This document shows, piece after piece, positions 1 to 64,000 of a stretch of 64,000 nt of DNA. The position numbers were made by a program, and so were the translations under genes. The notes beneath the pieces are model-generated. The model was not told the origin of the DNA and searched no databases. It saw nothing but the letters and a program-made list of their open reading frames with translations. The stretch comes from a virus. Its lineage: Duplodnaviria; Heunggongvirae; Uroviricota; Caudoviricetes. Position 1 is the first letter of the stretch; each line of letters starts with the position of its first letter. Location: the IMG/VR virus record IMGVR_UViG_3300020045_008999, positions 532,786 through 596,785 of that record; one strand, 5' to 3'.

Positions 1-1
1 G

Positions 2-871
2 GCAATTCAACGTGGTAGAGTTGGTATGAAAGATCCAAACAAACCATTATTTTCTGGATTATTGATCGGTAATTCCGGAGTTGGTAAAAGTGAATTAGCT
101 AAACAATTAGCCAGACAGATGTTTGATAATGACAGCTCATTAATTCGCATTGATATGAGTGAATATAGTGAGAAAGTATCGGTGAATAAAATAATCGGAT
201 CACCTAGTGGGTATATTGGTTATGACGATAGTAATATATTGGACAAAATCAAAAGAAATCCCTATAGTGTAATACTTTTCGATGAAATTGAAAAGGCACA
301 TCCTGAAGTGTTTAATCTATTCCTACAGATGTTAGATGATGGTCACTTGACTAATTCACAAGGGGTTACGGTATCATTCAAAAATACCATAATTTTAATG
401 ACATCAAATGTTGGTACACGAAAAGTAAAGGAATTTGGTAGTGGGTTAGGGTACGGAACATCAACCAAAGTTAATAATTCATCTGATTCAATCAGATCCA
501 TATTGGATAAAGAACTTAAAGTAGTATTTGCCCCGGAATTCTTAAATAGAATTGATGAAATAATTTATTTCAAAGATTTGGACCGCGAAGATATTAGTAA
601 AATTGTTATTTTAGAGACTAATAAGTCTTTGAAAAGAGCAAAAACATTAGGATTGGATGTATCAATAGATCAGAGTCTAATCGATCACATTGCTACGGTT
701 GGATATGATAAGGATTTTGGCGCAAGGCCCTTGAAAAGAGCTGTACAGAAATTTATCGATGATGCAATTACCGAATATATTATTAAGAACGAACCAATTA
801 AGTGTACACTGGTGATGAAATTGAGCGAATCACTAGAAACCGAGATCGAGGATGTTACCGAGAATATTTAA
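2..871 (+). CDS. ClpB/ClpC-family AAA+ chaperone, C-terminal ATPase domain (5' truncated by window)
   Basis: Frame open from window start (AIQRGRVGMKDPNKP); Walker A GNSGVGKS, RIDMSEY, Walker B ILFDEIEKAH, PEFLNRID, GARPLKR. Confidence 0.93.
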   Translation, partial: AIQRGRVGMKDPNKPLFSGLLIGNSGVGKSELAKQLARQMFDNDSSLIRIDMSEYSEKVSVNKIIGSPSGYIGYDDSNILDKIKRNPYSVILFDEIEKAHPEVFNLFLQMLDDGHLTNSQGVTVSFKNTIILMTSNVGTRKVKEFGSGLGYGTSTKVNNSSDSIRSILDKELKVVFAPEFLNRIDEIIYFKDLDREDISKIVILETNKSLKRAKTLGLDVSIDQSLIDHIATVGYDKDFGARPLKRAVQKFIDDAITEYIIKNEPIKCTLVMKLSESLETEIEDVTENI

Positions 872-905
872 AAAAAGAGGGAAGCTTAGCTTCCCTCTTT
901 TTTTT
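870..905. terminator. Bidirectional intrinsic terminator
   Basis: A-tract, GAGGGAAGC-TTA-GCTTCCCTC hairpin, T-tract between convergent genes. Confidence 0.85.
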
Positions 906-1503
906 AAAACTTTTGGATAATTTTTGGCACCCTACCAACCTCGAGTACTTTTGATTGATTCAACGCAAATTCGATGTCCATAAAATTAAAGCTAAATGTC
1001 ATTGTAAATACTTTGGCATTTACTTTTTGACTAGCATAATCAAATGTATTATCACTCAGGTCCATCGCGATTATTTCGGTAAATTTCATTCGATAAATTT
1101 CATCACGATGAATATCTAACACTGAAAGCATAAAAGGCTTGATGTATAAGTTTTCAACATCTAGGTAATTTTTGATAAATATATCAAGTAATAGCGTATA
1201 ATTCAAATCGGAATCTACTGATCTAAAAGTAACTTGTAGATTGTGATTCGTAAATATGTCTTGTACATTGGTTGCTGGCTTATATGTACGCACTTTACCT
1301 CTCATCAATGTTTGTTCCGGACTACTAATACTAAGTCCTGGAAAAGTTATTGATTTTATAGTAGAATTTAAGTAATCTATTACATTTGAATACTGTACAT
1401 GGTTTTTTTCCAATAGTGGGCTATACGTGTCTATAATTTCTGCCGGAATTAAATCACTCGGAAGATTAAATACAAATGCACTGGATTGACTGGATAATCT
1501 CAT
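904..1503 (-). CDS. T4 gp3-like tail tube terminator / tail-tube-fold protein
   Basis: Motif order SITFPG, LQVTF, LSVLD, DLSDNTFDY, FTMTFSF resembles T4 gp3/gp19-fold proteins. Confidence 0.6.
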   Translation of the reverse strand: MRLSSQSSAFVFNLPSDLIPAEIIDTYSPLLEKNHVQYSNVIDYLNSTIKSITFPGLSISSPEQTLMRGKVRTYKPATNVQDIFTNHNLQVTFRSVDSDLNYTLLLDIFIKNYLDVENLYIKPFMLSVLDIHRDEIYRMKFTEIIAMDLSDNTFDYASQKVNAKVFTMTFSFNFMDIEFALNQSKVLEVGRVPKIIQKF

Positions 1504-1506
1504 TTT

Positions 1507-3291
1507 TTAAATATTATTTGTGTTATCGATAGTAGTGGTTTCTATGGTACGAATAGTAACAACCGCTGTTTCCTGAATCGCGTTAGATTCTTCGGTGATG
1601 ATAGTATCCTCAGCAATTATTTGTTGTGCATTTATATCATTTAGATTATCATTATTATCCCATATTTTGAATAACCCAGAATAAATCGAGGTTGTCAAAC
1701 TATCGCTGGTTGTGGTGATATAGAATGTATTATATCCACTGTTGTACATTTTTCGAATATCATTAATTTTAGAACTGGAAATTTTAAATACAACAGCACC
1801 GATCGTTAATGAAACTTGACCACCCTCCATGTACAATGGAAAAGCATAGGTATTTTTATCACTTTTAAATACAATATTTATGTCCCCGGCAGCAGACAAA
1901 TCTAAATAATTAATTATTGAATTATCTATTCTGTCAGCAATGATCAATTTTACAATATTATCAAAGGGGAATAACATTATTTTACACTCACCCATTCCCC
2001 AGAATGTATCTTTCCCAACCCGAACACTATTACTCTTACACACAACACTGTTTTTATCAATTAGTACCGGAAATGGTACCTTAATAGGCTCTAGCTGGAT
2101 ACTAGTTGATCCAACCCCGATACCAACCTCGCCAGACAATATCCCAGCACCCAATGGATTTTTGATGTTATATATTTTGGGTTTGTTTGCAGTGGCTAGA
2201 TTAATTTTCATCATCTTTAGTGAGTATTTGGATACTTCATCCTGTAACATTCCATAAGATGCTCTTCGCTGCAATTGTGATCCATCGATTATATCAATCA
2301 AATTCATTTCAACATCTATTATCGCAGTAGTGGTGGAGTATTTAATGATTGGCCTATACTCAATTTTTTCATTGAAATTATCCGCTACGTAAATGCTTAT
2401 GGTTTTACCCCTAATATTTTGTTCGTATATGGTAATTTTATATTCAACGTTATATTTATGTCCTTGTGAAATAGCGTTTAGAATCATGCTTTTGAAATCA
2501 AAAAGAGAATTATTGAATGTCCCATATACCTCAAAGAAATCACCATTGGTAGAATGTTCTATCTTAACACCCATGTTTTCAAATTCTGGTGCTTGTGGTA
2601 CACTGACCACCGATTTAGGACCAAGTGAATATGTAGTAATTCCACTTATGACATTTTTGGAAGTTACGAAACTGAATTCTAGAAAAATTGGTGACGACGA
2701 ACTAAGTCCAACACCATTGGTTAAATTATAGTTTATCGTGTTTTCTTTTGCCATATTACCATCCCGTTGTTTAGACAACGCAAATATTGATGGTACATTG
2801 AGATCAATACACTTTCCCCATAGAGTATCCTGGTATCGAAGTGGTGGTGATGTATATCCAATGATCCCTAATGTATTGACGTCAGACATGTCAATATAAA
2901 AATTAGATATATCATATTTGTTTCGCATATTGTTATCATATGTATATGCTTTAATATGAAAACCGATATAATTACCAAATGTATAGTTTATTGGCATGTG
3001 AACCTTGATAGTATCATGGCGCACTGGCATGGAATTGATATAGTCTTTAGTTTGTAAAAAAAGGTAATTTGAAGTATCCACTTTCCCCCACTTTCCCCCA
3101 ACGGCATCAATGGTGAACAATGTGTTTGATAACTTATTTATAGTTGATGATGAAGACCCAGCTGCATATGATTGCGTTGATTCTTTAGAATTTAGTATTA
3201 TTGAATATGGATCAGATATTAAATTACCATCATCATACACATATTGTAACATTATGTCTTTATCAACCTTAATAAATTTAGAAACTTTCAT
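1507..3291 (-). CDS. Putative virion structural protein (594 aa)
   Basis: Long beta-rich ORF upstream of the gp3-like gene, preceded by TTTTATATATA late-type motif (3311-3321, minus). Confidence 0.45.
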   Translation of the reverse strand: MKVSKFIKVDKDIMLQYVYDDGNLISDPYSIILNSKESTQSYAAGSSSSTINKLSNTLFTIDAVGGKWGKVDTSNYLFLQTKDYINSMPVRHDTIKVHMPINYTFGNYIGFHIKAYTYDNNMRNKYDISNFYIDMSDVNTLGIIGYTSPPLRYQDTLWGKCIDLNVPSIFALSKQRDGNMAKENTINYNLTNGVGLSSSSPIFLEFSFVTSKNVISGITTYSLGPKSVVSVPQAPEFENMGVKIEHSTNGDFFEVYGTFNNSLFDFKSMILNAISQGHKYNVEYKITIYEQNIRGKTISIYVADNFNEKIEYRPIIKYSTTTAIIDVEMNLIDIIDGSQLQRRASYGMLQDEVSKYSLKMMKINLATANKPKIYNIKNPLGAGILSGEVGIGVGSTSIQLEPIKVPFPVLIDKNSVVCKSNSVRVGKDTFWGMGECKIMLFPFDNIVKLIIADRIDNSIINYLDLSAAGDINIVFKSDKNTYAFPLYMEGGQVSLTIGAVVFKISSSKINDIRKMYNSGYNTFYITTTSDSLTTSIYSGLFKIWDNNDNLNDINAQQIIAEDTIITEESNAIQETAVVTIRTIETTTIDNTNNI

Positions 3292-3330
3292 CCAAAATAT
3301 ATATTTTTTTTATATATAAAAAAACCGATA

Positions 3331-3729
3331 CTATGTATCGGTTTTTTTCATTTTATCAAACAATGTTGAACGAATTTCATCATCACTCGAATTTGGATTG
3401 TGTTTTTTTATTTCTAGATAAAGTTCCTCTTCATCCCGCTTTAATCGTTCTATACTTACATTAATTGGATCTATTAATTTCGAAATTCGATCACTTTCAG
3501 TTTCCATTTCGGTCATTTTATCCAGAATGTGTTTAGTTGCTTCGTTTATACTACTCACTTGTTTAATAGGTCCGGATATGTATTGCTCTAATTCACCGGT
3601 TATTTTTAATAAATATTCCGTTAATAACTTCGCTTCCGATTCATAATTACCTAAATTTTGCTTAAGAATATTAAATTCATTTTTTATGCTGATTGCGCTA
3701 TCAACCAAGGTGTCATCAATATAAACCAT
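3331..3729 (-). CDS. Hypothetical coiled-coil protein
   Basis: ORF, helical E/K-rich. Confidence 0.6.
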   Translation of the reverse strand: MVYIDDTLVDSAISIKNEFNILKQNLGNYESEAKLLTEYLLKITGELEQYISGPIKQVSSINEATKHILDKMTEMETESDRISKLIDPINVSIERLKRDEEELYLEIKKHNPNSSDDEIRSTLFDKMKKTDT

Positions 3730-4586
3730 TATTGAGTTAATTTTTTTGTTGGTGTTGTTTTACTATTTGATCTAGGGGTTCTAGGTTTTTTATTTACCAC
3801 AACAGTACTTTCAACAATAGTTGGGTTTACAACCCCACCAAGTTTATTTTCAGAAACAATTTTATTAATCTCATCAATGATCAACTGTTTAATTGCGTTA
3901 GGATCTGCTAATAATTTATTAGTAAACTCATCGGCAAGGTATTCGATAATAGACGTGTTATACGAATCTTCCATCATTTCTATAAAATCGATTCTTGGTA
4001 TCATGCCAGCAATCTTGACATCTACACTAAACTCTTTACTACGTTTAACCCCTTTAAACATTACATAAATAGGATCCTCGGTGACCACTGCCGCAAAGGA
4101 CGGTACGTTAGTGCTAATTGGTTGATGTACTTCAACCACACCGGAGTCGTCAATTATGGACTGCAACATATCGCTTTGTATTCTGGCTTGTTCTAATGAA
4201 GACGAACCATTGCTCATTTGTGAAACTCGATCTTCTAACAGTCTACGCTCTTCCGAAGGATCAACATCAATGATTAATGATTCACCACCCGGATTAAAAT
4301 TATTATACCCAGTACTCAGTTCCACAATTCCAGCATCTTGTTGCATTTGTTCTAATACTTCATCCGGAACGGCTTTTATTTTCTCACTCAATAAATTATA
4401 AGCAGATTTTGTTAAAAATTCGGCCGGATCTATAAAATCATCATACGCGCTTTTATCCAATAGTTTTATTATTGAAACATTCATATTATCATCCAACAAT
4501 GCAACATCACCATCCTGACTGATCACTGAACTAGTGACATTATTGGATAAATTAACATATTTCTTACCTACTAAATTTGGATACAT
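3729..4586 (-). CDS. Hypothetical protein with basic C-terminal tail
   Basis: 285-aa ORF, AACTTT-N14-GTATAA motif upstream. Confidence 0.65.
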   Translation of the reverse strand: MYPNLVGKKYVNLSNNVTSSVISQDGDVALLDDNMNVSIIKLLDKSAYDDFIDPAEFLTKSAYNLLSEKIKAVPDEVLEQMQQDAGIVELSTGYNNFNPGGESLIIDVDPSEERRLLEDRVSQMSNGSSSLEQARIQSDMLQSIIDDSGVVEVHQPISTNVPSFAAVVTEDPIYVMFKGVKRSKEFSVDVKIAGMIPRIDFIEMMEDSYNTSIIEYLADEFTNKLLADPNAIKQLIIDEINKIVSENKLGGVVNPTIVESTVVVNKKPRTPRSNSKTTPTKKLTQ

Positions 4587-4604
4587 ACTAACTATTTTTT
4601 ATTT

Positions 4605-4631
4605 TTATACTCATTATATAGTAAAAAGTTG
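4605..4631 (-). promoter_or_regulatory. Putative phage promoter (C)AACTTT-N14-GTATAA
   Basis: Fixed-spacing motif recurring at 7 gene starts in this window. Confidence 0.55.
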
Positions 4632-4639
4632 TATATTTG
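4632..4639 (+). promoter_or_regulatory. Bacteroidota-type -7 promoter element TATATTTG
   Basis: Matches TAnnTTTG; heads a plus-strand cluster of small genes. Confidence 0.6.
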
Positions 4640-4657
4640 TTTGTAAATATTTAATAC

Positions 4658-5062
4658 TTGGAAAATATGAAAGCATTTTTAAATAAAGATAACCGAATTA
4701 AACGCGATGAAAATTATGGTTTAATGAGCTCAATACGAACTATCATAGCCAATCGAATAAGGGATGAATATAATTCCGAGTTATCCGCACTGGCCACGGA
4801 GCAAGATAAGCTATTGAAAACTGAGTTTGCATTTTATGATTCGGTATGGGAAATTCTCAAAACAATTACACCAACAACCAAAGTGAAAATTATTACTCAG
4901 GTTGGTCCAGGTTCATCAATTTCAAACGAACATATTGGCACAGTTACTGATTTCCCATTAGTTTGGAGTGGTCAGAAGCATTTCAACTTTATTTCTCACA
5001 ATTTAGATAACGAGAAACGCACAATAGGTTTCAGTTGTCTTCAATCAATTGAAATTATTTAA
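4658..5062 (+). CDS. Hypothetical protein
   Basis: ORF; start may be the downstream ATG (MKAFLNK). Confidence 0.6.
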   Translation: MENMKAFLNKDNRIKRDENYGLMSSIRTIIANRIRDEYNSELSALATEQDKLLKTEFAFYDSVWEILKTITPTTKVKIITQVGPGSSISNEHIGTVTDFPLVWSGQKHFNFISHNLDNEKRTIGFSCLQSIEII

Positions 5063-5063
5063 T

Positions 5064-5318
5064 ATGGTAAAGTATATAAGACTACTGAGTTACACCGGCG
5101 CGTTGACGGTTATCGATTTCGTGGATAGTACCCAATCAAGTGATAATTATGCGAATATAACCCCTGGTGGGTTATGTGTGAATGTTAATGAAAAGGATTG
5201 GGAATTAGTACTCAATTTTATTCAATCACTAAATACTAGATTTGAAGTGACTGATGAACATCCCATGGCGGTAGAGTCTCGCATCGTGAAAGACTATAAA
5301 TTGAATAATTTGATATAA
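5064..5318 (+). CDS. Hypothetical protein
   Basis: ORF; ATG at 5064 preferred over TTG 5049. Confidence 0.55.
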   Translation: MVKYIRLLSYTGALTVIDFVDSTQSSDNYANITPGGLCVNVNEKDWELVLNFIQSLNTRFEVTDEHPMAVESRIVKDYKLNNLI

Positions 5319-5349
5319 TCGTCTAAAAAATATAATTTACAAAAGAAGT

Positions 5350-5982
5350 ATGAAATATGGTGATTTACCAGTACCTATATGCGAATATCGCATAAAATGT
5401 GACGAGATGATGTTTTATCAATACTTACCAATCAAAATGGTATTATCTGATGAAATAAAATATGAGCCTAGATTAAACTGTTTTGATGCAATTATATCTA
5501 AAATCTGTGATGATTTTATAGAATTATTTGGAGAAAGTGCTTATCACAATCACTACATTTACCTAACCGCAAAACACCAATATCAAGTCGCCAACACCTC
5601 TTTTAATCGTTTAGGGTACCATTCCGATGGATTTATGACCGATGACATTAATTATATTTGGAGTGATGCAAACCCAACGATTTTCAATAATTCCGACTTT
5701 ACTATAACACAAGATGATCGAATTTCATTGAGTGAGATGGAAACACAAGCCCGTGCTGAAAATCAAATAGTATATAGAGATAACAACATACTTCGATTAA
5801 ATCAATTTAATATTCATAAAGTTAACGAGTGTGATTTCAGTGGCATGCGGACTTTTTTAAAAATATCATTCAGTGTTGATAAATATGACTTGATTGGAAA
5901 TTCTCATAATTATTCACTCGATTATAATTGGGAAATGAAATTGAGACAAACCGAGCGAAATATACCACAATCTAATAAATAA
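5350..5982 (+). CDS. Putative 2OG-Fe(II) dioxygenase-fold protein
   Basis: GYHSDG (HxD), distal H (NIHKV), RTFLKIS (R-x-x-x-x-x-S). Confidence 0.55.
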   Translation: MKYGDLPVPICEYRIKCDEMMFYQYLPIKMVLSDEIKYEPRLNCFDAIISKICDDFIELFGESAYHNHYIYLTAKHQYQVANTSFNRLGYHSDGFMTDDINYIWSDANPTIFNNSDFTITQDDRISLSEMETQARAENQIVYRDNNILRLNQFNIHKVNECDFSGMRTFLKISFSVDKYDLIGNSHNYSLDYNWEMKLRQTERNIPQSNK

Positions 5983-5990
5983 TATACATT

Positions 5991-6200
5991 ATGTGTAAAA
6001 ATAAAGGGGAATATAATGGTAAGTGTAATATTACTAGTTGCTCGACCGGCATACCAGCGTTATGGTTTAATCATAGCACTGAATTATATTATTGCGCTTC
6101 ATGTGCCAATCGTTTAAATAGTGACCCATATAATAAACAGGATGCGCAGCGATTATTTGGTCATGATTTGTGTACTAAAACAATCCACTTAAATGAATAA
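5991..6200 (+). CDS. Small Cys-rich (zinc-binding) protein
   Basis: CNITSC, YYCASCA, final C. Confidence 0.55.
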   Translation: MCKNKGEYNGKCNITSCSTGIPALWFNHSTELYYCASCANRLNSDPYNKQDAQRLFGHDLCTKTIHLNE

Positions 6201-6546
6201 TGAATTGATCATATTGAAAAATATACTCAATGAATTCCTAACTATTAATACCGAACGGGCCTCAGTGGAGGTTGTTAATCAGGCAATGGGAATTATCGGG
6301 TTTATATCATTACCATATCTTGAATATCTTGAGTGTTGGTATATTAGTACAGCACACACTATTTGTATTGACTTTACTGATGGACCGGCCACACTGTTTT
6401 TAGAAATTGGTAAAACTAAATTGGGATATTTTACAGATGGTGAGTATAAAACATATCAGGATAAATTAGACATAGATTCTGTTGACAACACCCGGCTCGC
6501 AATTACACTTTTGAATAATGATTTCAGTAAAGCATTTAAATCATAA
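6193..6546 (+). CDS. Hypothetical protein
   Basis: ORF overlapping previous stop. Confidence 0.55.
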   Translation: MNNELIILKNILNEFLTINTERASVEVVNQAMGIIGFISLPYLEYLECWYISTAHTICIDFTDGPATLFLEIGKTKLGYFTDGEYKTYQDKLDIDSVDNTRLAITLLNNDFSKAFKS

Positions 6547-6550
6547 TAAT

Positions 6551-6970
6551 ATGAATAGACCATTATTCCGGGCAATTGCCAGTAAGACAGCAGCCAGCAG
6601 CATTTTTTGGGACGAAAAATTTGTCAATGGATGTGTGATACACAGTCCCGATAAAATAACATCACGCATAATAAATGATGAAACAGACGTTGAAGTGGAT
6701 AGTGATACAATTGGCAGATTTACTAATCTCGAAAATAAAGATGGGCATGAATTATGTGCGGGTGATTTAATATTTCTATACGGTAAACTATACACAATTG
6801 TAGATCATGTTTGGAAATTTTCATTTGAACGCAATTTGGTTTATTTTGGTGAGAATAAGGAAATTGACTTAGACGAAGATACTGCATACGAAGCAGTCTT
6901 AGTGGGTAACATACACCAAAACATTGATCTAGTAAAAAGTGAAAAAATAAAATATGAACAAATGTTATAA
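6551..6970 (+). CDS. YopX-family protein
   Basis: LFRA N-terminus, TIGRFTNLENKDGHELCAGDLI, VGNIHQN. Confidence 0.7.
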   Translation: MNRPLFRAIASKTAASSIFWDEKFVNGCVIHSPDKITSRIINDETDVEVDSDTIGRFTNLENKDGHELCAGDLIFLYGKLYTIVDHVWKFSFERNLVYFGENKEIDLDEDTAYEAVLVGNIHQNIDLVKSEKIKYEQML

Positions 6971-6996
6971 AAATCAAATTATTAACATTTTAGGTA

Positions 6997-7030
6997 AAAA
7001 AACCCCCCATTATAAATAATGGGGGGTTTT
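6997..7030. terminator. Bidirectional intrinsic terminator
   Basis: AAAACCCCCCATT-loop-AATGGGGGGTTTT between convergent genes. Confidence 0.85.
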
Positions 7031-7045
7031 GTATATATAACTTAG

Positions 7046-8026
7046 TTACATATTTGCAAAGAAGTCTTCATCGCTGGTATCGGATACCGTTTGAAAAGAA
7101 TTTTCTTCTGGTACCAAAGTTTCTTCTAAGTCAAAATCATTTGCGGATGGTTTAGTATTACCAAATCCACTTGGAACTGATCCTGTAAGAAATGCTTTAA
7201 TTTCAATAATTTTGGTATTTTGCTCCGGTGTTAATTTTTTAGGTGCATAATCAGCCAATTCATGATCTCTGTCCAAAAGGAAATCTTTAACAATTTGGTG
7301 AAATTTAGGATTTATCTTTTTCACAAATTTACCATCCACTTCAACCTCAGATAATGGAACGTTTCCAAAAACTGCCTTTTCTTTGTTATAAATTGGTAAT
7401 GAAGAAGACTCTTGTCTAAACATAGCATTTTTATAATCTGGGTAAGTAATTTCGCCCGTTTGGATTTCTTTTGCGATTAATACGAAATCTTTACCATCAA
7501 TCCAGTCAAAAACATTGCATTCAACACCTGAAATCTCACCAGTTTTTTCTTGGATGATTTTGTCTTGGATGATTTTACCATATTGAAAAATCATAATTTT
7601 CCCAACTAATTCCGGTTGTTGCTCATCTTCCATGATCAATACATATGAATAGTATTTTCTTGAATATTGTAAGCATTTTGCTTTTTCCACCTGAACCGCA
7701 TTTCCTGACTTTGTCATTGTGTAGTACAAGCTACTTAATTCACAATCTTCATTGAAGTTTTTTGGTGAGTCAAAAAATCCAGATAATTCTTTAACGTTTT
7801 TGATGTTTACGTAATGAGAAATTTTCTCAATTGCGGATTGACCAAATGTCAATTCTTTTGTCAAGTTTGGCAAAAATCTGATTACCGAACGGTAACCCCT
7901 TTTTTTGTCTTTTACCTTACTCAAGTCAACTCTATACATTCCGTCCGAGTTTACTGTTTTCTTATCTTCTAAGAAATCCATTTTTGTGTTTAGATCTACG
8001 CTAAACAAGTCATCTAATTCTGCCAT
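7046..8026 (-). CDS. T4 gp32-like single-stranded DNA-binding protein
   Basis: VIRFLP, YYSYVLIMEDEQQPELVGKIMIFQYGKII, YPDY, acidic tail DEDFFANM. Confidence 0.85.
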   Translation of the reverse strand: MAELDDLFSVDLNTKMDFLEDKKTVNSDGMYRVDLSKVKDKKRGYRSVIRFLPNLTKELTFGQSAIEKISHYVNIKNVKELSGFFDSPKNFNEDCELSSLYYTMTKSGNAVQVEKAKCLQYSRKYYSYVLIMEDEQQPELVGKIMIFQYGKIIQDKIIQEKTGEISGVECNVFDWIDGKDFVLIAKEIQTGEITYPDYKNAMFRQESSSLPIYNKEKAVFGNVPLSEVEVDGKFVKKINPKFHQIVKDFLLDRDHELADYAPKKLTPEQNTKIIEIKAFLTGSVPSGFGNTKPSANDFDLEETLVPEENSFQTVSDTSDEDFFANM

Positions 8027-8065
8027 AATTGCCGTTTTTAATTTTTTAATTGTTTTTATTTTAAG

Positions 8066-8092
8066 TTATACTCAGTTTTAATGAAAAAGTTT
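8066..8092 (-). promoter_or_regulatory. Putative phage promoter AAACTTT-N14-GTATAA upstream of ssb
   Basis: Exact motif with 14-nt spacer. Confidence 0.6.
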
Positions 8093-8195
8093 AGATTATT
8101 TGAATAATTTTATTTATCTTTGTTCATTGAAACAATTGTTATACACACATTATATGTATAAGTTGTTTAAAATATCAAAATAAAAATATTAGCAT

Positions 8196-8384
8196 ATGAA
8201 TGAATTCGTAAAGAATATGGTCATATCAATGATTTCGTTGGGTTTGACACTGTATATACTATTTTGCATACCATGTAAAGTGGGTGATGTTATATGGTTA
8301 TGCAGCCTCGTCCCAAACTTCGTATTCGGGATATATCTATCCAAAGCAATATACCCAATCCGTTCTAAGATCACACGTAATTAA
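8196..8384 (+). CDS. Small membrane protein
   Basis: Two hydrophobic segments; TATCTTTG at 8115-8122 upstream. Confidence 0.5.
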   Translation: MNEFVKNMVISMISLGLTLYILFCIPCKVGDVIWLCSLVPNFVFGIYLSKAIYPIRSKITRN

Positions 8385-8533
8385 ATTCGAAAAAACATGA
8401 AGGCAATAAAACAATGGATATTGGATTTTTTAAATAAACAAGAGGAAAGACGCAACCGGGAACCAAACGCTAAAAGGGATCAGGCCAGTATATCTTCGGA
8501 GCTCTCTAATTTATCAAATATATTTAAACATAA

Positions 8534-8764
8534 ATGAACATGAGCGAAATGAGCATGGATGAAACCTTGGCGTATATAATTAGTGATTTGAAAATTAAAA
8601 ATCGCGTTATAGTAATTGATAACATATTGAACAATCTAGATGCACCATTATTAACTATAAGAGATCATCCTAAATATATTCAAAAAATAAATTCTTTTAA
8701 TAATTGTAGTAAATCTTACTTTAGTAGCAGTTCCGGACTTAGAAGGTTGCTTAAAAAATATTAA
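8534..8764 (+). CDS. Hypothetical protein, paralog of 9183-9407
   Basis: Shared D(L/I)KxKNR-x7-N..D.PLL.I.DHP block. Confidence 0.6.
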   Translation: MNMSEMSMDETLAYIISDLKIKNRVIVIDNILNNLDAPLLTIRDHPKYIQKINSFNNCSKSYFSSSSGLRRLLKKY

Positions 8765-8784
8765 ATTTATAAAACTATGCCAAA

Positions 8785-9180
8785 ATGAGTGATCAGTCAA
8801 TTTATGTTACCAAACGACATACTATAGATCTAGTGAGTGAAAACTTGATTTATGTATTACAAGAAAAATTCAATTTTGACTATCAGGTGAATAGTGCATT
8901 TATTGAAATACAAACTGTTTTCGGACAAGCTGATCTAGGTGGTCCAATACTAATTGAAGATTTGATCACTTTGTTGAAGAATTTGAAGGAAATGGGTAGC
9001 ACCCATGTTGAAATTGACTACCATATTGATCACGGTGAGTACCTACTTAGTGGATACATTATAGAAGAGTCATCCGAAGAAGAAATAGCAAAGTGGAAAG
9101 TTAATAAAACCCAAATGGATTTGAGGAACCTGAGAATTCGGGAACTACAAGAAGAAATAAATGAATTAAGACGTATATAA
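8785..9180 (+). CDS. Hypothetical protein
   Basis: ORF with C-terminal coiled coil. Confidence 0.6.
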   Translation: MSDQSIYVTKRHTIDLVSENLIYVLQEKFNFDYQVNSAFIEIQTVFGQADLGGPILIEDLITLLKNLKEMGSTHVEIDYHIDHGEYLLSGYIIEESSEEEIAKWKVNKTQMDLRNLRIRELQEEINELRRI

Positions 9181-9182
9181 AA

Positions 9183-9407
9183 ATGGAAAATGATACAACA
9201 ATCACTCTGACTGATGATAAAATCGCAGAGATTACCAGGGATATAAAAGCTAAAAATAGAATAATTACTACTTCCAACATCATAGATAATACGGATAAAC
9301 CATTACTTAGTATAATGGACCACCCCACATTCGCGGTCAAGTATCATTATGGACACATCGATGCCAATGGTGTGGATGTTCACTATTTAATTGAGTATTA
9401 TAAATAG
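9183..9407 (+). CDS. Hypothetical protein, paralog of 8534-8764
   Basis: Shared sequence block. Confidence 0.6.
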   Translation: MENDTTITLTDDKIAEITRDIKAKNRIITTSNIIDNTDKPLLSIMDHPTFAVKYHYGHIDANGVDVHYLIEYYK

Positions 9408-9451
9408 CAAATCACCATTTAATATATACTGCAAATAAAAAAATATTAGAA

Positions 9452-9694
9452 ATGGAAAATATTAAAAAATATGAAGACTTTGGTGCTGACGATAAGTATT
9501 CTGATAAACAATTTAGATTAGAAGATCGCCGTGGCAAGGGGCAGCGAGTTGTGCTTCCGCAAAAACACTTTTTAGACACATGGGATTTATACCAATTGAG
9601 CTACGATGAAGTTTCCTTACTCGATTTCCTTACCGAGAGTAATATAGGTGATTCGTGGGAGGATTCTAGTTATAAAATAACCTGTATTGGGTAA
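9452..9694 (+). CDS. Putative internal head protein
   Basis: N-terminus MENIKKYEDF; TTTAATATATA at 9418-9428. Confidence 0.45.
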   Translation: MENIKKYEDFGADDKYSDKQFRLEDRRGKGQRVVLPQKHFLDTWDLYQLSYDEVSLLDFLTESNIGDSWEDSSYKITCIG

Positions 9695-9698
9695 AACC

Positions 9699-9730
9699 AA
9701 AAAGCAATGATTTATATCATTGCTTTTTTT
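9699..9730. terminator. Bidirectional intrinsic terminator
   Basis: AAAAAGCAATGAT-loop-ATCATTGCTTTTT. Confidence 0.8.
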
Positions 9731-9734
9731 ATTT

Positions 9735-10031
9735 CTATCCCATTGCATCAGACGAAAATGGATGATCATCATCTGAATTCCATGAATCTATATTGACTTT
9801 TCCATGAAATGCTTTCCACCTAGCATTGGCAGGGGAAATTCGAGTTGTGTTGTTGCGTTTGTTTGGAGTGACTGAATTCCAATACGCGTCTTTACACACC
9901 GTCCCCGGTTTGTTCTTACAAAATGCTTGTTGATGTTGCGTTTTGACAAAACACTCATTGCAGCTTGGACAAAAACATTTATCACCGATTACTAATTCCT
10001 TATTTAACTTATATCTTTCTACTTTTTTCAT
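9735..10031 (-). CDS. Small zinc-finger protein
   Basis: CPSC then QAFC...VCKD. Confidence 0.55.
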   Translation of the reverse strand: MKKVERYKLNKELVIGDKCFCPSCNECFVKTQHQQAFCKNKPGTVCKDAYWNSVTPNKRNNTTRISPANARWKAFHGKVNIDSWNSDDDHPFSSDAMG

Positions 10032-10682
10032 TTAGTTTAAATTCCATTTATATTCATAATCATCTCCTAAGTTTTCTTGCAAAGACCGTTCTACTAGCAA
10101 CCGTAAATTATCCCAGAAACAATTATTATTTTTCAATATTGCTAAAATATCATCTCGGTTTATAACCCGTGCTTTATCCAATAATACTTCTTTCAATGTG
10201 TACCAATTTACCCCTGCACAATTCGTAACAATCACCATATTCCCCTTTACATCTTTATTAACACCATATTTAACGATTGATTGTCCCCAAAATTGTTTAA
10301 TGTCTTTTGATATTAATTCTGTTTCTATTTTCGACCTAAATTTAACCTGAACTGTCAATGGGTTACTTTTCAAACACAATCCAATTCCATCTACTCCATT
10401 ATCATTCCCACTAACAATTGGTTTGTATGTGGATATACACACACTACTGTGCGAACCACACAGATGGATCAATGCTTCGGTAAATATTTCAAATAAATCC
10501 CCTTTCATTTTATTAGTGCCACTTTTACCGGGATCATAACCAAAGTATTCAGCATGTTTTTTACTAATTTTCTGAATGCGATACTCCAGTGATCCGAATG
10601 AATTATTACCACTGAAAAGGGTTCTGTAAATATTTTCATCTTTAGAAAATAATGATATGAATTGCTCGTGTCTTATACGCAT
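10032..10682 (-). CDS. Mrr-like PD-(D/E)XK endonuclease
   Basis: GDLFE...DNGVDG...VQVK motif series. Confidence 0.7.
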   Translation of the reverse strand: MRIRHEQFISLFSKDENIYRTLFSGNNSFGSLEYRIQKISKKHAEYFGYDPGKSGTNKMKGDLFEIFTEALIHLCGSHSSVCISTYKPIVSGNDNGVDGIGLCLKSNPLTVQVKFRSKIETELISKDIKQFWGQSIVKYGVNKDVKGNMVIVTNCAGVNWYTLKEVLLDKARVINRDDILAILKNNNCFWDNLRLLVERSLQENLGDDYEYKWNLN

Positions 10683-10764
10683 AAATTTTAATAAGATGTA
10701 TTGATTCTAAGCAATACAAATGTTTATTTTTACAATTCTATTCCGATGTAAATAGGAATAGAAT

Positions 10765-12273
10765 TTAACCAATATTATTCACAATATTTTCTATGTATCG
10801 GATTTCAGCATTATTGAAATTAAAATATTTATATAGCTTATTATCGTCAAAATTGACATCAAGTGGAATTGCTGGAATATATTGATTAAACATTTTTTTA
10901 GATAATTCCTCAAATGTATTATACTTTATAAAAACATATCTAAACCATGTAGATCTCCCAATATACCAAGCCAGCTTTTCATACTCTTCCCGATTAGTAA
11001 CATACATATACATTATTGACCGAGAAACTGCGATGTCACTGTCCATAAAATTACTATATATAAAATCTCGATCAAGCCTACGGTGGTTCTTCATACTATT
11101 GAAATTACCACTCGCCCTAGGCATCACAATCTTACATCCAGTTAATCCTTTATCATTATTGATGTAATGAAACTCTATTTTTTTACCACCACCCAAACGA
11201 CTAAGCATTTTCACTCGATGTTTATAATCCGGTTCGAATTTAATACTGGGTGTAGCTTCTACACTACCATATCTCAACGTTTCATTTCTACCCCGGTGTA
11301 ATTCTAATTTATCAAGATTTGCTATTTTTGACATAATTGAATATTCTATCCTATTTTCATAGTTATGTATTGGATCATTAGGTTCAATTTCAACGACATC
11401 GTTTATCATAATACTTTGAGTTTCATTCGTTCTATTCAAAATGAAGTATAAAGTTGATAAATGAACATCAAATTTTCCATAACCTAAAAATTTAACACAA
11501 GTCAGACCATTTTTCTTCAACAGTGGGATATATCGAACCTCATTCAAATTTAATGTAATTTTGGATGGGATTATAAATGCCATGTGGTCACACCAGGGCA
11601 TGAATTTGTTTATAAATGGTAAGTAACTGGTGTAGTTATATGGTGGCATACCTACTACCACATCGAATTTATCAATGCCCCATACATCTAACGCATGTTT
11701 ATTGAATTCTGGATCTATACTGCTTCCCGAAAAGATATTCATCTGATAGCCCCCAAATGGATTCAAAATACATTGAAATATGAATGTATGAATTGGTTGA
11801 ATTTCGGCCACGTAAATCATATTTTCAATAATATGACGGCACCTAATTTGTGCATTGGGTTCCCATTCTTTTAATCCATTCATCAACCTAATAAGTATTA
11901 ATATTGGAAAAGTACCAATACCGTTCGCCGGATCTATCCATTTTAAAGTAGGATTATCCCATAAATTATGGGGGAGTTTATCTAATACGTCACAAGCCAA
12001 TTCGATATTAGTTTGTGTATCACCATATTTTTTCCGGGAAGATAATGGTATTGGGCAATATGAAGATAGTTTATCTAATAATATAGATAAATGATTTATA
12101 TCACAAACTTCATTTGAGTTTATTATAGATAATATCTCAGTGAATAATAATCTATTTTCATTGATAAATGCAAGAATTGCCAAACGTTTTCTAGGCAACA
12201 GGTTTACTTTATCAATAATGTCAGATGGTACATATTGATTTGCAATAAAATCATCTATAAAATTGGTAAACAT
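10765..12273 (-). CDS. Gamma-class N6-adenine DNA methyltransferase-like protein (Eco57I-like) with atypical MPPY motif
   Basis: Motif I IDPANGIGTF, motif IV VVGMPPY, AFIIP, C-terminal TRD-like region. Confidence 0.8.
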   Translation of the reverse strand: MFTNFIDDFIANQYVPSDIIDKVNLLPRKRLAILAFINENRLLFTEILSIINSNEVCDINHLSILLDKLSSYCPIPLSSRKKYGDTQTNIELACDVLDKLPHNLWDNPTLKWIDPANGIGTFPILILIRLMNGLKEWEPNAQIRCRHIIENMIYVAEIQPIHTFIFQCILNPFGGYQMNIFSGSSIDPEFNKHALDVWGIDKFDVVVGMPPYNYTSYLPFINKFMPWCDHMAFIIPSKITLNLNEVRYIPLLKKNGLTCVKFLGYGKFDVHLSTLYFILNRTNETQSIMINDVVEIEPNDPIHNYENRIEYSIMSKIANLDKLELHRGRNETLRYGSVEATPSIKFEPDYKHRVKMLSRLGGGKKIEFHYINNDKGLTGCKIVMPRASGNFNSMKNHRRLDRDFIYSNFMDSDIAVSRSIMYMYVTNREEYEKLAWYIGRSTWFRYVFIKYNTFEELSKKMFNQYIPAIPLDVNFDDNKLYKYFNFNNAEIRYIENIVNNIG

Positions 12274-12304
12274 ATTGACTACTTTAGTCGTTATACCATT
12301 TTAT

Positions 12305-14005
12305 CTACCCAAAGTTGTGTTTAAGCCACTCTTCTGGGGACAATTTATCTAGATTGTCGGATTTTTGTTTATTCTTAACGTCAATGTATAAATCTTCTAT
12401 GATTTGTTCCAGGTCATTATCACATAAATCTATTTTACCGTCTTTGTAGTATTTGGTGACATTTAGTCGATCGTCGGTGGTTCGCTCAGATCCTTTACCT
12501 AAAGCATTACCCAATCCATGATCAGTACCGGATTTGAAACCATATTCTTCGCGTAGATTAATTATTACTTCTGCAATGGTTTGCTTTACCCTGTCGCCAG
12601 CACTGGTCCAATAGGGTATGATGATTGCACAATGTGGCTTAACCCAAGTTCCATATTCGCGTACCTTTATCAATCCAGCTCGCAATCCAGCTCGATCTTT
12701 CGGATGTAAGCGAGTTCCCCTTCCGGCATTCTGAAGTAATTTAGGTTTACTCGGTAGATTGTCAGTTAAAAACATAATTCCTGTAAAACCAGATACATTA
12801 ATGCCTTCTGAAAGTGTATCAAAATGTAAAACTATCGCATTCTCAGTACTTCCTAAATTTTGTAATCGATCTAAATATTCTTCACGTTTGCTAATATAAT
12901 AGTTATCAATTCGATGGGTGCTACCAATTGGGGTATTGTCTATATCATATTCAGTATCTGATGCACCACAACAAATAGTAACATCCGGCATGATACCAAC
13001 TAATTCTTTGGCGATTCGCCACATCATTTTAACTGATTCACATTTTATGAGTAGCTTAGCACCTATATCATCCGGACTCACGGAAACATCCTTAACCCAA
13101 TCATGATGACTTTGGTATACATCACATACAAATTTAGAAACACTCTTTAGGTTGATTAATTTATCAACAAGTCCATCCACCGGTGTGGCGGTATGTATAA
13201 CTGGTAGAACTACGTACCCATCTTCGATCGCTTCTTTGAATGACATACCAAATCGTTCGCCATATATTGATATGTTGTTCATCAAGGCGGATTGTGCGGC
13301 CACACTTTCATCATCACAATCCTTAGGGGTTGCTGTTAAGAAAATATACTTATGTGATTTTATTTTATTGAAGCTAGTATAGAAATTGATATCCTCACCA
13401 AAGTAATCAGTTGCAAGTGTATGGGCCTCATCACAATAAACAACATCGATCGGTACGTCCAGTGACGCAAAAATATTTGCGGAATGATAGGTGCTTATGA
13501 TTACAATTTTGCGATTGGCAATTCGATGCCTATCAATTGCTATTTTAAGATCGTTTGAGTTTAGTGTATTAGTGAATAACTCAGACATATTTATGCGATT
13601 TAATAAACAAAGCTTATTAAACTTTATTTTTAAAGCAATTTCAGTATTATTTAATAATATGTTATCAGTATTATTAAGCTTCTCATATATGTTTATATAT
13701 TTACTACTACCAACGAAAATAAATCCAATGTTACCTAGCATTGGATCTAATGATTCAACTATATCGTTAAGGTGTTGGGTATTGAGTGTAAGACGGTGTG
13801 ATAGGGTTAGGAATATGTCTTCTTTCGAATTTATAATTCGATCCATTAAATGCGTAATCATAATATAACCTTTACCCGCACCGGTTGGGATACACAGGGT
13901 CATTCTGATTTTAGTTAGCATCAACTCAAAATAACCTCTTTGACGATCATTCAGTGATGATATTCGATTTATTATGTGATTGACATGTGATGCTAATACC
14001 TTCAT
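12305..14005 (-). CDS. SF2 (DEAH) helicase, type III Res / type ISP-like
   Basis: IPTGAGKG, STYHS, DEAH, TATP, LSEGINV, QNAGRGTR. Confidence 0.85.
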   Translation of the reverse strand: MKVLASHVNHIINRISSLNDRQRGYFELMLTKIRMTLCIPTGAGKGYIMITHLMDRIINSKEDIFLTLSHRLTLNTQHLNDIVESLDPMLGNIGFIFVGSSKYINIYEKLNNTDNILLNNTEIALKIKFNKLCLLNRINMSELFTNTLNSNDLKIAIDRHRIANRKIVIISTYHSANIFASLDVPIDVVYCDEAHTLATDYFGEDINFYTSFNKIKSHKYIFLTATPKDCDDESVAAQSALMNNISIYGERFGMSFKEAIEDGYVVLPVIHTATPVDGLVDKLINLKSVSKFVCDVYQSHHDWVKDVSVSPDDIGAKLLIKCESVKMMWRIAKELVGIMPDVTICCGASDTEYDIDNTPIGSTHRIDNYYISKREEYLDRLQNLGSTENAIVLHFDTLSEGINVSGFTGIMFLTDNLPSKPKLLQNAGRGTRLHPKDRAGLRAGLIKVREYGTWVKPHCAIIIPYWTSAGDRVKQTIAEVIINLREEYGFKSGTDHGLGNALGKGSERTTDDRLNVTKYYKDGKIDLCDNDLEQIIEDLYIDVKNKQKSDNLDKLSPEEWLKHNFG

Positions 14006-14403
14006 TAATCTACAATTTTTGAAATTGCATCCGTGCGATTATAAATCTTTTTTTTATCTTCACTAACTTTGAAATAACCATCAAATTTTTCAAATTGTTT
14101 TGCTATTCTAGTAATATCGGTAATAAGAGATTTTTTATATTCCTTAATTATACTATCACAATCATTTTCTATATAATATAGTGAATTTGATGCATAGTTT
14201 GATAGAAAAGAACTTTTCCTACCTGGTAAACACTTATAATAACGATATGTGAATTGTTTGCGAAATATTTTAAATGTAATCGTAGTAAACTTATATACTT
14301 TTAAATTACACTTAACACCATTACTGGCCACATATAAGTTGAATCGGTACGATTCTCCATCTTCATATATAAAATCAACGTTTGATAAAATTTTATTGTT
14401 CAT
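14005..14403 (-). CDS. Hypothetical protein (C-terminal RxxxIxxI motif)
   Basis: ORF coupled to helicase start; TACATTTG at 14431-14438 (minus). Confidence 0.55.
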   Translation of the reverse strand: MNNKILSNVDFIYEDGESYRFNLYVASNGVKCNLKVYKFTTITFKIFRKQFTYRYYKCLPGRKSSFLSNYASNSLYYIENDCDSIIKEYKKSLITDITRIAKQFEKFDGYFKVSEDKKKIYNRTDAISKIVD

Positions 14404-14456
14404 AACTTTTCAACTATTAGATAATTTTCACAAATGTAATTATTTTTTATTACATA

Positions 14457-14714
14457 TTAACAAACTGCTCCACCTAATTTAGTCGAATCATATGGAATTA
14501 TTTTTTTATTATTTTCATCATAATCTTCCCTCGATTCGATATCAGTATCAAGTACATTTTTAATATTGATAATATTTGCTCCCTCAGTATTCATATCACT
14601 GATTCTATCACCAATATCAGTTCCTTTAGACGCTTTACGCACCTTAACAAGTTGTTCAATTGATTTATCATTCGAAACTGACTCATTATATTCTTTGAAA
14701 TTTAAAACTTTCAT
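14457..14714 (-). CDS. Putative internal head protein
   Basis: N-terminus MKVLNFKEYNES; TTAATATATA at 14733-14742 (minus). Confidence 0.5.
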   Translation of the reverse strand: MKVLNFKEYNESVSNDKSIEQLVKVRKASKGTDIGDRISDMNTEGANIINIKNVLDTDIESREDYDENNKKIIPYDSTKLGGAVC

Positions 14715-14738
14715 ATAATAGTTATGTTTTTTTATATA

Positions 14739-14981
14739 TTAATCATTTAAAATCATATTTAAGTAATACAATCGAGTACTAGTAATATACTTAACATCAA
14801 TGTCGTATATTTTACTTTTAGAATTTAATTCATCAAAAATAAAAAAAAGCCACCGCCCTGCCCGAGTTCTACCAGTATCCCATGGTATATCCAATTGGTA
14901 TACATTACTGTTAATCAATAAACACTCCCCTGCGGAATTGAATATAGTTGGTCCAGTATATTGAAATTCTTTTATAATCAT
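14739..14981 (-). CDS. Hypothetical protein
   Basis: ORF ending RLYYLNMILND. Confidence 0.5.
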   Translation of the reverse strand: MIIKEFQYTGPTIFNSAGECLLINSNVYQLDIPWDTGRTRAGRWLFFIFDELNSKSKIYDIDVKYITSTRLYYLNMILND

Positions 14982-15064
14982 TATGATTTATTTATACTAT
15001 TATATTGTTTTTATAGTATAATGTTTTATATTTGTATTATTATAACGCAAATATATTTAGAAAA

Positions 15065-15325
15065 ATGATAATAAACAAATTAGAATCCATACAAACTTTA
15101 GTTGTTGAAAATATTTCTTGTGATTGTTGTGGGAAGAGTTGTAAAGTGGGAAATAATGATGATGGACAATTCGAATATATGGAAATGAACGCGTGTTGGG
15201 GGTTTGAGAGTGGTAAAGACCTAGAAACGTGGACCGCTCATATATGTGAAACATGCGTTGATGAAAAATTCACCTTTGTGAATTTCCATAAAAAAGGATT
15301 CGGAATTAATACAAACCATAAATAA
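15065..15325 (+). CDS. Small zinc-binding protein
   Basis: CDCCGK...HICETC; TATATTTG at 15027-15034. Confidence 0.6.
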   Translation: MIINKLESIQTLVVENISCDCCGKSCKVGNNDDGQFEYMEMNACWGFESGKDLETWTAHICETCVDEKFTFVNFHKKGFGINTNHK

Positions 15326-15326
15326 C

Positions 15327-15644
15327 ATGGACGAGTATAAACAAAAAATATTTGACGCAAAGTGTATTGCGTACACTCAGAAAGATGCAAGAACAGCATT
15401 TCAATTCAAAACACCATATTCAGAATTACCAATCATGTTTACTTATGGTAGTTCATCATGCCATCCAGATAACAACAGGTCTCTGCGGACTGCGGACTTG
15501 GTATTATGGGTTAAGTTTATAAATACGGAATGGTTTCGACCATGTGGTGGATTTACAGAATCTCAGATTGCTAAAATGCTAGAAATATGTATGAATGATT
15601 TACAAATTGATTCACTTATTAATATGTTATGTAATACAAATTGA
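15327..15644 (+). CDS. Hypothetical protein
   Basis: ORF in operon. Confidence 0.55.
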   Translation: MDEYKQKIFDAKCIAYTQKDARTAFQFKTPYSELPIMFTYGSSSCHPDNNRSLRTADLVLWVKFINTEWFRPCGGFTESQIAKMLEICMNDLQIDSLINMLCNTN

Positions 15645-15699
15645 AAAGAGTAAACTTTATCAACAAGGATCAGTATAAATAATAAATATTTATCATTAT

Positions 15700-16008
15700 A
15701 TGACTACACCAACCCCAGAGACAAACACAAGTATTGACTTATCTCATATTATTAACACAACAGGTGCTGCCAGGACCCCTGATTTATATAACAATAACAT
15801 TAAATTGATACATACCGTTGAATTTGCAGAATCTATTGAGCTTATTTACATATATACATCGATGAATACGTTGGCAGTCTATCCACCATATACGGAACGC
15901 ACTGTTTTCAAAGTAGTATTTAGCTGTATTGATGGAAAATGGAATAAATCCGAACCAATATATGGTAGAATCAACGAACGTCAAGAAGAAACATACGAAT
16001 TCAATTAA
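15700..16008 (+). CDS. Hypothetical protein
   Basis: ORF; AAACTTT-N14-GTATAA at 15652-15678. Confidence 0.55.
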   Translation: MTTPTPETNTSIDLSHIINTTGAARTPDLYNNNIKLIHTVEFAESIELIYIYTSMNTLAVYPPYTERTVFKVVFSCIDGKWNKSEPIYGRINERQEETYEFN

Positions 16009-16025
16009 CCTAAAAAATAAAGATT

Positions 16026-16319
16026 ATGAACATTTTTCCAATGATTGCTATAATTGCCCTTACGTATATATTCCTCGGAATTGCAGGGATAATTTCAATT
16101 AGCAAAACTAGAAAACAAATTAGATTAGTTATTACCACATTTTCGAAGAAAATTAAAGATGCAACAACTATCAGTGAGTTGATCAATATTAATATTGAAC
16201 TCTCTAAAATAATATGTAAGCGTAATAGTACCAAATTAAAATCATTTTTGTATTTAGATGCTAAACCATTACTAACCGCGATTAATTCAAAGCTAGAACT
16301 TCTAAATAAGTTAAAATAG
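16026..16319 (+). CDS. Membrane-anchored hypothetical protein
   Basis: N-terminal hydrophobic helix. Confidence 0.5.
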   Translation: MNIFPMIAIIALTYIFLGIAGIISISKTRKQIRLVITTFSKKIKDATTISELININIELSKIICKRNSTKLKSFLYLDAKPLLTAINSKLELLNKLK

Positions 16320-16500
16320 TACCAATGAATATTTGATAATACCATCGAGGAATGTGGATTTCATTTACCTCATAATTGGCGGTGATCTCTATCAATAGTA
16401 TGATATTCAGTGAATTCAAATATTCTCACAACTAGATTAGTGTATTTAGTAAACTAAAAGAGTAATTCCGGATATAATTACAAATATAAGAAATATAATT

Positions 16501-16773
16501 ATGAGTTTTTTTACAGAATTTTTCACAATGTTGAAAACAAACCATGTGTTTTTTATAAGCACTTCGCTAAGATATGTAGGTATAGAATCTAAAAAATTTG
16601 TAAAAATATTCAAATATATACCATGGCCTAAAGCATGGTGTGCTAGTCTATCACACACCACTCTATATTACTATAGTTTGGATGATTTGTTCCGATACCC
16701 ATTTGCCTACCTACATTTTATGTACCTTTCCATAGGTGATTGGTATTTGAAATACCGCTCTGAAAATAATTAG
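16501..16773 (+). CDS. Hypothetical protein
   Basis: ORF only. Confidence 0.35.
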   Translation: MSFFTEFFTMLKTNHVFFISTSLRYVGIESKKFVKIFKYIPWPKAWCASLSHTTLYYYSLDDLFRYPFAYLHFMYLSIGDWYLKYRSENN

Positions 16774-16797
16774 ACATAAATTTTTATAAAACCACGG

Positions 16798-17247
16798 ATG
16801 ATATCTAAAAATAAACATGGTGATGATGTAAATATTATCATCAATAAAAATGATCTCATTGATTTAATTAATGAGATCCCAAATTTCCAAGATTTCCATT
16901 TATCAAATAAATTGATGAAATTAATTAGACCTGGGTATAGCATTGATTTAGATTCTGATGGGTGTGTCATTTCATTAAATTTAGATGGATTTCCATGTGC
17001 ATGGGATTCTGGTGATGTTGAAATTATACGACATATGATAAATAGCGGATCCCTTGATAATTATGAAGATTTAATCGGGATCCCGATTGCACCAAATTCT
17101 AATAATGGTGGGATTAAACAGCGACCACATGCACACAATCAATTAGTAAACTCTACCGATAGTGAATCTATAATACCGTGGGACACTGTTTCACTTTCAT
17201 ATATCAATCTATTTCTGAGAAGGAAAAATCTTAAATTAAGTATGTAA
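16798..17247 (+). CDS. Hypothetical protein
   Basis: ORF followed by hairpin 17249-17282. Confidence 0.55.
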   Translation: MISKNKHGDDVNIIINKNDLIDLINEIPNFQDFHLSNKLMKLIRPGYSIDLDSDGCVISLNLDGFPCAWDSGDVEIIRHMINSGSLDNYEDLIGIPIAPNSNNGGIKQRPHAHNQLVNSTDSESIIPWDTVSLSYINLFLRRKNLKLSM

Positions 17248-17322
17248 AAATAACCAGATAAATTGTTGTCTGGTTATTTATTTTTGATTATATTTGCGAA
17301 ACGTATATTATACAAGTTAAAA

Positions 17323-17700
17323 ATGAATTGGATAAAACGATTATTTAAATCATCGGTTATAAACGATATGCCACGTGGCAACAATACTGGATATCCTTAT
17401 CGAAATTCATATGATTTTTCGACTAAAGAGTTTGAAGTGTTGCGAATTACATATTCTTGGTTCAAGTATGATAGAGTTTTAAATAATATCCCGACTTGGA
17501 ATCATTATAAATATTATAAAAATGCCGCGGCTGCATATGATGCCGTCCGAGATTTTCGTAGAAGTTGGTACGATAAAGCGTATTATGATTATCCAGCATT
17601 GAACAATGGAGTTGAAAATGAAATTAAATACCCACATATTAAACCTACAATTACCATATTTCGCTATAAAGTAGTTCGTAGAATTAAAATTAACAACTAA
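17323..17700 (+). CDS. Hypothetical protein
   Basis: ATG MNWIKRLF downstream of TATATTTG 17289-17296. Confidence 0.55.
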   Translation: MNWIKRLFKSSVINDMPRGNNTGYPYRNSYDFSTKEFEVLRITYSWFKYDRVLNNIPTWNHYKYYKNAAAAYDAVRDFRRSWYDKAYYDYPALNNGVENEIKYPHIKPTITIFRYKVVRRIKINN

Positions 17701-17712
17701 AAATTCACAAAT

Positions 17713-18036
17713 ATGAAAACAGAAATTAACATTACGGCACTAGGGTATGGATTCTTTTGCCATATCAATTTTGAAAAAACTGTAGTAGCAGTTGATTTTA
17801 GTATAAACTCTGATGACACTTTAGATTTTTCACTATTAAATTATGTGCATAAAGTAGATGAAGTATCATTGGCACAAGTGCGTACATTATTATTGGATAA
17901 TTTAGCATACTTTAAAAATTTTCGAAGAAAATACAATGATTTTAATTACGAACCTACCGAGATTGATTTCAACTGTACTGGGTATTTAGAGTTTTTGGAA
18001 TCAAAGTTGAAATTAAATTCCACACACCAATGCTAA
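17713..18036 (+). CDS. Hypothetical protein
   Basis: ORF in operon. Confidence 0.55.
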   Translation: MKTEINITALGYGFFCHINFEKTVVAVDFSINSDDTLDFSLLNYVHKVDEVSLAQVRTLLLDNLAYFKNFRRKYNDFNYEPTEIDFNCTGYLEFLESKLKLNSTHQC

Positions 18037-18281
18037 TAAATTTTATAGATATAGACGATAATGAAATTGAGTCAATATCCTTACCACACAACGTTTTCAA
18101 AATAGGTGACAAACTCGATTTAAGAGTTGCTAATCGTGATATGGTAGCTTGGCCAAATATTAAAGAAATTAATAGGCGGTTTGAAGTACTTGACGTTGAG
18201 ACATTCATAAGAATAGTATACCATGCAAATCGGACTACTGATCAGTATATACAAACCTCAGTTACTATCAAAGCTTTGTAA
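18030..18281 (+). CDS. Hypothetical protein
   Basis: ORF in operon. Confidence 0.55.
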   Translation: MLINFIDIDDNEIESISLPHNVFKIGDKLDLRVANRDMVAWPNIKEINRRFEVLDVETFIRIVYHANRTTDQYIQTSVTIKAL

Positions 18282-18317
18282 ACTTGATTCAAAAACATAA
18301 CCATTTAAATATTAAAC

Positions 18318-18599
18318 ATGAGCATTAAAAAAGGAATTGGGTATTCGCCCTTGAGCGATACCGTTTATATTGGTAAACAAAACTCAGTGAAACGAATGTG
18401 GGTTGGTCCTAAGGAAGACATCACTAATGAATTTTTAGCAGTGGCTTTTGAATATTTTCCAGAAAATACCGTACGTGAAATTAGTACTGGCACCAACTTA
18501 AATCTTATTATCAACATAAGAAAAAATCCGAAAAGTATTCAAAAGATTATCGATCTTTTGAACAAAGATTTAGCTGAGTTAACTGCGACTCAAAAGTAA
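18318..18599 (+). CDS. Hypothetical phage protein
   Basis: IGYSPLSDTVYIG...WVGPKEDITNE. Confidence 0.6.
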   Translation: MSIKKGIGYSPLSDTVYIGKQNSVKRMWVGPKEDITNEFLAVAFEYFPENTVREISTGTNLNLIINIRKNPKSIQKIIDLLNKDLAELTATQK

Positions 18600-18615
18600 A
18601 CCATATATTTAAAAC

Positions 18616-18891
18616 TTGACAGTTATGAAAATACTTTCGAATACCGATAATTTACTACGACATACTTTATTCACTGGCATCTGGCTTATCATATTTTCAA
18701 TCATCAGTATGTTTTGTGCGAGAATATACATGGATATAACGGGAAAACACCCCATTGACTTAAACATTTTTGGGTATATAATAATGTTTGTCGGTGGGGC
18801 TGGTTGCGGTCTTTTTTCATATGCACTTTTAATTAAGTTTATCGAGCGAATAACGATTGATATGAAAATAATAAAAGAAAAATACAAATGA
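18616..18891 (+). CDS. Two-TM membrane protein
   Basis: Two hydrophobic helices. Confidence 0.55.
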   Translation: MTVMKILSNTDNLLRHTLFTGIWLIIFSIISMFCARIYMDITGKHPIDLNIFGYIIMFVGGAGCGLFSYALLIKFIERITIDMKIIKEKYK

Positions 18892-19313
18892 TAGAAATCC
18901 CAGTTGAGGCGGCAAAACAATTTTGTGAGGAATATGACAAAGACCAATGTATTATTTTATCTTGGGATGAAGTGTCTAAATCTACCTGGGTGACCACCTA
19001 TGGTGTTGGTGATACAAACAGTAAAGAAGCATGTAATGCTGGAAATGCACTCAAAGATTATCTAAAACTAAAGCGTGATAATGACGAAATCCCATCACAG
19101 TTTAAAGAATGGGCCATTGAAAAAGTTGATCGCTATTGGTACTTCAGTTCTAGGAATGGGCGTAAGTTTGTAGAAACCACTTTTTGGTATGAGAAACATA
19201 CATTAGAGCGAAAAGAGTCTACCCGATCGATAAACGATATTTACGACGATTATAATTTACCAGAGTGGGCAAAATCTATTATTGATTATCGAAAGAATAT
19301 GAATGTAAATTAA
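18888..19313 (+). CDS. Hypothetical protein
   Basis: ATGA-coupled ORF. Confidence 0.6.
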   Translation: MIEIPVEAAKQFCEEYDKDQCIILSWDEVSKSTWVTTYGVGDTNSKEACNAGNALKDYLKLKRDNDEIPSQFKEWAIEKVDRYWYFSSRNGRKFVETTFWYEKHTLERKESTRSINDIYDDYNLPEWAKSIIDYRKNMNVN

Positions 19314-19320
19314 AATTTCA

Positions 19321-19965
19321 ATGATTAAATTAAAACCAAATAGGGAATATAATTTTCGTTTAATGCCCGGTAATTGTAACAACCATATACAAATGGTTAA
19401 AGTGTGTGTAGAATCCAATCATAGGCCATTTATTTTACATAAATACTTCACAGTCGTATTAACTAACGATGATAAGTTAGATGTATTGGTATTTGGAAAA
19501 CAAATCAATAATTTTATACAATCAGTGTATAACGGTTATTGTGGCACATCAGAGGGTTACTTTTTATTATCGCATACATCAACCGAAATAGATCATTACT
19601 ATGGGACTAGCGATAAATCATACTTGAATATTTATGAATCTGAAGACTACCTTCAATATACAGACGTTGTATTGTATGAACCATGTATACTACATGACCT
19701 TAGTTCGGAAAGAATATTATCATTTAGAACGCGCACGACACAAAACTTACTGGACATATATAATGTAGGTACAATCAATTCAGAACCTTTAATCAATAGT
19801 GTAAAGTATAATGAATTAATAAATTCATGTCTAACAGATGATTTAATACAAAATGCCATTACCGAATTTAAACAAATGTACTTGGATTTGGCAGCACCTC
19901 ACATAGTACATTTTGATGATGCAGCAGTTAAGTATTATCAAGAATCATTATTAATAAAGCTATAG
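19321..19965 (+). CDS. Hypothetical protein, weak gp32/SSB-like N-terminus
   Basis: KLKPNREYNFRLMP and VLVFGKQI echo SSB motifs. Confidence 0.5.
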   Translation: MIKLKPNREYNFRLMPGNCNNHIQMVKVCVESNHRPFILHKYFTVVLTNDDKLDVLVFGKQINNFIQSVYNGYCGTSEGYFLLSHTSTEIDHYYGTSDKSYLNIYESEDYLQYTDVVLYEPCILHDLSSERILSFRTRTTQNLLDIYNVGTINSEPLINSVKYNELINSCLTDDLIQNAITEFKQMYLDLAAPHIVHFDDAAVKYYQESLLIKL

Positions 19966-20048
19966 AACAAGTATTGTGTTTCTATTTAATTGGTGATTTA
20001 AAGCATATTCGGTATATTTGTTGAATATTAACTTAAGCATACACTACC

Positions 20049-20975
20049 ATGAATCAAAATATAAACAAAATACAAATTGGCGATTCGATAAATGATTTAG
20101 TTGTTTCTTCATTTAGTGAAAAAAGTTGCAAATTCACAAACACTTTAGACAATTCAGTAAAGACCATGAGGTGGACAACCGTTAATAAAATGTTATTAAC
20201 TGATTGGAAATCATTAAAGAGCCGTACTAATAAAGACATTTTTGTTGATTTTACAAATAAAAAAACTGTTTTGGATTATTTTAACAGTTTTAATAAATGG
20301 GCCATCGCATTGCGAATGATTAATATAGGCACCCAGATCATAGTTGATGTGTGTGATAATGTTTTATTATATAATGGGATTTATTACGTAGCCGGTCCAA
20401 AAGGATATGGTGATAAACAAGAAATACCGAATGGACTTTATTGTGTGCGGGTATATGAACTGAAATCACAAACATATAATGCTATAAATAACGTATATGT
20501 TTTTGAGGTCATTGAAAAAGTTACCCTAGAACAAATTAAAGATGCGAACTATCGCAACACAAGATCATATAGAGATATGTCCGATGGGGAATTATTTGAA
20601 TATTTTAATTCAATTGACTTATTTAAAGTATCTGGGAGGGAACTTGATTTCATTAAATCTAATATGATTTTATTTTTTGATAAATATTTACCATATACCG
20701 CTAAAAATGGTGTGGTTATAAATAAATGGTTGAATTTCAAATCCCCATTGGTATGTAATCGGTCCGGTTTAATATACATTGATAATACCGGTGGGCCAAG
20801 TAAATGGAGTGAATTGCAGTATGGTCTTACCATCCGATTCAATCCTAGTTTTTCGAACGAATCGTGTTATTCACAATCAATTTCAATAAACAGTTTAGGC
20901 CCCGAAGCACTGGAAGCTGCTGCAAATGTGATACAAAAATCTTGTGATTTATATAAAGCTAAAGCATTATCTTAA
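20049..20975 (+). CDS. Hypothetical protein
   Basis: 308-aa ORF; TATATTTG at 20013-20020. Confidence 0.65.
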   Translation: MNQNINKIQIGDSINDLVVSSFSEKSCKFTNTLDNSVKTMRWTTVNKMLLTDWKSLKSRTNKDIFVDFTNKKTVLDYFNSFNKWAIALRMINIGTQIIVDVCDNVLLYNGIYYVAGPKGYGDKQEIPNGLYCVRVYELKSQTYNAINNVYVFEVIEKVTLEQIKDANYRNTRSYRDMSDGELFEYFNSIDLFKVSGRELDFIKSNMILFFDKYLPYTAKNGVVINKWLNFKSPLVCNRSGLIYIDNTGGPSKWSELQYGLTIRFNPSFSNESCYSQSISINSLGPEALEAAANVIQKSCDLYKAKALS

Positions 20976-20980
20976 AAATT

Positions 20981-21601
20981 ATGGACACTAGCACTGAGGT
21001 ATTTTACCAACACCATCTAGTTGATGTAGAACCGGTTAGGGTAAAAATTATCCAATCATATAAACACCGCGTTGAAATTTGTAGAGATTTTAATAGCAAC
21101 AGTGGGTTCTTTGTGGATAAAACGGAATTAATTTATATTACTAAAAAAAATATGACACTTAAAAAAGGCAATCCAATATTATTGGAATCTAACAAACCCA
21201 CATTTAAATTAGTGATTTGGTTTGATGTAAATGACCACCCAGTCAGTGAGACCATTTTAATTGATGAATTTTTATATAATTCAGATACTAAATTCAGAAG
21301 CTCGGTCGATCTGCTATTGATTAATTTACGATTCGCTATTGAATTAGATGCAAAGGGTCGTCGAGGATATGACGAGATATGGAGAATGCTGCATTATCAC
21401 TATGGCGAAACCACCATTGGATGTTATCTAAAATCAATTTCTGATGAAGATGACAAATTACATGAAGATGCAACTGAATACCCGGTATTGCGTTTCGAAA
21501 TTCCAAAAGAATCCGATAGTGGTTTTTATGGATATTTTACTAGATGCGAACTTACTTATTTTGATGAAACGGGACGAGAGCACACTGCATCATTTGAATA
21601 A
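20981..21601 (+). CDS. Hypothetical protein
   Basis: ORF in operon. Confidence 0.6.
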   Translation: MDTSTEVFYQHHLVDVEPVRVKIIQSYKHRVEICRDFNSNSGFFVDKTELIYITKKNMTLKKGNPILLESNKPTFKLVIWFDVNDHPVSETILIDEFLYNSDTKFRSSVDLLLINLRFAIELDAKGRRGYDEIWRMLHYHYGETTIGCYLKSISDEDDKLHEDATEYPVLRFEIPKESDSGFYGYFTRCELTYFDETGREHTASFE

Positions 21602-21668
21602 TAACTAATCGAGTAAAATTATTAACACGCAGCAAGACTATACAAGTCACTGTTATAAAACATCTATT

Positions 21669-21941
21669 ATGTATAATGCAAAAGACATCAAATTTACTGG
21701 CAAGCACGATTATGATAAAGAAAATTCATTGAGTGAAGCTGGGTGGAATAAAACATTTTCAGTTGGTATTTTTAAATGGGAATTAAAAAGCAATGGGAAA
21801 TCAATGAAGAAAGGGAAAATTGTTGTCCGGGTATCTGGGCTAGTTGAGCATAAAGAAAGAGTTTTTGACTATGCTGAAAAAGTAGTAAAGGATCTAGATT
21901 CGGATTCATGGGATGGTAGAAAGACCGTTTCTGTAAAATAG
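21669..21941 (+). CDS. Hypothetical protein (possible cassette gene)
   Basis: Preceded by CTGTTATAAAAC, followed by GTTTATAAAC. Confidence 0.6.
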   Translation: MYNAKDIKFTGKHDYDKENSLSEAGWNKTFSVGIFKWELKSNGKSMKKGKIVVRVSGLVEHKERVFDYAEKVVKDLDSDSWDGRKTVSVK

Positions 21942-21967
21942 TTTATAAACTGGATCATAATTTATAT

Positions 21968-22000
21968 AAAAAACCCCCCCCGAGGCATCGGGGGGGTTTT
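21968..22000. terminator. Bidirectional intrinsic terminator
   Basis: AAAAA-C-run-loop-G-run-TTTT between convergent genes. Confidence 0.85.
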
Positions 22001-22004
22001 GTTT

Positions 22005-22766
22005 TTATTTTTTGACCATGTAGAAAAATGCTACTTGGCTCATGTTTTTTATTTCTTCTTCGACTTCTTTCATTTCTTCACCACCTTGACTAACCATATC
22101 TGATGAATTATAAGTTACACCACCAGGTAAAGTGAATGAGTACCTACCCATTAAGTTACCGGCTTGTTTTTTGGCCCATCCAATAACATACTTCTGGAAC
22201 AAATCATCCGCATATAGAAATTCAGGTTGAATGTTTGCATATACCTCTAATATCAAATCATATTTAACCCTAGTCAATACATTCAATTGACTATTCATTT
22301 CATTAAAATGAAATTTGGTAGTGTATAAATTCATCTGATTCAACATATCTGACATCGATGTTAATATGGTTTTATACACCCCGAGCTCGCCTATGGTACT
22401 AATATAACTACTCAGGTAGGGAGTATTGTTGCTCGAACCCATGTTAACTGATAGGTTAGGTGAGTTCATTCCCAACTGAAATAAAGACTCACTTCGCATC
22501 TGGTAAATGTAGCTAATCGATTGAATTTCGCACGGTAGTGTAAGGTAACTGAATTTTGTATATTCCTCAGTTTCGAACGCTTGTTTTGAAACATAGTAAT
22601 ACATTTTACTCAGTGCATATTGATAATTACGATAAAACCATTTTGCTGCCCTTGTTTCTACAAATAATCGAATCGAATTATCCGGAAGTGTTTTTGGTAA
22701 AGTACAACCAAATGTAATATCCATTTGTACAATATCAATAAGCTCTTCGATAGTAAGTGAATTCAT
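22005..22766 (-). CDS. T4 gp13-like neck (head-tail adaptor) protein
   Basis: C-terminal GRYSFTLPGGVTYN...EEMKEVEEEI; TTTAATATATA at 22790-22800 (minus). Confidence 0.75.
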   Translation of the reverse strand: MNSLTIEELIDIVQMDITFGCTLPKTLPDNSIRLFVETRAAKWFYRNYQYALSKMYYYVSKQAFETEEYTKFSYLTLPCEIQSISYIYQMRSESLFQLGMNSPNLSVNMGSSNNTPYLSSYISTIGELGVYKTILTSMSDMLNQMNLYTTKFHFNEMNSQLNVLTRVKYDLILEVYANIQPEFLYADDLFQKYVIGWAKKQAGNLMGRYSFTLPGGVTYNSSDMVSQGGEEMKEVEEEIKNMSQVAFFYMVKK

Positions 22767-22871
22767 GATCAGTAATAATTTTTATAATCTATATATTAAA
22801 ATCTGAAACTAGATACATCGCCTAGATCTAATCCAATATTTTTATATATAGGTGTAAACTATATTTTACCA

Positions 22872-23897
22872 ATGTTATTACATATTAAAAATTTCAAATC
22901 ATTCTTAAATGAAAATTTACAACTTGCTAATAAGGTGTTTTTCAATACCGGTGAATTAGATGAAGATGAAAAGGAAGCTGTGTTGAGAATTACCAATGGT
23001 GATAGTTACACCAATGTTATGTCCGGCATATTACATCTTTTCAAAAAAGGGGAATATAAATGGAATGGGGTTGATGATTTGGGATTTTATTATAAGTGTT
23101 TGAAAAAATATGACAAAATGGTATTCCCTATTGTAGATTTTAATAGTGTGGACACGGTTAACGTTGATTCGGATTTCATAGGTTCATTACTGATAAGAGA
23201 CAAAATTATCAAAGAAATGGAAAAGATACCATCCGTTGGTATTAGAAATTTAAAATACGAAATACGAACACCAAGAGCTTATCAAGATCTCTCTAGGTAT
23301 TTCGATTTGTTGGAATACTTCATTCCACATCTCAGTTATTTATCGAACCGCCCACTGGAAGTTCGTAATAAGATATGTGACAAAATGTTCCGTAACAACA
23401 CATCAATGGATAAATTAATTGATTTCGTTGAGACCAAGGAAAATTTGATCGGTGGCATACCAATTACCAGAGAAGATATTTTAGAAATGGTAGATGAATA
23501 TAGTTATGATCTAAGTATTATACACAATGATGGAAATTATATGGTGGTAGCGGTTGAGTCGCTTGACGGTATCAACCAAATAGGGGCCAATTCGTTATGG
23601 TGTTTTACATATGGACATTCAAACTACACAGACTGGAACCGATATTCATATAATGACACCGTTTATGTAATAATTGACTTTAGTGTGTCTAGCGAAGACT
23701 CATCTTTCATGCACGTTATAATTAAACCCATTCAGTTTGATGTAAACGATGAAGAAGATCAGAATGGTGAAGATGACGAAATCAATGCGGAAACTATTTT
23801 TGATATGGCTAACAATTCATTATATAGACCATTAAATTTTTTAGGACAAAGCATTGGTTTGGAAAAGGCAGAAGAATTACTGACATTCAATTATTAA
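22872..23897 (+). CDS. Putative internal head protein
   Basis: MLLHIKNFKSFLNE N-terminus; TTTTATATATA at 22840-22850; GANSLWCF motif. Confidence 0.55.
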   Translation: MLLHIKNFKSFLNENLQLANKVFFNTGELDEDEKEAVLRITNGDSYTNVMSGILHLFKKGEYKWNGVDDLGFYYKCLKKYDKMVFPIVDFNSVDTVNVDSDFIGSLLIRDKIIKEMEKIPSVGIRNLKYEIRTPRAYQDLSRYFDLLEYFIPHLSYLSNRPLEVRNKICDKMFRNNTSMDKLIDFVETKENLIGGIPITREDILEMVDEYSYDLSIIHNDGNYMVVAVESLDGINQIGANSLWCFTYGHSNYTDWNRYSYNDTVYVIIDFSVSSEDSSFMHVIIKPIQFDVNDEEDQNGEDDEINAETIFDMANNSLYRPLNFLGQSIGLEKAEELLTFNY

Positions 23898-24202
23898 CCA
23901 TGCCGAATTAACCCAAACGCATTGATGTTTAATTCATCTCGTACCTTGATACACTGATCTAGTATTTTTTGGTTGTGTTTGCTACCAGTTGGCACCCTGT
24001 GTTTAAATATAAATATGGTTTGTAGACTTTTAATATTTATAAATGGTATTTTCTGTTTATTATATTTGAATGCCATGGCCAATGCGATAAATCCCATTGT
24101 AATTTCATCCGCAATAATACCAGAACGTTCAAAAATTATTTTATCTTTGTATCTTGATCGGAATCCGGTATCGAATATTTCTATATACATTCCATTATTC
24201 AT
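23894..24202 (-). CDS. Hypothetical protein
   Basis: ORF with AAACTTT-N14-GTAAAA upstream (24208-24234). Confidence 0.5.
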   Translation of the reverse strand: MNNGMYIEIFDTGFRSRYKDKIIFERSGIIADEITMGFIALAMAFKYNKQKIPFINIKSLQTIFIFKHRVPTGSKHNQKILDQCIKVRDELNINAFGLIRHG

Positions 24203-24245
24203 ATTAGTTTTACTAATATATAACTAAAAAGTTTATTCTTTCAAT

Positions 24246-24611
24246 ATGTCCAAACACACAATGCAAAAGCTTTCAGATTATCATAAAAATTGGTCAACTT
24301 TATTTGGGGAGATAGTTTCAAATAAGAAAAATGAATATAGAGAATTCATTATTAAATTTACTATCGAAATAAATAATACTAAAGAGGCCAGAGAAGTATT
24401 GATAAAATACGCGAAAGGACTTCCGGTATCTGAACAAGAAATTGTTTTTTTCAAAAAACAGGTAGTTGAAGTAGCTAAAGGAATTGGACTAGGTATTCCA
24501 GTTGTGTTACTACCTGGTGGTATAATCCTATTAGCATTTATTGTGTGGTTATCAAACAAATTCGGGATAGACATATTACCATCATATTTAAAACAAAAAA
24601 AGGAAGAATAA
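24246..24611 (+). CDS. Membrane protein, LETM1-like helix pattern
   Basis: GLGIPVVLLPGGIILL...ILPSYL. Confidence 0.5.
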   Translation: MSKHTMQKLSDYHKNWSTLFGEIVSNKKNEYREFIIKFTIEINNTKEAREVLIKYAKGLPVSEQEIVFFKKQVVEVAKGIGLGIPVVLLPGGIILLAFIVWLSNKFGIDILPSYLKQKKEE

Positions 24612-24626
24612 ATCTTCCTTTTTCTA

Positions 24627-25097
24627 TTATTTGAACATTTCAAATACTTTGAAAAACTCGGTTTTGTCATAATCTGATATTTTGGTACCCGTTATTTTTT
24701 TATATGGCGTGAAAAAAAGATCACCAAATACGGTCAAACCAATAAATCTGGACCAGGTTGAATAAACCGATCCACCCATACGTTCCATTTCTAATGCATA
24801 TATCATATCTGCATACCATTTAACTTTGATATCTACCGCCACTTTATAGGTCAAGTATATATAATCGTGTATCATTGCATGAATATCCAGCCCTGGTAAA
24901 ATAGTTAAGTCTTTGACAATGGTTGCACCATCATATTTACCGGGATTGATAACGAAAAAATCAAAGGCTGTTAAATAGAATTTCACCACACTTTCATCGC
25001 GTTGCCAAATATCTTTTAATAAGAATTCCAATTGATATCTCTTCAAATCCAAGATTTCTTTTCCTTGTATAAAGAAATAGTTTTTACTTCCAAACAT
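24627..25097 (-). CDS. DUF1353-like protein
   Basis: YDGAT...AMIHDYIY...ADMIY; late-type motif at 25118-25128. Confidence 0.55.
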   Translation of the reverse strand: MFGSKNYFFIQGKEILDLKRYQLEFLLKDIWQRDESVVKFYLTAFDFFVINPGKYDGATIVKDLTILPGLDIHAMIHDYIYLTYKVAVDIKVKWYADMIYALEMERMGGSVYSTWSRFIGLTVFGDLFFTPYKKITGTKISDYDKTEFFKVFEMFK

Positions 25098-25190
25098 ATA
25101 TTTAAATTACTTTTACCTATATATTAAATCTGCCAAATACAAAACAGTATACTACTTTTTATATATACTACAAATAACATAATTCTATCA

Positions 25191-25739
25191 ATGCATATCA
25201 ATAATTTTATTCAATTTTTAAACGAAAATAATTCCAATCTGGACGAACAAATTAAGGAACTGATGATGGGTGGTAACGATCTCGAACACTTCATGGAAGC
25301 ACTTGAGTTAAAGTACGGTGATACAATATCTTTATATCATGCCACCACATTAGAAAATGCTGAAATTATCGATCAACAGGGCTTCAAATTGACATACGGA
25401 AAGAATTATAAATCATTTGCGCACGAAGAAATAATCTATTTTCAAATAGCCAAGAGTGATTATGTCGCTACTAATAGACCAGTGTTGTACCGACTAGACG
25501 TGCCTATTGACTTTATTGGATCATATGCTGAGGCAGACATGGACAATGTAAGTGATGTTGATACACTGATAGAATCACTTGGGGTGAATACGGATGACAT
25601 GTATTCCGAATTCCGAGATTACTTCAAATATTATGTTTGGAATGATATGAGCTTTGATGGCATGGAATTATTGATAACGGATCGAAGTGGTGAAGAAATT
25701 GACATTTTCGAAGGTTTGGTACCAATTAAAGTTTCATAA
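25191..25739 (+). CDS. Putative ADP-ribosyltransferase-fold internal head protein
   Basis: MHINNFIQFLNE leader; LYHAT...IIDQQGF...IYF. Confidence 0.45.
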   Translation: MHINNFIQFLNENNSNLDEQIKELMMGGNDLEHFMEALELKYGDTISLYHATTLENAEIIDQQGFKLTYGKNYKSFAHEEIIYFQIAKSDYVATNRPVLYRLDVPIDFIGSYAEADMDNVSDVDTLIESLGVNTDDMYSEFRDYFKYYVWNDMSFDGMELLITDRSGEEIDIFEGLVPIKVS

Positions 25740-25794
25740 TTTTATGATATAACTAAACTTTTATTATACATTTTAGTATAATAAAAAAAGTAAA

Positions 25795-26289
25795 TTGTAT
25801 ATGACAGTAAGTGTGAAACCAAGTGACTTGGTAAAAAGATGTTTATGGGACATGTATGTATATTATGTTGTTGGATCAGAAAAAATAGCGGAAGAAATTC
25901 TCAAAGAAGATATCGAGTTCGAAATATCCGAAACGGATGCTATAGTTATTGGGTTATTGAAATGTATTGAAACTAATAATCTTATACATAAATTCAATGA
26001 ACATATGATACACATGTTGAGTGTTAAATCATCTAAAAATGAAAATAGTTTGTTCATTAGAAAGAAAACCGTAGAAACCACTATCGAAAAATTTATTGGA
26101 AAGTTTCCAGACTATTGGAATATGCCATTGGATTATAAAGTAGGCTTTTCAGATCTTCTAGTATATGTTACCGACTTACAGGCGAGTATAGAAAATTTAG
26201 AAGTTCATAAAATGACTTTCCAGAATTGTGTATATGAGTCCTATTCGAGTGCAGCTGTTAAGAAAATATTAAACTTTATACATTATTAA
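25795..26289 (+). CDS. Hypothetical protein
   Basis: ORF; AAACTTT-N14-GTATAA at 25755-25781. Confidence 0.6.
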   Translation: MYMTVSVKPSDLVKRCLWDMYVYYVVGSEKIAEEILKEDIEFEISETDAIVIGLLKCIETNNLIHKFNEHMIHMLSVKSSKNENSLFIRKKTVETTIEKFIGKFPDYWNMPLDYKVGFSDLLVYVTDLQASIENLEVHKMTFQNCVYESYSSAAVKKILNFIHY

Positions 26290-26291
26290 CT

Positions 26292-26762
26292 ATGGAAGAA
26301 ATCATTAATATCATATTAAATACCCCAAATGATACTGAGTTAGGTACCGCTATTCGAAATTTATATTACGAATCACCGGAACTTTTTGATCAAAATGATA
26401 AATATCTAAGATTGTTTGCAGAGTTTGACAACTTCAAAAAACGTTCCTATAAAGAGCGTGGGGATATTGAGAACCGGGCTAAGATGGATGCAATTGATCC
26501 GTTGCTGGAATTATATGATGATTTATATTATTCGCTTAAAAACAGCCCAGTGGACAATGACGGCATACAAATAGTGTATGATAAATTGGGGAGAAAATTA
26601 TTGACGATCGGTATTGTTGAAGTGTCCACTGAAATTTATGATTCCGAAGTACATGAAGTGATTAGTGTAATTGGAACCGGGAAAGAAATTATTGATGTTG
26701 TATCAAAGGGATATAGCATTAATGGGGTTATATATCGCTATCCGAAAGTAGTTCTAGGGTAA
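26292..26762 (+). CDS. grpE: GrpE nucleotide exchange factor
   Basis: YLRLFAEFDNFKKR, HEVI, VVSKGY...RYPKVV. Confidence 0.85.
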   Translation: MEEIINIILNTPNDTELGTAIRNLYYESPELFDQNDKYLRLFAEFDNFKKRSYKERGDIENRAKMDAIDPLLELYDDLYYSLKNSPVDNDGIQIVYDKLGRKLLTIGIVEVSTEIYDSEVHEVISVIGTGKEIIDVVSKGYSINGVIYRYPKVVLG

Positions 26763-26769
26763 GTATTTT

Positions 26770-26811
26770 AATACGCAAAAAAAATTTATTATTAATTTCT
26801 TTTTGCGTATT
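26770..26811. promoter_or_regulatory. Inverted repeat upstream of cas3 (terminator or operator)
   Basis: AATACGCAAAAA ... TTTTTGCGTATT perfect 12-bp arms. Confidence 0.55.
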
Positions 26812-26865
26812 TTTTTATTAAATTAAGATCGTAATTTAGCCAACTTAAAAATTAAAGAAACATAA

Positions 26866-29241
26866 ATGAACGAACAAATAATAGATTTAAAGGAAAATAA
26901 TAAAAAAATATTAGGCAAAAGAACAAACAACACGGAAGTTCCATTAATAGACCACATGAACCAGGTAAAGGATAAGGCAGAAATGATAAAGGGTAAATTT
27001 TACTATGATAGATACAACGGGCCCAAACGTCATTATAGTGATGCTCTGTTAACCGCTGCACAATTTCATGATATAGGCAAAGCTAATCCGGTATTCCAAC
27101 TAAAAGTAATGATGACCAAACAAGACTTTGAAGATACCGAACTCATGACAGATGTAAAATATAAAAATGGTATTATACTAACTAATAAATTCAGACATAA
27201 TGAGATCGGTGCGGCATTTATGTATATTTGGACCAACGTAGAATATGAAGTAGTTAAATTGATATATTGGCACCATGGGATTTCGAAAAATAACCAGATC
27301 AATAAGACTGGGTTTAGTGAGATATTGAAAGGGGTTGATGTTGAACAAATGAAGAATATTGTCCGTGAATTAAACCCTGATATATTACTAACGGAACCCA
27401 AAGACAGTATTAACTGCCCTACCTTTTACACTACTAACATGAACATAGCTAATATCGCACTACATGAAGATGATAGTGATTTCATGACTACATTAAGTTA
27501 CTTAATAAGTGCGGACAGAATGGTATCTGGTTCATCGATTAACATTTCGAATGTAATTAATAAACAACCAGTGACTACATATACTAATCCATACAACAAT
27601 GACCGATTTGCTGATCAAGAAAGAATTGCAATGGATGCTACTCATGTAGAAGGCGGCGAAGATAAGCGAGTTACACAAATCAATGCGCCTGGTGGATTTG
27701 GCAAAACCATGGTTGGGTTATTGTGGAGTTTGAAGTCTGATAAAAGGCTAATTTGGGTTTGTCCAAGAAATTTTATTACTGAAAATATTTACGAATCGAT
27801 AAAAAAAGAACTCAAGCTTCTTAATGTCAAATACAAGGTATCGTGTATTATTGCCGGTGAAGTCACTCGATCTAATTATGAAGAACTTGGTATTGTCAAC
27901 GAACCAAACATCTATGAATCGGATATAGTTGTAACTAATATAGATTCATATTTACGCCCAAATTACGAACTAAACAATGTACATGCTTCATTGAATATTC
28001 TAAATGCTGATGTGATTTTTGACGAGTATCACGAATTGATATCTAAGAGTGGTGGAATATTTGCACTATTTTCTAAAATACTGAAAGCTAGAAATTCCTA
28101 TTCTAAACATGGCAAAACTCTTTTATTGTCCGCAACACCCATCGATTTTTCAAGTCGTTGGCATGTAAAATATGGTGGTGGTTCCTATATATTACCCTCA
28201 AACGACGGACATTATCCACCAATACATGATAAGAAATACAAAGTAACGGTGACCATTGATCAGAAGATTGTCAAAATTAATGACTTGACACTATATGTAA
28301 AAAATACAATAAAGAGTGCTCAAGAATTGGCCATTTACTATAAACATTCTAATTTATTACATCACAAGTTCCAAGAAGTCGACAAAGAAAGAATATTTGG
28401 TGAAATGATACGTTCGTATGGTGCCGGCGGCAAATATAAGAAACAACATAATTTACCTGGGTTTATAGGAACCCATGTAATACAATCATCATTAGATATA
28501 TCGTTCAAACATATGGTTGAAGACGTTATATCACCATCAGCCAGTATGCAACGTTTTTCTAGATGTGATCGAGCAGGGGATTACGATAGTGTTCAATTCG
28601 GACAATCTGAGGTGACATTCAATTTAAACACGGATAAAAGTAGTGAGACAATTTCTGAAATATTATATGAATCAGATTTAACAATTCTTTGGCACGGATA
28701 TTTACGAATACATCATCAGCCTCAAATGACAATTGCCGAACTTTATACGCTATACCGTGATTTTAATAGAGTTTATAGTTCTTCAATTACTAATTGGGTA
28801 AGTGACTGCTATAATGATTCTAATAATAATCTATTAGCGATATACCCAATAAAGTATTTCAAGCAGAAAGCCAACAAAAATAAAAATAGCGTTCCAAATA
28901 ATATAATGCGGTCAGATAGTAACCATGTAGCATACACATGTCTTCTAGATGATGGATCTGGAAATTATATGCTCCCATTATCACAAGGTTTGTATAAAAA
29001 TAGTTACCCACAAACTTTTAAAGAGCCAGGTGATTGGAGGGAATGTATGGTTAATTTTATAGAAGAACAAAATAAATTACCAAACTCAATATTTGATTTT
29101 AGTAAATATAAAAATAAAGGAAATAAGGTTCTAGTATGGACTGATGATAATATGCGAAAAAGCTTTAGAAATTACGACACACCATATTTATCGGTAAATG
29201 ATGTATATTCGCCAATATATGGTGTAATACGTAATAAATAA
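26866..29241 (+). CDS. cas3: CRISPR-associated nuclease/helicase Cas3 (HD + SF2)
   Basis: LIDH, FHDIGKANPVFQ, RHNE, WHHG, SAD; APGGFGKT, DEYH, SATP, NTI, SLDISF, QRFSRCDR; adjacent to Cascade genes and array. Confidence 0.93.
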   Translation: MNEQIIDLKENNKKILGKRTNNTEVPLIDHMNQVKDKAEMIKGKFYYDRYNGPKRHYSDALLTAAQFHDIGKANPVFQLKVMMTKQDFEDTELMTDVKYKNGIILTNKFRHNEIGAAFMYIWTNVEYEVVKLIYWHHGISKNNQINKTGFSEILKGVDVEQMKNIVRELNPDILLTEPKDSINCPTFYTTNMNIANIALHEDDSDFMTTLSYLISADRMVSGSSINISNVINKQPVTTYTNPYNNDRFADQERIAMDATHVEGGEDKRVTQINAPGGFGKTMVGLLWSLKSDKRLIWVCPRNFITENIYESIKKELKLLNVKYKVSCIIAGEVTRSNYEELGIVNEPNIYESDIVVTNIDSYLRPNYELNNVHASLNILNADVIFDEYHELISKSGGIFALFSKILKARNSYSKHGKTLLLSATPIDFSSRWHVKYGGGSYILPSNDGHYPPIHDKKYKVTVTIDQKIVKINDLTLYVKNTIKSAQELAIYYKHSNLLHHKFQEVDKERIFGEMIRSYGAGGKYKKQHNLPGFIGTHVIQSSLDISFKHMVEDVISPSASMQRFSRCDRAGDYDSVQFGQSEVTFNLNTDKSSETISEILYESDLTILWHGYLRIHHQPQMTIAELYTLYRDFNRVYSSSITNWVSDCYNDSNNNLLAIYPIKYFKQKANKNKNSVPNNIMRSDSNHVAYTCLLDDGSGNYMLPLSQGLYKNSYPQTFKEPGDWRECMVNFIEEQNKLPNSIFDFSKYKNKGNKVLVWTDDNMRKSFRNYDTPYLSVNDVYSPIYGVIRNK

Positions 29242-29261
29242 TTTTTTATTAGCCAGTATGT

Positions 29262-29282
29262 CAAATATAACTATTATATTTG
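29262..29282 (+). promoter_or_regulatory. Palindromic TAnnTTTG promoter upstream of cas7
   Basis: CAAATATAA-CTA-TTATATTTG. Confidence 0.55.
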
Positions 29283-29313
29283 CTTCATTAATAAATAATC
29301 TTAGTAAAACATT

Positions 29314-30405
29314 ATGAAAAACAACGTACAGAACATTCTTTTTAGAGTGAAATTGAAGGGAAATGGTATTGTGAATTTTGATTCGGATAATCAAAAATGG
29401 GATTTAGTTAAACATGGTATAAAACATTTGGTTCCCACCGATGATAATAATCAAATGGTGAGTAATACGAAATATGCCAAGAAACGTTTTTTCAAAGATG
29501 CTGATGGCAATCCATCTTACAAAATCGCGATATCGTCAACGTGTTTAGGTAAGGCTATATATGCAGACCACCTTGAAATTACTACGCCGATGATCGGAGT
29601 GAATGACATTTTATTTATGGGATGTGTGGCTAGTCCCGCGTCATTATTGCGTGGCTATGTACAAACTCGTGGTAAGAATTCTGTATCATATAATCGAAAG
29701 GGCACAGTGACACTAAGTGATGCAGTCCAGTCAAACGGTGCTATATCTTCAGTAGAAACTATGACCAAAGCCGGATCCAGAAGTGCAACTTCATTATATA
29801 ACCAAGAAAATGTAAGTGATATAGAGTATGAAGCAACTGGTATAATGAATTTACAAGAAATGCAATTCTATTCGGTGGATACATTACATTCCCGAGCTAT
29901 GTTTTCTGATGATTTATTTCCAATGTTTTCCAAATTAATTAAGTCGCGTATGCCGGAATTTGATTCAGAAATAGGGTATTATACTTTGAAGACTTGCGAA
30001 GCTAAGATACCAGAAAAGGGATTTGTCATTAACGATGAATGTATGTTACATTTGGTTAAGTTTTATTTCTCTAATTTGATCAGAGCTAAAATAACAAGAG
30101 CTCATGGACATGCTGCTGTACACGAAGTTGAATATAAACTGGTAACTGATACGGTTTATGGTGGCATGAATGATACAAGTGATTGGATAAAAATCAAATC
30201 ACAATCATGCATTGATTCAATGTCTTTTGGTACAAAAGAATGGTACCAAGAATATAGTGATTCTGAAAGTGATTCAATTAGAAGTCTAATTGATGTAGTT
30301 GAAGTAACTACTAAAGAAAATAAAAAGAAAAAAAACGAAGAAGCATCTGCTAGAAAGGCAGCGGCCGCTGAGACACGTCTTAAAAATAAAGATGATGGGA
30401 AATAA
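29314..30405 (+). CDS. cas7: Cas7 backbone subunit, type I-Fv (I-F2)-like
   Basis: FRVKLKGNGIVN, ISSTC, ASLLRGYV, AGSRSATS, EMQFYSVD, GFVIND are colinear with recalled Cas7fv motifs (FKIKALGHGVVN, ISQNC, GLIRGYV, AGARDSTS, QLQFISLD, GILLND). Confidence 0.85.
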   Translation: MKNNVQNILFRVKLKGNGIVNFDSDNQKWDLVKHGIKHLVPTDDNNQMVSNTKYAKKRFFKDADGNPSYKIAISSTCLGKAIYADHLEITTPMIGVNDILFMGCVASPASLLRGYVQTRGKNSVSYNRKGTVTLSDAVQSNGAISSVETMTKAGSRSATSLYNQENVSDIEYEATGIMNLQEMQFYSVDTLHSRAMFSDDLFPMFSKLIKSRMPEFDSEIGYYTLKTCEAKIPEKGFVINDECMLHLVKFYFSNLIRAKITRAHGHAAVHEVEYKLVTDTVYGGMNDTSDWIKIKSQSCIDSMSFGTKEWYQEYSDSESDSIRSLIDVVEVTTKENKKKKNEEASARKAAAAETRLKNKDDGK

Positions 30406-31405
30406 TTTAGGATACATAAAATTAGTCTTTGATTCTGCAAAATTATTTAGGGTTGCAAAAGACGAGAAAATTGGATCACTTTCACCCAAAGCTGGTTTAT
30501 TAAAATCACAAGAATCAATTGATGGAAAATCTCTTACCAAGCGTAAGAGATTTGGCTTTGTGAATCCAATTACTTATTATCAAATCAGTAATGTATTATG
30601 TGCACTTACTGGTAATCGTCCAGTTAATTCAGTCAGGTTTACTAGATTCGAGCACAATAACGACTATATCGATTGGGCAAAACAGTGTTACTTAAAGTAC
30701 ACAAATTTACTCACATATGATGAAGATGGGCTTATTTTGCCAACTCGAAGTGTTGTCACAACTTCTAAGGCTATGGATAATTCTAATGTAACCCAAGTGT
30801 TATTAACCTGGAGTGATATTAAATATTTCGTAGGCGAATATATCAAAGATGCATTAAGCATGTCCGCTTTCGACCAGTTGCTATCCCACTATAATGTAAA
30901 CATGTGCGATGCCACTTTTGAAGATTTTTTAGAAGTGGTAGCTAAAAGTGGTGATACTAAAACATTATATACTTGGCTGTATGGTTTGAATAAAAATGGA
31001 ACCCCTTCAAAAACACTGCTGAATGATATTACTTATTATTACATTTCTAAGGGACATATTGATAAGTCGCTTCCGGGATTTAATATAAAAGGACATGTAT
31101 TTGGTAATTACACAATTCCTATGACTCAGAATATGCCTAGTTCTGGGAATATGCGAGCTACCGATGATTGGCGAATTGGTGCCAGAATAAAAAGTGGCAT
31201 CAATCACCATGAATTATTTTGTGGTGAAATTTTGGTACCAATTAGAAAAGTGGGGGATCTTCAAAAATTTCTAGTCGGGTCCGGAGTTTGTACTATATTG
31301 GATGGGGGTGTAGTGACCATACATGGCGAGGCTAATCCGGAAATTGACCACCTATCAGAATTTGAATTAGTAGGAAATATATCAGACGAACGTCTAATCA
31401 ATTAA
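30392..31405 (+). CDS. cas5: Large Cas5, type I-Fv (I-F2)-like
   Basis: 337 aa; N-terminal beta strand, TYYQISNVLCALTG helix, helical insertion, C-terminal G-rich loop GSGVCTILDGG; position between cas7 and cas6. Confidence 0.7.
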   Translation: MMGNNLGYIKLVFDSAKLFRVAKDEKIGSLSPKAGLLKSQESIDGKSLTKRKRFGFVNPITYYQISNVLCALTGNRPVNSVRFTRFEHNNDYIDWAKQCYLKYTNLLTYDEDGLILPTRSVVTTSKAMDNSNVTQVLLTWSDIKYFVGEYIKDALSMSAFDQLLSHYNVNMCDATFEDFLEVVAKSGDTKTLYTWLYGLNKNGTPSKTLLNDITYYYISKGHIDKSLPGFNIKGHVFGNYTIPMTQNMPSSGNMRATDDWRIGARIKSGINHHELFCGEILVPIRKVGDLQKFLVGSGVCTILDGGVVTIHGEANPEIDHLSEFELVGNISDERLIN

Positions 31406-31417
31406 AAAATATCATAT

Positions 31418-32182
31418 ATGCGTATTAAAATATCATTTACTGAAAACAATAAACCAGTCCCAGTAGACAATCAGTATCATTTAAATTCCTATATACATAA
31501 ATGTTTAGGAAATAACAATAAATACCACAATGCCAAAAGTGATTACTCAATTTCACATCTATACGGTGGTACTCTAAATAAGTCCAATAACACATTAAAT
31601 TTTGAAAAGGGTGGCTATATTATAATATCATCGATGGATAAAGAGTTTATGGGTGCTTTATTTGCGGGAATATATGCTAATCAACTATTTGGATTTGGCA
31701 TGCAGTTCAAATCAGTTGATAATGTAGCCGCTGAATATTTCTATGCCGGATGGAATCACTTTGCAACACTATCACCATTTATTATTAAAGAATATCAGGA
31801 TAAAAAAAACTATACATTCTTAACGCTAGATGATCCTAATTTTGAATACAAAGTGAAGCAATATTTAATTCGCAAAATTCGCAAAATCAATCCTAGATTG
31901 GATTTGTCTGATTTTGATATAAATATCAAAACTCACGAAAAGCACAAAATTAAAAAAATATTGATAAAGAATGTTATCAATCATGCGAATCAATGTCAGA
32001 TTTCAATTTATACAAATCCTAAAGTTGCTAAACTATTGTACCACATAGGAATAGGACAATCAACCGGTTCTGGTCTTGGTACAATATATCCTACATCTAA
32101 ACATAGCTTTTATCGTGAGGTGAAAATACATTCAGGTAATGTTACTAAAGTAGATAGGATCGAAAAAATGCAAATGTATTAA
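31418..32182 (+). CDS. cas6: Cas6 crRNA endoribonuclease (I-B/III-like, not Cas6f)
   Basis: MRIKISF, YSIS, TLSP, C-terminal GIGQSTGSGLG (GhGxxxxxGhG). Confidence 0.9.
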   Translation: MRIKISFTENNKPVPVDNQYHLNSYIHKCLGNNNKYHNAKSDYSISHLYGGTLNKSNNTLNFEKGGYIIISSMDKEFMGALFAGIYANQLFGFGMQFKSVDNVAAEYFYAGWNHFATLSPFIIKEYQDKKNYTFLTLDDPNFEYKVKQYLIRKIRKINPRLDLSDFDINIKTHEKHKIKKILIKNVINHANQCQISIYTNPKVAKLLYHIGIGQSTGSGLGTIYPTSKHSFYREVKIHSGNVTKVDRIEKMQMY

Positions 32183-32274
32183 TAATAGTGTGTATAAAAT
32201 GTGTCGAAATCAGAATATTAACACCCAAAAATCCAGTACAAACTACTACACTTCAATAAGTTATACTGTGGTAT
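32183..32274 (+). promoter_or_regulatory. CRISPR leader, array 1
   Basis: AT-rich; ACAAACTACTACA (32238-32250) is shared with the leader of the second array. Confidence 0.6.
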
Positions 32275-32864
32275 AGTAGTACTTATAGTAATCCGTAAGG
32301 GAATCACAACCATTCAGAAGGAGCAAATCCTAAATTATTAAGTAGTACTTATAGTAATCCGTAAGGGAATCACAACAACGGTATAACTCTTATAATCACC
32401 GCGGTCAGTAGTACTTATAGTAATCCGTAAGGGAATCACAACACGGAAAAGACGAAAGTTTAATATATAGGAGTAGTACTTATAGTAATCCGTAAGGGAA
32501 TCACAACCGGATCTAGGTTTATTAAAATTTTAGTTAAGTAGTACTTATAGTAATCCGTAAGGGAATCACAACACTTATTAATTCCTGCGACTGGCGAGTA
32601 ACAGTAGTACTTATAGTAATCCGTAAGGGAATCACAACTAGTAATCGAAAAAACGGTTAGTGATTACAGTAGTACTTATAGTAATCCGTAAGGGAATCAC
32701 AACATGATGAGAAGAAATAAAAATGTGGATCAAAGTAGTACTTATAGTAATCCGTAAGGGAATCACAACACTCTATAGATTATTTAATAACTCTAAGAAA
32801 GTAGTACTTATAGTAATCCGTAAGGGAAATATAATAGAATTAATTGGGATCTAATTTTATGAAT

Positions 32865-32961
32865 GGGAATTATATCGGTCCGTGTGGAAAACACATCATA
32901 ATATGTTTAAGTTCTTTGAAATCTTTGGTAGTTATAGTGATCTGAAAGGGAATCACAACAA
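32865..32961 (+). repeat. 97-bp block duplicated within array (copy 1)
   Basis: 2 mismatches versus 33715-33811. Confidence 0.9.
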
Positions 32962-33714
32962 AGTGTAAAAATTGGTTTCCATATACTATGGTAGTACTTA
33001 TAGCAATCCGTAAGGGAATCACGACCACGCTATAGATTATGCTGGTAGAAATACAGTTAATAATTATATCAATCCGTAAGGGAATCACAACAGGCGTTCT
33101 CATGGAGGCGGCTTTGAATAAAGTAGTACTTATGACAATCCGTAAGGGAATCACAACAAGTGACACTTCAATGCCAAAAAAAGTAATAGTAGTACTTATG
33201 ACAATCCGAAAGGGAATCACAACATAAACGGATTACACACCACACGGCTAGAAAGTAGTACTTATGACAATCCGAAAGGGAATCACAACTAGTTATGGAC
33301 GTAGAGAGAGATCCCTTTAAGTAGTACTTATGACAATCTGAGAGGGAATCACAACACATAAATAATTTTACCACAATCCGAAAGGGAATCACAACGTGAT
33401 AAACGCAATTTGGTCGTTTGGGTCCAGTAGTACTTATGACAATCCGAAAGGGAATCACAATGTCGGATGTCATGTTAATACATCTCAGATGAGTAGTACT
33501 TATGACAACCCGAAAGGGAATCACAACTATAGTGGCCTCTAGCTCCACTTTTGTTACAGTAGTACTTATAGCAATCCGTAAGGGAATCACAACGGAAATC
33601 TTCTTGAGGCACAACAGGAAAATAGTAGTACTTATAGCAATCCGTAAGGGAATCACAACAGGACCGATAGCGTGGTGTATAATAGATTTGAGTAGTACTT
33701 ATGTTAATCCATAA

Positions 33715-33811
33715 GGGAATTATATCGGTCCGTGTGAAAAACACATCATAATATGTTTAAGTTCTTTGAAATCTTTGGTAGTTAAAGTGATCTGAAAGGG
33801 AATCACAACAA
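33715..33811 (+). repeat. 97-bp block duplicated within array (copy 2)
   Basis: 2 mismatches versus 32865-32961. Confidence 0.9.
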
Positions 33812-34238
33812 GCGTAAGCAACACCAATATTTTAAAGAGTTGCCACTTATAGCAATCCGTAAGGGAATCACAACAGTGCTGCGGGTAATTATCCAAATAA
33901 AATTAGTAGTACTTATAGTAATCCGAAAGGGAATCAGAACAAACTGTATTGGGGTAGTCATTTTATTTTTGGTAGTACTTATAGCATTCCGTAAGGGAAT
34001 CACAACATCATTGAATTTGAGCTAGGTGTTCAAGCAGTTGGTACTTATAGCAATCCGAAAGGGAATCACAACAATCAGTGCATCAAAAATTGAATAATCA
34101 TTAGTAGTACTTATAGCAATCCGAAAAGGAATCACAACAAATGAACAGAATTAAATTAGAATTAGAAAAGTAGTATTTATAGTAATCCGTAAGGGAATCA
34201 TCGCAAATAACCTGGTGAAAATTTAAAGAAAAATAATT

Positions 34239-34550
34239 ATGGAAAGAAAACGAATTTTAAGTCAAATACCCATCAATACTGATATGTTTATGACTTCTTT
34301 TGAAAAAGCAGCTATTCTTTTGTTGGTGCAGAAAGAAAACTTGGAAAATGATGGGTGGACTAACATTCATTTGAAGATGGATTATTATAATGATGGTGCA
34401 GATTTGATCGTAATGGGTATGCGATTAGAAAACGATACTGAATATAATAATCGATTAGCTACTGAGCAAAAGAAGACAATTGTTGCCGAAAAGAAAGCAA
34501 AAAGAGAACGTGAAAAATATGAGCAATTTAAACGAAAATTTGAATCATAA
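34239..34550 (+). CDS. Hypothetical protein
   Basis: RLENDTEY...coiled C-terminus. Confidence 0.6.
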   Translation: MERKRILSQIPINTDMFMTSFEKAAILLLVQKENLENDGWTNIHLKMDYYNDGADLIVMGMRLENDTEYNNRLATEQKKTIVAEKKAKREREKYEQFKRKFES

Positions 34551-34639
34551 GTTAATACAGTTTCATACTATATTATAAATGTTTGAAAATATGTTAATGC
34601 TATATTTTATTTTGTATATTTGTATAAAAATACACAACC

Positions 34640-35044
34640 ATGAAGGATATCGCAATTGTTCGAAATATGTCAATTGACTTATTATTAGGTATAGATAATC
34701 CAATAATTACGTGGTTTGGTTATTTGTGGGATAAAATAAAATGTATAGAAACTGATGTACATCACTCGAATGGTGGTGAGTTTATTTATTATACAACAAG
34801 TGGAATTGACAATAAAATTATATTTTATCAAGACAATTCACATAACGTATTCTGGTGCCATCATACCAACTTCTGGTCAGTATTGCAAAACATTTGTAAT
34901 TATTCAGATACTGATGTTCAATCAATTATTAAATTCTTGGTAGAGAGCAAAATAGAAAAGTCAATCAGCCTTCCAAGATATGGTGTGCGTGATTATGGAC
35001 CCTACCAGGACGAAGCGTTACAACGTACTTTATCAAAACTTTAA
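34640..35044 (+). CDS. Hypothetical protein
   Basis: ORF; TATATTTG at 34615-34622. Confidence 0.6.
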   Translation: MKDIAIVRNMSIDLLLGIDNPIITWFGYLWDKIKCIETDVHHSNGGEFIYYTTSGIDNKIIFYQDNSHNVFWCHHTNFWSVLQNICNYSDTDVQSIIKFLVESKIEKSISLPRYGVRDYGPYQDEALQRTLSKL

Positions 35045-35054
35045 ATATTTAAAA

Positions 35055-35591
35055 ATGGATAAAATTAAAAAAACAATACGTGACATAAAAAAACATGTTA
35101 ACTCATTGGATAGTGATCTATATCAAGAAAATAAATTGATCATAGACACATGTTTTGCATCAGCCATTGATATTATAGAAAAAAATAATATCAAGACGGA
35201 CTTAGTGGCAGAACCAAGATTTCCAATTGATTTTTTCGAATTTTCGTTTTTGGTAGAGGCGTGCATTCCACCTAGGCCAATCGCCAGAGCGATGTTTTGG
35301 AAAAATGTAATAGATATCCACTTCCATAAAATGACACCGGTTGAACGGGATAACCTATTTGAATGGGTAAATCGATGCAATTCAATGATAGATGGTATTG
35401 AAAATGGCAATGAAGATTGTTTATTATTCAATGCGCGTTTTGATAAGGAAAATCAATATATAGTGACAACAAAATACAACGGTGAAATAGCTAACCATAC
35501 CTGCTTTAAATGGTTAGATAAATATCATACAACAATATCCCGTTCGGTATTCGAAGAATACATAATAGCGATTAATAAACTTAATTTCTAA
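35055..35591 (+). CDS. Hypothetical protein
   Basis: ATG MDKIKK after previous stop. Confidence 0.6.
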   Translation: MDKIKKTIRDIKKHVNSLDSDLYQENKLIIDTCFASAIDIIEKNNIKTDLVAEPRFPIDFFEFSFLVEACIPPRPIARAMFWKNVIDIHFHKMTPVERDNLFEWVNRCNSMIDGIENGNEDCLLFNARFDKENQYIVTTKYNGEIANHTCFKWLDKYHTTISRSVFEEYIIAINKLNF

Positions 35592-35595
35592 TAGT

Positions 35596-35919
35596 ATGTG
35601 TTGGTTTATTAATATATTTACTCGCAATAAAAAAATAAAATGTGATATACATGGCGATAATTCCTGTATGGGTGATTGTCACTGGGCAACCGATTGGGAT
35701 AAGGCAACATATAAAATAAGGAAGACTAGTAATGATAATGATGAGGTGCGATTTACCGTATACCGAACACTATTTGGTGTTACCAAAATGGTAAGTCATT
35801 GGATTGGACATCCTACTATTAAAGAAGCAATGAAACAAGTTAAATCTGATAAATTATTTTACCAAGAAGAGTGGATTCGAGAAAATACAAAAAAGGAAGA
35901 GTGGATTGAAGTGGTATAG
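35596..35919 (+). CDS. Hypothetical protein
   Basis: ORF in operon. Confidence 0.55.
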   Translation: MCWFINIFTRNKKIKCDIHGDNSCMGDCHWATDWDKATYKIRKTSNDNDEVRFTVYRTLFGVTKMVSHWIGHPTIKEAMKQVKSDKLFYQEEWIRENTKKEEWIEVV

Positions 35920-35937
35920 ATATTTAATATATAGGAC

Positions 35938-36342
35938 ATGAAATATATTAAGTACATCAATAAATTTATCTTAATTAAAGAGTCCGTTGATGTTTATGAT
36001 TATGGTCGAAAAAATGGCAACTTGGAAATGTATTTTCGGGAAACACAAAAACTAAGTATAAAATTCACCAGTGAAGAAATCAGTGAAATTCAAACAAGAT
36101 TACCCAATTTTAAATTTATCCCACAAGAATGCGATGGTTATCATTATTTATATGCAGAGTTTGTCGGGTTTTTTACTAGTTACTGGGTGATACATTATTA
36201 TGGCGATTACTGCTATGGCGTATTTCAGTGGGATACCAATATGGCATTCCATCAGGAATTAACATGGGTGGAATTTTGCGACACTTTAGAGCCGGTCATC
36301 AAACGTATGTTACGCAATCAGAAACTAATATCTGGTGAATAG
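35938..36342 (+). CDS. Putative internal head protein
   Basis: MKYIKYINKFILIKES; TTTAATATATA at 35923-35933. Confidence 0.5.
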   Translation: MKYIKYINKFILIKESVDVYDYGRKNGNLEMYFRETQKLSIKFTSEEISEIQTRLPNFKFIPQECDGYHYLYAEFVGFFTSYWVIHYYGDYCYGVFQWDTNMAFHQELTWVEFCDTLEPVIKRMLRNQKLISGE

Positions 36343-36371
36343 CATTGCTCATAATAAAAATCATTCATAAT

Positions 36372-37067
36372 ATGGAACCAATAAAATTTATAACAACTAC
36401 ATTCGAACAATACATATCGGAAGCGCATACTACAGCAAACACTAAATGGTATCACGGGACCCCAGATGGTAGAAAAGTTGACCAGGATGGTGGATTTCAC
36501 ACAAACAAAACCACCGTCGATTATGTAACAGACCCCGTAAAATTTAGTAATTTACAGGACCAGTTAACAAAAACTAGGGAATCAAATGATATGGTTGCCT
36601 ATCATAAAATATTGAATACCGTCAGTGCTTATAAAAGTAATTTTGAATACAATAAGCCATTATTTTTATCAAACAATTATACTGTTGCCAAAACCTACGC
36701 GGACCCAAGGAGAGCATTTGATTATCAAAATTCATTAGAAAAGGTATATAGTGTAGCCACGAGCTGTGAAAATATTGTACAAATTTATGCACCGGGTGAA
36801 CGGTTCAGATTCATAGCAATACATAATGTTCGCGATGGCTTTATTAAAGCTGGAGTATCACCGGGTGAAATTGATCGGTTAATTACAATGTTTAATTATT
36901 ATGTAAAGGATAGCGCGGGAATTAAAACGGATCTGATTGCAGCAATAGGTAGTTGGTTGAAATTCGATTGTATTGATGTTATTGGGGTTTTAGATTCGCA
37001 TAACGGGGGGAATATTAGATCAACTGTTAGAATGTTACTGGATCCTTCTGATGCCAAAATAATTTAA
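36372..37067 (+). CDS. Putative ADP-ribosyltransferase-fold protein
   Basis: TTFEQYISE leader; WYHGT...LFLSNNYTVAKTYA. Confidence 0.55.
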   Translation: MEPIKFITTTFEQYISEAHTTANTKWYHGTPDGRKVDQDGGFHTNKTTVDYVTDPVKFSNLQDQLTKTRESNDMVAYHKILNTVSAYKSNFEYNKPLFLSNNYTVAKTYADPRRAFDYQNSLEKVYSVATSCENIVQIYAPGERFRFIAIHNVRDGFIKAGVSPGEIDRLITMFNYYVKDSAGIKTDLIAAIGSWLKFDCIDVIGVLDSHNGGNIRSTVRMLLDPSDAKII

Positions 37068-37135
37068 TTAAATCATTAGGTTATTATTGAATTAGTTATT
37101 ATATTTGTCATTATATTAATTTATAAAATTATTAA

Positions 37136-37669
37136 ATGAAAAGTCCACTCAATGGCAAGGAAATGTCTAAAATCTCAGAAGAATCTTCAATTAATTATAA
37201 AGGAAGAATCGTAAAATATGCACATGTCTGTTTTCTATGTGATAGTAGTGGTAATAAATTTACTACCACTGAATTAGATGAAGGAAATCTACGAACAATT
37301 CATGAAAATTACAATAAATTGAATCATGTAATCTATGTCGGTAGTCCATATTCTAATTCAGATGATTCAATTCGTATAAAAAACTTCGAGATTGTATCAA
37401 GGTACACTGCTAAATTAATTGCAGCTGGACATACTGTGTTTAGTCCGATTTCATATGGTCATACAATGCTTGATTTTTGTGATATGCCAACAGATTTTAA
37501 TTTTTGGAATAATTTCTGCTTAGCATTTTTATCAAAATGTGATGAATTGATTGTTTTAATGATTCCAGGCTGGGAAAAGTCAATTGGACTTACCGCTGAA
37601 ATTAATTACTGTAATGTGAATAACATACCGATAACATACATCAGCGTTGATGATGTACATAAATTATAA
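37136..37669 (+). CDS. DUF1937 / nucleoside deoxyribosyltransferase-fold protein with N-terminal extension
   Basis: IYVGSPYS, VFSPI, CDELIVL..PGWEKSIG..AEI. Confidence 0.7.
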   Translation: MKSPLNGKEMSKISEESSINYKGRIVKYAHVCFLCDSSGNKFTTTELDEGNLRTIHENYNKLNHVIYVGSPYSNSDDSIRIKNFEIVSRYTAKLIAAGHTVFSPISYGHTMLDFCDMPTDFNFWNNFCLAFLSKCDELIVLMIPGWEKSIGLTAEINYCNVNNIPITYISVDDVHKL

Positions 37670-37672
37670 ACC

Positions 37673-37930
37673 ATGGACTACTCATTAATACTTATTATCA
37701 TTCATTTTACATTTACCATCATTTCAGTCATATTGAGCATCAATGAGGCACATAAGGGTTATTCTGTGAAAGATCTAATTTTGGACATCCTACTTTCAAT
37801 GATTCCAATTATAAATATTGTATACCCAATTTCCGTCTTTTATAAAAAATATATGGTGGATACGATCAATAAAATAAAAAGATTAATCGGTAATAAAAGT
37901 AAGATTTTTTTAAATAAACCTATAAAATGA
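37673..37930 (+). CDS. Small membrane protein
   Basis: Two hydrophobic segments, IPIINI. Confidence 0.55.
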   Translation: MDYSLILIIIHFTFTIISVILSINEAHKGYSVKDLILDILLSMIPIINIVYPISVFYKKYMVDTINKIKRLIGNKSKIFLNKPIK

Positions 37931-38115
37931 ACACCATACTAACTAGATGGATCGTACTTGGTTAACTCGAGTGTAGTTTGGTATTGCTACCATATAGTAT
38001 TTCTCCAATAATAAAGCTATATTTGCACAATAAACCTGTTCACTTTATTATACAAATAAAGGTTTATTATATTGATAACTAGTACATTATTATATAATTT
38101 ATAACAATAATAAAA

Positions 38116-38481
38116 ATGGTCAACCGTATAACTAAAATAGAAATGTTGGAATCCGATAAACTTATTCTAGAATTCGGGACATACATTGTTTCTAATAATG
38201 ACATAACTACGATTGAAAATTACTTTGTTCGCAATACTAAATTTAAAATAATTGACATTGTTCACCAAAAATACAATGGATATTCAAAAGTACATGATGC
38301 GTTTGTTGAGGATGAATTAATAATAAAATTATCAGGACCAAATGGTGAATTATGGATTACTTACGAATCTAATTCCTTTTGGGAAAAATTTCATTTATTG
38401 AAACATGGTAATAAGCGAATTACATTGTTTGGATATACTATTGATATTTATAAATCAAACCCATTAAATAAATCAAATTAA
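38116..38481 (+). CDS. Hypothetical protein
   Basis: ORF. Confidence 0.55.
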   Translation: MVNRITKIEMLESDKLILEFGTYIVSNNDITTIENYFVRNTKFKIIDIVHQKYNGYSKVHDAFVEDELIIKLSGPNGELWITYESNSFWEKFHLLKHGNKRITLFGYTIDIYKSNPLNKSN

Positions 38482-38483
38482 AC

Positions 38484-38696
38484 ATGACAGATCGAATTAA
38501 AGGATTTACCGTAATTTTAGAACATGATATACGAGTTGACGACGTCCAGGGGCTAATGGAAGCAATGTGTATGTTAAAAGGGGTGTCAGAGGTGATTCCT
38601 AGTACAGCAACACCCGATGATCACATGAATCGTGCCAGGGTAAGAGGTGAGTTCAGAAATAAACTTATCGATTTCCTAAATGATCAAATTACCTAA
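38484..38696 (+). CDS. Hypothetical phage protein
   Basis: MTDRIKGFTVILEHDIR. Confidence 0.6.
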   Translation: MTDRIKGFTVILEHDIRVDDVQGLMEAMCMLKGVSEVIPSTATPDDHMNRARVRGEFRNKLIDFLNDQIT

Positions 38697-38714
38697 ACCA
38701 ACATTCTTTCTATA

Positions 38715-39206
38715 ATGATTATATTATTAGACATCGATGGTGTTTTGGTAACTACCCCACCTTGGAAAAAAGTTAATTTATTGGATGATGGGTTTATGGA
38801 ATTTAATCACATCTCAACGCAACTATTATTAAAATTGTATGAAAAAACAAATGCTGAAATAGTACTAACCACATCGCACCGTATCAATTATTCAGTTGAT
38901 CAATGGGAAAAGATATTTCGGTATAGGGGTTTGCCATTTAAGACTATTTCTAAAATAAATGAAGTGGTCGATGTTCAAAAAATTGGCAGACGTAGTTGTG
39001 AAATTAATGAGTGGGTAACAAAGTATGGATTCGATAAAAATTATGTCATAATTGATGATGATTTATCGATTAATTCATTATCGCTAAGCATAACAAGTCG
39101 CACTGTACATACATCACTAATGGTTGGATTTGATGAGGCAGCATATGATAAAGCATTTAAAATATTAAATTATGAAATTATGGAATCGTCCCCTACCAAA
39201 ATTTAA
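38715..39206 (+). CDS. HAD-family phosphatase (RNA-repair-associated HAD_SAK-like)
   Basis: LLDIDGVL, VLTTSHR, YVIIDDD. Confidence 0.75.
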   Translation: MIILLDIDGVLVTTPPWKKVNLLDDGFMEFNHISTQLLLKLYEKTNAEIVLTTSHRINYSVDQWEKIFRYRGLPFKTISKINEVVDVQKIGRRSCEINEWVTKYGFDKNYVIIDDDLSINSLSLSITSRTVHTSLMVGFDEAAYDKAFKILNYEIMESSPTKI

Positions 39207-39399
39207 TCTACGAAGATTTGTATCAGATTCATTATACGAATGGATGCTGGACCACCTACCTCGCCGATTAATGTTCTATAAAAAATCTATTGATAGTCAA
39301 CACACTATGTGGTTTCCTAGATATGGTCTAACCAAGGGTCAGATTGATGCGGCCAAGTTAGAAGCGGATAGAAAATACAATCAAATAAAATTCAAATAG
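39172..39399 (+). CDS. Hypothetical protein
   Basis: ORF. Confidence 0.45.
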   Translation: MKLWNRPLPKFNLRRFVSDSLYEWMLDHLPRRLMFYKKSIDSQHTMWFPRYGLTKGQIDAAKLEADRKYNQIKFK

Positions 39400-39533
39400 T
39401 TGGTTCTGCTATGGTAAGTAGCGGAAAAATAAAAACAATCTTTCGGTTATGACCGAAAATAACAAGTACAAACAAATTATTGAATTTAACCCAATGATCG
39501 GTTTTATTATAACAGTTGTTAACAAATCGTTTT
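39397..39533. repeat. Degenerate attC-like palindromic element
   Basis: Imperfect arms, inner hairpin TTTCGGT-TATG-ACCGAAA, ends TTGTTAAC. Confidence 0.45.
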
Positions 39534-39537
39534 TATT

Positions 39538-39831
39538 ATGAAGTTAAAAGTAGAAAACAAAACAATATTTAAAGTTGATTACAATGACTTTGATGAATTT
39601 GTAACAGAAATTTACGGTGGCAACTTTGAATTTGTTGCTGGCCACGAAGCAAATAATTATACACAATTCGAGTTTTCAGCTCCAAATATGAATATGGATT
39701 TTCGTGGAGAATATGAGGCAAAAATAAGAAATGGAAATTTTAATGACGTACCAGTTCACGCTCTATTTAATGTACTGTTTAAAGACGGACATATTGAAAA
39801 AGGAGATTACTTAATAGATGTTTCTTGGTAA
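39538..39831 (+). CDS. Hypothetical protein (cassette-like)
   Basis: Flanked by complementary ends 39515-39533 / 39831-39847. Confidence 0.6.
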   Translation: MKLKVENKTIFKVDYNDFDEFVTEIYGGNFEFVAGHEANNYTQFEFSAPNMNMDFRGEYEAKIRNGNFNDVPVHALFNVLFKDGHIEKGDYLIDVSW

Positions 39832-39848
39832 AATGTTTGCTAATAACC

Positions 39849-40706
39849 TTATTTGCGCAACTGTTCGATTAACATATCTATCATATCACGATCGCGTCTT
39901 TCTGATTTGTGTTTTTTTGCAATATCTGAAATCAATAGTAATACCACCACACTAAACACCACCATTATTATAATGGTGCCCATTATATAATTTATCAAAT
40001 TTTCTTGAATGGTTTTTGATATTTTTTGATATTCTATAAAATTTGCTTCAAATTTCTCAACCGAGTATATGTTTAAAATTGCATTTATTTCTAGATTTAA
40101 TTCATTGTTCTCTTTAATCAATGAATTTAAACTGGATGAATTTTTTAATATAACTCGATTGTATTCATTATTAAATAATTTTATACTTATATCATCATAT
40201 TTTTTAGTGATGGTATCATATTCAATCTTAGTTTTGAATATTCCTTTTTTAACGGTTTTACCCACTACTTGTATTGTTTTATTATACATCACACCGTCCA
40301 AGTTCATCAGTGCACCATTGAAGTTTGCAATTTTAGTAAATACTATAATTTTACGACCCAACAGAGAATCAATTTTAGCGGAACGCAAACTGTCGATGTC
40401 TAACTTAGCCTTCAGTATCGCAATGGAATCAACATCCTGTGAGAGAGTGCGGTATTTATTGCGTTTATCCAAACATTTTGATAAGATTTTATTGTTCAGT
40501 TCAACGATGTTGTAATTAATATTTGAAATTTCTACCATTTCCCGCTCATTTTGGGTTATACTATCAATCAATTGTGTATTTCTATCCATAGAAGATGTTA
40601 CATATGTCGATCCATACACGGTAATACACACTAATAGGATGGATAATATAATGACTTTCGCATTCATAAAAGTGACCACGCTTAATATAGATAATATTTT
40701 TTTCAT
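39849..40706 (-). CDS. Two-TM membrane protein with helical extracytoplasmic domain
   Basis: N- and C-terminal TM helices flanking about 200 aa; late-type motif at 40711-40721. Confidence 0.6.
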   Translation of the reverse strand: MKKILSILSVVTFMNAKVIILSILLVCITVYGSTYVTSSMDRNTQLIDSITQNEREMVEISNINYNIVELNNKILSKCLDKRNKYRTLSQDVDSIAILKAKLDIDSLRSAKIDSLLGRKIIVFTKIANFNGALMNLDGVMYNKTIQVVGKTVKKGIFKTKIEYDTITKKYDDISIKLFNNEYNRVILKNSSSLNSLIKENNELNLEINAILNIYSVEKFEANFIEYQKISKTIQENLINYIMGTIIIMVVFSVVVLLLISDIAKKHKSERRDRDMIDMLIEQLRK

Positions 40707-40791
40707 ATGTTATATATTAAATAACTGAAAACTAATTTATACGTTTTTAATATTGTCCGAGATTAGTATAGTGAAATATTATTAAAAAAAT

Positions 40792-41556
40792 TTATTTCAA
40801 TATCGGCATTGCTACTTTTTCTACAAAATCTTTCATATCCTGAATGTTTATAGTACTTAATGTATCATTCTTGGTATGGCAATAATATAACATCTTAGTG
40901 GATAACACATTCCCGTTGTATATTAATAGGTTTTTGTCTAATAAATCCCCCGGGGATGCTTCTCTTAAAATTGGGGCCGGGTTAATCACTACGGAATCAA
41001 TATTATTACTTCTGAAAATAATACTATCATTAAAGGGGGTTTGTAATACTGGACAATTAAACATGGTTTTAATATGGTCCATTAGTGGTCCGGGATAATT
41101 ACCGATGAAAAAATTCTCACCCCCACATCCGGTTAGTTCTAAATTCAAAACCCACTTTATGGTCCCAAATTTACCATCGTTAATGTGATCGGATAATTGT
41201 TGTGACCCAAACCCACCAAGTTCTTCACCGTCTAACAATCCCACATTAATCTCGGGCATTAATTTCTTTAGCATAATAGCGTTTATGATAGAGGCAGAAT
41301 TGTCATTTGCATTATCTGTGGTCGGATTCATCACATCATGATGGGCTACTACAAATTTATCAGAGCTTCCAATTAAATAAATATTAAAATACTTACTATT
41401 CGGATTTCTAGAATCAAATATGTCTAGTTCATATGGAATGTTTTCAGATTTTAATAAATCAATTATGAATAGAACTCGTTCAGTTGGAGCCAATGTGTTA
41501 TAGAAACAGTTTCCGCTATTGCGAACTTTACAAAATTCATTTATCTTGGAATACAT
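40792..41556 (-). CDS. M28-family metallopeptidase
   Basis: VAHHD, ANDNSAS, DGEELG, LNLE, CHTKND. Confidence 0.8.
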   Translation of the reverse strand: MYSKINEFCKVRNSGNCFYNTLAPTERVLFIIDLLKSENIPYELDIFDSRNPNSKYFNIYLIGSSDKFVVAHHDVMNPTTDNANDNSASIINAIMLKKLMPEINVGLLDGEELGGFGSQQLSDHINDGKFGTIKWVLNLELTGCGGENFFIGNYPGPLMDHIKTMFNCPVLQTPFNDSIIFRSNNIDSVVINPAPILREASPGDLLDKNLLIYNGNVLSTKMLYYCHTKNDTLSTINIQDMKDFVEKVAMPILK

Positions 41557-41640
41557 AATGATCTTTTTTTTTTACAAATAAATAAAACTTTACACAATAT
41601 TTATGTTATAATATATATTAAAAAATGTAACCCATAAAAA

Positions 41641-42666
41641 ATGAATTACTACGAAATACTAGAAGTTGATAAAAATGCATCAACTGATGAAATTAAAAAG
41701 GCATATCGTAAAATGGCAAAATTGCACCATCCGGACAAAGGTGGTGATGAATTTCTATTTAAGCAAATAAATGAGGCATATAATGTGTTATCGGATCCTG
41801 GTGAGAAAGCTAAATATGATCGATATGGATCAGTTGGTGATCAAAGCCATGGATTTGACATGAACGATATGTTTGGAAATTTTAATGAAATGTTTACTAA
41901 TTTTTCAGGATTTGGTAACCAACGACAAACTAGAAAGGTCGGCAGAAATGTCCAGGTAAATATTCCAGTTGAAATCAATGACGTGATATTTGGTAAATCA
42001 CAAACTATCAAATATACAAGACAAGAAAAATGTGGAGGCTGTTCTGGGGCGGGTGGCACTAATAAACAAACCTGTACTAGTTGCAGAGGATCTGGTATGG
42101 GTATTAAACGCAAACAGACTCCGTTCGGAATACTTGACATACAAACAACCTGTGATTTGTGTGACGGGAGTGGTGACCAGGTACTAGACATTTGTGGGAC
42201 ATGTTCCGGAACAGGTGCAATTGCTAACGAAGTAAGTGTTGACATTGAGATACCCGGTGGTGTGGGTACTGGTAGTGTTATGAGTGTCCCATTAAAAGGG
42301 GATTATGTCAGAAATGGGGAATATGGAAGTTTATTAATAAATATTGAGGAAATTCCGTCTCCTAATGTCATACGAGATACATTTGATATTTTAATCAAAC
42401 TAAACATATCAATTGCAACTGCTGTTCTAGGTGGGGATGTATCAATTGATACACCACACGGTGATATCGCAATATATGTTGAACCTGGAACCGGTGGAGG
42501 CCATCATTATGAATATACTGGCAAGGGAATACCCCAAATTGATAATAATGGGAATGTATATGGATATGGTGACATGTTGATAATTTCAGAAATAACAATA
42601 CCAACCAAATTATCTACCGCTGAAAATGAATTATTTATAAAATTAAAAAACCTAGAAAATGGATAA
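41641..42666 (+). CDS. dnaJ: DnaJ chaperone
   Basis: J domain with HPD, G/F region, four CxxCxGxG repeats, C-terminal domain. Confidence 0.95.
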   Translation: MNYYEILEVDKNASTDEIKKAYRKMAKLHHPDKGGDEFLFKQINEAYNVLSDPGEKAKYDRYGSVGDQSHGFDMNDMFGNFNEMFTNFSGFGNQRQTRKVGRNVQVNIPVEINDVIFGKSQTIKYTRQEKCGGCSGAGGTNKQTCTSCRGSGMGIKRKQTPFGILDIQTTCDLCDGSGDQVLDICGTCSGTGAIANEVSVDIEIPGGVGTGSVMSVPLKGDYVRNGEYGSLLINIEEIPSPNVIRDTFDILIKLNISIATAVLGGDVSIDTPHGDIAIYVEPGTGGGHHYEYTGKGIPQIDNNGNVYGYGDMLIISEITIPTKLSTAENELFIKLKNLENG

Positions 42667-43321
42667 ATTGTTTATGTTAGAAGTTGGAGTGATAAGTAGA
42701 ACTCTAAGTTCACTATCGGCAACAGATATAATTGAAATGCTTAAAAGTAATCCAATTAGAACATTGCAACAATATCATTTTAGCGATTCTGATTTGTTTA
42801 AGTATCGAAAAAATATACCGTTGGATGTTATGATAGATCAGAATATGACAGAGGAATTGTTCTGTAATTTGTTGGATGATTGTTACTTATCTCCTGATGA
42901 TATAAAGAACTTGAATATGACGACATATTCTAATTTAAAAGAAAGTACCATTGATCAATACATCGATTATATAAATTTTGAGAAACTTGGGTTTTATTTA
43001 ATAGCTGATGATAATTTCAACGTAATTAAATATGAAAAACAGTTAAATTCCGATCGTTCGTTGGAATTTTGGGAAATATTTTCCACAATAAATTTACCAA
43101 TTGAACTTTTGGAAAAATATAAAGAATTTATCATTTGGGATTTATTTTTTACAACTAATCCAATTACAAATGATATACAGAATAAGTTTGCTGATATTGT
43201 AGAAGAACATTACCTAGAAACACCCAAAGATAAAAAAATGAAAATATATCAAATCGAGGTAGATCAAAGAATTAGCATTGACATTGACACAATTGATGAA
43301 CTTATTAATAATATTAAATAA
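42659..43321 (+). CDS. Hypothetical helical-repeat protein
   Basis: Degenerate L..E.I.KY...I.W repeats. Confidence 0.55.
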   Translation: MDKLFMLEVGVISRTLSSLSATDIIEMLKSNPIRTLQQYHFSDSDLFKYRKNIPLDVMIDQNMTEELFCNLLDDCYLSPDDIKNLNMTTYSNLKESTIDQYIDYINFEKLGFYLIADDNFNVIKYEKQLNSDRSLEFWEIFSTINLPIELLEKYKEFIIWDLFFTTNPITNDIQNKFADIVEEHYLETPKDKKMKIYQIEVDQRISIDIDTIDELINNIK

Positions 43322-43329
43322 CAAAACAC

Positions 43330-43635
43330 ATGAAATTCGAAATGAAAGTAGAATTAGCAGATTCTCACAAATTAGAGACAGTTATCAAAGGAATATATTT
43401 TGATGATGATCGCAATGGTAAATTATCAAATCGCGAAAAATTAAGCATTAAGCTTGATAAAGAGGATCCTATTAATATAATATTCAGGGGGCTGCACAAC
43501 ACTATTGTGCGAATTTACAATAATGATCTAATTGACGGAACGTTGAGATGTATTGTAAATGAAAGTGAATCAATCGAATTGATTCCATGTGCTACATATT
43601 GTATTGTCGAAGTCGATAAATATTCTTTCTACTAA
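43330..43635 (+). CDS. Hypothetical protein
   Basis: ORF in operon. Confidence 0.55.
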   Translation: MKFEMKVELADSHKLETVIKGIYFDDDRNGKLSNREKLSIKLDKEDPINIIFRGLHNTIVRIYNNDLIDGTLRCIVNESESIELIPCATYCIVEVDKYSFY

Positions 43636-44663
43636 TGAATGATTTTAAATATGATTGGGATGATATTACTATCGTTCCAGCAGCTATAAGTGAAATTAAT
43701 TCACGTAGCGAAATTAGTATATTGAATAACAATGAACTCCCATTAATGGTAGCCCCAATGGATATGGTTATTGATGAAAAAAATGCGCACCTTTTTACGG
43801 AATTGAATATTCCAATATGTTTACCTAGAAATATTCGAAACTATGCACAGTTTCCGGAAGCCTTTTTTTCATATGGTTTAGATGAATTAAGTGAAATTGT
43901 TAAACGAAATGACATCTTACCTAAAAAAGTACTTATTGATGTAGCAAATGGCAATATGCAGAAATCAATTGATCTTGCTAGGAAAATCAAAGCCGAATAT
44001 AATTTAGAGTTAATGGTGGGTAATATCGCCAATCCAGAAACCTATAAATTATATTGCGAAGCGGGCATTGATTACGCAAGATGTTCAGTTGGTACCGGAA
44101 GTGCCTGTACTACCTCAGCAAATATTGGCATCCATTATCCTCTAGCATCATTAGTACGCGAATGTTATTACGAAAAGTCATTATTAGATGTTAGTGGTAA
44201 CTTCACATCTAAAATTGTAGCAGATGGAGGGTTCCGAAAGTATTCTGATATTATAAAGGCACTAGCATTAGGAGCCGATTTCGTAATGATTGGTAGTATT
44301 TTTAACAAGGCACTGGAAAGCTGTTCCGATAATTTCATTAAAGTAAATGGCGAATATTCGCTCTACCATAGTGGGCCCGCGGCTAAACACAATTTTGAAC
44401 AGGGTATTAAGTTGTATAAACACTATCGTGGGATGAGTACTAAGGAAGTGCAAAAGTCTTGGAACCGGGAGACATTAAAGACCGCTGAGGGAATTAGTAT
44501 GTATAATGAAGTAGAATACACATTGAGTGGTTGGGTTGAAAATTTCGAAGATTATTTGAGATCTGCTATGTCATATTGTAATTGTAAAACATTAGAAACG
44601 TTTACCGGCCAAGTACAAACAGTACGTATTACACAAAATGCATTCAACCGCTTTAATAAATAA
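43635..44663 (+). CDS. GMP reductase / IMP dehydrogenase family
   Basis: APMD, IDVANG, GTGSACTT, ADGG, GADFVMIG, YRGMS, LRSAMSY; no CBS domains. Confidence 0.9.
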   Translation: MNDFKYDWDDITIVPAAISEINSRSEISILNNNELPLMVAPMDMVIDEKNAHLFTELNIPICLPRNIRNYAQFPEAFFSYGLDELSEIVKRNDILPKKVLIDVANGNMQKSIDLARKIKAEYNLELMVGNIANPETYKLYCEAGIDYARCSVGTGSACTTSANIGIHYPLASLVRECYYEKSLLDVSGNFTSKIVADGGFRKYSDIIKALALGADFVMIGSIFNKALESCSDNFIKVNGEYSLYHSGPAAKHNFEQGIKLYKHYRGMSTKEVQKSWNRETLKTAEGISMYNEVEYTLSGWVENFEDYLRSAMSYCNCKTLETFTGQVQTVRITQNAFNRFNK

Positions 44664-44667
44664 TATA

Positions 44668-44702
44668 AAAACCCAGAATGAGTAGAATCATTCTGGGTTT
44701 TT
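44668..44702. terminator. Bidirectional intrinsic terminator
   Basis: AAACCCAGAATGA-loop-TCATTCTGGGTTT. Confidence 0.85.
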
Positions 44703-45058
44703 CATTTTAATATAGTTGATATATTATAAGATCGTGAATTCGCAACAGTAATATATTTTCTTAAAAATTGATTAATTTTCATTCGACTTAAGAAACGCAC
44801 GTCCTGATGTAATAATATTAAATCTGTATAATATGATATATAAATAAAATCACCCAAATTAAGATGCGTATTATCCATGTATTTAATCGGATCTACTTCG
44901 AAATCATATATTCCAATATGCTTAAAAAAATCAGAATATTCGGTAAGTAAATCTTCGAGGTCATATCTAAGATTCGTTAGTGTATTAGGACTCAACGTTT
45001 TATTGGTATATGTATTACTAATATTAGTTAATCTTGAATAGAAAGTGCTGATTTGCAT
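44702..45058 (-). CDS. Hypothetical protein (C-terminal RxxxIxxIL motif)
   Basis: Ends RSYNISTILK. Confidence 0.55.
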   Translation of the reverse strand: MQISTFYSRLTNISNTYTNKTLSPNTLTNLRYDLEDLLTEYSDFFKHIGIYDFEVDPIKYMDNTHLNLGDFIYISYYTDLILLHQDVRFLSRMKINQFLRKYITVANSRSYNISTILK

Positions 45059-45075
45059 AAATTATAGTATAGGTA

Positions 45076-45381
45076 TTAAGATAATATATTATTAATTTCA
45101 TAAATTCGTACATTAGCACAATCAAATAGTTCGGATGCCATTTCTAGTATATTAAAATTTTTTCCCACCCCGTCTATGCTACAATTAATATATGTTACTA
45201 ATACAAAAGTATCAACCGAAAATAATTCAAAACCTCGACTTTTTAAATAGGAATAATATGGCTCACGTTGGGTTATTTGTTGTAAAAAGCCATAAATGGG
45301 GGGAATATTTAGTTTACTCATAGACACCCATTTATACAAAGTCAGCCAATTTAGTACCTCGGTATGGAATGCATCTTTCAT
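45076..45381 (-). CDS. Hypothetical protein (C-terminal RxxxIxxIL motif)
   Basis: Ends RIYEINNILS. Confidence 0.55.
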   Translation of the reverse strand: MKDAFHTEVLNWLTLYKWVSMSKLNIPPIYGFLQQITQREPYYSYLKSRGFELFSVDTFVLVTYINCSIDGVGKNFNILEMASELFDCANVRIYEINNILS

Positions 45382-45839
45382 ATTATAAACCCTCTATTAT
45401 TTTCATTTAATCTAAGACATGCTCGTACTTTCATTAAAACTTCACCTAAATTATTTTCACCGGTTCCGTTATAAACCCCCCAAAATGTATCTTTCCATTG
45501 ATTAGTCTCTTCTATGTATAAATTACCAGTTGCCAATAGTTTCATCTTAATGTCATGATTTCTATGAAATTTGTCAAAATTTATCAAAAACATTATTTCT
45601 ATCTTATTTCTCTTAAAATGTTCCGTTGGAACAAGTAATTTCCCTAACCGTTTGGCATTGCCTGACGTATATCCGATAAATTCAGTTCGAGTTGTCAAAT
45701 CATCCGTTTTACTAGCTTGATATGCATTTTCAGATGATGGATATAACATTCCCTCATAGAACACCGGTGTTCGGTAGAAATTACTCAAATAGTCGAATTC
45801 GTCACGAAATCCATAAATGCCTTTAATTGAAGAGCTCAT
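45378..45839 (-). CDS. NADAR (YbiA-like) family protein
   Basis: LSNFY, SENAYQASK, LLATG, D.FWG, GENNLG..LM.VR. Confidence 0.9.
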   Translation of the reverse strand: MSSSIKGIYGFRDEFDYLSNFYRTPVFYEGMLYPSSENAYQASKTDDLTTRTEFIGYTSGNAKRLGKLLVPTEHFKRNKIEIMFLINFDKFHRNHDIKMKLLATGNLYIEETNQWKDTFWGVYNGTGENNLGEVLMKVRACLRLNENNRGFII

Positions 45840-45966
45840 TTGATAATTATTTAAGCAACAAATATAAACATATTTTTTAACTTTTACTTTTATTTTTATT
45901 TATTTAAAAATAAACTGGTTTAATTATTTTTACATATATTTGCAATAAATAATTAAATAATTAAAT

Positions 45967-46536
45967 ATGAAATTAGTTTGGCTGATCATTCAACAAAATA
46001 TAGGAAAGATGATAATGATACTTGGTATTATATTATGTATAGTTGCAACTTATTACGACGATGGACAATATGAGTATGAAATCGTAAAATATCAACGAAT
46101 GGAAACTGGTACAATCTATGTAATGGAAAGTAGTGGTGTAGAAACTTTATTAGGTGGGCGTTGTATTTTAAAAGGTAATGTCATGTATCAAGAAAACAAT
46201 ACAACTGTCGCAATATGTTTAGTGTTCGGATTTATACTGACCGTAGTTTTATTCGGCATGACTTTTAGTGATGATTCAGATCAAAATTTCGACATTATTA
46301 GTATTCGGGCCCTAATGTTATCTGAAAAAATAAATGTCATATCTGAAAATGGGGATAGATTCCATTATATATTACAGGATAGACTAATATACACCTCAGA
46401 CCATCTAATGAACTGCCAAGGTAGTTATATATTATCAAATGTAAGAGAGTTTGTACGCAATAAAAATAATTTCGCAATATATACAACAAATGCTGCCATT
46501 AGAAGCGATAAAATAATTAAAATCTTAAAATCGTAA
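45967..46536 (+). CDS. Two-TM membrane protein
   Basis: Two hydrophobic helices; TATATTTG at 45935-45942. Confidence 0.6.
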   Translation: MKLVWLIIQQNIGKMIMILGIILCIVATYYDDGQYEYEIVKYQRMETGTIYVMESSGVETLLGGRCILKGNVMYQENNTTVAICLVFGFILTVVLFGMTFSDDSDQNFDIISIRALMLSEKINVISENGDRFHYILQDRLIYTSDHLMNCQGSYILSNVREFVRNKNNFAIYTTNAAIRSDKIIKILKS

Positions 46537-46540
46537 ACAT

Positions 46541-46948
46541 ATGAAACCAGTAAAGGGTATATCAGTTGATGGATCAAGTAGGGGCAATCCGGGGCCATCC
46601 AATTACCGGGCGGTGGATATAGAAACAGGGATTGAGTTATTCAATATCAAAATTGGAAATTCTACTAATAACATTGCTGAATTTTGTGGACTTGTTCATG
46701 CGGTTGATTATGCTATTAAAAATGGTTATGATAAAGTGTATTCGGATAGTGTGACTGCAATCGCATGGGTCCGTAATAAAAAACACAATTCAAAATTACT
46801 AAAAAATTATCAAACCGAAAAATCTATTGCGATAATGTTAAGGGCAGAGTCACATTTATACACATTCCCTTCTAACTTTTTTAGTATGATCGAAAAATGG
46901 GATACTAAGAACTGGGGTGAAAATCCAGCAGACTTTGGGTTAAAATGA
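46541..46948 (+). CDS. rnhA: Ribonuclease HI (Bacteroidota/Bacillus halodurans-type catalytic domain)
   Basis: VDGSSRGNPG, TNNIAEF, YSDS, WGENPADFG. Confidence 0.9.
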   Translation: MKPVKGISVDGSSRGNPGPSNYRAVDIETGIELFNIKIGNSTNNIAEFCGLVHAVDYAIKNGYDKVYSDSVTAIAWVRNKKHNSKLLKNYQTEKSIAIMLRAESHLYTFPSNFFSMIEKWDTKNWGENPADFGLK

Positions 46949-47187
46949 TAGATGATATGATAGGTGTTAAATTATTGAACAGTAATGAGATATGCATATA
47001 TGAAATGATATTGGTATATACGAGTTTTTATGATGCAATGGAACATGTAAGTAAAGTACTAGATATATATTTCCTGGATTACTATGGATATGAAATTAGT
47101 ATAAGTAATGTAGACCTAACAATCAAATTGCGTTCAAATGATGTGGTGAAAATTCGCACTATGTTGATAAATAATATATTAGAATAG
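46945..47187 (+). CDS. Hypothetical protein (RxxxIxxIL motif)
   Basis: Ends LRS...RTMLINNILE. Confidence 0.5.
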   Translation: MIDDMIGVKLLNSNEICIYEMILVYTSFYDAMEHVSKVLDIYFLDYYGYEISISNVDLTIKLRSNDVVKIRTMLINNILE

Positions 47188-47427
47188 ATGTTTTCAAAAG
47201 TAACTATACGCCATAATGATACTATACTATTAGAATTTGATGAATATGTGTATAATGATTCACTCACTAAATTTATAGAAATTATATCAATGAAACTCCG
47301 TATTAATTTTATGGAATATAATATCAATGAAATATTTTCAGAAGCCAACTATGATATCGTTATATTGCTCAGATCTGAACATATGGCACCTATGCGATCT
47401 TATTTAATCAACCAACTTATCAACTAA
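47188..47427 (+). CDS. Hypothetical protein (RxxxIxxLI motif)
   Basis: Ends LRS...RSYLINQLIN. Confidence 0.5.
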   Translation: MFSKVTIRHNDTILLEFDEYVYNDSLTKFIEIISMKLRINFMEYNINEIFSEANYDIVILLRSEHMAPMRSYLINQLIN

Positions 47428-47438
47428 AACTAATTGTT

Positions 47439-47630
47439 ATGAAATTTTTAAAATCAGATTTTATTATTGTTCTATTGTGTTTATTATCACTTTTTATATG
47501 GGTAGGATTACTAAACAATGGCTCTGAATGGGCAATTTATTGCATATATGGTGCGTTAGTTTATCCAGCATATGTATTTGTAGTAATGCTAACTTATGCA
47601 ATACACCGAACATTCTTTAAAAGGAAATAA
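47439..47630 (+). CDS. Small two-TM membrane protein
   Basis: Hydrophobic. Confidence 0.5.
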   Translation: MKFLKSDFIIVLLCLLSLFIWVGLLNNGSEWAIYCIYGALVYPAYVFVVMLTYAIHRTFFKRK

Positions 47631-47635
47631 CGCTA

Positions 47636-48109
47636 CTATTTTATATCAAACTTAAATGAAAATTCAGTAGGTGATTTAGTGGTGCCGCCGAAGTATGGGA
47701 ACAATACATAATTTGGTAAACGCCATTTCGAGGTGCGGGGAATTATTTTAAATACACCATCAAACATTATTATATATTGTTTTTTCTGTATATGTATACT
47801 AAATTTTTTAGACATATCGCAATTATCAACAAAACACAAATGCTGTATATCACGTGTCGAATTGCGGTATACTATGGTCATTATTTCCAAAGATCCATGC
47901 ATTTCATTCCATCTCCAGCCAAGTCTGATTGAATTAATGTGATGATAATAAGAGTCGGAAATACCAATTAATTTATTAGTATCTTTCTGCTTATCGATTT
48001 GGTAAAACATATCTGAATTGAATAACACACTGCCAGAGATATTACCGGTTTTAAGCATTGGCAACCACCGATCCGATCGGTGTTTTCCTTGGGAAATTTT
48101 TATTTGCAT
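47636..48109 (-). CDS. Hypothetical beta-rich protein
   Basis: Start reassigned to MQIKISQG to avoid overlap; NKLIG...SIRLGWRW...LFPYFGG. Confidence 0.6.
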   Translation of the reverse strand: MQIKISQGKHRSDRWLPMLKTGNISGSVLFNSDMFYQIDKQKDTNKLIGISDSYYHHINSIRLGWRWNEMHGSLEIMTIVYRNSTRDIQHLCFVDNCDMSKKFSIHIQKKQYIIMFDGVFKIIPRTSKWRLPNYVLFPYFGGTTKSPTEFSFKFDIK

Positions 48110-48149
48110 AATACAATTTTTCTTTATATATTTACAAAAAATATCAGAT

Positions 48150-48407
48150 ATGAAACAATTACTATTAATGCTCGTTTTTTCCCTAATGATTTCATGCTCT
48201 AAAGAAGAAGTCAAATGCCCATGTATTGTAGCTGGAATAGATAAAGGTTTAGAAATTCGTACCAAAAGCGACTTGCTCATATCATATAAACGATATGGAT
48301 CGGTTATACTACTCGATAAGTCTAATCGAATTATCACACTAGTAGAACCAGATCCAATCGCTCTGTCAATTATACACTCTCGACAAGTAGGGGATACATT
48401 AAAATAA
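48150..48407 (+). CDS. Putative lipoprotein
   Basis: MKQLLLMLVFSLMISC lipobox-type signal followed by SKEE. Confidence 0.6.
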   Translation: MKQLLLMLVFSLMISCSKEEVKCPCIVAGIDKGLEIRTKSDLLISYKRYGSVILLDKSNRIITLVEPDPIALSIIHSRQVGDTLK

Positions 48408-48476
48408 CGTTATCTCGCTTGGCGATGTGACACATTACATAAGAAACTAAGTAATAACAAAGTAATAACAACCAGG

Positions 48477-49190
48477 ATGATTGATAGTAGAAAATATTCA
48501 AGAACATATCATTATGATTTTAGCCCAGGGACAACATCCGACGATCGAATTAATAAAAATTGGATTTCTGATATACAACTAATTGATACTGTGATACATA
48601 CTGAGAAAATGGACGGGGAAAATTCATGTTTATCAGAATATGGGGTGTTCGCAAGATCACATGCAGCACCAACATTACATCCATGGGCAGATCATTTGAA
48701 AATCAAACAAAGTATGATATGCAATGATTTAAAAGAAAATAACCTGGAAATATTTGGTGAGAATTTATACGCCGTGCATTCTATATTGTATCCTAAACTA
48801 GAAGAACATTTCTATGTTTTTGGCATAAGAGTATTGGATATGTGGTTATCTTGGGAAGAGGTAAAGTGGTACGCGGGGTTCTTTGATTTTCCAGTCGTTC
48901 CAGAATTACTCATACAAGATACCAAAGACTCTAATTTGATTAAGAAAACGATATTGGATTTTGCTGCGGAAGAAAGTGTGTTTGGTTCCGTACAAAATGG
49001 CACGAATCCAGCACAATTATGCACCCGCGAAGGTTTAGTGACACGCAATATTGGGGAATATTCGGTCGATGATTTTGCGAAAAACGTTTTAAAATTCGTT
49101 AGGGCTAATCATGTAATAACGGATTCACATTGGAGTAAGAAAATTACGAGGGCAAAATTAATTCACGAACATTCAAATAAGAAAGTATAA
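48477..49190 (+). CDS. RNA ligase (nucleotidyltransferase superfamily)
   Basis: KYSRTYH, TEKMDGEN, FGEN, FYVFGI, EGLV, KFVR. Confidence 0.85.
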   Translation: MIDSRKYSRTYHYDFSPGTTSDDRINKNWISDIQLIDTVIHTEKMDGENSCLSEYGVFARSHAAPTLHPWADHLKIKQSMICNDLKENNLEIFGENLYAVHSILYPKLEEHFYVFGIRVLDMWLSWEEVKWYAGFFDFPVVPELLIQDTKDSNLIKKTILDFAAEESVFGSVQNGTNPAQLCTREGLVTRNIGEYSVDDFAKNVLKFVRANHVITDSHWSKKITRAKLIHEHSNKKV

Positions 49191-49191
49191 T

Positions 49192-49989
49192 ATGGCAAAT
49201 TCAATCAATACCGGGAATCAATACCGAACAAAAGTTGCAAAAAACAGTATAGGGGCTAATAAAATGATTACCTGTACATCAGTAATTTCATTTACTGGAC
49301 GTGGTGTATTCCAAGATGAATATGGAAACAGTGCTGAATATGAAATTAGTGAATTAATTCCATTCGGATATTTGAAACATAATAATAGTACATTTGACAT
49401 AGTCGAAGATTATTTTGGTAGTAAAGACTCACATGGTAATAAAGACATATTAGTAGGACATGCACACATTACAAAAAATGTACGCGGTGTTAAAACATTT
49501 TTTAAATTTTGGGAGGATTGTAAATATTCATCTAATTTAGGAAATGGATATGATTATGATATAAGATCTTTGACTAATCAAGAGGCTATTGATATATTAT
49601 TGGATGAAATATTATACGGAGTTCGCCCTGGATTAAATTCAACTAGTTGCGTAGGGACAACTGCCAAAGGAATTGATAAGGACCCTAATTATCATGATGG
49701 TAGTTATTTATTGCCTAATAATAAAAATTACACAATAACCTGGTGTGGTGACACCGTTATTATTCGTGAGGGTATTGATAATGGATGGTATTCTGGTGGT
49801 AACTCCGGCATTGAAATATATAACGGTAAAATGGACTGGGACCGTTATAAAACTGCCTTGATTCGGAAAGCTGCCACTAGCAAATTATCTAATTTAAAAG
49901 AAATCATGAACGACTTCCCAGAAGTCATTGATATAATTTTCGAGAAAATAAAAGACAATGATAAATTCAAATTAAATCAAGAATTTTAA
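49192..49989 (+). CDS. Hypothetical protein
   Basis: 265-aa ORF in operon. Confidence 0.6.
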   Translation: MANSINTGNQYRTKVAKNSIGANKMITCTSVISFTGRGVFQDEYGNSAEYEISELIPFGYLKHNNSTFDIVEDYFGSKDSHGNKDILVGHAHITKNVRGVKTFFKFWEDCKYSSNLGNGYDYDIRSLTNQEAIDILLDEILYGVRPGLNSTSCVGTTAKGIDKDPNYHDGSYLLPNNKNYTITWCGDTVIIREGIDNGWYSGGNSGIEIYNGKMDWDRYKTALIRKAATSKLSNLKEIMNDFPEVIDIIFEKIKDNDKFKLNQEF

Positions 49990-50014
49990 TCGGCGATCCA
50001 TTATTGTTCGCGAT

Positions 50015-50365
50015 GTGATGTTATTAAATGTTATGAGTAAGAAAGAAATAAGAGACCAATTTAGAAATTCGGTATTCAAGCGGGATAATTTTACTTGTCA
50101 AGTGTGTGGCATCAAAGCGACACCTCTTAATGCTACTGAGGTTTTTGACAGCCATCATATTACTGATCGGAGCGAAATTGTCAATGGTGGATATGTAAAA
50201 GAAAATGGAATAACGGTATGTAAAAAAGACTGTCATTTTTTAGTTGAATTATACCACATCAGTGAGGGACTGCAGTGGTCAGATGGATTACACCCGGATG
50301 ATTTATATAAATTAATCAATAGTTCAGAAGAATTAGCAATACAAAAAAGCAATGAACTCAGATAA
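50015..50365 (+). CDS. HNH endonuclease
   Basis: VFKRDNFTCQVCG, HHI, NGITVC...CH. Confidence 0.8.
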   Translation: MMLLNVMSKKEIRDQFRNSVFKRDNFTCQVCGIKATPLNATEVFDSHHITDRSEIVNGGYVKENGITVCKKDCHFLVELYHISEGLQWSDGLHPDDLYKLINSSEELAIQKSNELR

Positions 50366-50549
50366 AAACAGGAGTACCTTAGCACATTTTTATGTTTTTT
50401 CTGTTGATTGTGAAGGCAGTAATTTATACGAAAGAACCTGTGGTACATTAGAGGCAGCGGTTGAACGAGTAATCAAATTAAAACTAACTTACGCTGATGC
50501 TCTTTTTTTCAAGGATGATATACCTAAAGATTTTAAATATTACTATTAA
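50352..50549 (+). CDS. Hypothetical protein
   Basis: ORF in operon. Confidence 0.45.
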   Translation: MNSDKNRSTLAHFYVFSVDCEGSNLYERTCGTLEAAVERVIKLKLTYADALFFKDDIPKDFKYYY

Positions 50550-50609
50550 ATAGAATAAAAAACTTCATATAAAAATGAAGTACAAACCCAACCAACAAAT
50601 TAAAAAATA

Positions 50610-51329
50610 ATGAGTTCAGATAAAAAAGAAATAATTGGAATGATTCACCTTGCCGGACCAGATGTTGTGGCAAAAGCTCTTGCTGAAATAAAAATTTATG
50701 AAGAAGAGGGCTTATGTGGTATTATTATAGAAAATTACCACGGCAGCCTTTCTGATGTTATCAAGACACTTGACGCACTTGTTGTCAATCCAACAAAACT
50801 AAAGGTCGGGATTAACATTCTGCCTAATGAATATGAAACTGCGTTTGAGTTGTGTAACAAGTATGATTTTATTGAGTTTATACAATTAGATTATATTTCT
50901 GGAAATTATGTTAGGGTTCCTGAAATTGATACATATCATTTCGAAACAACACGAAATTCGATTCGTATCGACCGAACTCCCCCGCAAATTTATGGGGGTG
51001 TTCATCCTAAATATTACACACCGGTTGTTGGATCTGATCTCGAACAAGACATAAGTGTAGCATTATTGTACACCAATACTATTGTGGTTACCGGATCCGC
51101 AACAGGGTCGGAAACACCAATTGAAAAGATAAAAGAATTTGCACAATATCTCAACATTGGGGAACGGTTAATTATTGGAGCTGGGTTGAATCCGCTAACG
51201 GTTCGAGAACAATTAAGCTTAGCACATGGTGCCATTGTAGGTAGTGCGTTTAAACCAAATGGCATTACTCACCAAATGGTCGATCGAAATTTAGTAAAAT
51301 GCTTCATGGATGAAGTACTAAAAATATAG
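50610..51329 (+). CDS. BtpA/SgcQ-family TIM-barrel protein
   Basis: IIGMIHL, IIIENY, GINIL, VVTGSATG, GAIVGSAFK. Confidence 0.8.
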   Translation: MSSDKKEIIGMIHLAGPDVVAKALAEIKIYEEEGLCGIIIENYHGSLSDVIKTLDALVVNPTKLKVGINILPNEYETAFELCNKYDFIEFIQLDYISGNYVRVPEIDTYHFETTRNSIRIDRTPPQIYGGVHPKYYTPVVGSDLEQDISVALLYTNTIVVTGSATGSETPIEKIKEFAQYLNIGERLIIGAGLNPLTVREQLSLAHGAIVGSAFKPNGITHQMVDRNLVKCFMDEVLKI

Positions 51330-51334
51330 AACTA

Positions 51335-52456
51335 ATGGAATGGAAATTCAAATATTATGACATTTTAACCGGTATTGATTGGTTATCACTTGAAACTAAT
51401 TGTGATTGGTTTCGTGATATGGCTGATATACCACAAGATAAAATTTGGCATGCTGAGGGTGATGTTCAGATACATACTAAAATGGTTTGTGAAGCGTTAG
51501 CGGAATTACCAGAATTTAAAAAATTATCCGATCGTGATAAACACATTTTAATGACTAGTGCGTTAATGCATGATATTGAAAAAAGATCAACCACCGAAGA
51601 AAAAGAAAAGGACGGGCGAGTGTGCGTAGTAGCACCAAAGCATGCTGATAGAGGTGAAAAGACTGCTAGGATAATATTATACAAGGATTTTGATTGTCCT
51701 TATCAAATACGTGAATTGATATGTAAGTTAGTTAAGTGGCATGGGAAGCCATTACACAATTGTAGTGAAAAAACCATAATTAATTTAGCCACTCAGGTTC
51801 CCATTATCTGGTTGAGTATGCTTTCCAAAGCAGATATTTTAGGAAGGATATGTGACGATGCCGATACACAATTATATGCAATTGAATTCTTTTCCACATT
51901 TGCGGAAGACCTTCAATGTTTTAATAGTCCAAGGGAATTCAAGGACATGCTCACTGAATATACCTACTTGTCTAAAGATGTGTATTTGGACTACGAACCT
52001 TTTGACGACACCAAATTTAAAGTTACTATGTTATCTGCCTTACCAGGTTCCGGTAAAGATACTTATTTACGCAACCATTTACCGGGTGCCAATGTCATAT
52101 CGTTAGATGATATTCGAATTGAGATGGGGGTTAAGCGTAGGGACACCAAGGGCAATGGGCAAGTCATACAAGAGGCTAAAGAAAGAGCTAAGAAATACAT
52201 GAGGAAACACGTGGATTTCGTTTGGAACGCGACAAACATCACCAAACAACTTCGCTCACAGATAATTGATTTGTTTCTATCATATGGTGCTAGAGTAGAA
52301 ATAATTTATATTGAGGTCCCATATAAGCAAACCATATTACAAAACAAATCTCGCGAAGACATGATTCCCCAAACCGCAATCGATAAAATGATTGAGAAGT
52401 TGGAACCCCCGGTTCGGGAAGAAGCCCACTCAATAACATATTACGTAAATCAATAA
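51335..52456 (+). CDS. HD-domain + P-loop (AAA_33) polynucleotide kinase-like protein
   Basis: QDKIWHAEGDV..HT, HDIEK; LPGSGKDT, SLDDIR, WNATN. Confidence 0.8.
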   Translation: MEWKFKYYDILTGIDWLSLETNCDWFRDMADIPQDKIWHAEGDVQIHTKMVCEALAELPEFKKLSDRDKHILMTSALMHDIEKRSTTEEKEKDGRVCVVAPKHADRGEKTARIILYKDFDCPYQIRELICKLVKWHGKPLHNCSEKTIINLATQVPIIWLSMLSKADILGRICDDADTQLYAIEFFSTFAEDLQCFNSPREFKDMLTEYTYLSKDVYLDYEPFDDTKFKVTMLSALPGSGKDTYLRNHLPGANVISLDDIRIEMGVKRRDTKGNGQVIQEAKERAKKYMRKHVDFVWNATNITKQLRSQIIDLFLSYGARVEIIYIEVPYKQTILQNKSREDMIPQTAIDKMIEKLEPPVREEAHSITYYVNQ

Positions 52457-52753
52457 CAATACATATGATACATTATTCAACCATAATATTTGTGGTGATC
52501 CTTGTGATTATGCTTTATCTAACATTTAAGAATTATGGTGCCAATGAAGGGGGCATGGGTAATATTGCAATTTTATCCAATGCCTTCTTCGGAATGTTGC
52601 TTATAATATTTGTGCTTATTTGGGGTGGTATTTTTTGGTGGTAGAATTTTTGAAGAAATCTAAACCAAATAACCACTAATTAACGATTCTTGGATTGTCT
52701 AAGATGCCTAACATAAAACTTCATTAGAATTACAAATATTTAAATTAAGATAA

Positions 52754-53035
52754 ATGCCAAACAAAGCACAAAATGATAATTTTACCAAACCGATATTAGG
52801 GGTAGGTTTATCAGAAAATGATTTAGTAGAACTGGGATTTAGTAAACATCTTATGGTAGGTACCGGATGGAACTCAACTAGTTCAATGTGTGATGCTGTT
52901 TACTATTACAAGAATGGTAGAATCACAATAAATGCAACTCATTTTTGGACGTGGTTTTTAGATAATGAACAAAGAAATGATGTTGCTGTTAGTAGTAAAG
53001 AGGCTTTATCGGAGCTTATTAAAACTTACGCATAA
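52754..53035 (+). CDS. Hypothetical protein (cassette-like)
   Basis: Ends into palindromic element. Confidence 0.55.
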   Translation: MPNKAQNDNFTKPILGVGLSENDLVELGFSKHLMVGTGWNSTSSMCDAVYYYKNGRITINATHFWTWFLDNEQRNDVAVSSKEALSELIKTYA

Positions 53036-53161
53036 GGATTTCTCGCTTGTATGGTTAGTGCGGAAAAAAGGCCGAATTACACCATATAAGACTGAGCATC
53101 CAAGTATAAAAACAACTATAAATTAAATACCATACCGAATTAACTATACAAGCTGTTAGCG
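53030..53161. repeat. attC-like palindromic element
   Basis: Arms 53045-53063 / 53135-53153 (16/19 complementary), bounded by GCATAAG and GTTAGCG. Confidence 0.6.
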
Positions 53162-53189
53162 GTGGTTGTGTCTCATTAAAACGAAAAAT

Positions 53190-53417
53190 ATGCATGTGAC
53201 CAAAAAAGATTTAGATACAATTACAGAATTAAGCGCATTTGTATCAGGTGCTTTAGAAAGTGCTGATGATGTAGAGTATTGGGGTTCTTTAGAAAAAAGA
53301 ACAAACAATATAGAGAAAAAGATGCATAAACAATTTGAATCACAGCAGAGACGAAACAATAAACGTCAATTGTCTCATTTAACACATCGTCCTGCAACTT
53401 GTGGTAGTTTGGGTTAA
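53190..53417 (+). CDS. Hypothetical protein (cassette-like)
   Basis: ORF between two palindromic elements. Confidence 0.45.
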   Translation: MHVTKKDLDTITELSAFVSGALESADDVEYWGSLEKRTNNIEKKMHKQFESQQRRNNKRQLSHLTHRPATCGSLG

Positions 53418-53518
53418 ATAAATCCTAAAGTACCGATTAAAGACAGTTTTCACAAATACAAGACCAAAAAATAAATTAATAACTAATGCCCGAATTACCA
53501 CAAATTGCTGTTATAGCT
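53383..53518. repeat. attC-like palindromic element
   Basis: Arms 53394-53413 / 53489-53508 (17/20 complementary), followed by TGTTATAGC. Confidence 0.6.
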
Positions 53519-53548
53519 TGTGGTGGGTAGCTAAAACAAAACGTAATT

Positions 53549-53902
53549 ATGGAAATCAATGTAGATTACAATTTAACAGAAAAAGATTTTGATAAAATTG
53601 CTGAAAAAATTATTCAGAAACAATCAGACGAGGCTTTTATGAAAAAAATAACTGAGGTTTCTGAAAAAGTAGCAGAAAATAAGTATTGGCACGTATTTAA
53701 TGAGCAACATTCAAAAATAGAAATACATCATTTATTAGAAAAACACCTTTCTGGATTAGTAAAAAACGCTATGAAAGAAGATAATTTATTACAAATTGAA
53801 TTGCAAAAAGTTCTAAGTACAGATGAGATTAAAAAACTTGGGGCTAGACGATTAAGAGAAATAGCTTACCAATTAGAAAAAGAAGCAGAAGAACTTGAAT
53901 AA
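53549..53902 (+). CDS. Hypothetical helical protein (cassette-like)
   Basis: Flanked by 14/15 inverted ends 53509-53523 / 53914-53928. Confidence 0.6.
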   Translation: MEINVDYNLTEKDFDKIAEKIIQKQSDEAFMKKITEVSEKVAENKYWHVFNEQHSKIEIHHLLEKHLSGLVKNAMKEDNLLQIELQKVLSTDEIKKLGARRLREIAYQLEKEAEELE

Positions 53903-53942
53903 AATAAATCGAGCCATAAGCTATAACAACAATATTTTAATT

Positions 53943-54335
53943 ATGAGGTCTAAATTTGCATATAACTTACTCAATAATATATCACCGGAACGTCAGTTAG
54001 AAATTGATACGGATATTGAAAAAATGACCAAACATAATGAATGGATGGCTAGTAATGGATACGTATATAATACCGATACATCACCATCATTATTAATTAT
54101 AAGAGAGCATGGGTTTCACCCAATAGCTATCACATGCATGATGTGTGAAGAAACATTCCTTTTCGAAACCGATGAAGAGAGTCACGCAGCTTATAATCGA
54201 TTAGAGGTAGAATTGAACTTAGTATCTGGATGGTGGTATTCGTCTAGCGATTGGGCGGATGCTTTTGAATCTCATTGTAATGCAATTTATGATGGTGACC
54301 GTTCTTTAGCAGCACCAATATACTGGTTTAAGTAG
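53943..54335 (+). CDS. Hypothetical protein
   Basis: ATG MRSKF preferred start. Confidence 0.55.
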   Translation: MRSKFAYNLLNNISPERQLEIDTDIEKMTKHNEWMASNGYVYNTDTSPSLLIIREHGFHPIAITCMMCEETFLFETDEESHAAYNRLEVELNLVSGWWYSSSDWADAFESHCNAIYDGDRSLAAPIYWFK

Positions 54336-54416
54336 CATTTTATCACATAATATAATAAACTTTATTACTCTATGGTGATATAATATTATATAATCACAAA
54401 GTAATAAATTAATAAT

Positions 54417-57400
54417 ATGGACAAAACAATTGTACACTTGGCTGATTTCCAAGTAGAAGCTAGAAATTCGGGAATAGGGAACAGGTATGACGAATATAAA
54501 AACGGTCTTTCTGATGCACTAGAATCTATAAAAAATCAATCACCTGATATTGTTATAATCACCGGTGATTTATATCAATTTGCAGATACCACTGCTGCTG
54601 AAAGAAAATTACTAACATGGTTTCTGAAAGAGTTGGCTAAAATATCCAATGTGGTAATCACTAATGGTAATCACGATTTAAAGCAACGCAACAACCAACT
54701 TATTATTTCGGATAAAAATCAAACACAACCCGATGATATAGAAAGTGTTTTAGATGCACTAAGCCTACCAAATATAAAATATTTAAAAAGAACTGGTTTT
54801 TACAATGTATTCGACCAGGATTTTGCCGTATGGGGGCATTATGAAAAATTCAACAAAGTTGAAGACGATTTACTACCTTATTCACCATGGGATCTTCCAA
54901 ATGCGGATGATTATATTAGTAAAGCAGTAGATGGTACGTTAATCGAATTGTACCACGATCCAATTTCAAACTGTAAGGGATTTTCCGGCAAACCAGAGCT
55001 ACACTTTGTTGATTACAAAATGGAATTGTCTATGTTCAAATCTAAATTAGTTTTAGCCGGTGATATACATGCACCGGATATAATTGAGTATGCTAAAGGT
55101 TGCTATTTTACCTATTGTTCTTCAACAATAATGCGTAATCACGGGGAGGGTAACTATTATAAAAATTCAACACTCATACAAGATGGTAATAATAAACACG
55201 GTTACAATTCAATAAAATATGTAAATGGTGTTCCAGAGATTACATTTGTAGAGATACACCCAAGAGTTGGAAGACATACCATTTATTTAGACGCTGACTT
55301 TAATTATAACAATATTTCAGAATTGACGATAACCCAGCACAATTATAATATAATTAGATTTGTTGTTGAGGATAATGTCAATGACTTTTTCACAAACCAA
55401 GATCTTATCTTTGCTCATTTAAAAACGAAATACAATTGTTTAATAGAAGATCCTAGGTTTGATAAAAACATTGGAATTGAAATGGATGATGAACATACTG
55501 TTGATAATATAGAAAGTATTGTCACTGAGGAAAAAATCATGGAACTTTCTGAAATTTATATAAACAAAGTAATTGATAAAACCACCACAATTGCCGCTGA
55601 TGATCGCCCCGCTGCAAAGCGCATGTTACTAGATTTATTCAATAATGAATTTCTTAAAAGAGCGGATGTTGCAAATACCATGAAATACATCCAGGTAAAT
55701 CGCTTAAATATTTCCAATGCCTTAACATTTGGTGATGATGTTGAAATAATATTTAATGAGAGTGGGATTACTAGGATAACTGGGTCTAATGCGGTTGGTA
55801 AAACGAAAATATTCACAATACTTGGTTATATGTTTACTGATAAGTTATACGCGGACCAAAAAGTATCACAATATAAGAATAATCGATTAGACTTGTTTAA
55901 TTATAATAGGCCAAACGATGAAGTATTTACTGAAATGGATTTTTCTATAAATAAATTACCGTATAAATTATCCAAACGGGTTACTCGTGGGTGGAAACGT
56001 GGTAAAAATATGTGGAATGATAAAGACTGGAGAGATCATATCAATGCTACGCCGGATTTGGAAATTATTTTAACCACACCAGAGGGTGTTGTTACGGACT
56101 ATAATGAAGTGATGGCATTTATGACCGATTTAATCACATTTGAAGAATTTTATACACATCTTTTCGTCAATCAGCGTTCATTGGAAACTTTATTAAAAAT
56201 GAATCCTGATATATTGATTGGTGAAATTTTAAAAATAATAGGACTTAACTTCTTTGATTCTTTAAACGATTCATTTGATGAAGTGCGTGATACTATTACC
56301 AATACGTTGACTAAACCACAAGGTACAATGGACTCACTTTTCGAAGAAATAAATACTAATTTGGCTTTGATTGAATCTTTAACAGATGAAAAGTCCCTAT
56401 TGATGGTACATAATTTATCATTGGATAGTTTACAAACTATTGCAGCGGACCAAAGTGAAAATATAACTAAACGAATTGGTTCGGTTCGAGAAGAAAAGGT
56501 AGTTCAAGCAGAAATAGATACTGCCAATGAAAAAATAAAAGAACTGAATGGCCATGTTGATCGCATTAAATTGATTTTAGATGCAGACCGATTGATTTAT
56601 GATGGGATTGATGTGTTGTCATTGAAAAGTGACAACATAATCAATAATGCTACGATCTCTCAAAATAATAAAGAAATTGCTACAAACGAAGCAAGTAAAA
56701 ATCAACTTGATGCAGTTGTTGCTAATCTGAAATCAGAAATAAACAACTTTAAAAATGAGCATGAGAATAAGAAAAATGGTGATAAAAACATCATTGACAT
56801 TGAAATCAATAAACAAAAAGAAAAACAAGCGGGACTTTCTTCTCGTGCTGCTGAAATTAAAGAAATTATTTCACTACACAAACAAAAACTCAAAGATGAA
56901 AAACAGTTAAAAATTGACAAGCTTTTAGTTGCTATTGATCGTGAAAAAATAGAATTGGGTAACTTAGAAAGTGCGTTAGTTAAAAATGAAAACATTATAG
57001 CGACGAACGAGATTATTATCACAAATTCTAATCTAAGTATTGAGACTTTAATACAGGGGAAAACATGCCCGACATGTTTACGTGAAAAAGATGAAACTAA
57101 ATTAGATGGAATCAATGAATCTATCGCAAAACATGAACGTGACATTTTACATGCTAATGCAGTAATTGACGACACTAAAACTTTAATAGATGTACTTGGT
57201 ATTGAAATTGAAACTGTTTCATCACATGTAATTAGCGGTGAAGCAAATATACTAAAAATGCGTTCCGAAGAAATCGAATATTCTTTAAAAGATAATTCGG
57301 AATTATTCGAAGAGGGTAAAATACTTAAACTGGATCATGGTTTGGCAGAAGAAATTATCTTAAAATTAATTGATGATAAATCGGTAATTGATTTAGATAA

Positions 57401-58355
57401 TTCATATTTAACCAGCGACTATATAACTAAGAGAGAAGACCGAATTGCTAATATAAAAGAGGAAGAAGCCGCTTATGATGCATCAATCGTATTATTAGAA
57501 AAAAGTATAGATACCATTCGTGATTTGATTAAAGCATGTGAGGACAAGATCGATTTAAAGTCGACTAAAGAAATTGCTATAATCAGAATGGAATCTGAGA
57601 TTAACAACCATACTAAAGATATTTCAATTATTGATGATAAGTTAGGCCAATTAAATACTGAGATCGTTGCATCTATAGATGCAAATACATTGTTTGATGA
57701 GTTAGCAGCTATAAAAACTTCGATTTACGATCGTAAGATAGAGATTACTGAAAACGAAAATGACATAAATGAGAAAACTATTGCCATAAAAATGGCCAGT
57801 CTTAAAATCGAAGAATGTGAGACCAATATTACCAATTTAAAGCAGTATAATTTAACTACAGCTGTTATTAAACAATACAAGACCATGTTGGGTAAGACCG
57901 GATTACAGAAATATATTTTCGGTAAAATTGTTGATATACTTAACACGAAATTAAGTGATTTATTACAAGATGTGGATTTCCGTCTATTCTTTGACAAAGA
58001 ATCATTAGATTTGCGAAAATATAGTTTGCGTAAAAATGTAATTAGTGGGGTTCAAATGACCTCTGGTATGGAAACTACTATTTTAGGTTTAAGTTTACTG
58101 AATTCACTCAAAATGTTAAACCAAATTAGAAAGTTTAATTTTCTAATGATTGATGAAGTTTCCGGACAAATGAATAATGGTAAAAATTTAACATACTCAG
58201 CAAGTGACTACCAAGATTTATTGGTTCAGTTGTTGCATAAAATAAGAGAAACTAGTAACATTTATATAGTGGATCACGTGCTTGAATTTTTAGGTGAGAC
58301 AAGTGTTCTAGAAGTTCAGTATACCGAACATGGATCTATAGTAACTGTTCAATAA
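54417..58355 (+). CDS. Fused SbcD-SbcC (Mre11-Rad50, T4 gp47-gp46-like) recombination nuclease/ATPase
   Basis: HLAD, GDL, GNHD, GDIH; Walker A GSNAVGKT, coiled coil with CPTC hook, SGME signature, IDE, DH. Confidence 0.9.
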   Translation: MDKTIVHLADFQVEARNSGIGNRYDEYKNGLSDALESIKNQSPDIVIITGDLYQFADTTAAERKLLTWFLKELAKISNVVITNGNHDLKQRNNQLIISDKNQTQPDDIESVLDALSLPNIKYLKRTGFYNVFDQDFAVWGHYEKFNKVEDDLLPYSPWDLPNADDYISKAVDGTLIELYHDPISNCKGFSGKPELHFVDYKMELSMFKSKLVLAGDIHAPDIIEYAKGCYFTYCSSTIMRNHGEGNYYKNSTLIQDGNNKHGYNSIKYVNGVPEITFVEIHPRVGRHTIYLDADFNYNNISELTITQHNYNIIRFVVEDNVNDFFTNQDLIFAHLKTKYNCLIEDPRFDKNIGIEMDDEHTVDNIESIVTEEKIMELSEIYINKVIDKTTTIAADDRPAAKRMLLDLFNNEFLKRADVANTMKYIQVNRLNISNALTFGDDVEIIFNESGITRITGSNAVGKTKIFTILGYMFTDKLYADQKVSQYKNNRLDLFNYNRPNDEVFTEMDFSINKLPYKLSKRVTRGWKRGKNMWNDKDWRDHINATPDLEIILTTPEGVVTDYNEVMAFMTDLITFEEFYTHLFVNQRSLETLLKMNPDILIGEILKIIGLNFFDSLNDSFDEVRDTITNTLTKPQGTMDSLFEEINTNLALIESLTDEKSLLMVHNLSLDSLQTIAADQSENITKRIGSVREEKVVQAEIDTANEKIKELNGHVDRIKLILDADRLIYDGIDVLSLKSDNIINNATISQNNKEIATNEASKNQLDAVVANLKSEINNFKNEHENKKNGDKNIIDIEINKQKEKQAGLSSRAAEIKEIISLHKQKLKDEKQLKIDKLLVAIDREKIELGNLESALVKNENIIATNEIIITNSNLSIETLIQGKTCPTCLREKDETKLDGINESIAKHERDILHANAVIDDTKTLIDVLGIEIETVSSHVISGEANILKMRSEEIEYSLKDNSELFEEGKILKLDHGLAEEIILKLIDDKSVIDLDNSYLTSDYITKREDRIANIKEEEAAYDASIVLLEKSIDTIRDLIKACEDKIDLKSTKEIAIIRMESEINNHTKDISIIDDKLGQLNTEIVASIDANTLFDELAAIKTSIYDRKIEITENENDINEKTIAIKMASLKIEECETNITNLKQYNLTTAVIKQYKTMLGKTGLQKYIFGKIVDILNTKLSDLLQDVDFRLFFDKESLDLRKYSLRKNVISGVQMTSGMETTILGLSLLNSLKMLNQIRKFNFLMIDEVSGQMNNGKNLTYSASDYQDLLVQLLHKIRETSNIYIVDHVLEFLGETSVLEVQYTEHGSIVTVQ

Positions 58356-58367
58356 ATTTTTAACAAT

Positions 58368-58793
58368 ATGAATAATACAATTGCAAAACTTTCGGCATAT
58401 GATATTTATCAGTATCTGCCATATGAATTAAAAGGGATAATAATTTACCCAAATGGCAATAATGAAATATGTGTATTGATGCAACGATGTGGTAAAAATA
58501 ATAGAACAGATGTCGATGGATTTGTGAATGGTACTTATACTACTCTACCGATTCTGAAACCACTTTCGGATTTATCAGAAAGCCATATGCAGTCACTTGT
58601 TGCCTTAGCATCAGAATTCAGGGATAATTCACCCGAATTAAATGGATATATGGAATGTCATATTGATTCATTGAAGCTGGATATTACTACAAAAGTTCTC
58701 GAATACTTGTACAAAAACCATTACGATGTTAAAAATCTAATCGGTCGAGGATTGGGAATATCAATACATGATGTTGATAAATACATAGAATGA
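58368..58793 (+). CDS. Hypothetical phage protein
   Basis: YLPYELK...PILKPLSDL...HYDVKNLIGRGL. Confidence 0.65.
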   Translation: MNNTIAKLSAYDIYQYLPYELKGIIIYPNGNNEICVLMQRCGKNNRTDVDGFVNGTYTTLPILKPLSDLSESHMQSLVALASEFRDNSPELNGYMECHIDSLKLDITTKVLEYLYKNHYDVKNLIGRGLGISIHDVDKYIE

Positions 58794-59182
58794 AGTATAG
58801 TCCACCAATCATCAATGATGAACATGTGATAAAATTTGGAAAATTGATAAGTAGAGCAACCGATCAGGGCATTAGAAATGCCGAAATTTACAATTGTGAA
58901 AATATACCACATGATGTTTATCGAAAAATGGTACTTGATGAAATTACCAAGGAATTTATCAAATTTATGAAACGAAAGGAATTTATACATTACCTAAAAT
59001 GGATAAAATTTGAATTTATCAAATTATATACATCTGAACAAGGTGTTATTCGCGCTTCTTATAAAATTGGTGATAATGTTATTCTGGAAATTCAGCCGGC
59101 GACTATGGTAGAAGAAATCTTCCGGACACATTTGGTAAAAGCATACAACAGATTTTTAATAATTGATTTTATAATTACATAA
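58790..59182 (+). CDS. Hypothetical protein
   Basis: ATGA-coupled ORF. Confidence 0.55.
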   Translation: MKYSPPIINDEHVIKFGKLISRATDQGIRNAEIYNCENIPHDVYRKMVLDEITKEFIKFMKRKEFIHYLKWIKFEFIKLYTSEQGVIRASYKIGDNVILEIQPATMVEEIFRTHLVKAYNRFLIIDFIIT

Positions 59183-59211
59183 AAAAAGGACTCAATATTG
59201 AGTCCTTTTTT
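59182..59211. terminator. Bidirectional intrinsic terminator
   Basis: AAAAAAGGACTCAAT/ATTGAGTCCTTTTTT palindrome. Confidence 0.85.
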
Positions 59212-59231
59212 AATATTACATATTTTACAAA

Positions 59232-60296
59232 TTATCTATTATGTAAATCATTAATGAAATCTACATCAATTGATTTTAACGTTTCCAAGAATAATTTAGT
59301 TGCATTACTCACATCATCGGTATGTGCCATTTCAACAGTACAGTGCATGTATTTCAATGGTGTTGAAATTATAGCAGTTGGTGTACCACCATTTGCTAAA
59401 AAGAACCCCATTGTATCATTACCATATGATCCAATCTCCAATTGTAATGGTAAGTTTTTATTTTTGGCAACCTCTCTAATTTTCTTCAAAACTTTTCGGT
59501 GGTTCTGTGTAGTGTACTGAATAGATGGGCCTTTACCACCGATCACTTTACCCTCTTTACTTTCGTCCATTTTTGGGGTATTCGTATTATGACACACATC
59601 GTGAACCAATGCTAAATCCGGCTTAAGACGATGTGCTATCATTTTCGCACCATGTAAGCCAACCTCTTCTTGTACTGAATTTACAATATATAAATTAAAT
59701 GGCAATTTAATATTATCTTGTTTCAATTTACGAGCAACCTCAGCAATAATATAACCGCCGATTTTATTATCCAATGATTTTCCGGTCCAGTAGTTACCAA
59801 TTTTAGAAAATTTATCATCGAATATCACCATATTACCAACTTCTATTCCATTTTTATCTACCTCGTCACGAGTTAAACCAAGATCAACCCACAGTTCATG
59901 TGGTTCTGGTCCCTTTACGGTATAACTTTCGCGAGTGTGTACGGCCGGACTCCCAAAAACACCTCTGTGATACTTACCATCATGCGTTCTGACCACTACC
60001 GTCTTGGAGGCAGCAATCATATTATCGGAACCACCATTGCGTTTAACACGAAGCATACCATCAGGATCAATCATATTGACCATCCAACAAATTTCATCAA
60101 CATGCGCTTCCAATACAACAGTTAATGGATTTTCGGTTTCGGATTTTATCAAACAATAAGCAGTACCATATGGGTCTAATTGTACATCATCCACAAATGG
60201 GGTGATGTAATCAGTCCATACTTTCTGACATTCAAACTCTTCACCCACCGGGGAAAATGCATCCATGTAATTAAATAGAAATTTCTTACTCTTCAT
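59232..60296 (-). CDS. M42-family metallo-aminopeptidase
   Basis: AHVDEI, LDNK.G, QEEVGL.GA, DV, YMH. Confidence 0.9.
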   Translation of the reverse strand: MKSKKFLFNYMDAFSPVGEEFECQKVWTDYITPFVDDVQLDPYGTAYCLIKSETENPLTVVLEAHVDEICWMVNMIDPDGMLRVKRNGGSDNMIAASKTVVVRTHDGKYHRGVFGSPAVHTRESYTVKGPEPHELWVDLGLTRDEVDKNGIEVGNMVIFDDKFSKIGNYWTGKSLDNKIGGYIIAEVARKLKQDNIKLPFNLYIVNSVQEEVGLHGAKMIAHRLKPDLALVHDVCHNTNTPKMDESKEGKVIGGKGPSIQYTTQNHRKVLKKIREVAKNKNLPLQLEIGSYGNDTMGFFLANGGTPTAIISTPLKYMHCTVEMAHTDDVSNATKLFLETLKSIDVDFINDLHNR

Positions 60297-60391
60297 AATT
60301 TATAATTTATTTTACACAAAGATATTCAAATATATTTAAAATCATAGATTATATAATATAAAAAAATTATATTTGTATAAAAATATAAGAT

Positions 60392-60592
60392 ATGGAAATG
60401 GTTTATATTTGTACCACTAATTACACACTAAGGAAATTAACCTATGGTAAGCGATATAAAATGATATATCGCGTAGATGGTAATGTAAGCGTAATAGCAG
60501 ACGATGGATCCTGGGTTATATTGACCGAATTCTACTTCGAAGATCCCATTTTATACAGAATTCGTAAAATAAATGAAATTTTAACACAATAG
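60392..60592 (+). CDS. Small SH3-like-family paralog
   Basis: C..N...LTYGKRY...DDG...F...RIRKINEIL; TATATTTG at 60368-60375. Confidence 0.55.
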   Translation: MEMVYICTTNYTLRKLTYGKRYKMIYRVDGNVSVIADDGSWVILTEFYFEDPILYRIRKINEILTQ

Positions 60593-60601
60593 TGAAAAAT
60601 A

Positions 60602-61006
60602 ATGAAGAAAATACCAAATAATTATGTTCCATACAATCAATCCATTCAGTTGAAAATTATAGGTTTTGACGAACCATGTCGGGGATGCCATACTAATATC
60701 GACAAAAATGTGATATTTGAATTTTTAAAAAAACCAACTATGTATTCTGAAATATTTCAGGCAAAAAGTAAGCATTGTATGGCACCAACATATAGTGAGG
60801 CTTTTGATTTTTTCAGAACTGTGTATAACTTGGACACATTTGTTTATCCACTTTGGGATGATGATAATGTCAAAACATATGTATTTTGTTATGGCAACGC
60901 TGATCTACAAATGTCGTATGATGAAATTGAATATCAAACACACCGAGAAGCCGAACTCAACTGTCTTATTAAACTCATTTCAATCGTTCAGAATATTAAA
61001 CAATAA
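60602..61006 (+). CDS. Hypothetical phage protein
   Basis: LK..GFDEPC, APTYSEAFDFFR, REAELNCL.KLI. Confidence 0.65.
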   Translation: MKKIPNNYVPYNQSIQLKIIGFDEPCRGCHTNIDKNVIFEFLKKPTMYSEIFQAKSKHCMAPTYSEAFDFFRTVYNLDTFVYPLWDDDNVKTYVFCYGNADLQMSYDEIEYQTHREAELNCLIKLISIVQNIKQ

Positions 61007-61011
61007 AAAGT

Positions 61012-61233
61012 ATGGATTATTTGTATATAAATTTGCCCAGAATTACAAAAACGAAAATAAATTTTTCAATTTTGAAATCTAATGATTCGTTAGAAGTTAG
61101 AATAAATGAATTAAGTGAATCTCAACTTGACTCACTTTTGGTTGGTTTGGAAAACTTAAAACTAAAAATAGACTTAAGTTTTAAGAAAGCTAATGATGCA
61201 TATGGACCAATTCAAATTTTTAAATTTGAATAA
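61012..61233 (+). CDS. Hypothetical protein
   Basis: ORF. Confidence 0.45.
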   Translation: MDYLYINLPRITKTKINFSILKSNDSLEVRINELSESQLDSLLVGLENLKLKIDLSFKKANDAYGPIQIFKFE

Positions 61234-61237
61234 TATA

Positions 61238-61510
61238 ATGCATTCTAATATGACAATATATTGTGTAAGTCCCAACTACTGCTCGAAATCACTCAACCCC
61301 ATGCATCCTATATTGACGATGTATTCAAAATATGAAACTGTTTTTAATCATAGTGATGACGACTTCGTACAAATTGACCCATATGAATCCATACGCATTT
61401 ATCTAGATCAATCCAAAACGACTTATGCTTTTTATCCGCGGCACGCATTTATATCATGCGCAGAATATAGATCGTTGGTAATTAATGAATTGATAAGAGA
61501 TAAGAGATGA
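61238..61510 (+). CDS. Small protein, related family (EYR..xI.E C-terminus)
   Basis: FIS.AEYRSLVINELI. Confidence 0.5.
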   Translation: MHSNMTIYCVSPNYCSKSLNPMHPILTMYSKYETVFNHSDDDFVQIDPYESIRIYLDQSKTTYAFYPRHAFISCAEYRSLVINELIRDKR

Positions 61511-61737
61511 TAGTAGTTTGTATAAATAATGATAATATGACTGGTGGTGCGCTAGAAATACCAGAATTACTAACTTTAGATAAGTTTTATGATGTCAAAG
61601 GTGTGCATAATATTTTAAATCTTGATACTTATTATCGCATAATTGATGATCGAGGCATAGCATGTTATTACAAAGCATGTCGATTTATGTCGGTAGGTGA
61701 GTATAGACAAAAAAACATAAATGAAATGATAAAATGA
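61507..61737 (+). CDS. Small SH3-like-family paralog
   Basis: MIVVCINN...LT..K.Y...YRIIDDRG...EYRQKNINE. Confidence 0.6.
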   Translation: MIVVCINNDNMTGGALEIPELLTLDKFYDVKGVHNILNLDTYYRIIDDRGIACYYKACRFMSVGEYRQKNINEMIK

Positions 61738-61952
61738 TTGTAGTTTGTAGTAATAATACATTGCTTTTCACAAAAGACACACAACGTATGCAGTATTTGA
61801 CATTGGGTAAGCGATACACGGCATTGCCATGCAGTTTGGTTGGATTTTATAGAATAATATGCGATAATGGCCAGCCTTTAGTCGTGACCAAGGATAGTTT
61901 CTTGACGTTGAATGAATATCGATCGCTTACAATTAGTGAAATATTGAAATAA
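61734..61952 (+). CDS. Small SH3-like-family paralog
   Basis: MIVVCSNN...LTLGKRY...YRIICDNG...EYRSLTISEIL. Confidence 0.6.
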   Translation: MIVVCSNNTLLFTKDTQRMQYLTLGKRYTALPCSLVGFYRIICDNGQPLVVTKDSFLTLNEYRSLTISEILK

Positions 61953-61999
61953 TATGAATTATCTATTGGATTGTAACATTATTTTTCATATATTTGTTC

Positions 62000-62084
62000 G
62001 GTCAATTGGGAGCAACCGTCTAACCAATATGACCAGAATGAGTACCTTCTGTAACCCGGGTGTAAGGGTGCTCACAATACACCC
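62000..62084 (+). ncRNA. Candidate structured leader RNA / small RNA
   Basis: GC-enriched, two hairpins plus an extra 7-bp pairing, directly after TATATTTG (61989-61996). Confidence 0.4.
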
Positions 62085-62105
62085 ACAAATAAATAGTGTT
62101 TGTAC

Positions 62106-62549
62106 ATGAGTCGAATTTATATAGACATGGATGAAGTGATGAGCAATTATTCAAAACTTTTTCAGGCCGAGTTTTCAGATGAGAACAAATATCCACAATC
62201 GCGGAAAGGCTTCTTTGCGGAGCTAGAACCTATTGAGGGAGCTATTGAATCAGTCAAACATTTAATTGACGAATTTGATGTTTGGATATTGACAGCACCA
62301 TCTTATATGAATCCCCATTGTTATACAGACAAACGAGTCTGGATAGAAAAATATTTTGGTTTGGAATTTTGCAAAAAATTGATAATAGCATATGATAAGA
62401 GTTTACTTATTGGTGACTTTTTGATTGATGATAGTATTAAAAACAACCAAAGTAAATTCAATGGCGAGTTAATTCCATTCGGACAAGAACATTATAGTAA
62501 TTGGGTCGAGGTACTTAGGTACCTCGATTCTTTACGATTAAAAGAATAA
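62106..62549 (+). CDS. 5'(3')-deoxyribonucleotidase (HAD, NT5C-like)
   Basis: YIDMDEV, LEPIEGA, ILTAP, K..W, GDFLIDD. Confidence 0.85.
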   Translation: MSRIYIDMDEVMSNYSKLFQAEFSDENKYPQSRKGFFAELEPIEGAIESVKHLIDEFDVWILTAPSYMNPHCYTDKRVWIEKYFGLEFCKKLIIAYDKSLLIGDFLIDDSIKNNQSKFNGELIPFGQEHYSNWVEVLRYLDSLRLKE

Positions 62550-62806
62550 CCATACTTGAATTATACTATTATGTAGTATCGTTAGATGACAGATGATTAC
62601 AAACATTCACATCGCCTAGTTTTATAAACCTAGGCCACCAGCTTGTGGTAGATTATCTGAATAATATAACACATGAACTCTCATTTATAAATATAAAAAT
62701 ATAAAAAATTGCTAACTTTTTTCAACAAACGTGTATATTATGAATAAACAAACTACTACAAATCATTACTTAAATAATTGTGTATTAATGAGTTAGTATT
62801 AAATAG

Positions 62807-63764
62807 GTTGGTACTTATAGTAATCCGTAAGGGAATCACAACGTGAGATTTGAATGCTTTTTTCCCATTGAGGTTGGTACTTATAGTAATCCGTAAGGGA
62901 ATCACAACGTATCTGATAAGCTACAGCTTTTAAATAATGTTGGTACTTATAGTAATCCGTAAGGGAATCACAACGGCACCAGTATCCATTAACCTAGAGG
63001 TAAAGTTGGTACTTATAGTAATCCGTAAGGGAATCACAACAATAGCCCAATTAGTAATAGAGCGAGAATTGTTGGTACTTATAGTAATCCGTAAGGGAAT
63101 CATAACTACATAAATAGGTATTCCCAAATTAGTCAGGTTAGTACTTATAGTAATCCGTAAGGGAATCACAACTGCGTGGTGGTTAACTTCTGAAATGTTA
63201 TCGTTAGTACTTATAGTAATCCGTAAGGGAATCACAACGGTGAGTGAATTTTAAAACATAAAGGTTTGTTAGTACTTATAGTAATCCGTAAGGGAATCAC
63301 AACAACCCATAATTAATTATAATGTAGTTGAGGTTAGTACTTATAGTAATCCGTAAGGGAATCACAACAAGAGTGGAATTATCTCAATTTTACGGTATGT
63401 TGGTACTTATAGTAATCCGTAGGGGAATCACAACAAACGAGATAAAAATGGATACAAAGTTTTTGTTGGTACTTATAGTAATCCGTAAGGGAATCACAAC
63501 GGTCTTAAACTAAAATATCCAAATAACTGGGTTGGTACTTATAGTAATCCGTAAGGGAATCACAACAGAAAATGCTGGATCAAAAAATAACGCATCGTTG
63601 GTACTTATAGTAATCCGCAAGGGAATCACAACCGAAATAGATAACATTATTAGATTTTCAAAGTTAGTACTTATATTAATCCGAAAGGGAATCACAACGA
63701 ATTGGAAGAGTTGGAAAACGATTACCAAGTTAATACTTATATTAATCCGAAAGGGAACTGTCAT
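62807..63764 (+). CRISPR. CRISPR array 2: 15 repeats (GTT(G/A)GTACTTATAGTAATCCGTAAGGGAATCACAAC), 14 spacers of 29-30 nt
   Basis: 66-nt period; degenerate last repeat; no adjacent cas genes seen; leader motif ACAAACTACTACA at 62748-62760. Confidence 0.97.
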
Positions 63765-63781
63765 AAAAAAATAATAAATAT

Positions 63782-64000
63782 ATGAAACAAATTAGAAAAG
63801 GGGTATTTGAAACGAACAGCTCCAGTACACATAGTATTTGTATTGCGAAAGATGTTGAATTAACATTACCGAGTAGTATAAATTTCCTTATTTGGATACA
63901 TTCTCTAGATATGATTTCATAAATGGCATTTTGTACAATGACACCAATATGGAAATTATAAATTCGGTTGTTTTGTTATCTGAATTCGGTTGGGTATCAA
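63782..64000 (+). CDS. FETNSSSTHS-motif phage protein, frameshifted (0 frame stops at 63922; -1 frame open to window end)
   Basis: MKQIRKGVFETNSSSTHSICI; EFGW in -1 frame. Confidence 0.5.

What the first reader, a model, noticed from the sequence alone, without database searches (positions are those of the whole stretch)
26866..34204. Phage-encoded chimeric minimal type I CRISPR-Cas: I-Fv-like Cas7/Cas5 with stand-alone Cas3 and a non-I-F Cas6
Seen: only four genes (cas3, cas7, large cas5, cas6), then the array, with no intervening ORF that could be cas8, cas11, cas1, cas2 or cas4. Established: the Cas8-less Cascade is type I-Fv/I-F2 (Shewanella putrefaciens), which uses a Cas2-Cas3 fusion, Cas6f, 28-nt repeats and 32-nt spacers. 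Inference from recalled motifs: Cas7 (363 aa) and Cas5 (337 aa) follow Cas7fv/Cas5fv, but Cas3 starts directly with the HD domain, Cas6 looks I-B/III-like, and the repeat is unrelated to I-F. This combination fits no subtype I know. It would be a very compact three-gene Cascade plus nuclease (about 5.3 kb).
Basis: partly seen in the sequence, partly recalled or inferred. Interest (0 to 1): 0.93.

Follow-up and report, generated by a model that had tools for sequence, protein, structure and literature searches.

The report
Huge-phage Cas8-less type I CRISPR variant
A 597-kb phage carries a four-gene type I CRISPR-Cas module (Cas3, Cas7, Cas5-like, Cas6) related to the minimal I-F2 subtype, but with no Cas1, no Cas2 domain, and a different Cas6 and repeat; the same module recurs in many huge phages, so it is a real and compact variant rather than a one-off.

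Summary
Window 26866-32182 holds four co-directional genes: cas3 (791 aa), cas7 (363 aa), a 337-aa protein of no sequence family, and cas6 (254 aa). An array follows at 32275-34204. A second array with the same repeat lies at 62807-63764.

Cas7 is a clear Cas7fv (I-F2) homologue. Cas3's only solved relative is the I-F2 Cas3, but it starts at the HD domain, where the canonical Cas2-3 has about 118 extra N-terminal residues. The 337-aa protein has a Cas5 fold with a helical insertion; its best structural matches are Cas5fv, yet no sequence similarity is detectable. A complex model places it on Cas7. Cas6 is Cas6b-like. Repeats are 36 nt and unstructured, spacers about 30 nt, against 27/28 and 32 nt in I-F2.

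No cas1, cas2, cas4 or csy1 was found in the 98%-complete phage genome. About 30 loci, on huge-phage contigs of 310-390 kb, share only these four genes plus an array ending in the same repeat half. Some relatives carry a Cas6e-like Cas6 instead.

Best reading: an I-F2-derived, adaptation-less interference module of huge phages with an exchanged Cas6/repeat pair. It is a new variant of a known kind. Targets and PAM are unknown, because no protospacer was found. The same stretch was also noted once more by this scan, in an overlapping window.

The parts
26866..29241 (+). cas3: stand-alone HD nuclease plus SF2 helicase plus C-terminal domain, 791 aa, of I-F2 lineage but without a Cas2 domain
   Evidence: Pfam Cas3_HD, DEAD and Cas3-like_C_2. 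PADLOC Cas3fv 8e-57, next best Cas3b 5e-28. The only PDB sequence hit is 9G44_A, the I-F2 Cas3, at 3e-33. Residue 26 aligns to residue 119 of a canonical Cas2-3, E 1e-41. HD residues H30, H68-D69, H111, H136-H137, Walker A and DExH are invariant in 19 distinct phage homologues.
29314..30405 (+). cas7: Cas7fv-like backbone subunit, 363 aa, with a C-terminal Lys/Glu-rich helix (about residues 316-361) that the 315-aa Cas7fv lacks
   Evidence: NF040577 Cas7fv 2e-14, below its cut-off. PADLOC Cas7fv 2e-12. Precomputed Pfam PF28157 Cas7fv-like. Profile A2 against 5O6U_C gives 4e-29. The model has pLDDT 85, and Foldseek matches 5O6U_D at 1.4e-16, TMt 0.70.
30392..31405 (+). cas5-like subunit, 337 aa: RRM/Cas5 core with a helical insertion (about residues 140-219); no sequence family
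   Evidence: No Pfam, NCBIfam or PADLOC hit. 167 representative homologues. The model has pLDDT 81. The best PDB matches are Cas5fv: 9G44_B and 5O6U_F at Foldseek probability 0.96 and 0.95, VIA Z 7.3 and 6.4, followed by Cas5 of I-B CAST and I-E. The complex model with Cas7 scores ipSAE 0.88 against a best control of 0.00. A homologue lies next to Cas7 in every related locus.
31418..32182 (+). cas6: Cas6b-like pre-crRNA endoribonuclease, 254 aa (not Cas6f)
   Evidence: TIGR01877 cas_cas6 81.8 bits, above the 58.65 cut-off. PADLOC Cas6b 7e-41 over the full profile. Pfam Cas_Cas6_C. More than 223 clusters of 50-64% identical homologues, on contigs up to 711 kb.
32183..32274 (+). leader of array 1; contains the 13-nt motif ACAAACTACTACA (32238-32250), which is also upstream of array 2
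   Evidence: Read directly from the sequence.
32275..32835 (+). array 1, sub-array a: 9 repeats of 36 nt and 8 spacers; the last repeat is degenerate
32924..33726 (+). array 1, sub-array b: 13 repeats, including one truncated copy at 33368-33395. Repeat variants are TATGACAATCCGAAAGG and TATAGCAATCCGTAAGG. It is preceded by a leader-like unit that starts at 32865.
33774..34204 (+). array 1, sub-array c: 7 repeats, preceded by the second copy of the 97-nt leader-like unit (33715-33811)
62807..63764 (+). array 2: 15 repeats of the same family (GTTGG/GTTAG start) and 14 spacers; the terminal repeat is degenerate; no cas gene is adjacent

Best explanation
This is an interference-only type I CRISPR-Cas module of a huge phage, derived from the Cas8-less subtype I-F2 (I-Fv).

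Proposed mechanism:
1. The arrays are transcribed from the left-hand leaders on the + strand.
2. The Cas6b-like nuclease cuts the largely unstructured 36-nt repeats. By analogy with Cas6 systems this should leave an 8-nt 5' handle, AUCACAAC.
3. The crRNA, with its roughly 30-nt guide, is capped by the Cas5-like protein at the 5' handle, coated by about five or six Cas7 copies, and keeps Cas6 at the 3' end.
4. As in I-F2, there is no large or small subunit. The helical insertion of Cas5 would read the PAM and open the duplex.
5. The Cas7 backbone would recruit the stand-alone Cas3, which unwinds and degrades the target DNA.

Relative to canonical I-F2, the lineage has lost cas1 and the Cas2 domain of Cas2-3. 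It has also replaced Cas6f and its 28-nt hairpin repeat with a Cas6b-type enzyme and a matching 36-nt repeat; other members carry a Cas6e-type enzyme.

What is shown: gene content, the homologies, conservation of the catalytic residues and recurrence of the module. What is inferred: assembly, the crRNA ends, the PAM reader, DNA degradation, and a role in competition with other mobile elements or against the host.
For: Homologies:
- Cas7 is homologous to Cas7fv.
- Cas3 is closest to the I-F2 Cas3 and lacks only the N-terminal Cas2 part. A Cas2-truncated I-F2 Cas3 still docks on Cascade in the solved complex 9G44, where Cas7 recruits Cas3 and Cas5 reads the PAM (PMC12956352).
- The ORF3 model's top five structural matches are all Cas5 proteins, with Cas5fv first.

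Complex model: Cas7 with ORF3 scores ipSAE 0.88, best control 0.00. That mark was reached by 58 of 80 solved complexes and 2 of 110 mismatched pairs. The runs agree in at least 56% of contacts, and the partner's pLDDT is at least 65. A like complex (5O6U) is solved, so the pass may reflect likeness.

Activity: the Cas3 HD and helicase motifs are invariant in 19 homologues.

Same order as I-F2: the gene order cas3-cas7-cas5-cas6 matches a canonical I-F2 plasmid locus.

Recurrence:
- The module recurs in about 30 loci, on IMG/VR contigs of 310-390 kb, two of them rated 100% complete and lacking cas1.
- Only these four genes are shared between the neighbourhoods.
- The three related arrays examined keep the period of 66 nt and the 3' repeat half ATCCGTAAGGGAATCACAAC; a fourth, on a MAG contig, keeps the period with a one-base variant, CCGCAAGGGAATCACAAC.

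Absences: no cas1, cas2, cas4 or csy1 in the 98%-complete genome.
Against: - There is no functional evidence. No protospacer was found for any spacer, so the targets and PAM are unknown.
- No RNA data could be obtained.
- The Cas5 assignment rests on moderate fold scores (Z 7.3, TM 0.28 because of domain orientation) and a predicted interface. Profile comparison with a canonical Cas5fv shows no similarity (probability 0.2%).
- Cas8 proteins are very diverse, so a distant one elsewhere in the 597-kb genome cannot be excluded by the few profiles tried.
- Array 1 carries many repeat variants and a truncated repeat. These could reflect decay or recombination rather than active use.
- It is not explained how spacers are acquired without Cas1-Cas2.
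Confidence: 0.75

Rival explanations
1. It is simply a member of subtype I-F2 that has lost its adaptation genes. The differences in Cas6 and repeat are within normal subtype variation, so nothing new is present.
For: Cas3, Cas7 and probably Cas5 are of I-F2 lineage, and the gene order is identical to canonical I-F2. Loss of cas1/cas2 is the rule for phage-borne CRISPR (PMC7162821). The Cas7 already falls in Pfam PF28157, 'Cas7fv-like'.
Against: Four features of canonical I-F2 were tested and not met: the Cas2-3 fusion, Cas6f, the 27/28-nt repeat with 32-nt spacers, and cas1f. Cas7 scores 53.5 bits against the NCBIfam equivalog cut-off of 200. Cas5 has no detectable sequence similarity. In the Cas7 tree the phage clade sits on a long branch away from a canonical Cas7fv. 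The 2025 classification text lists I-F1 to I-F4 and one I-F1/I-F2 intermediate, but no such variant.
Confidence: 0.15
2. The module is incomplete on its own and depends on proteins supplied in trans. These could be a host or phage large subunit for PAM reading, or host Cas1-Cas2 for spacer uptake, so it is not a self-sufficient three-gene Cascade.
For: There is no adaptation module in three near-complete phage genomes. Forty-four repeats hold about 39 different spacers, which must have been acquired somehow. Phage arrays that borrow host Cas proteins are described (PMC7162821). The phage also has a second, Cas12f-like system.
Against: No array with this repeat half was found in 401 sampled genomes of the phylum of the one MAG that carries the module, other than on the module's own contig. 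Only the four genes co-occur across loci. I-F2 shows that a Cas8-less Cascade can work alone (PMC12956352).
Confidence: 0.25
3. The locus is a decaying or non-nucleolytic remnant, for example one that only binds or silences targets, or that soaks up host crRNA machinery.
For: Array 1 has heterogeneous and truncated repeats and duplicated leader pieces. No target was found.
Against: All four ORFs are intact. The HD and helicase catalytic residues are invariant across 19 diverged homologues. The module is kept in many phage lineages whose Cas7 proteins are 31-47% identical to the window's. Array 2 has near-perfect repeats.
Confidence: 0.07

Closest known systems
Subtype I-F2 (I-Fv) of Shewanella putrefaciens CN-32 (PDB 5O6U, 5O7H, 9G44), and a canonical plasmid locus in Acinetobacter sp. 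ANC 7924 (L042)
   Same: No Cas8 and no Cas11. The Cas7 is homologous. Cas5 has a helical insertion, a similar fold and even the same length of 337 aa. The Cas3 HD-helicase is of the same lineage. The gene order is cas3-cas7-cas5-cas6, followed by the array.
   Different: No cas1. Cas3 lacks the roughly 118-residue Cas2 part. Cas6 is Cas6b-like (254 aa) rather than Cas6f (about 190 aa). The repeat is 36 nt and unstructured with spacers of about 30 nt, against a 27/28-nt repeat with 32-nt spacers. Cas7 carries an extra C-terminal helix. Cas5 has no detectable sequence similarity. The carrier is a huge phage rather than a plasmid or genomic island.
Vibrio phage ICP1 type I-F system (PMC10161043)
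   Same: A phage-encoded, compact type I-F-related system used by the phage itself.
   Different: ICP1 keeps Csy1 (Cas8f), Cas1 and a Cas2/3 fusion, and uses Cas6f-type repeats. The present module has none of these.
Adaptation-less CRISPR-Cas loci of huge phages, e.g. the type I-C variant with a helicase in place of Cas3 (PMC7162821)
   Same: Huge-phage carrier, missing cas1/cas2/cas4, and co-occurrence with a small type V effector in the same genome.
   Different: A different subtype lineage (I-F2-like, not I-C). Here a complete Cas3 and a Cas6 are present.
Cas6b / generic Cas6 (TIGR01877) of type I-B and type III systems
   Same: The Cas6 matches these profiles over their full length, and the repeat is long and weakly structured, as in many such systems.
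   Different: It works beside I-F2-type Cas7, Cas5 and Cas3, not beside Cas8b/Cas7b/Cas5b or a Cas10 complex.

Membership tests
Type I CRISPR-Cas | Cas3 with an HD nuclease and an SF2 helicase as the signature gene | tested here: met
   Pfam, NCBIfam and PADLOC hits; catalytic motifs conserved.
Type I CRISPR-Cas | Cas7, Cas5 and Cas6 genes next to a CRISPR array | tested here: met
Subtype I-F2 (I-Fv) | Absence of the large (Cas8) and small (Cas11) subunit genes | tested here: met
   There is no room between the genes. The flanking ORFs have no Cas hits. No Csy1 is found in the genome. Only four genes are conserved across 29 loci. A very divergent Cas8 elsewhere is not excluded.
Subtype I-F2 (I-Fv) | Cas7fv-family backbone protein | tested here: met
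   Profile against 5O6U_C, 4e-29. Foldseek 1.4e-16, TM 0.70. It is below the NCBIfam equivalog cut-off, 53.5 against 200 bits.
Subtype I-F2 (I-Fv) | Cas5fv: a Cas5 with an alpha-helical (AH) domain that reads the PAM | tested here: inconclusive
   The best fold matches are Cas5fv (Z 7.3 and 6.4; probability 0.95-0.96), and a helical insertion is modelled at residues 140-219. HHalign against a canonical Cas5fv gives probability 0.2%. PAM reading is not testable here.
Subtype I-F2 (I-Fv) | Cas2-Cas3 fusion protein | tested here: not met
   Phage Cas3 starts at the HD domain; residue 26 aligns to residue 119 of a canonical Cas2-3. There is no Cas2 profile match in the genome.
Subtype I-F2 (I-Fv) | Cas6f (Csy4) with a 27/28-nt repeat and 32-nt spacers | tested here: not met
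   The Cas6 matches Cas6b/TIGR01877, not Cas6f. The repeat is 36 nt, folds at -2.7 kcal/mol with z near 0, and the spacers are 29-31 nt.
Subtype I-F2 (I-Fv) | cas1f adaptation gene in the locus | tested here: not met
   There is no Cas1 in the phage's own genome, nor in two related virus records rated 100% complete.
Subtype I-F2 (I-Fv) | GG PAM and Cas7-mediated Cas3 recruitment | not testable with these tools
   No protospacer was found.
Subtype I-B | Cas8b large subunit with Cas7b and Cas5b | tested here: not met
   No Cas8b, Cas7b or Cas5b match in the cassette or its flanks. The Cas7 is best matched by Cas7fv/Cas7f.
Subtype I-B | Cas6b-type endoribonuclease | tested here: met
   PADLOC Cas6b 7e-41 over profile positions 1-218 of 218.
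Type IV | No Cas3; a Csf1-type large subunit and a DinG or other helicase | tested here: not met
   A full Cas3 with an HD domain is present; the DinG model scores only 4.5e-4 on the helicase core.

The most novel reading that the evidence does not exclude
The module may be a formally undescribed, phage-specific variant of I-F, a fifth I-F variant. Its features would be a Cas8/Cas11-less Cascade that has exchanged its crRNA-processing enzyme and repeat at least twice (Cas6b-type and Cas6e-type); a shorter backbone built on 30-nt guides; a basic C-terminal Cas7 helix that takes over part of the small-subunit or Cas3-docking role; and a naturally Cas2-free Cas3. At 5.3 kb it would be among the smallest self-sufficient type I interference modules, and a natural experiment in swapping Cas6 under one Cascade.
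Probability: 0.4. Interest if true: 0.7.

Novelty: new variant of a known kind. Interest (0 to 1): 0.55.

Why it matters
I-F2 is studied as the smallest type I system and is being developed for genome editing. A natural lineage that keeps its Cas7/Cas5/Cas3 core but works with a different Cas6, a different repeat, shorter guides and a Cas2-free Cas3 would do three things. It would show which parts of the minimal Cascade are exchangeable. It would give a second, independent set of proteins for structural comparison of Cas8-independent PAM reading and Cas3 recruitment. It would add a widespread class 1 weapon to what huge phages are known to carry. It also raises the question of how phage arrays with dozens of spacers are filled without Cas1-Cas2.

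Tried and rejected
- Rfam scan of array 1: no match at E up to 1.
- ESM Atlas look-up of ORF3: only noise. The feature hits are to unrelated eukaryotic DUFs, and the Atlas's own model has pLDDT 0.31.
- Profile A1 against PDB sequences: no Cas hit. PADLOC on 61 family members: no consistent family.
- HHalign of A1 against a canonical Cas5fv: no similarity.
- Protospacer searches, all negative:
  - the phage's own genome and all fetched loci;
  - GenBank phages by blastn, chance-level hits only;
  - four spacers in IMG/VR and two in JGI metagenomes, with every sixth base free.
- Cas7 by tblastn against 50,697 GenBank phage records: no match.
- Repeat 3' half in 401 sampled genomes of one candidate host phylum: found only in the module's own contig, in one non-CRISPR 213-nt-period repeat, and as a single hit.
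- Public sequencing runs: none was listed and no RNA holder was listed.
- Terminase_6C Pfam profile in the phage genome: no match. Viral status therefore rests on the IMG/VR and CheckV classification and on PHROG hits in the window.
- The 2022 Cell survey of virus-encoded CRISPR-Cas systems is not held and could not be read. It may already list this module.
- From memory, the GTTG...CAAC 36-nt repeat with 30-nt spacers resembles Bacteroidota arrays such as those of type VI-B. A text search for the repeat end found only unrelated primers, so this remains an untested lead.
- The close relative of ORF3 (P0025) lies on a 1.7-kb contig, too short to compare arrays.


Full report
**What is there.** The window is the last 64 kb of a 596,785-bp IMG/VR virus record, which CheckV rates 98% complete. 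Its GC content is 31.9%. Several window ORFs match phage protein families, among them phrog_35725 at 1.5e-276, an SSB and a helicase.

At 26866-32182 four genes lie head to tail on the + strand, separated by a 72-nt gap, a 14-nt overlap and a 12-nt gap. After a 92-nt leader comes a CRISPR array.

The repeat is 36 nt. It reads AGTAGTACTTATAGTAATCCGTAAGGGAATCACAAC in array 1 and begins GTTGG or GTTAG in array 2. Spacers are 29-31 nt and the period is 65-66 nt.

Array 1 is really three arrays in tandem: 32275-32835, 32924-33726 and 33774-34204. Each ends in a degenerate repeat. They are joined by two 98%-identical copies of a 97-nt unit, and one repeat is truncated. Degenerate repeats at the right-hand ends, together with the cas orientation, put the leaders on the left and transcription on the + strand.

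A second array of 15 near-perfect repeats lies 28.6 kb downstream at 62807-63764. Both leaders share the 13-nt motif ACAAACTACTACA.

**The proteins.**

*Cas3 (791 aa).* It has Cas3_HD, DEAD and Cas3 C-terminal domains.
- Its best defence-profile match is Cas3fv at 8e-57, well ahead of Cas3b at 5e-28.
- Its only relative among solved structures is the I-F2 Cas3 of Shewanella putrefaciens, 9G44_A, at 3e-33.
- Against the 982-aa Cas2-3 of a canonical I-F2 plasmid locus, phage residue 26 aligns to residue 119 (E 1e-41). The Cas2 domain and linker are therefore missing, and nothing else is.
- The upstream gene is grpE, and no Cas2 profile match exists in the genome.
- The HD residues, Walker A, DExH and motifs III and VI are invariant in 19 distinct phage homologues.

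*Cas7 (363 aa).* It scores below the NCBIfam Cas7fv cut-off (53.5 against 200 bits).
- A profile of 21 homologues hits Cas7fv 5O6U_C at 4e-29.
- The AlphaFold model (pLDDT 85) matches 5O6U_D at Foldseek E 1.4e-16 and TM 0.70. That is ten orders of magnitude better than any other Cas7.
- It carries an extra Lys/Glu-rich C-terminal helix, conserved in length in the family.

*The 337-aa protein.* It matches no Pfam, NCBIfam or PADLOC family.
- It has 167 representative relatives of 270-350 aa.
- Its model (pLDDT 81) is an RRM-type core interrupted by a five-helix insertion.
- The two best Foldseek matches are the Cas5 chains of the I-F2 complexes, at probability 0.96 and 0.95.
- On re-alignment the top five are all Cas5 proteins, led by Cas5fv at Z 7.3 and 6.4.
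- These are moderate scores, and a profile comparison with a canonical Cas5fv gives no signal. The assignment as the Cas5 subunit is therefore structural and positional.
- A complex model with Cas7 gave ipSAE 0.88 against a best control of 0.00. That mark was reached by 58 of 80 solved complexes and 2 of 110 mismatched pairs. The runs agree in at least 56% of contacts, and the partner's pLDDT is at least 65. Because the Cas5fv-Cas7fv complex is solved, this may partly reflect likeness.

*Cas6 (254 aa).* It passes the TIGR01877 cut-off and matches a Cas6b profile end to end at 7e-41. It is not Cas6f.

*The repeat RNA.* It is essentially unstructured: a 3-bp hairpin at -2.7 kcal/mol, no better than shuffled sequence.

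**Is anything missing or hidden?** There is no cas1, cas2, cas4 or csy1 profile match in the genome. The ten flanking ORFs have no Cas match.

The strongest argument is comparative. About 30 loci from IMG/VR, JGI, ENA and Logan carry the same module. Some are on virus contigs of 310-390 kb, two of which are rated 100% complete and also lack cas1. Cas6 homologues occur on contigs up to 711 kb.

Two gene orders occur: cas3-cas7-cas5-cas6-array and cas7-cas5-cas6-array-cas3. Between the window's neighbourhood of about 8 kb on each side and 29 such loci, only the four cas genes are shared. The three related arrays examined keep the 66-nt period and the 3' repeat half ATCCGTAAGGGAATCACAAC, while the 5' half varies. 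A fourth, on a Bacteroidetes MAG contig, keeps the period and carries a one-base variant of that half.

A sub-group (L023, L025, L026) keeps Cas3, Cas7 and the Cas5-like protein but has a Cas6e-like Cas6. In a Cas7 tree this sub-group forms a supported subclade. The whole phage group sits on a long branch away from a canonical Cas7fv.

**How it most likely works.** The core is I-F2. In that subtype Cas5 alone reads the PAM through its helical domain, six Cas7 copies hold the guide, and the Cas7 backbone recruits Cas3 with no Cas8 or Cas11. A Cas2-truncated Cas3 docks normally (PMC12956352).

The phage module looks like the same machine with three changes:
- the adaptation parts (cas1 and the Cas2 domain) have been removed;
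- the processing enzyme and its repeat have been exchanged;
- the guide is 30 nt, which would fit five to six Cas7 copies.

The last eight repeat bases, AUCACAAC, have the AU...AAC pattern of typical Cas6 5' handles; this point rests on general knowledge, not on a test here. The intact and conserved Cas3 active sites argue for DNA degradation rather than mere binding.

What the system targets is unknown. There is no self-match, no match in the fetched relatives and none in GenBank phages. None of the six spacers tried has an exact-core match in IMG/VR or JGI metagenomes. How spacers enter the arrays is also open. No array with this repeat half turned up in 401 sampled genomes of one candidate host phylum. 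The mosaic of array 1 suggests recombination between arrays.

**Comparison with the literature.** Canonical I-F2 has cas1, cas2-3, cas7fv, cas5fv, cas6f, 27/28-nt repeats and 32-nt spacers (the plasmid example is). Four of these features were tested here and not met, so I do not file the module as an ordinary I-F2 member. It works like one and descends from one.

The 2025 classification update names I-F1 to I-F4 and mentions one I-F1/I-F2 intermediate, but no phage variant with another Cas6. The 2020 huge-phage survey describes adaptation-less loci and a I-C variant, not this one. No GenBank phage record encodes this Cas7. The 2022 survey of virus-encoded systems could not be read. The Cas7 is already covered by a Pfam family called Cas7fv-like. 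Prior notice somewhere is therefore quite possible.

**Verdict.** This is a real, well-conserved and probably active module. It is a new variant of a known kind: an I-F2-derived, phage-borne module with an exchanged Cas6 and repeat. It is interesting to CRISPR specialists and as a compact tool candidate, but it is not a new principle. Interest 0.55.

Noticed in passing
outside the window: genome G000:C1 123,549-125,916 (locus L027:7550-9917): The same phage carries a second CRISPR system. A 551-aa Cas12f/Cas14b-like protein (PADLOC 9e-19; Pfam OrfB_IS605 plus Cas12f1-like TNB) is followed by an array of 7 repeats of a different 36-nt repeat (GTTGGGGATGACYACAATTTGAAAGGTATATCCACC) with spacers of about 30 nt. 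It also has no cas1/cas2.
   Followed up: partly
window 32865-32961 and 33715-33811: Two 98%-identical copies of a 97-nt unit span the tail of a degenerate terminal repeat, 48 nt of leader-like sequence and a divergent first repeat. This indicates that array 1 arose by tandem joining or duplication of arrays.
   Followed up: partly
L023:10047-10565, L025:11520-12512, L026: Related Cas8-less modules carry a Cas6e-like Cas6 instead of the Cas6b-like one. In L025 the Cas6e domain sits at residues 166-324 of a 330-aa ORF that overlaps the Cas5-like ORF (L025:11096-11992), so the gene calls at that junction need checking.
   Followed up: partly
window 29314-30405, Cas7 residues about 316-361: A long Lys/Glu-rich C-terminal helix is absent from the 315-aa Cas7fv and is conserved in length across the phage family. 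It could help hold the displaced strand or dock Cas3.
   Followed up: no
window 26292-26762 and 54417-58355: A phage-encoded GrpE homologue (Pfam 5e-17) lies directly upstream of cas3. The window also holds a 1312-aa metallophosphoesterase/SbcC-like protein (phrog_35725, 1.5e-276).
   Followed up: no
L024 (Bacteroidetes MAG), L025 (Terrimicrobiaceae MAG), L026 (Methanosarcinales MAG): The only three hits in the species-representative genome collection are MAG contigs from three unrelated phyla. L023 (a viral contig) and L026 have nearly identical Cas7. This suggests phage contigs binned into MAGs rather than cellular carriers.
   Followed up: no

Follow-up and report, generated by a model that had tools for sequence, protein, structure and literature searches.

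The cas module

The DNA analysed here (the window) is a 64-kb stretch, positions 532786-596785, forming the terminal part of a 596,785-bp IMG/VR virus record with a CheckV completeness of 98%, and a four-gene cas module is encoded on its + strand. The first gene, cas3 (26866..29241, + strand, identified with Pfam and PADLOC), encodes a stand-alone HD nuclease and helicase of 791 amino acids that begins with the HD domain and has no Cas2 fusion. The Pfam matches are Cas3_HD (1e-10), DEAD (4e-13), and Cas3-like_C_2 (9e-10), and the PADLOC match to Cas3fv (8e-57) is restricted to model positions 377-827. The second gene (29314..30405, + strand) encodes a Cas7fv-like backbone subunit of 363 amino acids whose relationship to known Cas7fv proteins is significant but distant: the NCBIfam model cas_Cas7fv matches at 2.3e-14 with 53.5 bits, under its 200-bit cut-off, PADLOC Cas7fv matches at 1.7e-12, and the Cas7fv chains of PDB codes 5O6U, 5O7H, and 9G44 match at 1.5e-8. 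A search of IMG/VR with this protein returned no relatives.

The third gene (30392..31405, + strand) occupies the cas5fv position and encodes 337 amino acids of no matched family, with zero matches in Pfam, NCBIfam, PADLOC, PDB, and Atlas and an AF2 model with a pLDDT of 50, too poor for a structure search. It is kept between the cas7fv-like gene and cas6 in every sibling locus, and its product is a putative handle-binding subunit. The module closes with cas6 (31418..32182, + strand, 254 amino acids), with matches to TIGR01877 (NCBIfam, 8.6e-23, over the cut-off), Cas_Cas6_C (Pfam, 9e-14), and Cas6b (PADLOC, 7e-41). Its best matches are thus generic Cas6 and Cas6b and it is not of the Cas6f type; no relatives were found among GenBank phages.

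An HD and SF2-helicase Cas3 adjoining Cas7-family and Cas6 genes identifies a type I (class 1) system, and the class 1 effector claimed in the preliminary description is therefore present as cas3, the cas7fv-like gene, and cas6. The module is a type I system without cas1, cas2, or Cas8, composed of Cas3, the Cas7fv-like protein, a third subunit, and a Cas6b-like Cas6. Immediately upstream of cas3 lies a gene for a GrpE-like nucleotide exchange factor (26292-26762, Pfam 5e-17), itself preceded by a small ORF with a sub-threshold HDOD match (25795-26289). Elsewhere in the window an ORF of 1312 amino acids (54417-58355) combines an N-terminal calcineurin-like phosphoesterase with a weak SMC_N match and may be a fused SbcD-SbcC-like nuclease, and an HD-domain and AAA_33 kinase-like protein is encoded at 51335-52456.

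No Cas1, Cas2, or Cas4 (Pfam) and no Cas9 (NCBIfam) is found in the whole 596,785-bp record, the absence of cas1 being defined by Pfam models and tblastn only; the prospect of a phage-encoded cas1/cas2 elsewhere, against which the first description had guarded, accordingly finds nothing in its favor in the Pfam profiles. The Cas9 search gave one weak HNH-domain match of a type also seen in control genomes. In six sibling loci, too, the roughly 10 kb around the module contain no Cas1, Cas2, Cas4, or Cas9 (Cas1 and Cas2 by Pfam), and tblastn with Cas9, II-C Cas1, II-C Cas2, and the Saprospira Cas1 gives no match on 45 repeat-holding metagenome contigs.

Genome traits and host signals

Shine-Dalgarno-like motifs are almost wholly missing from the phage record, being present upstream of just 3 of its 466 long ORFs; the region from -20 to -1 before the ORFs is strongly A-rich and G-poor over the whole record and the motif TAnnTTTG is 2.6-fold enriched upstream of the ORFs. 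Scarcity of Shine-Dalgarno motifs, A-rich and G-poor upstream regions, and TAnnTTTG are traits of Bacteroidota gene expression. Bacteroidota are also the predicted hosts of the largest known phages (PMC7162821), and the huge-phage family carrying the Cas3/Cas7fv-like/Cas6 module probably infects Bacteroidota. No specific host was found for this phage, and the genome signals alone point to that phylum. Tracing of the host through the M42 glutamyl aminopeptidase gene (59232-60296, - strand, Pfam 2e-71) was dropped because the closest homologues, at 63-85% identity, are likewise on phage-like contigs; it seems to be a long-standing phage gene and not a recent acquisition from a host. A search of sequencing runs located a 255-nt piece in one biofilm metagenome, with no RNA run among the matches listed.

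Layout of the four arrays

Four CRISPR arrays with 36-nt repeats and 29-31-nt spacers lie on the + strand of the window, three directly downstream of cas6 and the fourth another 28.6 kb on, so that the format first described for 32275-32835 extends to three further arrays. The 43 repeat copies, with a period of 65-67 nt and all on one strand, are far beyond chance, and the regular near-identical repeats, unique spacers of constant length, and degenerate terminal repeat are those of CRISPR arrays. Array 1 (32275..32835, + strand) consists of nine 36-nt repeats (AGTAG...ATCACAAC) and eight unique spacers of 29-30 nt; eight of the repeats are identical and the ninth is degenerate over its last 8 nt. 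The stretch between the cas6 stop codon and the first repeat (32183..32274, + strand) is the putative leader. Array 2 (32924..33726, + strand) contains 12 worn repeats and one further copy, truncated at its 5' end (33368-33397), that lies in a 70-nt gap (33356-33425) and looks like the scar of a deletion or of faulty integration. Array 3 (33774..34204, + strand) has seven repeats, and both array 2 and array 3 contain many repeat variants.

A leader-like stretch of about 47 nt ending GTTCTTTGAAATC is present in two copies, before array 2 (32877-32923) and array 3 (33727-33773), and the two arrays have a similar odd first repeat. The motif GTTCTTTGA[A/C]AT recurs about 70-85 nt upstream in the leaders of two sibling loci (L005 and L006), and TTCTTTGAAAT is the start of the odd first repeat in another sibling pair (L112 and L091); the shared leader-like stretch and motif may act as a promoter element or as a signal for integration. 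Array 4 (62807..63764, + strand), the cas-distal array, has 15 repeats (GTTGG/GTTAG...ATCACAAC) and 14 spacers of 29-30 nt, ends in a degenerate terminal repeat, and stops 236 nt before the end of the record. A gene for an NT5C-type 5' nucleotidase (62100-62549) lies directly upstream of its leader. The terminal repeat of each array is degenerate at its 3' end, which places the leader on the cas6 side.

The spacers have no match in the phage's own genome at up to 4 mismatches, and the 3' half of the repeat is not found on the reverse strand, as a possible anti-repeat, at up to 3 mismatches. Protospacer searches gave one chance match of 32/36 for the region of arrays 1-3 against GenBank phages and nothing for four spacers against IMG/VR or one spacer against metagenomes; no PAM and no target can consequently be read from them. 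Spacers of sibling arrays and of bacterial II-C arrays gave only chance matches of 19-20 nt to this phage genome.

Repeat termini and the internal hairpin

Every repeat of the phage terminates in GGGAATCACAAC. The GTTG...CAAC ends described at the outset for an array 2 repeat are real and are those of the distal array (62807-63764), whereas the repeats at 32275-32835 begin AGTAG. A GTTG start is not kept across the family: it varies even between this phage's own arrays, and a looser motif, N-Y-T-G-K-T, is all that is common to the family repeats. In the phage family T3 is present in 22/22 repeats and G4 in 15/22; the phage and II-C repeat sets share the pentamers ACTGT, GTTGT, and GTTGG, and CCTGT and GCTGG also begin single-locus phage repeats. 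Many CRISPR repeats begin in a similar way, so this 5' motif is weak evidence for II-C kinship.

Folding of the repeat gives an MFE of -2.7 to -2.9 kcal/mol and a z of about 0 relative to shuffled sequences, in agreement with the earlier observation that the long Cas13b-type stem is absent. A small stem formed by T18-C19-C20 and G26-G27-A28 around a 5-nt loop is present in 60-62 of 64 distinct family repeat variants; the loop varies freely, and the stem reflects conservation and not true covariation. The 8 nt ATCACAAC stand directly 3' of this 3-bp stem. In sibling repeats reading ATTCC...GGAAT the stem is extendable to 5 bp and 6 nt then remain, so that the "exactly 8 nt" reported 3' of TCC-N5-GGA hold for the 3-bp version only. 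On the 3-bp version Cas6 would cut 8 nt from the 3' end of the repeat. An Rfam scan of the arrays gave a sole match, sub-threshold and on the minus strand, to CRISPR-DR34 (E 7), which was set aside.

Comparison with bacterial arrays

The nearest placed bacterial relative of the phage Cas6, at 28% identity, is in a I-B-like locus of Saprospira grandis (L016), whose array has a 30-nt repeat and 35-39-nt spacers, the ordinary class 1 format. The 3' halves of the two repeats, CC-N5-GGAAT-TGAAAC in Saprospira and CC-N5-GGAAT-CACAAC in the phage, have the same Cas6-type core and differ in the last six bases. The middle of the phage repeat thus looks like a Cas6b site, which upholds the proposal of a repeat readable by a class 1 Cas6. 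The order in the Saprospira locus is cas6, a 663-aa gene, cas7, a 257-aa gene, and cas3, with no cas1 within 10 kb, and the single Cas1 match of that genome is on another contig (G001:C2:3703867-3704763).

A sample of 401 Bacteroidota genomes, the phylum being chosen from the Saprospira grandis Cas6 relative, was searched with the pattern AATCACAAC-N50-75-AATCACAAC (59-84 nt apart), which is found in 25/401 genomes compared with 0 for the reversed control. The true matches correspond to 18 distinct repeats, three of 36 nt and the remainder of 45-48 nt (mostly 46-47), and nearly all 18 finish TGAAAGC[A/T]AATCACAAC; the 47-nt II-C repeats of B. fragilis and P. intermedia have the same AATCACAAC end (PMC9367070, PMC5608340). 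Spacers in these bacterial arrays are mostly 29-31 nt with a mode of 30. Of the 15 arrays tested, 13 follow cas9 on the same strand at a distance of 3-9 kb downstream and the other two are on broken contigs; cas1 stands between cas9 and the array in 5/5 loci checked for it. No class 1 array ending AATCACAAC was found in the 401 genomes, though the search pattern would catch them. The three II-C loci that have 36-nt repeats (L049, L050, and L051) all contain a conserved ORF of about 205 amino acids separating cas9 from cas1.

In the II-C loci the perfect repeats adjoin cas2 and 3'-end degeneracy is found in the far repeat, and the phage arrays are alike with respect to the leader side; this polarity is consistent with PMC8092290. 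With this shared polarity II-C and phage repeats both end AATCACAAC when read from the leader. The spacer-length distribution is also similar, with about 80% of 30 nt and 12-20% of 29 nt in both, and the phage arrays therefore agree with the II-C format in repeat length, 30-nt spacers, leader-distal AATCACAAC, and leader side. The phage record has neither the adjacent cas9-cas1-cas2 nor the tracrRNA anti-repeat of a II-C locus. Compared with VI-B arrays, GTTG occurs in some repeats only, there is no long stem, and no large HEPN-type ORF adjoins. The 36/30 format had been described as typical of both II-C and VI-B arrays; the match to II-C stands for length, spacers, AATCACAAC, and polarity, and it is II-C and not VI-B repeats that the phage repeat resembles. 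A Cas13b repeat may also end in AATCACAAC, a likeness that is not counted as evidence here. Three Bacteroidota arrays of 36/30 format with GTTG...ACAAC ends, judged from the arrays alone, have interiors unrelated to that of the phage repeat.

In 185,579 species genomes no array carries the 20-nt 3' half of the repeat, which gives single chance matches only, as does the exact 3' half in IMG/VR. No bacterial II-C array with the whole phage repeat was found, and no leader-repeat junction motif common to phage and II-C arrays was seen.

The phage family and spacer turnover

The same module and 36/30 format are present on six huge-phage contigs and 45 metagenome contigs, none of them beside cas1, cas2, or cas9. 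Cas6 relatives at 50-64% identity are numerous, and every sibling context examined, on phage-gene contigs of up to 364 kb, shows the four-gene module followed by a 36/30 array; two Cas6 relatives (P0162 and P0235) were left out of the context comparison as their contigs are too short. In a more distant locus (L012), with a Cas6 at 33% identity, the 36/30 format is retained and the repeat end is AATTTCAAC. The 45 metagenome contigs, obtained from a scan with the 3' half of the repeat and all of 36/30 format, carry Cas6 in 24 cases, the 337-aa gene in 16, the Cas7fv-like gene in 13, and Cas3 in 11. Repeat length is 36 nt throughout the family; of its 386 spacers, 317 measure 30 nt and 48 measure 29 nt.

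Comparison of sibling arrays L112 and L091 shows a common leader and 14 common distal units, repeat SNPs included, with two leader-proximal spacers that differ; this difference at the leader end of otherwise identical arrays, the usual sign of turnover, indicates that spacers are still turning over. Another pair (L096 and L098) has trailer spacers in common. Sibling arrays are partly mosaic with internal differences, which indicates some recombination. The features of adaptation in trans are accordingly divided, with adaptation genes missing in this genome and leader-end differences seen in siblings and not in this genome.

Origin of the spacers

The match of repeat length, spacer size, end motifs, and polarity to II-C arrays, together with the lack of spacer-capture genes, suggests that a host II-C Cas1-Cas2 loads spacers into the phage arrays in trans, a reading to which we assign a probability of roughly 0.55. 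The repeat itself looks like a chimera in which II-C-like termini surround a Cas6 hairpin. During infection the host II-C Cas1-Cas2, possibly with Cas9, would integrate 30-nt spacers at the leader-proximal phage repeat and duplicate the 36-nt repeat, as for the cas1-less VI-B arrays of Flavobacterium columnare. The arrays would be transcribed from the leader on the + strand, the phage Cas6 would cut 8 nt from the 3' end of each repeat to leave an 8-nt handle, the crRNA would assemble with the Cas7fv-like backbone, and Cas3 would degrade matching DNA, presumably of rival phages or other mobile elements. We give about even odds to the wider proposal that the family evolved class 2 termini around a class 1 Cas6 hairpin, so that the integrase of a host Cas9 system loads the arrays and a Cas8-less phage Cascade-Cas3 targets rivals.

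A type I effector normally requires a PAM adjacent to the protospacer. By analogy with F. columnare (PMC8092290) the PAM end of II-C-written spacers would face the leader, and with leader-driven transcription the PAM side would be at the 5' handle of the crRNA, the position at which type I effectors read it. In known II-C systems several bases separate the adaptation motif from the protospacer (PMC8092290), and spacers selected by II-C may therefore suit Cascade poorly, which counts against loading by a host II-C integrase. Also counted against it are the 36-nt length in only 3/18 II-C repeats and, beyond the termini, a phage repeat unlike II-C repeats; in addition, the first repeats of arrays 2 and 3 and of L112/L091 differ from those behind them, which would not be expected if the first repeat were simply copied.

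Spacers could instead be loaded by another integrase, whether a host class 1 or other Cas1-Cas2, one from a co-infecting element, or an unrecognised phage enzyme, with the II-C likeness reflecting shared repeat/Cas1 ancestry; we regard this as unlikely. Such an enzyme would be in keeping with the class 1 character of the Cas6 and of the middle of the repeat, with the lack of a junction motif in common with II-C leaders, with the failure to find a specific host for the phage, and with the cross-type adaptation published for several pairs (PMC8092290; 10.1101/2023.06.23.546257; 10.1101/2024.10.25.620265). However, the class 1 formats of Bacteroidota differ from that of the phage, with 30-nt repeats and 35-39-nt spacers in one case and 29- and 35-nt repeats in others (PMC9367070), and all AATCACAAC-ending arrays in the 401 genomes bore the II-C repeat signature, with zero of class 1; nor was a Cas1 found in the phage record. 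It is more doubtful still that the arrays are relics of an ancestral II-C/VI-B array, or of captured adaptation genes later lost, in which recombination, deletion, and phage-to-phage exchange are now the sole sources of change. The identical repeats and unique spacers of array 1 (eight of each) argue against this, as do the strict 30/29-nt length kept by hundreds of unrelated family spacers and the difference between L112 and L091 solely at the leader end, and termini that are invariant where the rest of the repeat drifts indicate continuing selection on the termini. Arrays 2 and 3, in contrast, show wear in their numerous repeat variants and one truncated copy, and look like a duplication of a leader and first repeat, and the internal differences of mosaic sibling arrays are also what a relic would present.

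Very improbable in our estimation, and the least probable of these alternatives, is that the phage Cas6/Cascade itself, through handle binding and the number of Cas7 subunits, dictates the 36/30 format and the ATCACAAC end, the II-C match being coincidental. As the region where Cas6/Cas5 contact is expected, the last 11 nt of the repeat would be conserved in any case, and L012 retains 36/30 despite its different end, but an identical 9-mer, repeat length, spacer distribution, polarity, and a like 5' end are jointly unlikely by chance, and the bacterial Cas6 relative of Saprospira grandis has another format with the usual TGAAAC end.

Relationship to known systems

The precedent for loading by a host II-C integrase is F. 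columnare, where the II-C and VI-B repeats are both 36 bp and share only the leader-distal GTTGT (ACAAC from the leader), the VI-B array acquires spacers through II-C cas1, and II-C arrays are transcribed toward the leader and VI-B arrays away from it (PMC8092290); the use of the II-C module by a VI-B array without cas1/2, invoked in the preliminary description, agrees with that paper. The F. columnare VI-B array is like the phage arrays in lacking its own cas1/cas2, in its 36-nt repeats, 30-nt spacers, and Bacteroidota setting, in sharing only the leader-distal ACAAC end with II-C, and in transcription from the leader where II-C is transcribed toward it. It differs in its reader, Cas13b, where the phage has a class 1 effector of several subunits that targets DNA and uses Cas6 for processing, and in that the array here is borne by a phage, the integrase would come from another genome, and the dependence on II-C cas1 is putative.

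Type I-F2 (I-Fv) of Shewanella putrefaciens CN-32 (PDB codes 5O6U, 5O7H, and 9G44) resembles the module in being Cas8-less and Cas11-less, with a (distantly) Cas7fv-related backbone and the order cas7, second subunit, and cas6. In contrast to I-F2, the phage Cas3 is not fused to Cas2, there is no Cas1, the Cas6 is of Cas6b and not Cas6f type, and the third gene has no detectable Cas5fv likeness. The phage repeats and spacers are 36/30, whereas the I-F2 format is 28/32. Bacteroidota II-C arrays have the leader-distal AATCACAAC, 30-nt spacers, polarity, and degenerate terminal repeat in common with the phage arrays, and in a subset the 36-nt repeats; the phage differs in having no adjacent cas9, cas1, or cas2, no opposite-strand anti-repeat, an unrelated repeat interior with a Cas6 hairpin, and a presumed opposite direction of transcription. 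In the study of plasmid IV-A3 systems the donor is reportedly the host type I-E system, of the same class and with near-identical repeats, whereas for the phage a class 2 donor and a chimeric repeat are envisaged. The IV-A3 system (10.1101/2023.06.23.546257) is otherwise similar: it too is a class 1 system on a mobile element and lacks adaptation genes, and the integrase of another system is proposed to fill its arrays.

Huge phages mostly lack Cas1, Cas2, and Cas4, and the use of host Cas proteins by phage arrays with host-like repeats has already been proposed (PMC7162821). Those systems resemble the present one in their effector genes, compact arrays, and absence of Cas1, Cas2, and Cas4, and differ in being a I-C variant or class 2 with whole repeats shared with the host, whereas here only the repeat termini and the format match a host type (II-C), and the effector and presumed integrase are of different classes. 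Adaptation-less huge-phage CRISPR systems, the use of host Cas proteins by phage arrays (PMC7162821), and cross-type adaptation in trans (PMC8092290) are thus already published; none of the papers found in our literature search describes a phage class 1 effector combined with arrays of II-C format.

Implications

If spacers are indeed loaded by a host II-C integrase, this would be the first case in which adaptation and interference are divided across CRISPR classes and also across the genomes of host and virus. It would mean that Cas1-Cas2 reads little beyond the termini and length of the repeat, leaving the interior free to evolve for an effector of another class, and would constitute a natural design rule for arrays written by one system and read by another. 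It would also raise the puzzle of how a Cas8-less type I effector handles spacers picked by a Cas9-linked motif. For the huge phages, it would explain how their many adaptation-less CRISPR systems stay current.
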